This document shows positions 1 to 29,262 of a stretch of DNA of 29,262 bases, in pieces; positions within the stretch are counted from its first letter, which is position 1, and the number at the start of each line of letters is the position of its first letter. The translations under genes and the position numbers were made by a program. The stretch lies in assembly GCA_038231435.1 (NCBI GenBank), contig JBBRLJ010000054.1, positions 1-29,262 on the forward strand, read 5' to 3'. The notes under the pieces were generated by a model. The model had not been told where the DNA came from and made no database searches. It saw nothing but the letters and a program-made list of their open reading frames with translations. The DNA is from Planctomycetota bacterium (GTDB lineage: Bacteria; Planctomycetota; UBA11346).

Positions 1-324
1 CGGATCGGCTACGCCGATTGTATCCGCCCACCGCCACTCGGCGCCCGCGCGAGTTTTTCAGGGGCTCCGCCCCTACGGCCTGGCGGCCTACCCCACGGGC
101 TTTGTCGTGGCTCGTTTTCGCCGTGCCGGCGAAAACGTGGGCGGATCGGCTACGCCGATTGTATCCGCCCACCGCCACTCGGCGCCCGCGCGAGTTTTTC
201 AGGGGCTCCGCCCCTACGGCTTGGCGGCCTACCCCACGGGCTTTGTCGGGACTCGTTTTCGCCGTGCCGGCGAAAACGTGGGCGGATCGGCTACGCCGAT
301 TGTATCCGCCCACCGCCACTCGGC
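1..324. repeat. Tandem array of a 141-bp palindromic REP/BIME-like unit (about 2.3 copies; units start at 1, 142, 283)
   Basis: Near-identical units with internal hairpins GTGGGCGGAT..ATCCGCCCAC, AGGGGC-tcc-GCCCCT and TTTTCGCCG-tgc-CGGCGAAAA. GTAG abuts a hairpin on the minus strand. It lies downstream of the GNAT stop and may be truncated by the window edge. Confidence 0.9.
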
Positions 325-398
325 ACCCGCCCCATCGCGGCGCGATGGGGCCCCCGGTTCTCGTGCGGTGTGGGGATGCGTCGGGGCTGGGCGGGTGA

Positions 399-890
399 TC
401 AGCGCGCCGTCGCGCTGCCGAGCGACGCCAGCCCGGGTCCGGTGAGGCGGAAGGTGGTCCAGTCGTCGAGCGGTTTCGCGCCGAGGGACTCGTAGAAGCC
501 GATCGCTGGGGCGTTCCAATCGAGCACCGCCCATTCGAGCCGGCCGCAATCGCGCTGCACGGCGAGGCGCGCGACCGCGGTGATCAGCGCACGTCCGTGG
601 CCGCGGCCGCGGTGTTCGGGCAGCACGAACAGATCCTCGAGATAGATGCCGGGCTTGCCGAGGAAGGTCGAGAAGGTGTGGAAGAACAGCGCGAACCCGA
701 CCACGGCACCGAGGTCCTCGGCGATCAGCACCTCGGCGCATGGATTCGGCCCGAAGAGATGCACGCGCAGATCCCCGTCGCTGAAGGTCACCGCGTGCTC
801 GAGGCGTTCGTACTCCGCCAGGGCCCGGATCAGCGCGGCGATGTCGCCGAGGTCGGCGACTCGCGCCGGACGGATGAGGGGAGCGTCCAC
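399..890 (-). CDS. GNAT family N-acetyltransferase (diamine/spermidine acetyltransferase-like)
   Basis: YLEDLFV.PEHRGRGHG acetyl-CoA motif, LEWAVLDWN.PAIGFYESLGA; GTG start preceded by AAGGAG. Confidence 0.9.
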   Translation of the reverse strand: MDAPLIRPARVADLGDIAALIRALAEYERLEHAVTFSDGDLRVHLFGPNPCAEVLIAEDLGAVVGFALFFHTFSTFLGKPGIYLEDLFVLPEHRGRGHGRALITAVARLAVQRDCGRLEWAVLDWNAPAIGFYESLGAKPLDDWTTFRLTGPGLASLGSATAR

Positions 891-988
891 CTCCTTGGCT
901 TAGCATCGCCCTTCCGCGTGGCCAGCCTGAGCGCTCGGGCTTCCGGATCGGGCATGGCCCTCGAGCTTGACGCTCTTGCATGGAATAG

Positions 989-1984
989 TTGATGGCGTCC
1001 GTATCGTGCGGCACCGTGACCACCGAACCGCTCTTCGATCCCAAGGCGACCACCATCCCGGTGCTCCGCTACCTCGTCGCCGTCGCCGACCACGCCCATT
1101 TCGGCCGCGCCGCCGCGGCCTGCTCGGTCGCGCAGCCGACGCTGAGCGCCCAGATCGCGCAGTGGGAGCGGCGCATGGGGGTCAGCGTCTTCGAGCGCTC
1201 AGGCTCGGCGGCCTCTGGAGTCAAAGTGACCGCCGCGGGCGAGCGCATCGTCGCCGAGGCGCGCGCCACGCTCGCAGCGCTCGCCCGGCTCGAAGGCGCC
1301 GTCACCACCGGCAAGCCGCCATTCTATGCGCCAGTGCGCCTGGGCGTGATCCCCACCGTCGGCCCGTACGTGCTGCCACTGCTGTGTCCGGCGATCGAGG
1401 CGGCCTTCCCGGATCTCGACCTGCCGATCCAGGAGAACCAGACCGCGACGCTGCTCGAGCTGCTCGACCAGGGTCGCCTCGATGTCCTGCTGCTCGCGGT
1501 GCTGCCGGGAATGGAGCGCGGCCACAGCATCGAACCCCTGTACGACGAGCCCTTCCTGCTGGCGCTGCCCGCGGGTCATGCGCTGGCCCGCGCGAAGACC
1601 GTGTCCATCCAGGATCTCGCCAAGGAGCGCCTGCTGCTGCTCGACGATGGCCATTGCCTGCGCGACCAGGCCATCGATCTCTGCCGCATCCGCGACGCCG
1701 CGACGCGTCCGGGCGCCGACTACCGCGCGACCAGCCTCGAGACCCTGCGCCAGATGGTGGCGTTGGGCATCGGCTGCACCGTGCTGCCCGCGCTCGCCGT
1801 CGACTATCCTAACCGCGAAGGCGCCAAGGATCCGAGCGTGGCGATCAGACCGCTCGGAGCCAAGCGCGACTCGCGCACCATCGCCCTGGTGTGGCGTGCC
1901 GCGGATCCGCGCGGCGACGCGTATCGCCAACTGCTGCCCGCCATGCGCCGCGCGCTGCCGCGCAAACTGGTGCGAGTCGTCTGA
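989..1984 (+). CDS. oxyR: LysR family regulator, OxyR-type hydrogen peroxide sensor (true start may be GTG 1016)
   Basis: LysR HTH (HFGRAAAACSVAQPTLSAQI), LGVIPTVGPY, LLLLDDGHCLRDQAIDLC with both redox cysteines, ATSLETLRQMVA. Confidence 0.8.
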   Translation: MMASVSCGTVTTEPLFDPKATTIPVLRYLVAVADHAHFGRAAAACSVAQPTLSAQIAQWERRMGVSVFERSGSAASGVKVTAAGERIVAEARATLAALARLEGAVTTGKPPFYAPVRLGVIPTVGPYVLPLLCPAIEAAFPDLDLPIQENQTATLLELLDQGRLDVLLLAVLPGMERGHSIEPLYDEPFLLALPAGHALARAKTVSIQDLAKERLLLLDDGHCLRDQAIDLCRIRDAATRPGADYRATSLETLRQMVALGIGCTVLPALAVDYPNREGAKDPSVAIRPLGAKRDSRTIALVWRAADPRGDAYRQLLPAMRRALPRKLVRVV

Positions 1985-2023
1985 GCGGCGACGCCGCACT
2001 CCGCACTCCGCTCGTCACTCTCC

Positions 2024-7179
<5,156 letters not shown>

Positions 7180-7264
7180 GAGTGGAGGAGCGTGCAGGCG
7201 TGGAGGACGAGGCATGGGACCACCGGCGTCGGTGCCCGGTTGGTCGAAGCGGGCCCGGCACCAA

Positions 7265-7447
7265 CGAAGGAGGCCCGCTCGTTCGAGCGGGCCTCGCGTG
7301 GCACCGGGTGGTGCGTAGCTAGACGACGCTCAGGTGACCTCGGCAAGGCCGAGGTGAAGACGAGCGAGTCGCCAAATGGACATGGAGCCGCGGGACATGT
7401 CGGATTTGTATGGCTCGCCTTCTCCGAGACAAGCGTCGAAGCCGAAA
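7265..7447 (-). ncRNA. Candidate structured ncRNA or leader (6S-like long imperfect hairpin)
   Basis: Nested pairings CGACGCT(7324-30)/AGCGTCG(7432-38), GAAG/CTTC, GCGAGTC/GGCTCGC, CAAAT/ATTTG, GACATG/CATGTC, plus side hairpin ACCTCGGC/GCCGAGGT. Upstream minus-strand TCGTCA-N16-TAAAAT and downstream hairpin. Confidence 0.35.
7270..7295 (-). terminator. Strong GC hairpin, possible intrinsic terminator
   Basis: GAGGCCCGCTCG-tt-CGAGCGGGCCTC perfect inverted repeat; only a weak U-tract (CTTCGTT) follows on the minus strand. Confidence 0.45.
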
Positions 7448-7514
7448 CGGCTGATTTTACCGATCTTCTAGGCGATGACGACCATGACTCCAAGCAAGTG
7501 CTTGCTTTAGATTA

Positions 7515-7536
7515 AAAGAAAGCATATGCTTTCTTT
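7515..7536. promoter_or_regulatory. Perfect 22-bp palindrome, probable TetR operator
   Basis: AAAGAAAGCATATGCTTTCTTT immediately before the TetR ATG; second palindrome AAGCAAG-tg-CTTGCTT at 7492-7507. Confidence 0.7.
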
Positions 7537-7539
7537 ACC

Positions 7540-8112
7540 ATGGGCCGCCGACCGTTCGTCCGACAGCAGATCCTCGAAGCCGCATTCGACCTCTTCGCGG
7601 TCGAGGGTTACGAGGCCGTCAGCACGCGCGACATCGCCAAACGCGCGAAGGTCGGCCCGGCCTCGATGTTCAAGCACTTCCCCACCAAAGAGGATCTCGG
7701 CCGCGAGCTCTACCGGGTCGCGCTCGCGCCGATCCTGCGCGCGTTCGCCGAACTCGCCGCGACCAAGCCGGACCCCGAAGCCGCGGTGCGCGAAGCCGTG
7801 CTCCTGCTCTACGCCGCCTACGACGAGCGTCCGCGCGCACTCGCGCTGCTGGTCTTCCCGCCGCACGAGATGACGCCGGTCGAGGTCGACCAGGCGAATC
7901 CGCACAGCGTGCGCGCCATCCTGCGCCGCCTGATCAAGGGCGACGACGATCTCGCCGCCATCGTCTGGGGCGCGATCACCGGCCCCCTGCAGGACCGCTA
8001 CCTGCGCCAGCGCAGCGGCGCCATGTCCAAGCACGCCGCCGCGCACGCCCAGCGCGTGCTCGGCATCCTCGGCATCACCACCCCGTCCACCGACTCCGGA
8101 GCCACGCCATGA
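7540..8112 (+). CDS. TetR/AcrR family transcriptional regulator
   Basis: ILEAAFDLFAVEGYEAVSTRDIAKRAKVGPASMFKHFPTKEDL N-terminal TetR HTH. Confidence 0.92.
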   Translation: MGRRPFVRQQILEAAFDLFAVEGYEAVSTRDIAKRAKVGPASMFKHFPTKEDLGRELYRVALAPILRAFAELAATKPDPEAAVREAVLLLYAAYDERPRALALLVFPPHEMTPVEVDQANPHSVRAILRRLIKGDDDLAAIVWGAITGPLQDRYLRQRSGAMSKHAAAHAQRVLGILGITTPSTDSGATP

Positions 8113-9860
8113 ATCCCTTCCGCCCGCGTCAGATCTCCGCGCTCGCCGTCTGCGTCCTCGTCGCCTCGATCATCGCGTCCTGTGCGACGCGACGCGGCGA
8201 GGGTGGATCGTCAACGTATTCGCGGACACCGCCTCCGGCATCCTATGATGCGCGACAGGCTGGCGGGACATCCCCACAGCACCCATTCGAGGGCGCTATC
8301 GAGGGCTATGAAACGACGAGTCCTCAGCTGGTGCCCACGCCCGCGGGACCGCTGCTGGCACGTGACCTCGGTGACGGCGCCGGCGGCGAGAAACTCGGAC
8401 GCCGCCAGCCCGGCGATCGCGACGATTCCGACGCCGAGGTGCGCAGCGCCGACAATCCCTTCGTCCGCGTCGACCAGCGCGGCGGCGACGCCTCGACCTT
8501 CTCCACCGACGTCGACACCGCGTCGTACACCATGCTGCGCAGCAGCCTGCTGGAGCAACGCCGCCTGCCGGCGCCCGAGTCGGTGCGCATCGAGGAGATG
8601 CTGAACACCTTCCATTACGATTATCCGCGGCCTGGCGCACGCGACGAGCATCCGTTCGTCATCAGCACCGACACCGTCGCCTGCCCGTGGAGCCCAGGCC
8701 ATCGGGTGGTGCGCATCGGCGTCAGTGGACGCGAGATGGATCGCGCTCATCGCCCGCCAGCCAATCTCGTCTTTCTGATCGACACCAGCGGCTCGATGGC
8801 CCCGGACAACCGCCTGCCGTTGCTGCTGCGCAGCATGAAGCTGCTGGTCGATCAACTCGATGCGCGCGACCGCGTCTCGATCGTCACCTACGCTGGCGAT
8901 GCCGGCGTGGCGCTCGAGCCGACCGCTGGCGACGAGCACCGCCGCATCCGCAAGGCGCTCGACAAGCTGCAGTCCGGCGGCAGCACCTACGGTTCCGGCG
9001 GCATCCAGGAGGCCTATCGACAGGCACGAGCGCATTTCGATCGTGACGCGGCCAACCGCGTGATCCTCGCCACCGATGGCGACTTCAACGTCGGCGTCAC
9101 CGACGAGGCCCAGCTCGACGCGCTGGTGCGCGAAGAGGCCCGCGCAGGCATCTTCCTCACCGTGCTCGGTTTCGGCATCGGGCACAGCGACCACCGCCTC
9201 GAAAGCCTCGCCGACCACGGCAACGGCATGTACGCCTACATCGACCGCGAGCAGGAGGCCCGCCGGCTGTTCGTCGAGCAGCTGCCGGGCAGCCTGGTGA
9301 CCATCGCCCAGGACGTGAAGGTGCAGGTCTTCTTCAATCCTGCCGCGGTCTCGAGCTGGCGCCTGATCGGCTACGAGAACCGTCTGCTCAAGCGCGAGGA
9401 CTTCAACGACGACCGCGTGGACGCCGGTGATATCGGCGCCGGCCACACCGTCACCGCGCTGTACGAGATCGTGCCGAACGGCGAGCCGGCCACGCGCGGT
9501 GTCGACGCCAATCCCTTCATCGCATCCGATGGCGGCGATGCGCGCCCCGCTGACCCTGCGCCCGCTTCCTACACCATGCGCGTGCGCCTGCGCTACCAGC
9601 CTCCCGGCGGTGGCGATAGTCGGTTGATCGAGACCGACGTATCCAACCGCGCCCGTGCGGACGATGCCGCCCAGCGCGATACCACCTGGGCCATGGCGGT
9701 GGCGGCGTTCGGCATGGTGCTGCGCGGGTCCCCCTACCGGGGCTCGTGCGATTACCGCCTGGTCGATGAGCTCGCCCGACAGGGCAAGGGATCGGACGAA
9801 GCGCGCGCCGGATTCATGGAGCTGGTGGACGCGGCGCGGGATCTCGAACGGCGCCGGTAG
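8109..9860 (+). CDS. vWA domain lipoprotein, YfbK-like
   Basis: Lipobox IIASC; STFSTDVDTASY, VRIEEMLNTFHYDY, MIDAS DTSGSM, ILATDGDFNVG, LIGYENRLLKREDFNDDRVDAGDIGAGH; ATGA overlap with tetR. Confidence 0.88.
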   Translation: MNPFRPRQISALAVCVLVASIIASCATRRGEGGSSTYSRTPPPASYDARQAGGTSPQHPFEGAIEGYETTSPQLVPTPAGPLLARDLGDGAGGEKLGRRQPGDRDDSDAEVRSADNPFVRVDQRGGDASTFSTDVDTASYTMLRSSLLEQRRLPAPESVRIEEMLNTFHYDYPRPGARDEHPFVISTDTVACPWSPGHRVVRIGVSGREMDRAHRPPANLVFLIDTSGSMAPDNRLPLLLRSMKLLVDQLDARDRVSIVTYAGDAGVALEPTAGDEHRRIRKALDKLQSGGSTYGSGGIQEAYRQARAHFDRDAANRVILATDGDFNVGVTDEAQLDALVREEARAGIFLTVLGFGIGHSDHRLESLADHGNGMYAYIDREQEARRLFVEQLPGSLVTIAQDVKVQVFFNPAAVSSWRLIGYENRLLKREDFNDDRVDAGDIGAGHTVTALYEIVPNGEPATRGVDANPFIASDGGDARPADPAPASYTMRVRLRYQPPGGGDSRLIETDVSNRARADDAAQRDTTWAMAVAAFGMVLRGSPYRGSCDYRLVDELARQGKGSDEARAGFMELVDAARDLERRR

Positions 9861-9898
9861 TCTCTCATCGATCTGCACACTCATACTGAGGCAATGCC

Positions 9899-10588
9899 AT
9901 GACCATCACCGTACCGTTCACCTGCGCGCTGTTGTCCGTCATCCTGATCTCCGGCTGCGGTGAACGGCCCGCGGCTGCGCAGCTCGAATACGATGGGGCC
10001 CAAGCCGAATCACGCGCCAGTGTTTCTGAATCCTTGTTTTCGAGCGATACCGCAGTCATCGGCAACGAGGCGCTGGAGAAGATCCTCGACGGCGTCATCA
10101 CGCTGAAGGACAAGGCGAAGGTCGCGGTATTGCCGATGGGCCGATGGAATGCAGATGATGCCGGTACCGCCGGCGCGAACATCGATCTGCTGCGCGACCT
10201 GCTGTCCGATCGGCGCGTGGTCAGCGTCACCCGGATCCCGTCCATACTCCTTCCGCAGGACAAGATCAGCATCCCCTACATCCGCGAGGCGTGCGCGCGC
10301 CTGCAGTGCGATCTCGTGCTCATCTACACGGTCCAATGCCGCATCACCTACGACAGCAACGTCTTCAGGAAGGATAGAGCCACGTCACATGCCACGATTG
10401 AGGCCGTGGCCATAGATGTCAGAACCGGCATCGTGCCGTGGACCGACATTGCAGACCATGATCTGGTGATCGAGGAAGGCGCAGCGAATGACCGCCAACT
10501 CTGGGAGCAGGCGCGTCTCGCTTCGGTCACCAAGGGCATCGCCCAGATTGGCGGCGACTTCAACGTCTTCCTCACTCACCTGCAGTGA
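9899..10588 (+). CDS. Hypothetical lipoprotein
   Basis: Hydrophobic N-terminus with lipobox LISGC; GAGG RBS; C-terminal IDVRTG beta-strand pattern seen in CsgG/LpoB-like folds. Confidence 0.65.
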   Translation: MTITVPFTCALLSVILISGCGERPAAAQLEYDGAQAESRASVSESLFSSDTAVIGNEALEKILDGVITLKDKAKVAVLPMGRWNADDAGTAGANIDLLRDLLSDRRVVSVTRIPSILLPQDKISIPYIREACARLQCDLVLIYTVQCRITYDSNVFRKDRATSHATIEAVAIDVRTGIVPWTDIADHDLVIEEGAANDRQLWEQARLASVTKGIAQIGGDFNVFLTHLQ

Positions 10589-10612
10589 GCACGCCTCGTA
10601 ATTCGGCGATCA

Positions 10613-11635
10613 TCACGCCCGTGGCGTGACATCGACCAGGCAATCGTCCTTCCCCGTGCTGGTGAACGTCACGCGTTCACCCAGGAACAATGCGATCACC
10701 TGCGCGTTGGTGGTCGCGTGCAGGCTCGGGGCGAGCGTGCGGAAGCGTCCGCCCTTGGCTATCGCCAACGGCAGCAGCAACTGATCGGCCAGGTGTTCTC
10801 CCACCGGTGCGCTCGCGTCGAGGTAGCGCTGCGCCTCCTTGGCGGCGCGCTTCGCCACCTGCTCGGCCGAGACGCGCAGCTCACCGAAGGCGCTGATGGT
10901 CTCGGTGACGTGCTGGTAGGCCATGCTGATGGTGATGACGTTGCCCGGTCCGTCGGCGATGGCCTCGGCCTCGACGCACTCGTCGTACGACCACTTCAGC
11001 GCGTGCTTCAACGCCTCGGTCTCGCGCTCCGCGACGTGCGCGGGCAGGTTTGCGATTGTCGCCGTCGCGCGCCGCGAGATCGGCTTGCCGCGCTCGCACA
11101 GCTCCAGCGCCCAGGGCGAGACCAACGGCTGGATCTCGGCCACCAGACGGCCGCCACCCGCGGGATGGAAGCCATGACGCTCGAGCGTCAGCGCCACCGT
11201 CGCGCCGATGCGCGACAGCGTCGGCAGGAAGGAATCGCGCAGGAATTCGAACGGCGGAGCCAGGGGATTGTGCGTTCCCCCTTCCACCACCACCCGCGAC
11301 GGGGCCTTCGCCAGGAGCAGGGGCGGCAGCACGGTCTGCAGGACCAGCGACGCCGATCCCGCAGAGCCGATGGCGAAATGGTATTCGCCAGCGCACGGCT
11401 CCTGCGGGAAGAATCGCAACGCGCGACTCTGCAACTCGTCGCCTTCCAGCCGGCCATTGCAGACCCGTGCCGCGGCGCGCACCGCCGCCAGGTGCTGCTT
11501 CTGCAGCCCGGGCTTGGCGCGGCCAGCGCGGATGTTCTCGATCGTCACCGGGGTCCCGGTGATCGCTGCGAGCGCGAGCGAGGTGCGGAGGATCTGGCCG
11601 CCGCCTTCGCCCATGGTGCCGTCGATGGTGAGCAT
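10613..11635 (-). CDS. rtcA: RNA 3'-terminal phosphate cyclase
   Basis: IDGTMGEGGGQILRTSLAL, IRAGR.KPGL..QH, GSAGS..LVLQT, GGTHNP.APP, GEHLADQLLLP (adenylated His). Confidence 0.96.
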   Translation of the reverse strand: MLTIDGTMGEGGGQILRTSLALAAITGTPVTIENIRAGRAKPGLQKQHLAAVRAAARVCNGRLEGDELQSRALRFFPQEPCAGEYHFAIGSAGSASLVLQTVLPPLLLAKAPSRVVVEGGTHNPLAPPFEFLRDSFLPTLSRIGATVALTLERHGFHPAGGGRLVAEIQPLVSPWALELCERGKPISRRATATIANLPAHVAERETEALKHALKWSYDECVEAEAIADGPGNVITISMAYQHVTETISAFGELRVSAEQVAKRAAKEAQRYLDASAPVGEHLADQLLLPLAIAKGGRFRTLAPSLHATTNAQVIALFLGERVTFTSTGKDDCLVDVTPRA

Positions 11636-11643
11636 GTGGTCGG

Positions 11644-12297
11644 TCAGCCTCGCGGTGGCTCGGAGATATCATCACGAAGCACGAGCGTAGGGGTTTCGAG
11701 CCACCTTTCGACTTTCGCCAACGCCCTGGCCATGGGCACCGATCTCATGCGCGCTTTGGCCAATTCAATCTCGAGTCGCTCCACGCGACGGCTGTTTCCG
11801 CGGTGCCGATGGAAGCGGATCTGCACAGGAAGCAGATCGTCATGCCTCGAAGATTCCCTCCTCAAAGCGGCAACGATTCGAGCACCCTTCTCGACGATCT
11901 TTGGGCTATTGAGTACAGTGATGTCGAGTTCCTTGCTGGTGGCGAGTCGGCGGATCATCCCCTCCGCAATCGCCAACGCCGCCACCCGCAAATCGCCGCT
12001 CTGCTCAACCCCGCGCTCGACGCGAGGCAATATGTCGCTGAGCTCGCCCATGATCCGGCGATGGGCGCGTCGCTTGCGACGACACGGACGGCAGTGACAG
12101 ATCTCGACAGAGAGCGGGATCCGCAGCTCTTCATACCAAAAACGCTGCTCGGCGGCGGTTATCGGAAAGGAATTTCCGCATAGCGAGCAACAGTTCACCC
12201 ACGTACGCCAGTGCGTAGGTGCTGGCCGAGATCGATAGTCCAAGACCAGCAAAGTCGCATTGCACGGAATCGCTTCGGCATCTGAGTATCTGCTCAT
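11644..12297 (-). CDS. Zinc-ribbon domain protein with helical C-terminus, unknown function
   Basis: CSLCGNSFPITAAEQRFWYE...CHCRPCRRKRR matches the CxxC..F..xEQ.F.E..CxxCR zinc-ribbon pattern; GGAAGGAAG upstream of ATG 12297. Confidence 0.7.
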   Translation of the reverse strand: MSRYSDAEAIPCNATLLVLDYRSRPAPTHWRTWVNCCSLCGNSFPITAAEQRFWYEELRIPLSVEICHCRPCRRKRRAHRRIMGELSDILPRVERGVEQSGDLRVAALAIAEGMIRRLATSKELDITVLNSPKIVEKGARIVAALRRESSRHDDLLPVQIRFHRHRGNSRRVERLEIELAKARMRSVPMARALAKVERWLETPTLVLRDDISEPPRG

Positions 12298-12342
12298 GTC
12301 TTCCTTCCGATTCACGTCCGCGCTCCTCCTGCCCTTTTATCC

Positions 12343-13575
12343 TCACCCCTTCACGCACACCACCTGCTTCAGGGTGTGCACGATCTCGACCAGGTCCGCC
12401 TGGGCGGCCATCACCGCGTCGATGTCCTTGTAGGCCGCCGGCGTCTCGTCGATGACGTCGGCGTCCTTGCGGCACTCCACGCCGGCGGTGGCGGCGATGT
12501 GGTCCTCGATCGAGAACGTGCGCTTGGCGGCGCCGCGCGACATCGCGCGGCCGGCTCCGTGGCTGCAGGTCTCAAATGCATCGGCGTTTCCCTTGCCACG
12601 GACGATGAAGCTGCGCGCGCCCATCGACCCGGGGATGATGCCCAGGTCGTCCTTACCGGCGCGCACCGCGCCTTTACGCGTCAACCACACGTCCGCGCCG
12701 AAATGGTGCTCGCGGCTCACATAGTTGTGATGGCAATTCACGATCTCGATCTCGGCGGTGAACTTCGGCATCCCCGATACGTTGCGGACAGCTTCGACCA
12801 CGCGCTCCATCATCGCCTGGCGGTTCAGGCGCGCGTAAGCCTGCGCCCAGCTCACTGCCTCGATGTAGTCGGCGAAGTGCTCGGTCCCTTCGGACAGGTA
12901 GGCGAGGTCCTTGTCGGGAAGGTCGACGTGGTGCGCGCGCATGTCCTGCTTCGCCAGCTCGATGAAGAACTGGCCGAAGCGGTTGCCGACGCCGCGCGAA
13001 CCCGAGTGCAGCATGAACCACACGCGGTCCTCGGTATCCAGGCACACCTCGATGAAGTGGTTCCCGGTACCGAGGGTACCGAGGTGGTTGAGCGCGTTGC
13101 CGCGGCCAAGCTTGGGGAACTTCGCGCTGATGCGCTCGTACCCGGCCTCGAGGTGCTCCTTCCACAGGTTCTTCACGCGCACCGGCAGCTCGTGCCAGGC
13201 GCCGCGGTCGTTGGCTCCGCCGTTGTCGGTGCGGCCATGCGGCACCGCGCGCTCGATGGCATCGCGCACCGCCTTCAGCGATTCCGGCAGGTCCTTCGCG
13301 GACATGCTGGTGCGCGCCGCGCACATGCCGCAGCCGATGTCCACGCCCACCGCGGCCGGGATGATCGCGCCCACCGTCGGGATCACCGAGCCGACGGTCG
13401 CGCCGATGCCGAAGTGCACGTCGGGCATGGCCGCCACGTGATGATGCACGAACGGCATGCGCGCCACGTTCAAGAGCTGCTTGCGCGCCTCGTCCTCGAC
13501 GGGCACGCCCTTGGTCCAGGCGTAGATCGGCTTCGCATCGGGAGCCGAGATGAGATCGTAGGTCGGATGGGTCAT
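12343..13575 (-). CDS. rtcB: RtcB RNA ligase (3'-phosphate/2',3'-cyclic phosphate to 5'-OH)
   Basis: MPDVH, VGVDIGCGM, GTLGTGNHFIE, HSGSRG, HHNY, PGSMG, SHGAGR, DETPAAYKDI, VCVKG. Confidence 0.97.
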   Translation of the reverse strand: MTHPTYDLISAPDAKPIYAWTKGVPVEDEARKQLLNVARMPFVHHHVAAMPDVHFGIGATVGSVIPTVGAIIPAAVGVDIGCGMCAARTSMSAKDLPESLKAVRDAIERAVPHGRTDNGGANDRGAWHELPVRVKNLWKEHLEAGYERISAKFPKLGRGNALNHLGTLGTGNHFIEVCLDTEDRVWFMLHSGSRGVGNRFGQFFIELAKQDMRAHHVDLPDKDLAYLSEGTEHFADYIEAVSWAQAYARLNRQAMMERVVEAVRNVSGMPKFTAEIEIVNCHHNYVSREHHFGADVWLTRKGAVRAGKDDLGIIPGSMGARSFIVRGKGNADAFETCSHGAGRAMSRGAAKRTFSIEDHIAATAGVECRKDADVIDETPAAYKDIDAVMAAQADLVEIVHTLKQVVCVKG

Positions 13576-13644
13576 GGGAGCACCTGAGGGTCTAAGGGTA
13601 CAGGATACCAGGCATGGCGGATGAAGGCCAGCTTGGGAAACAGA

Positions 13645-13763
13645 GGAGCGACGAGAGTGGCGAGACGTTTTACTGAGCTATGAGCCATTTCTGACTCCCC
13701 GGGGATCGGACCCGGCCCTCCCTTTCGGGCGCTCTACCATGTAGTCTCGCCGGCATTCGCTCC
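13645..13763 (-). ncRNA. Y RNA-like element 3: tRNA mimic attached via a split D-loop
   Basis: Minus strand: GGAGCGA ATGC c GGCGAGAC TACA TGGTA GAGC g CCC-GAAA-GGG aggg CCGGG-TCCGATC-CCCGG g GAGTCA-GAAA-TGGCTC a TA GCTC AG taaaac GTCTCGCC actctcg TCGCTCC. Confidence 0.75.
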
Positions 13764-13811
13764 AAAATGAGTTTTGGCATTCGCCGGAAACGGATCGATG
13801 GACACCTCCAA

Positions 13812-13922
13812 GCCATGACGAGTGATGATGGGACGCATGCTCTACCCACTGAGCTACCGCGGATCTTGCACCGCGGACCGGATTCGAACCGGCGACCGTG
13901 TAGTCCCACCTGCATTCATGAC
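13812..13922 (-). ncRNA. yrlA: Y RNA-like element 2: YrlA-type tRNA mimic (T arm, closed acceptor stem, D arm)
   Basis: Minus strand: GTCATGA ATGC a GGTGGGAC TACAC ggtc GCCGG-TTCGAAT-CCGGT CCGCGG-tgcaagat-CCGCGG TA GCTC-AGTGGGTA-GAGC atgc GTCCCATC atcactcg TCATGGC; lies downstream of rsr. Confidence 0.85.
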
Positions 13923-13951
13923 ACGAAGAGGAGAAAGAGCGTGAGAGGAAA

Positions 13952-14032
13952 GACAGCTCCGGCGACGGCAAGGGATGGCCATGACGGGACAGTTTGGATG
14001 TAGTCGTGACCGCATCCGTCGCCGGAGATGTC
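13952..14032 (-). ncRNA. Y RNA-like element 1: minimal putative Ro-binding hairpin without tRNA domain
   Basis: CTCCGGCGACGG ATGC GGTCACGAC TACA tccaaactgtccc GTCATGGCC atcccttg CCGTCGCCGGAG; same stem-ATGC-stem-TACA scaffold as elements 2 and 3. Confidence 0.7.
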
Positions 14033-14052
14033 GAATGCTAAGATGGCATTTA

Positions 14053-15609
14053 CTAAAGAGCGATGCGATCGATCTCGCCGACCCAGTGGCCCGGACCCGA
14101 TCCACCTTCAGCGAAGGTCGCGATGGTCGAAAACACCTGGTCGCCGAAACCGCCGACGTTCAGGATGTCGGCGCGATCCGGAGCCTGGACCGTGGCGTTC
14201 GGCGCCAGGTCCACGCACACCAGCTTGGCCTGCGGGTTGCGGCGACGGAACAGCTCCCACTGGGCGAGCAGTTCCGTACCGCGACCACCCGGGCGCGCGT
14301 CGATCCAGGACTCGTTGTCCGAGACCAGAATCACTAGCACTCCCGAGGCCTTGCGGCGGTTCAACTCGGCCAGGGGCGCCGAGCAGTTGGTGCCGCCGCT
14401 CGGCAGCGCGGCCAGCGTCTGCGCGTTGGTCATCACCGAATCGCGCGGATTGAGCCGGGCTTCGACCACGTGATCCGAGAACGGCATGACCTCGGCACCG
14501 TGGTTGCGCCGCACCACCGCCGCCGCCATCAGCGCAGCGACCTGCAGACAGCTCACCGACGTGGTCGAACCGCGGCGATGGCCGGTGATCGGCGAGCGCA
14601 TCGAACCCGAGACGTCCGGGCAGACGAACACCCTACCGGCGTAGGACGGTACGTTCTCGGTCGCCGCCTCCATCGCGTCCTGCAACGCCTCGCGAACCTC
14701 GGCCGGGATGTCCGGACCGCACATGGTGAACGCCACCATGAGCTGATACGGGAACACCCGCGCCTTGGCGATGAGGTCGCGATCGCGCAGGCGCGCCGCG
14801 ATGATGCCGGCCATGCCCGGCTCATCGAACACCCCATGGCGGGCGAAGGTGTTCAGATTCATGCGCGTGGTCTGCCAGGACGCGGTGCGCGCGATGGACG
14901 TCCATGCCCGCGCTCCCAGCTCCAGGCTGGTCAGCATCTGGAACGGCACGTCCGGGATCGGCAGCGAGCGGTCGGCCTTGTAGGCCTCGAACTCGCGTAC
15001 GATCCCCGGCAGATCGCCTGCCTCGTACGGCTTGCCGATAAGCCACGCGTACAGCGCCTTGCGCGCTGGAGTCGTCGGTTTCGGGTGGATCATCTTGATC
15101 AGATCCGCCAGCGACGGGTCATTGCCCACCGAAGCGGCGAACAGCTGCTCGTCGGACAGGGACTGCATCCACGCGCGCACCAGGCGCTTCGGCGCCGACC
15201 CGAGCGACTTCCGCCCGACCACGCCCGAACGCAAGATCTGCACGAAGGTGCGCACCATCTTCGCCGAATCGCAGACCCGGGCGAAGATCTCGCCGAGCAT
15301 GCGCACGTCGCGCGCGGCGAGCACCGCGCAGAGCAGGGCTGGCATGTCCTTCATGTAACCGACATGGCGGGCATGGATCGCCACGCGCGCCACGAACTCG
15401 GTCGGCGCGACGAGCGCCAGCTCGAGCACCGTCGCCAGCTGTGCTTCGGCATCCGCATAGAAGGTGCCGTTCATGCAGCCGGTCGACGCGTACTGGGCGA
15501 GCGCATGGCGCGGGTCGAGTGCGTAGGCGCGGCCACCGGCGGCGTTGACCGTGTCGGTCTTCGGGAGCAGCGCGCCAGCCAGCGAACGGAAAAGGGAGGC
15601 ATTGGCCAT
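14053..15609 (-). CDS. rsr: Ro60 orthologue (TROVE + vWA domain RNA-binding protein)
   Basis: N.AGG.AY...P.HALAQY..TG..NGTFY, MKDMPALL, MVRTFVQILRSG..GRKSLG, RMNLNTFARHGV, vWA DVSGSM, GGTNCSAPL, SDNESW, VGGF; AGGA RBS before ATG 15609. Confidence 0.93.
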   Translation of the reverse strand: MANASLFRSLAGALLPKTDTVNAAGGRAYALDPRHALAQYASTGCMNGTFYADAEAQLATVLELALVAPTEFVARVAIHARHVGYMKDMPALLCAVLAARDVRMLGEIFARVCDSAKMVRTFVQILRSGVVGRKSLGSAPKRLVRAWMQSLSDEQLFAASVGNDPSLADLIKMIHPKPTTPARKALYAWLIGKPYEAGDLPGIVREFEAYKADRSLPIPDVPFQMLTSLELGARAWTSIARTASWQTTRMNLNTFARHGVFDEPGMAGIIAARLRDRDLIAKARVFPYQLMVAFTMCGPDIPAEVREALQDAMEAATENVPSYAGRVFVCPDVSGSMRSPITGHRRGSTTSVSCLQVAALMAAAVVRRNHGAEVMPFSDHVVEARLNPRDSVMTNAQTLAALPSGGTNCSAPLAELNRRKASGVLVILVSDNESWIDARPGGRGTELLAQWELFRRRNPQAKLVCVDLAPNATVQAPDRADILNVGGFGDQVFSTIATFAEGGSGPGHWVGEIDRIAL

Positions 15610-15645
15610 GAGGCATTCCTTCAGTCGGGGGACGAAGGGCATATG

Positions 15646-15660
15646 GCAAGCGGCGTGCCA
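15646..15660 (-). promoter_or_regulatory. Sigma54 -24/-12 promoter for the rsr-Y RNA-rtcB-rtcA operon
   Basis: Minus strand TGGCAC-GCCGC-TTGC matches consensus TGGCAC-N5-TTGC, about 36 bp upstream of the rsr ATG and next to a bEBP gene. Confidence 0.92.
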
Positions 15661-15793
15661 CTGCGGCTGGCGTAGAGGAAATTATACACAAGGCATTATA
15701 CAGCATATATTTGCATGATTTCCCGTGCCCCGGTCACGACGCTGGAGCAGTGTTTTTCTTAGACAATTAGCGCGTGTTTTATAAATATATCGC

Positions 15794-17431
15794 ATGTCCC
15801 ATCGCCCTCTCGTCGCCATCGGCCTGCTCGGTCCCACCCTCGACGATGGCATCGGCGCCAAGCGCTGGACCCGCTGGCGCCCGTCGGTGTCCCTGGCGCA
15901 GCAACCCGACCTGGCCATCGACCGCTTCGAACTGCTGCATCAGCGCGCGTTCGACCGGCTGGGCGAAATCATCGCCGGGGACATCCGCCAGGTGTCGCCG
16001 GACACCGTGGTCAAGCGCCACCACATCGAGTTCACCGATGCCTGGGATTTCCAGGGCGTGTACGCGGCGCTGCATGGATTCGCGCTCGGCTATCCCTTCG
16101 CTCCGGATCAGGAGGACTACCTGATCCACATTGCCACCGGCACCCACGTCGCCCAGATCTGCCTGTTCCTGCTGACCGAATCACGGCACTTGCCCGCCCG
16201 GCTGGTGCAGACTTCTCCTGGCCGCGGCGGCGACGACAAGGAATCGCGCATCGCTGGAACACACGCGATCATCGATCTCGATCTGTCGAAGTACGACAAG
16301 CTCGCCGCGCGCTTCGCCGAGGAGCGTCGCCAGGGCGTGTCGCTGCTGACCTCGGGCATCCCGACCCGCAACGCCGACTTCAGGCGCCTCATCGAGCGGG
16401 TCGAGCGGGTGGCGGCCGCGAGTACCGCGCCGATCCTGCTCACCGGCCCAACCGGCGCCGGCAAGACGCTGCTCGCGCGCCGGATCTTCGAGCTGAAGAA
16501 GGAACGCAACCAGGTGGACGGGGCCTTCGTCGAGGTCAACTGCGCAACCATCCGCGGCGATGGCGCCATGTCCGCTCTGTTCGGCCACACCAAGGGAGCG
16601 TTCACCGGAGCCGCGTCTGACCGCCAGGGCCTGCTCAAGCGCGCCGATGGCGGGCTGCTGTTCCTCGACGAGATCGGCGAACTCGGTCTCGACGAGCAGG
16701 CGATGCTGCTGCGCGCCATCGAGGAGAAGACCTTCCTGCCCGTCGGCTCGGACAAGCCGGTACTCTCGGACTTCCAGGTCATCGTCGGGACCAACCGCGA
16801 TCTCGCGGCGGCGGTGGCAGGCGGGGCGTTCCGTGACGATCTGCTCGCGCGCATCGATCTCTGGTCGTTCCGGCTGCCTTCGCTCGCCGAGCGCCGTGAG
16901 GACATCGAGCCCAACCTCGACTACGAGCTCGAACGCTTCGCGCGCGAACATGGCCGCCGCGTCTCGTTCAACGCCGAGGCGCGCGCCCGCTTCGTGGCGT
17001 TCGCAACCTCGGTGGATGCGCTGTGGAGTGGCAACTTCCGCGATCTCGCCTGCGCGGTCACCCGCATCGCCACGCTGGCACCCGGCGGGCGCATCACCGT
17101 CGACGAGGTCGAGGACGAGATCCGGCGGCTGCGCGCCCGTTGGCGGCAGCCCGTCTCGACCACTGCGGACTCGGTCGTCGAGTTCCTCGGCGCCGCCGGG
17201 GCGGCGGCGCTCGACCGCTTCGATCGCGTGCAACTGGCCGACGTCCTGGATGCATGCCGCTCGGCTCCGTCGCTGTCGGAAGCAGGACGCACGCTCTTCG
17301 CCGTGTCGCGCGCCGAAAAATCACGCGTCAACGATGCCGATCGGCTCGCCAAGTATCTCGCGCGCTTCGGCCTGTCGTGGAAGGGCCTCGTGCGCCAACG
17401 CGAAAGACGAGAGACGCCCGATACCCACTGA
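15794..17431 (+). CDS. rtcR: RtcR, sigma54-dependent activator of RNA repair (CARF-like N-domain, AAA+, HTH)
   Basis: RWRPSVSL, DAWDF..VY, IHIATGTHVAQIC, Walker A GPTGAGKT, GAFTGA, LFLDEIG, W.GNFRDL, NDADRLAKYL. Confidence 0.96.
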   Translation: MSHRPLVAIGLLGPTLDDGIGAKRWTRWRPSVSLAQQPDLAIDRFELLHQRAFDRLGEIIAGDIRQVSPDTVVKRHHIEFTDAWDFQGVYAALHGFALGYPFAPDQEDYLIHIATGTHVAQICLFLLTESRHLPARLVQTSPGRGGDDKESRIAGTHAIIDLDLSKYDKLAARFAEERRQGVSLLTSGIPTRNADFRRLIERVERVAAASTAPILLTGPTGAGKTLLARRIFELKKERNQVDGAFVEVNCATIRGDGAMSALFGHTKGAFTGAASDRQGLLKRADGGLLFLDEIGELGLDEQAMLLRAIEEKTFLPVGSDKPVLSDFQVIVGTNRDLAAAVAGGAFRDDLLARIDLWSFRLPSLAERREDIEPNLDYELERFAREHGRRVSFNAEARARFVAFATSVDALWSGNFRDLACAVTRIATLAPGGRITVDEVEDEIRRLRARWRQPVSTTADSVVEFLGAAGAAALDRFDRVQLADVLDACRSAPSLSEAGRTLFAVSRAEKSRVNDADRLAKYLARFGLSWKGLVRQRERRETPDTH

Positions 17432-17530
17432 GGCGTCCTGGATCGGCGAGCGCCGACCACGACCGAGCCGCATTGGTCCACGCCCGCCGACGCCGCCTTG
17501 TGCCCGCCACCCCAGGCGCTGGAATGAGCC

Positions 17531-18181
17531 ATGGCCCAACCGCAGAAGATCGGAATCCTCGGCTCTGGCGACGTCGGCCGCGCGCTGGCGGCGGGATTGT
17601 CCGCAGTGGGCCATCCGGTGATGGTCGGTTCGAGGGATCCGGCCAAGATCGATGCGTGGATCGCCAGTTCCGGCGCCAAGGTCTCATCGGGCACGTTCGC
17701 GGCCACCGCCGCGTACGCCGAAGTGGCCATCCTGGCGACGCTGTGGAGCGGCACGCAGAACGCGCTGAACCTGGCGAATGCATCCAACCTCGCCGGCAAG
17801 GTGCTGATCGACGCCACAAATCCCCTGGTTTTCGTCGCGAACACGCCGCCGGCCCTGGCCATCGGGCATACCGATTCCGGCGGCGAGCAGGTGCAGCGCT
17901 GGGTGCCCGGCGCCCGGGTGGTCAAGGCCTTCAACACCGTGGGCAATGCGCACATGGTGAACCCGCGATTCCCCGGCGGCCCTCCGGACATGTTCATCTG
18001 CGGAAACGACACGAGCGCCAAGGGCGTCGTCACCACCATCTGCTCCGCCCTCGGCTGGCCTACCATCGACATCGGCGGCATCGATGGATCGCGTCTGCTC
18101 GAGCCGTTGTGCATCCTGTGGGTCAAGCACGGGATGAACTCGGGGTCATGGAACCACGCGTTCAAACTGCTCAGACGCTGA
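17531..18181 (+). CDS. NADPH-dependent F420 reductase-like / dinucleotide-binding oxidoreductase
   Basis: IGILGSGDVG, GSRDP, GKVLIDATNP, SGGEQVQ, VVKAFNT, ICGND. Confidence 0.88.
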   Translation: MAQPQKIGILGSGDVGRALAAGLSAVGHPVMVGSRDPAKIDAWIASSGAKVSSGTFAATAAYAEVAILATLWSGTQNALNLANASNLAGKVLIDATNPLVFVANTPPALAIGHTDSGGEQVQRWVPGARVVKAFNTVGNAHMVNPRFPGGPPDMFICGNDTSAKGVVTTICSALGWPTIDIGGIDGSRLLEPLCILWVKHGMNSGSWNHAFKLLRR

Positions 18182-18398
18182 CGCCGCCGCGACATCCGGC
18201 GCCATCTCCATCATCTCAGCCCCAGCGTCTGCGGAGCCCCCAGAGGACATCGTCCATGGCCGACATGTCCCGATCGGCGTCATCGCTTTCTGCCAGATCA
18301 ACCCAGAGCGCGAGTACACAAAAAAATGCTTCGCTGACGCATCAACCGGCCTGAGCGGTGCAGTCGTCGCGCAAGAATGATGCCCCGCATCGATTGGA

Positions 18399-19457
18399 GT
18401 GACGCACCGTCAACACGGATCCCCTGGTTATAGGGCATCCTTGGACGGTGATCTGATGATGTCCGCGATGGCAGACAGAGCATCAAACACCGCTTGGCGC
18501 CGCGCGCACACATCCTGGTGCCGCGCTTTCATCGGTCGGGCCGCGACCATCTCGATCTGCTTGATGATCATCCTGACGACGGCCCTATCCCTTCCCCGCG
18601 CTGTCTCGGGCGCGGACGAGACCTGGACACGCGTAGACCTCGATGAGATCGCATCCGTGCAGGCGAAGGTCGAGGAGCACGCGGGCACGTTCACGGTCTC
18701 GACCATCCACTATGTGGTCAGGGCCGAGGTCGACGCGCGCTTCACCGCCGAACTCGCCTGCTACCTGGAGCGCTTCGACGCGGCGGCCAACGCCATCCTC
18801 GATCTGCCGCCGATGGAGAATCCCGCCCGGGCGGAAGTCACGGTCTACGCCAGCCAGCTCGCCTATCAGCAGCACCTCGGCAAGAACCTGCAATCGCGTG
18901 GCCAGTTCGACTGGGTGTTCCCCTACAACGGCGATCGCCCGCGCTACACCATCCAAACTTTCGTGGCGAACCAGCGCGAACGCACCTTCACTTCGTTCTG
19001 CCTGCCCATCCTCAATCACGAGGCGACGCACTACCTCCTGCAGCTGCGCGCCGGCCCCAACCACATCCCGAACGCCATCCACGAAGGCGTGGCCACCTAC
19101 ATGCAATCCTGGAACTTCTTCCGTTCGAGCGATTGGAACCGCGGGCACCACGTCTCGGCCTTCCTCGGAGATCTGAAGCGTGCGGTGCTCGGCCGTTCGC
19201 TGCCGTCGATCTCCTTGCTCAGCGTGGCCTCGACCTGGGATGTCGACAATTTCGGACCGCTGACCAATACTCGCTACGCGAGCGCCGAGAGCTTCGTCGC
19301 GTTCCTGCTCGGCGACTCCGGCCGCAAGCAGTTCTTCTCCCGCTTGCTGCGCGAAGCGCTGCACGGCGGCAACATCCACCGCCTGCTGGTCGAGCGCGCC
19401 GGCGCGAGCCTCGAGGAGGATTGGCGCGACAGCCTGGCCCACGCGTTTTCTGGCTGA
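18399..19457 (+). CDS. Putative exported HExxH zinc metalloprotease-like protein (start uncertain, probably further downstream)
   Basis: Hydrophobic signal-like segment; NHEATH followed by HEGVATY (gluzincin-like third ligand) and YASAESFVAFL. Confidence 0.6.
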   Translation: MTHRQHGSPGYRASLDGDLMMSAMADRASNTAWRRAHTSWCRAFIGRAATISICLMIILTTALSLPRAVSGADETWTRVDLDEIASVQAKVEEHAGTFTVSTIHYVVRAEVDARFTAELACYLERFDAAANAILDLPPMENPARAEVTVYASQLAYQQHLGKNLQSRGQFDWVFPYNGDRPRYTIQTFVANQRERTFTSFCLPILNHEATHYLLQLRAGPNHIPNAIHEGVATYMQSWNFFRSSDWNRGHHVSAFLGDLKRAVLGRSLPSISLLSVASTWDVDNFGPLTNTRYASAESFVAFLLGDSGRKQFFSRLLREALHGGNIHRLLVERAGASLEEDWRDSLAHAFSG

Positions 19458-19876
19458 CGGCCTGATCCGTGAGTCTTGAACCGCTCAGGTCTGGATAGCG
19501 CCAGCGGCTCATGTCTCATCTGGCTGCTCACCGAGCACGCTCCGCGATATCGACCGCTGAGGTCCGTCGGAAACGAGCCGATTTCGGAGCGCAGGCTCCT
19601 CGGCTTGGTGACCTATTGGACGAGCAGCGAGGGATGTCATCCGGCTGCTAGCGAAGCCGAGGCACCAAGCGTCCGAGCCCCATGCGCCTAGAGTCGTGAA
19701 CCCTGTTCGACCACCGTGGGCATGGCCGGATTCATAAGCATGGTTGTGAGGCGGACATCGGGCTGATGGCCCAGCGCCAGCCCCATGCCTCATTCTCCTC
19801 CCAACCCCTTCGAGATCCAACGACCCCGGACGATCACTGTAGCATGTTGAAACCCCTCTCCGTAAAGTACTTCAGT

Positions 19877-20272
19877 ATGATGAGCCGCATCTTCATCGCC
19901 GAGGACAACTACAGCGACGCCGTGCTGCTGCGCGAAGCCATGCGCGAGAGCGGCGTGGATGCCAGCTTCGACGTGGTCGAGGATGGCGAGAAGGCCATCG
20001 GGCACTTGCGTGCGCTCGAGAAGACGGACGGACCCTATCCCGATCTGATCGTCCTGGACCTCAACTTGCCCCGGATCCGCGGCCATGAGATCCTGCGCTT
20101 CATCCGAGAGGAAGCCCAGCTCAAGGATATCAGCACGGTGATCGTGACCTCATCCGGGGCGCCCGCCGACCGCGCCCGCTGCGCCTCGGCGGATGCGTAT
20201 TACCTCAAGTGCTCGGACTGGGACGATTGCCTCAAACTCGCACAGGACCTGTCGACGTATCTTCCGCAGTGA
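19877..20272 (+). CDS. Single-domain response regulator (Rcp1/CheY-like)
   Basis: IFIAEDN, PDLIVLDLNLPRIRGHEIL (phospho-Asp), VTSS, YYLK. Confidence 0.88.
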   Translation: MMSRIFIAEDNYSDAVLLREAMRESGVDASFDVVEDGEKAIGHLRALEKTDGPYPDLIVLDLNLPRIRGHEILRFIREEAQLKDISTVIVTSSGAPADRARCASADAYYLKCSDWDDCLKLAQDLSTYLPQ

Positions 20273-20323
20273 TCGCCATTTCTGCTCTTGGCCCCCTGGG
20301 TCGCGGACAGAGTTTCTTGATGC

Positions 20324-21346
20324 GTGGGAGACCCCGCCCAGGATACTACGCCCATGACGCCAGCCACCGCTCCGATACCTTCTGCTGGATCCTCCGCCGG
20401 TGCCGCCGCTCCTGCTACGGAAGCGACCTCCGCTCCAGCCGCGGTGTCCATTTCCGCGACTGAGATTCCCGCCTCCGCCGGAGCGACCGGCACCGCGGCG
20501 GTGCCCCCTTGGGAGCGCTCGTTCTTCTACTGCGCGCCAGGCGAGGCGATGACCCTGATCTGGGTGATCCTGCTGCACGTCTCCACCATCGTCGGCCTGT
20601 GCCTGCTGCCATGGCCGACATGGCAGGTGCTCGCGATCGCCGGCGGCCTGCTGTTCATCGGCGGCCTCGGCACCACGGTGTGCTACCACCGCGCGCTCAC
20701 CCATCGCGCGCTGACCCTCAATCCGGTGGTCGAGAACATCCTCATCTTCTTCACCATGCTGAACGGGTCCGGGCGGCCGCTGTCCTGGGTCGCCAACCAC
20801 CGCCTGCACCACGCCACCAGCGATAGCGACGGCGACATCTCGTCTCCCCGCCAAGGCTTCATGTGGGCGCACCTGCGCTGGCTGTGGCAGGCCGAGCAGG
20901 GCAAGCCCGAGCGCTTCTGCAAGGACTTCACCCAGACCCGTTACCGCTTCTGGCACAACGCCCAGATCCCGGTGCTCGCGCTGTCATTCTTCGGCGGCCT
21001 GCTCTACGCCGTCAGCGGCGCCCCCTTCCTCGAGGTCATGACCTTGTGGCTGTGGGTCGGACCCATCCGCCTGCTGTGGGCGCTGCACACCCAGTGCACC
21101 GTGAACAGCATCTGCCACCTGGGCAAGATCTCACCCGAGCGCGATTCCAGCCTGAACGTCTGGTGGCTGGCGCTCATGCACCTGGGTCATGGTGAGAACT
21201 GGCACGCCAATCACCACGGCGACCAGGCCGATCCCCGCCTCGGCAGGGGCTTCTTCCAGCTCGATCTCGGCTGGTGGACCATCCGCACGCTCAAGCTGTG
21301 CGGACTGGCTTCCAAGATCCGCGTCCGCTCCGCTTCTGCGAAGTGA
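20324..21346 (+). CDS. Membrane fatty-acid desaturase (delta-9 type)
   Basis: Three His boxes HRALTH, HRLHH, HANHH; GFMWAH, VNSICH, GENWH; Ala/Pro/Thr-rich N-terminal extension, start uncertain. Confidence 0.88.
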   Translation: MGDPAQDTTPMTPATAPIPSAGSSAGAAAPATEATSAPAAVSISATEIPASAGATGTAAVPPWERSFFYCAPGEAMTLIWVILLHVSTIVGLCLLPWPTWQVLAIAGGLLFIGGLGTTVCYHRALTHRALTLNPVVENILIFFTMLNGSGRPLSWVANHRLHHATSDSDGDISSPRQGFMWAHLRWLWQAEQGKPERFCKDFTQTRYRFWHNAQIPVLALSFFGGLLYAVSGAPFLEVMTLWLWVGPIRLLWALHTQCTVNSICHLGKISPERDSSLNVWWLALMHLGHGENWHANHHGDQADPRLGRGFFQLDLGWWTIRTLKLCGLASKIRVRSASAK

Positions 21347-21383
21347 TTCTGACTGACCTCGCCTGCCGCTCGCGCGCGGCGGA

Positions 21384-22154
21384 TCAGGTGGAGAGGTCGG
21401 GATCCAGGGCGAAGCCGCCGTCGAGCCGCACCAGCGTTCCGGTCATGTACGAGGATTCGTCGCAAGCCAGGAAGGCGGCCATACGCGCGGCTTCCAGCGG
21501 ATCGCCGGCGCGGCCCATGGGGATCGAGGCCGACGCCTGGCTCTGGATCTGCTCGGACGAGTAGAATTTCCGCTCGCCGTCGGTGTCGAACCAGCCGAGC
21601 GCCACGCCATTCACGCGGATGCGGTCGCGCACCACGCTGCGCGCGAGATGCTTGACCATGTGGTTGAGCGCGGCCTTGCTCAGCGCGTAGGCGAAGCCGG
21701 TGGGATTGACGAATTCGCCCTGGTTGGAGCTGTGGATGACGATCGCGCCGGGCTTGCCGTCGCGCCGCCGCGCGGCGATGAAGCGCTTGGCGAGATCGAA
21801 GTTGCCGACCACGTTGACGCGCAGGGTCTTCTCCATCAGCGCGAGGTCGGTGTCCTCGGGCAGCGCCTTCTTCTGGAAGGCGGCGTTGAGCACCAGCACG
21901 TCGACGCCGCCGCCGGCCTCGGCCGCGGCCCACATGCGCTCGACATCACCGGCGACACCGAGATCCGCCTTGGCGATCCCAGCTCTGCCACCCGCGCCGC
22001 GGATGGCGGATTCGGTTGCGAGCGCGGCCTCGTCGTTGCGCGAATAGTTGATGATGACCTCGGCGCCTTCGCGCGCGAACAGCTCGCAGCAGGCGCGGCC
22101 GATGCCCTGGCTGCCGCCAGTAACGAGGATGCGCTGGCCGGTGAAGCGGGTCAT
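21384..22154 (-). CDS. SDR family oxidoreductase
   Basis: TGGSQGIG, LNAA, YALSK catalytic motif, IRVNGV, YMTG...LDGG; ATG 22154 overlaps the upstream stop. Confidence 0.92.
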   Translation of the reverse strand: MTRFTGQRILVTGGSQGIGRACCELFAREGAEVIINYSRNDEAALATESAIRGAGGRAGIAKADLGVAGDVERMWAAAEAGGGVDVLVLNAAFQKKALPEDTDLALMEKTLRVNVVGNFDLAKRFIAARRRDGKPGAIVIHSSNQGEFVNPTGFAYALSKAALNHMVKHLARSVVRDRIRVNGVALGWFDTDGERKFYSSEQIQSQASASIPMGRAGDPLEAARMAAFLACDESSYMTGTLVRLDGGFALDPDLST

Positions 22155-23404
22155 GTCGCGGCTCTCGCGGATGGGCGGTCGGACGGGGCAGCGGACGACA
22201 TGTCCGATGACGGAGGGAATGCTGCCCCCAGGGCGCGCGCGATCAGGTGCTCGCCGCGTCCATGTGCAGCGAGCACCAGGCGCGCGAGCGGCGACGCGGC
22301 GTCGAGCTGGCAGTGTTCGACGAGCACCGCAATCGCGCCGCCGCGCGAGTAGCTCGCCCGCACCGCCGCCGTCCCGGCATCGGAGGATCCCGCATAGTCG
22401 ATCGCCGCGGCGATCGCCGCCGCGTAGGCGCGCGGCTCGCGGCCGTGCTTGAGGCACAGCTGCGCCGGACCGACCAAGCGCTCGCGCGGCCCGAGCTTGC
22501 GGGCACTGTCGCGGGCGTTGCGCTCGATCGCATCGTTGAGCGACGCGTCGCGGTACTTGTCCCAGGCGATGCGCTGAAACTGGCGGTGCTCACCGGGCTC
22601 GAACGAGAACTCGCCGATCAGGCCGTGCGCGGATTCCTCCATGACGCTGGCATAGAAGGCCCGCAGGCGCGGGTCGTTCGCGGATTCGTGCAGGATGGCG
22701 TGGCCGTTGGCGTGGCCGATGTACGAGATGGGGCCGTTGAGCCCATTGAAGGTGTAGAGCTTGCGCGTGAGCTCGTTGGCGAAGCCGGCGCGCGGCTGCA
22801 GACCGGGAAAGGACGGCATCGGCGCGCGGAAGGCCTCGGCATCGGCTGGGAGCGTCCACCAATCGTGCATGCGCAGGGCAAGGGGTTCGACCGCCAGGAT
22901 CGCCGGGTCGGCGACCATGCCGGTGCGCAGCACCTGGGTCTCGACCAAGCCGAAGCCGTGTTCGATGTAGCGGCGGGCATCCTCATCCGCGCCTTCCAGC
23001 AGGATCTCGCGGATCGCGCGCGCGGGATGGTCGGCGTTCTCGCAGATCAGCCAATCCAGTGGTCGTCCGCCGCGCGCCGCGAGCAGCGGCTTGAGGAAAC
23101 GCGCAAGGCCGGCGATGTTCGGCGCGCCTACCGCCGACACCATGATGTCCGCCTGGGCCACATGCGCGCGCACCGCCTCTGGATCAGCCAAGGTATTCGC
23201 CGAGAGCACCGGGATGTACTCGGTCGAGCCGTCCTTGCCGGCAATGTCGACGCGGTAACGCCGTTCGCGATTCAGCAGCTCGACCACCGCAGGCGAACCG
23301 TCGAGGAAGCGCAGCCGGTAGCCACCGCGGTGCAGCAGCTGGCCGAGGAAGCCACGGCCGATCTTGCCGGCGCCGCAGATCAGGGCGGTCTTGGCCTCAG
23401 CCAC
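22151..23404 (-). CDS. Mannitol-1-phosphate dehydrogenase-like polyol(-phosphate) dehydrogenase
   Basis: GAGKIGRGF, SAVG, ICEN, RKLYTFNG, RNARDSARKLGPRERLVGPA; GTG 23404 with GGAG RBS. Confidence 0.82.
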   Translation of the reverse strand: MAEAKTALICGAGKIGRGFLGQLLHRGGYRLRFLDGSPAVVELLNRERRYRVDIAGKDGSTEYIPVLSANTLADPEAVRAHVAQADIMVSAVGAPNIAGLARFLKPLLAARGGRPLDWLICENADHPARAIREILLEGADEDARRYIEHGFGLVETQVLRTGMVADPAILAVEPLALRMHDWWTLPADAEAFRAPMPSFPGLQPRAGFANELTRKLYTFNGLNGPISYIGHANGHAILHESANDPRLRAFYASVMEESAHGLIGEFSFEPGEHRQFQRIAWDKYRDASLNDAIERNARDSARKLGPRERLVGPAQLCLKHGREPRAYAAAIAAAIDYAGSSDAGTAAVRASYSRGGAIAVLVEHCQLDAASPLARLVLAAHGRGEHLIARALGAAFPPSSDMSSAAPSDRPSARAAT

Positions 23405-24911
23405 GGGCTTCTCCCGTGGCGAGCGCTCGTGGCGCCGGCGTACCGGAATCGGGATCGAGCGCGCGTTGGGCCCGCAGGAAGCGCGCGTAGATCTCGGCAT
23501 AGGCCGCTACCCAGGCCGGATCCGGCTCGACGCGCTGGTATGAGAGCAGCGAGGCCAGGGCGCCATCATCGCGACCGCTGACCTCCATCGCGTGGCGGAT
23601 CGAGCCGAGCAGCGACAGATCCGCGACCGACATGACATCGATCGGGCGGCCGAGCACCGCGGCGCGGACGCGGTTCCACAGCGCGTTCGCCGAGCCGCCT
23701 CCGGCCATCTTGAAGCGCGCGGGCAGGGGCCGTTCGAGCGCCTCGGCGGCCTGCCTGCGGCACATCGCCACGCCTTCGAGCAGCGCGCGGAACATGTGCG
23801 CGTCGCCATGGTGCGCGCGCAAGCCGATGAACGCGCCCGACCAGCGGCTGTCCCACAGCGGCGCGCGCTCGCCACCCAGGTATGGCAGGCACAGCAGGCC
23901 ATCGGCGCCGGGCGGAAGCGCGGCAGCCTCGTCGGTCAGGCGCTCGAGATCGCCGGCGCCGGCGCGCTTGAGCACCGTGCCCATCAGCCACTGAACGCTG
24001 CTGCCGCCCGAGATCGAACTCCCGTAGATCGCCCAGCCGGAACCGAGGCGCGTGCGCACCATGCGCGCAGGTGGCTTCGGGCGCGCGGCGGACTCGTAGA
24101 CGCCGATGATCTCGGAGGTGCCGGCGAGCAGCAGGCCGTCGCCATCGACCGCGAACATGCCATGGAGCGCGGCGTTGGTGTCCTGCAGGCCGACGTGCAC
24201 CACCGTCGGTGGCAGACCGAAATCCGCCTGCCGTTTAGCGCGCATCGGCTCGGCGCCGGCGGCGTCCAGGCGCGGCAGGTGCGCGGCGCCGATGCCGATG
24301 CCGATGAAGCGCAACAAAGGATCCGAGTAGGTGAGCGTCACCTGGTCTACCAGGCTCACCTGGCTGCTCGGGTGGCTCAGGCAGGCGCCTGTGAGGCGCA
24401 GGAACACCGCGTCCTGGACCTGCAGATACAGCGCCGGCGCACCACCCTTGGCGAGGTGGTCGTGGATCTTCACCGCCAGCCAATTGGTCGCCGCCAGCAT
24501 GCAGGTGCCGAGATCCGCCTGCGCACCGCCATCGGCCCAGCGCTTCGCGAACTCGCCCACGCTGTCGCGGCAGGTCGAGTCCATCCAGATCGGGTAATCC
24601 TCGCCGATCGGCGCGTCGCCCGCCGCATCCCAGCGCAGCAGGCTCGACACCTGTCCGCACAGGCCCAGATGCAGGCGCTCGACGCGGTGCTCGCGGCACC
24701 ATACGCCGAGCGCGCGCAGCAGCTCCTCGACCTGGCGCCATTGCTGGGCGAAATCGCAGCGCGCGGAGCCGTCATTGCCGATGCGCACCTCATTGGGCCG
24801 GTCCGCGACGATGACGAATGCCGGCGATGGCCGCTCGACGAACACGCCAACGCGGATGCGGCTGGTGCCGAGATCCAGCGCCGCATAGATGGTGGCCGGC
24901 TCAGGAGGCAT
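23397..24911 (-). CDS. FGGY family carbohydrate kinase (xylulokinase-like)
   Basis: LDLGTS, CGQ, WMD, QDT, AGTS, LPYLGGERAPLWD, RALLEGVA, GGGSANALW. Confidence 0.88.
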   Translation of the reverse strand: MPPEPATIYAALDLGTSRIRVGVFVERPSPAFVIVADRPNEVRIGNDGSARCDFAQQWRQVEELLRALGVWCREHRVERLHLGLCGQVSSLLRWDAAGDAPIGEDYPIWMDSTCRDSVGEFAKRWADGGAQADLGTCMLAATNWLAVKIHDHLAKGGAPALYLQVQDAVFLRLTGACLSHPSSQVSLVDQVTLTYSDPLLRFIGIGIGAAHLPRLDAAGAEPMRAKRQADFGLPPTVVHVGLQDTNAALHGMFAVDGDGLLLAGTSEIIGVYESAARPKPPARMVRTRLGSGWAIYGSSISGGSSVQWLMGTVLKRAGAGDLERLTDEAAALPPGADGLLCLPYLGGERAPLWDSRWSGAFIGLRAHHGDAHMFRALLEGVAMCRRQAAEALERPLPARFKMAGGGSANALWNRVRAAVLGRPIDVMSVADLSLLGSIRHAMEVSGRDDGALASLLSYQRVEPDPAWVAAYAEIYARFLRAQRALDPDSGTPAPRALATGEARG

Positions 24912-26157
24912 GCGGCCTCACCGAGACGGACATCGTCGCCGGCCTTATCGCCGGATCTATCGCGGACGTCATCGCGGACTTCATCGCGGCAGCTGACGAA
25001 TCGTGCGCGGCCACGCGCACGACCAGCGCGAAGAGCGGCTCGCGTTCAGACAATCCGCAGGCGGTGGTCAGCAGCGTCGGGAGCGATCCGCCAGCGGCTT
25101 CCAGCGGCGACGGCCTGCCCGCGTCGCGGTACGCCGCGGCGGCGACGATGCCGCGCGCGATCGCGGCCGGCTCGATGCCGTGCTTCAGCGCGAGCAGCGC
25201 CGGGCCGATGAGCCGGTCGTCGCGGGCCAGCTTGCGCGCGGGATCGGCGGCGTTGCGCTCGATGGGATCGGGGATGGCGGGATCGCGGAACTTTGCCATC
25301 GCGCTATCGGCCCAGGTGCGCTGCTCGGCCGGATCGAAGCCGAACTCGGCGACCAGCGCGCGGCCTGCTTCATCGCCAGCCTGGATCGCCAGCGGCACGA
25401 TCATCGGATCCAGCGCGGCGGCGCTGAGCTCGCGGTGTCCGCGCGCGGCGCCGACGTAGCTGATCACCGCGTTGATGCAATTGTAGGTGTAGATCTTGCG
25501 CACCAGCTGGTGTTCGAAGGCGTGCAGCCGCTCGAGATCAGCGAAGTCCGGATGCGCGCCGACGAACGCATCGGCATCGCACGGCAGGCGGAAGAGGTCC
25601 TGCGCGCGCACCAGCAGCGGGTGATCGCCCGCGCCGGGTCCGAGACAGGTCTTGAGCACGATCCCCTCGACGAAGCCGACGCGCGCGAGTATGGCGTCGC
25701 GCCGAGCCGCGGGCAGCTCGGCCGCCACCGCCGCGCGCAGCACCGCCGCGGCGCGCGAGAGATTCTCGCAGGTGACGATGTCGAGCGGGCGCGACGGATC
25801 GCGCGCGAGCAGCGCTGCGGCCAGACGCTTTCCGAGCGCAACGAGGTTGTTGCCGAACACCGCGGTGAAGCACAGCTCGGCGGCGGCGAAATCTGACAGC
25901 CAGACGTCGCCATCAACGTGCGCGCAACGCTCGGGAGCGAGGGCGACTCTCACCTTGGACGCCTCGGACGCATCATCTCCGACGCGGCCGAGGACAGCGA
26001 CCTGGTAGGAACCGGCGCGCTCGAGCGCGGCCAGCAGGGACGCATCGCGATCCACCAGCACGAACGGCCGCCCGGCGCGGGCGCAGAGGTGCGCGGCGAA
26101 GCCGCGCCCGGTCTTGCCGGCTCCGAAAATGACCACCGCAGGTGCCGGCATGCCCAT
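24901..26157 (-). CDS. Second mannitol-1-phosphate dehydrogenase-like protein
   Basis: FGAGKTGRGF, TAV, TCEN, RKIYTYNC, DPIERNAADPARKLARDDRLIGPA. Confidence 0.82.
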   Translation of the reverse strand: MGMPAPAVVIFGAGKTGRGFAAHLCARAGRPFVLVDRDASLLAALERAGSYQVAVLGRVGDDASEASKVRVALAPERCAHVDGDVWLSDFAAAELCFTAVFGNNLVALGKRLAAALLARDPSRPLDIVTCENLSRAAAVLRAAVAAELPAARRDAILARVGFVEGIVLKTCLGPGAGDHPLLVRAQDLFRLPCDADAFVGAHPDFADLERLHAFEHQLVRKIYTYNCINAVISYVGAARGHRELSAAALDPMIVPLAIQAGDEAGRALVAEFGFDPAEQRTWADSAMAKFRDPAIPDPIERNAADPARKLARDDRLIGPALLALKHGIEPAAIARGIVAAAAYRDAGRPSPLEAAGGSLPTLLTTACGLSEREPLFALVVRVAAHDSSAAAMKSAMTSAIDPAIRPATMSVSVRPHAS

Positions 26158-26159
26158 TG

Positions 26160-26270
26160 CTATAAGACATAAGACTGATGATTCAAAATGTTTTTACTAA
26201 TCGTGTTTTGTCTTGCTAATTAGAGTTTATTTGAAGAATAAAGCCCATGATAAGACATAATATGTCTGAT
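26160..26270. promoter_or_regulatory. AT-rich divergent promoter region with repeated ATAAGAC motif, probable GntR operators
   Basis: ATAAGAC-ATAAGAC direct repeat at 26162-26175; palindrome AGACATA-a-TATGTCT at 26253-26267 covering the GntR start codon. Confidence 0.6.
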
Positions 26271-26963
26271 GTTCCAGCGCCTGCCCCCGTGGTCAAGGCG
26301 CTGTCCGCGAACGCCAAGGTCGTGCTCGCGCTCAAGGAGTCGATCCTCGGCGGCACCTACCCGCCCAACACCCTCCTCCCCTCCGAGGAGGCGCTGGTCA
26401 AGCAGCTCGGCGTCTCGCGCGTGCCGCTGCGTGAGGGCATCAAGCAACTCGAGGCCATCGGCTGGCTCAAGATCGAGCGCGGCAACGGCACGCGCGTGGT
26501 GCAGCCGGATTTCAGCGTCATCGAGCCGACCTTGGATTTCCTGTCTCGATTCGAGATCGTGCGCTTCCAGCACCTGCACCAGCTGCGCCGGCTGATCGAG
26601 ATCGAGAACATCCAGGACGTGGCGCGCGCCCAGCCCACCGGCCTGGTCGGCCGCCTGCGCGACGCCAACGCGCTGATCGAGCGCCAGCACGCCGAACCCG
26701 CCGGCTACGTCGACGCCGACGTCGCATTCCACGACCTGCTGGTGGCGGTCTCGCCGAATCCGCTGTTCCCACGGCTGCTCGCCGGCTTCCGCAAATACAT
26801 GCTGCTCAGTCGGCGGCTGTCGTTCTCGGGACCCGAGGCGGTGCTCGACACGGTGCGCGCCCACGAGGCCATCATCGTCACCATCGAGAACGGCGATCCC
26901 GCCGCGGCGAAATCCGCGATGGAAATCCACCTGCAGGTGACTGGGGAACAGCTGCATCTCTGA
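26262..26963 (+). CDS. GntR/FadR family transcriptional regulator
   Basis: LPSEEALVKQLGVSRVPLREGIKQLEAIG wHTH; FCD domain DVAFH...SPNP. Confidence 0.92.
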   Translation: MSDVPAPAPVVKALSANAKVVLALKESILGGTYPPNTLLPSEEALVKQLGVSRVPLREGIKQLEAIGWLKIERGNGTRVVQPDFSVIEPTLDFLSRFEIVRFQHLHQLRRLIEIENIQDVARAQPTGLVGRLRDANALIERQHAEPAGYVDADVAFHDLLVAVSPNPLFPRLLAGFRKYMLLSRRLSFSGPEAVLDTVRAHEAIIVTIENGDPAAAKSAMEIHLQVTGEQLHL

Positions 26964-27060
26964 GAGGCGTTTTCCCCTGACCGCTTCCGACGCCAGCCTG
27001 GCTCGCCAGCCTTCATTCGCAGTCCGCATCCGCCATCCGCCATCCGCCGCAGGAATCGCG

Positions 27061-27960
27061 ATGCCCGCCTCCAACTCCGCCGCCCCCCTCGCCGATCTCG
27101 TGCTCGACGCCAAGGCGACGCTCGGCGAAGGCCCGCTCTGGGATCCGCGCTCGAAGCGCCTGTACTGGGTCGACATCCTCGCCAGCACGCTGCACTGGTT
27201 CGATCCGGCGACCCGGCGCGATGCGTCGGCGCCGGTGGGCAGCCACGTTGGCACGGTGGTGACGCGCGCCAAGGGTGGCGTGATGCTGGCGCTGCGCGAC
27301 GGTTTCTACACCTTCGATGCCGATGTCGGCGAGCCGCCGGCGTGCGTTGCCAAGCCAGAAGGCCAGGGGACGAACATCCGCTTCAACGACGGCAAATGCG
27401 ATCCGGCGGGACGCTTCTGGGCGGGCACCCTGGACTACGACGATGCGCCCGGAGCGGGCAGCCTGTGGCGTCTCGGGATCGACGGCGTGCTGACGCGGAT
27501 GATCGATCATGTGGGATGCTCGAACGGCCTGGCCTGGGACCTCGAGCGCAGACGCTTCTACTACATCGACAGCCCGACCCGCACCGTCGTGGCGTACGAG
27601 TACGACCACGGAGCCGGCACCATCGCGCGCCCGCGCGTGGTCGTCCATGCCCAGGCCGACGACGGCTTCCCTGACGGCATGGCCATTGACGTCGAGGGCA
27701 AGCTGTGGGTCGCACATTGGGGCGGCGGACAGGTGGTGCGCTGGGACCCGGACACCGGCAAAGCCATCGCGCGCTTCCGCGTGCCGGCCAGCAGGACCAC
27801 CGCCTGCGCGTTCGCCGGCGAGCGCATGGATCGGCTCTACATCACCTCGGCGAGGGTCGGCCTGAACGCCGATCAGCTCGCCGCCGAGCCGCATGCCGGC
27901 GGCCTGTTCGTGATCGATCCCGGAGTCTGCGGACACGGCTTCGCAGCCTACGCCGGCTGA
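27061..27960 (+). CDS. SMP-30/gluconolactonase/LRE family sugar lactonase
   Basis: LGEGPLWD, LYWVDI, RFNDGKCDPAGRFWAGT, SNGLAW, PDGMAIDVEGKLWVA, LYITSA. Confidence 0.92.
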   Translation: MPASNSAAPLADLVLDAKATLGEGPLWDPRSKRLYWVDILASTLHWFDPATRRDASAPVGSHVGTVVTRAKGGVMLALRDGFYTFDADVGEPPACVAKPEGQGTNIRFNDGKCDPAGRFWAGTLDYDDAPGAGSLWRLGIDGVLTRMIDHVGCSNGLAWDLERRRFYYIDSPTRTVVAYEYDHGAGTIARPRVVVHAQADDGFPDGMAIDVEGKLWVAHWGGGQVVRWDPDTGKAIARFRVPASRTTACAFAGERMDRLYITSARVGLNADQLAAEPHAGGLFVIDPGVCGHGFAAYAG

Positions 27961-28049
27961 CGTCCGCCATCGCCACATCGCCACCAGCTCAATCCAACGT
28001 CCTTACCCACCACCAGTCGACCACCGACTGCGCGCCAGCGCGGAGACCC

Positions 28050-29153
28050 ATGACCATCAGGATCGCCATCATCGGCTGCGGCAACATCGCTCCGGCCTAC
28101 CTCAAGAACCTGCGCGCCTTTCCCGGCATGGAGATCGCCGCGGTCGCAGATCTCGACATCGCTCGCGCCCAGGCGCGCGCCGCGGAATTCGCGGTGAAGC
28201 GCGCCTGCACCCCCGACGACGCCCTCGCCGATCCGGCGATCGACCTGATCGTCAACCTCACCATCCCCCAGGCGCACGCGGCGGTCAGCCTGAAGGCGAT
28301 CGCGGCCGGCAAGCATGTGTATTCCGAGAAGCCGCTCGGCCTCGATCGCGTCGAGGCCGCGAAGATCATCGCCGCCGCTGGCGCTCGCGGCGTGCGCGTC
28401 GGCTGCGCGCCGGACACCGTGCTCGGCGCCGGCATTCAGACCTGCCGCAAGCTGGTCGACGATGGCGCCATCGGCCAGCCGGTTGCCGCCACCGCCTTCA
28501 TGATGTCGCACGGACCCGAGAACTGGCACCCCGATCCGACATTCGTCTACGATCACGGCGGTGGGCCGATGTTCGACATGGGACCTTACTACATCACCGC
28601 ATTCGCGACCCTGCTCGGCCCGGTCACGCGCGTCAGCGGCAGCGCGCGCATCACTTTTCCGCAGCGCATGATCACCAGCGAACCCAAGCGCGGCACCATG
28701 ATGACGGTCAAGGTGCCGACGCATGTCGCGGGCACGCTCGAATTCGCCAATGGCGCCGTGGTGACGCTGATCACCAGCTTCGATATCTGGCACCACACCT
28801 TGCCCAACATCGAGCTGCACGGCTCCGAGGGCTCGATGAGCATTCCCGATCCCAACGGCTTCGGTGGCACGGTGAAGCTGCGCGGCCGCGACGACGCAGA
28901 CTGGCGCGAGATCGCGCTCACCCATCCACATGCGGAGAACATGCGCGGCATCGGCGTCGCCGACATGGCCGCCGCGATCGCCGAAAAACGCCCCCACCGT
29001 GCCAGTGGCGAGCTCGCCCTGCATGTGGTGGACGTCATGCAGGCCTTGCACGACTCCTCGGACCAGGGCCGTCACATCGTCCTGGGCTCGACCTGCCCGC
29101 AGCCGGCCGCCATGCCGGCTATTATCTCAGGGGCGTTGCCCCTACGGCCCTGA
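28050..29153 (+). CDS. Gfo/Idh/MocA family oxidoreductase
   Basis: IIGCGNI, VNLTIPQAH, GKHVYSEKP, GCAPDTVLG, GGGPMFDMGPYY; GGAG RBS before ATG 28050. Confidence 0.92.
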   Translation: MTIRIAIIGCGNIAPAYLKNLRAFPGMEIAAVADLDIARAQARAAEFAVKRACTPDDALADPAIDLIVNLTIPQAHAAVSLKAIAAGKHVYSEKPLGLDRVEAAKIIAAAGARGVRVGCAPDTVLGAGIQTCRKLVDDGAIGQPVAATAFMMSHGPENWHPDPTFVYDHGGGPMFDMGPYYITAFATLLGPVTRVSGSARITFPQRMITSEPKRGTMMTVKVPTHVAGTLEFANGAVVTLITSFDIWHHTLPNIELHGSEGSMSIPDPNGFGGTVKLRGRDDADWREIALTHPHAENMRGIGVADMAAAIAEKRPHRASGELALHVVDVMQALHDSSDQGRHIVLGSTCPQPAAMPAIISGALPLRP

Positions 29154-29262
29154 CGGGCCTACCCCACGGGCTTGGTCGGGCTCGATGTCGCCGGCGAAGC
29201 GCCGGCGAAATCGTCGGCGGATGGGCTACGCCCATTGTATCCGCCGACCGCCCTCGGGCGCC
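29127..29262. repeat. Diverged copy of the REP-like unit seen at 1-324
   Basis: TCAGGGGC..GCCCCTACGGCC..GGCCTACCCCACGGGCTT..GGCGGAT.GGCTACGCC.ATTGTATCCGCC matches the 5' array in the same orientation. Confidence 0.85.

Follow-up and report, generated by a model that had tools for sequence, protein, structure and literature searches.

The locus analysed here, in which a gap of 477 nt separates rsr from rtcB on the minus strand of the window (the whole stretch of 29,262 nt), raises the question of which RNAs are encoded beside a bacterial Ro60 protein, whether they share one handle and what the third of them, a tRNA-like domain opened in its D-loop, may be.

An RtcR-type RNA-repair operon

The original prediction of an rsr-rtcB-rtcA operon under RtcR, of the type known from Salmonella, was borne out by profile matches and gene order. 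The features of the operon are:

15794..17431, plus strand: rtcR, sigma-54 activator with an RtcR (CARF-type) domain (NCBIfam NF038308, 784.7 bits, cut-off 650; Pfam PF06956 and PF00158)
15646..15660, minus strand: sigma-54 -24/-12 promoter-like site, GG-N10-GC, directly before rsr (by eye)
14053..15609, minus strand: rsr, for a Ro60/TROVE protein of 518 aa when read from 15609, its likely start (Pfam vWA_Ro60, 64.1 bits)
12343..13575, minus strand: rtcB, RNA ligase (Pfam PF01139, 429 bits)
11644..12315, minus strand: ORF of 223 aa lying between rtcB and rtcA, its product probably having a zinc domain of the treble-clef type (Pfam PF13451, 31.9 bits)
10613..11635, minus strand: rtcA, RNA 3'-terminal phosphate cyclase (TIGR03399, 364.8 bits, cut-off 250)

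The layout of an RtcR-regulated rsr-Y RNA-rtcBA operon is complete, with rtcR divergent from the rsr side, the sigma-54-like site, rsr, the RNAs, rtcB and rtcA. The site at 15660-15646 was picked by eye on what we take to be the sigma-54 consensus, and its position makes the ATG at 15609 the likely start of rsr, the ATG given by the ORF finder (15642) being upstream of the expected transcript start. Rsr matched Deinococcus radiodurans Rsr (2NVO) over residues 19-502 with an E-value of 1e-15, and its score of 69.4 bits with the NCBIfam Rsr model, far below the cut-off of 900, indicates that it belongs to a distant clade. A scan for sigma-70 promoters and terminators gave nothing above chance, with no terminator between the RNA elements, and a 97-aa ORF spanning two of these (E2 and E3, see below) had no match in Pfam.

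The source genome (5.2 Mb, 88% complete) belongs to a family in which Rsr is patchy, being present in 11 of 48 genomes, many of them incomplete. In one genome of this family (G004, C195:19411-20262, locus L086) a frameshift or stops apparently interrupt rsr, and the DNA downstream of it yielded no handle.

Three elements with a common handle

Between rsr and rtcB we identified:

13957..14027, minus strand: E1, handle plus short pyrimidine-rich loop, a YrlB/Yrn2-like hairpin Y RNA (14027-13957, outer helix out to 14032-13952)
13812..13922, minus strand: E2, YrlA, a tRNA domain opened at its anticodon side, with T arm, loop-closed acceptor stem and D arm in that order (Rfam RF02553)
13776..13790, minus strand: lone 5' arm of a fourth handle
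13645..13763, minus strand: E3, Y RNA with a tRNA domain opened in the D-loop

E1-E3 sit 26-408 nt downstream of rsr on the same strand, within the distance that defines Y RNAs (less than 4 kb from a Ro60 ortholog). That three elements share one handle had been predicted, and this stood for E1-E3, on the minus strand between rsr and rtcB: the 5' handle motif RATGC-N6-GACTACA occurs exactly three times in the 29-kb window, once per element, and 0 of 100 shuffles had any match, a count that expresses rarity and no independent discovery, as the motif was derived from E1-E3 themselves. Across the source genome, a looser handle pattern gave 95 matches vs 78 in the control and was uninformative. The predicted stem complementarity held for five of the six quoted pairs, which are fully complementary (two with one G-U), and failed for stem 2 of E1, where 8 of 9 positions pair, a single G-U among them, and the remaining one is a C·A mismatch. 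Folding z-scores were -5.2 for E1, -1.6 for E2 and -2.7 for E3.

MAFFT could not align the 3' handle strands of the three local elements, and the handle comparison rests on anchored parsing and on a covariance model built from E3 relatives, which, with filters off, gave 28.7 bits to the E1 handle and 46.3 bits to E2. In the part of their study relevant here, Chen et al. (PMC4201824) describe three species with two or more Y RNAs each, which have a GNCGAAN0-1G motif close to the 5' end in common; E1, E2 and E3 match 5, 4 and 5 of its six fixed letters, respectively, none of them in full, and the consensus of the class-D model, described below, matches it fully. Contigs with identical letters are present in three other runs of the same study (two X3 pieces span 13552-14082 with no difference), so that an assembly error is unlikely.

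The 15 letters of the lone arm (13790-13776) also open the intact first element of a locus of the same family (L082), and we consider the arm to be probably the remnant of a deleted element. Since relatives carry four to eight elements, this arm makes the array of the window look reduced by deletion.

E1 and E2 match known Y RNA types, and the idea of several modular RNAs is already in print, as far as the consulted part of Chen et al. (PMC4201824) goes. E1 had no match in Rfam, and its orthology with YrlB (Salmonella, M. smegmatis) or Yrn2 is putative; by BLAST, YrlB was retrieved in S. enterica only, according to the same part of that study. Short-loop elements such as E1 come first in 64 of the 123 arrays that have elements. 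E2 reached 70.1 bits (E-value 2e-14) with the Rfam YrlA model, above the gathering cut-off of 69, and has the arm order of that family, namely T arm, closed acceptor and D arm.

E3, a tRNA domain opened at the D-loop

The helices of E3, all on the minus strand, are:

13763-13757/13651-13645: handle stem 1
13751-13744/13666-13659: handle stem 2
13734-13731/13678-13675: D-stem
13729-13720: short anticodon-position hairpin
13715-13699: T arm
13698-13681: tetraloop-capped acceptor stem

From the 5' end, the handle UACA is followed by the 3' half of the D arm, the anticodon-position hairpin, the variable loop, the T arm, the tetraloop-capped acceptor stem, U8-A9, the 5' half of the D arm and the 3' strand of the handle, so that the cloverleaf is opened between tRNA positions 15 and 18. 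E3 scored 26 bits with Rfam YrlA (RF02553), through the handle only, and thus stays below the gathering score; it also departs from the YrlA layout, its D arm being split around the domain and a separate anticodon-position hairpin being present. ARAGORN called no tRNA at E3. Folded alone, the cloverleaf has -51.2 kcal/mol, 1.3 above the minimum of -52.5, and handle, D-stem and acceptor are well determined, with probabilities of ~0.45 for the T arm and 0.16 for the short anticodon-position hairpin. E3 is a divergent member of its family, with G15·G48 in place of the Levitt pair, C55 in the T-loop, an anticodon-position stem of 3 bp and a long branch. We propose that it folds into a predicted tRNA L-shape opened at the D-loop, which, as transcribed, would be neither chargeable nor able to decode.

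Covariation and tertiary core of the class-D family

The original prediction had read covariation of a conserved scaffold from the three local copies; comparative data back it far more strongly than three copies could, and the reading of three different distal domains, with a D-loop-permuted tRNA domain in E3, proved correct. The alignment of D-opened (class-D) elements had 48 rows, picked for clean parses out of 68, and from these RNAalifold, unaided, recovered the permuted cloverleaf, with changes on both sides at 25 of 30 pairs. When the structure was named, 94.5% of the cells paired and covariation was 0.616 vs 0.206 in shuffled alignments and at most 0.13 with slid partners. Five of the six helices covary; the D-stem, whose 5' strand belonged to the search pattern, is nearly invariant in these rows. 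Its covariation is seen only through five class-II variants (L011:4819-4968, L052:4832-4973, L112 near 1121, L228 and L229), in which both strands of pair 12-23, separated by roughly 70-110 nt, have changed to turn U-A into G-C, and which carry a long variable arm like that of Leu and Ser tRNAs.

The Levitt pair was followed in 52 representatives of less than 85% identity, position 15 lying near the 3' end of the domain and pairing with 48: G:C was observed in 40, A:U in 4, U:A in 1 and other, non-complementary combinations in 7 (the parse of L100 was shortened, so that it entered this count as G:U, its true pair being A:U). On a tree of all 83 cores, A:U at 15:48 needs at least four separate origins (starred branches), on few columns and with many open forks. 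T54 and C56 are invariant in 48 of 48 rows chosen without a T-loop filter. The family thus has the four cloverleaf helices, U8/A14, Levitt 15:48, G18/G19, T54, C56 and A58 by which a tRNA fold is recognised, and at family level a tRNA three-dimensional fold is predicted. According to the part of the sources consulted, covariation of the Levitt pair is the evidence that Chen et al. (PMC4201824) used for YrlA, for which a crystal structure later confirmed it (10.1101/312249).

The anticodon-position loop has 3-6 nt in 49 of 49 elements (a 7-nt loop in none), and a 4-nt loop closes the acceptor in 40 of 48, the acceptor stem being mostly of 4-6 bp (7 bp in 3 of 49) and devoid of CCA. With such a loop and a closed acceptor, class-D RNAs can neither decode nor be charged as transcribed.

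Distribution of class-D elements

Of 135 Rsr relatives in GTDB, the best 80 were fetched with their loci, and the D-opened type was present in 19 of these 80, nearly always just downstream of rsr. Seventeen of the 19 scored 70.9-119.5 bits with model R1, YrlA-type elements reaching at most 62.6; the R1 score of E3 itself is circular, as E3 was part of the training, and five members held out of it gave 70.9-93.5 bits vs the same maximum for the YrlA type. The other two are class-II variants, with about 60 bits. The hosts are labelled as members of four phyla (Planctomycetota, Pseudomonadota, Acidobacteriota and Bacillota), and cultured bearers include Massilia horti, Andreprevotia lacus, Undibacterium seohonense and Roseateles.

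A metagenome scan with a pattern of the 5' half only, blind to rsr, retrieved at least 120 stretches; among the matches listed, 70 had the full 3' structure, 47 lacked it and 3 were truncated. Where at least 900 nt were available upstream, again among the matches listed, a same-strand rsr was present upstream of 37 of 40 complete matches vs 1 of 26 incomplete ones, the latter (L121) being a parser miss; the Fisher values obtained for this association, and for the 15:48 pair, ignore relatedness. Three complete matches had no rsr match in the DNA fetched (L112, L116 and L142). At L112:660-1600, a contig of 2.5 kb, an array of YrlA and class D, some handles having an altered 5' motif, comes right after a sigma-54-like site opposite rtcR; at L116:1200-2360, a contig of 2.4 kb, a short-loop and a class-D element lie within a cluster of tRNA-like genes.

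In the family of the window, class D lies within ~2 kb of rsr in 8 of 11 rsr-bearing genomes and is found in none of 37 genomes without an rsr match, and all 8 genomes with a strong match carry it beside rsr. Among 150 of 2435 candidates scored with R1 in the source genome there was no second strong locus, the next match inspected being an ordinary tRNA, and R1 gave three matches in 121 genomes of another family, with 29 candidates per genome scored, each match lying between rsr and rtcB. In viral contigs, the class-I pattern had two matches, both without the 3' structure, and the class-II pattern none; blastn of E3 against GenBank phages gave no match. The class-II pattern had one match in 172 genomes, an already known member. 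Rfam called 7 YrlA and 0 class-D elements in 18 loci, and ARAGORN none of the class-D elements of 21 related loci.

Arrays and handles across the Rsr clade

Multi-RNA arrays are the norm in the Rsr clade of the window and are larger than those in the papers cited here. The parsers were imperfect, the first having missed E1 and the second having mislabelled several class-D elements; with a conservative one, at least one handle was found downstream of rsr in 76 of 80 loci and at least three in 50 of 80, the 80 loci having 241 sense elements vs 6 antisense calls. By the parser, related arrays have up to eight handle-bearing RNAs, and their inserts comprise short loops, T-arm-only domains, YrlA, the D-opened type and others. 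The longest array seen, in Andreprevotia lacus (L044:4778-6924), has at least 10 handle matches over 2 kb, and an ARAGORN tRNA-Arg call overlaps one of these.

The original prediction regarded the three RNAs as interchangeable adaptors, which the handles do not support, each insert type keeping its own: across nine loci from the window's own family, handles of class D show 72% identity from one genome to the next vs 50% to the handles beside them in their own genome (a difference reached by 0 of 5000 permutations of the labels). The elements appear from these comparisons to be stable, long-lived paralogous genes, which may still compete for one Rsr site.

Further insert types were noticed on the same handle. 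In T-arm-only inserts (e.g., L029:4681, L035:4688 and L040:4697) a GG occurs at most 4 nt after UACA in 63 of 88 distinct cases; the figures are 5 of 70 for short-loop and 51 of 154 for YrlA inserts. It may be that T-arm-only elements are relatives of class D that, in minimal form, mimic only the elbow, through a D-loop GG and the T arm. The inserts at L010:2787-2901 and L016:1836-1971 have a D arm, an anticodon-position arm and a T arm, being opened at the acceptor like Deinococcus Yrn1, and constitute a further permutation. Many YrlA inserts (e.g., L062:4771 and L067:4712) open with what seem to be the anticodon loop and the 3' strand of the anticodon stem, retained ahead of the T arm. The first or third element at L001, L002, L006, L082, L215 and L217 has a family-specific insert of two or three hairpins, not obviously tRNA-like, which is kept in relatives of the window and absent from the window itself.

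Proposed function and alternative explanations

We hypothesize, with a probability of about 0.7, that E1-E3 are three Rsr-bound Y RNAs and that E3 is a folded, D-opened tRNA mimic; that E3 has a partner of its own is a tentative addition. By analogy with Salmonella, damaged tRNAs would activate RtcR and thereby switch on the sigma-54 promoter. E1-E3 would be freed from the operon transcript at pyrimidine-rich spacers and stabilised by Rsr, which likely binds them through the common handle. E1 could be a plain gate on the Rsr ring, and E2 and E3 could act as nuclease-resistant, tRNA-shaped tethers, guiding Rsr to ribosomal sites or proteins by which the core and elbow of a tRNA are recognised; the available part of Chen et al. 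(PMC4201824) indicates that YrlA and YrlB bind Rsr and PNPase. YrlA would hang from Rsr by its anticodon end, exposing elbow and acceptor side, and E3 by D-loop positions 16-17, which would leave acceptor end and anticodon arm both free and turn a different face toward tRNA-binding partners.

It is conceivable, though we rather doubt it, that all three RNAs are bound by Rsr and the tRNA fold serves stability alone, E3 being a redundant gate captured from a tandem tRNA pair. Nuclease protection is one of the options named in the consulted part of Chen et al. (PMC4201824), and a dimeric-tRNA origin for YrlA is cited in that of Wang et al. (10.1101/312249), an opening in the D-loop being equally easy; class-D arm lengths, moreover, vary freely, and class D is absent from 61 of 80 arrays. 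Stability alone is harder to reconcile with the position of class D next to YrlA in 11 of the 13 loci where the parser called it, with a class-D handle kept across genomes and with a D-arm sequence that is near-fixed while the other stems covary.

Another explanation, which we regard as unlikely, is that E3 is a decoy or competitive inhibitor of the tRNA-cutting nucleases that trigger the operon, Rsr being its carrier only. A decoy was considered by Hughes et al. (PMC7790460) for YrlA, which the nuclease left uncut, and E3 has the anticodon-position arm that YrlA lacks; this arm, however, has a 7-nt loop or an anticodon in none of 49 elements, which leaves nothing for anticodon nucleases that read sequence.

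We give very little credit to the idea that E3 is a permuted tRNA gene of the kind found in some algae and archaea, cleaved and then joined by RtcB to yield a functional tRNA: all four arms are there, an RNA ligase gene is next to them and processing was raised for YrlA in the available part of Wang et al. (10.1101/312249), but an anticodon loop is found in none of 49 elements, the tetraloop-closed acceptor is mostly of 4-6 bp without CCA, and ARAGORN was negative at E3 and at the class-D elements of the related loci. Equally improbable is that the handles, although inside a presumed polycistron, are no RNA genes but merely decayed repeats or stems at which the operon mRNA is processed, given that E2 reaches the Rfam YrlA cut-off, that calls in the 80 loci are overwhelmingly sense (241 vs 6) and that the distal domains covary, tertiary pair included.

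Significance and comparison with known Y RNAs

Retaining three Rsr-bound Y RNAs with a D-opened E3 as the preferred reading, class D is apparently an undescribed, widespread family, likely attached to Ro60 at a point unlike that of any published Y RNA, as judged from its arm order. No description of a D-loop-opened Y RNA was found in the literature searched, and key reviews may mention one. A bolder, speculative proposal is that bacterial Ro60 loci provide a set of tRNA mimics, joined to one Rsr handle through differing cloverleaf positions, with a D-opened class having its own partner. If this were so, class D (class I and class II) would be a whole, uncleavable tRNA with both ends free, its partner could be, for instance, a ribosomal tRNA site or a tRNA-damaging enzyme, and its comparison with YrlA would locate the surface that a Y RNA effector recognises, the same tRNA core with another Ro60 attachment point being a natural control. 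Candidates for this surface would be the features conserved and exposed in both (D-arm sequence, core triples and elbow), and not the varying acceptor and anticodon arms or most T-stem pairs. Current annotation covers only part of such loci, as the Rfam counts given above illustrate.

Permuted tRNA genes of algae and archaea can have D-loop breakpoints. As cited in the consulted part of Wang et al. (10.1101/312249), these genes, like class D, place the 3' part of the tRNA before the 5' part and have a looped acceptor; they mature to decoding tRNAs, whereas class D lacks an anticodon loop and has a handle of the Ro60 type. The passages available from PMC12135203 report phage Y-like RNAs without a tRNA-like domain, by the terms used there.

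Features common to E3 and YrlA (RF02553), as described in the available parts of PMC4201824 and 10.1101/312249, are the handle, an acceptor stem that is closed, a D arm of fixed sequence, the T-loop and covariation of the Levitt pair. YrlA runs from the T arm through the acceptor to a whole D arm, with the handle in place of the anticodon arm, whereas in E3 the D arm is split, an anticodon-position hairpin is present and the handle leaves from the D-loop. The description of Deinococcus radiodurans Yrn1 in the same part of Chen et al. (PMC4201824) is also of a tRNA-like domain whose order differs from that of YrlA and which has an anticodon-position arm, as E3 does. In Yrn1 the D, anticodon and T parts follow one another, the Ro60 helix takes the place of the acceptor and the D arm is not complete; E3 differs from it in that its acceptor is closed as a hairpin and its D-loop is split. 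That part of the study had already reported a tRNA-like RNA together with a hairpin RNA and suggested that they broaden the range of Ro60 complexes.

The closest counterpart of the whole operon is rsr-yrlBA-rtcBA of Salmonella Typhimurium, with divergent rtcR (PMC7790460; PMC10159003), which has the same gene order and sigma-54-like promoter as the window and, likewise, a hairpin-type RNA first, YrlA second and rtcB and rtcA after them. The window differs by its distant Rsr, by the 223-aa zinc-domain ORF between rtcB and rtcA, and by an extra third RNA, opened at the D-loop, with the remnant of a fourth handle.
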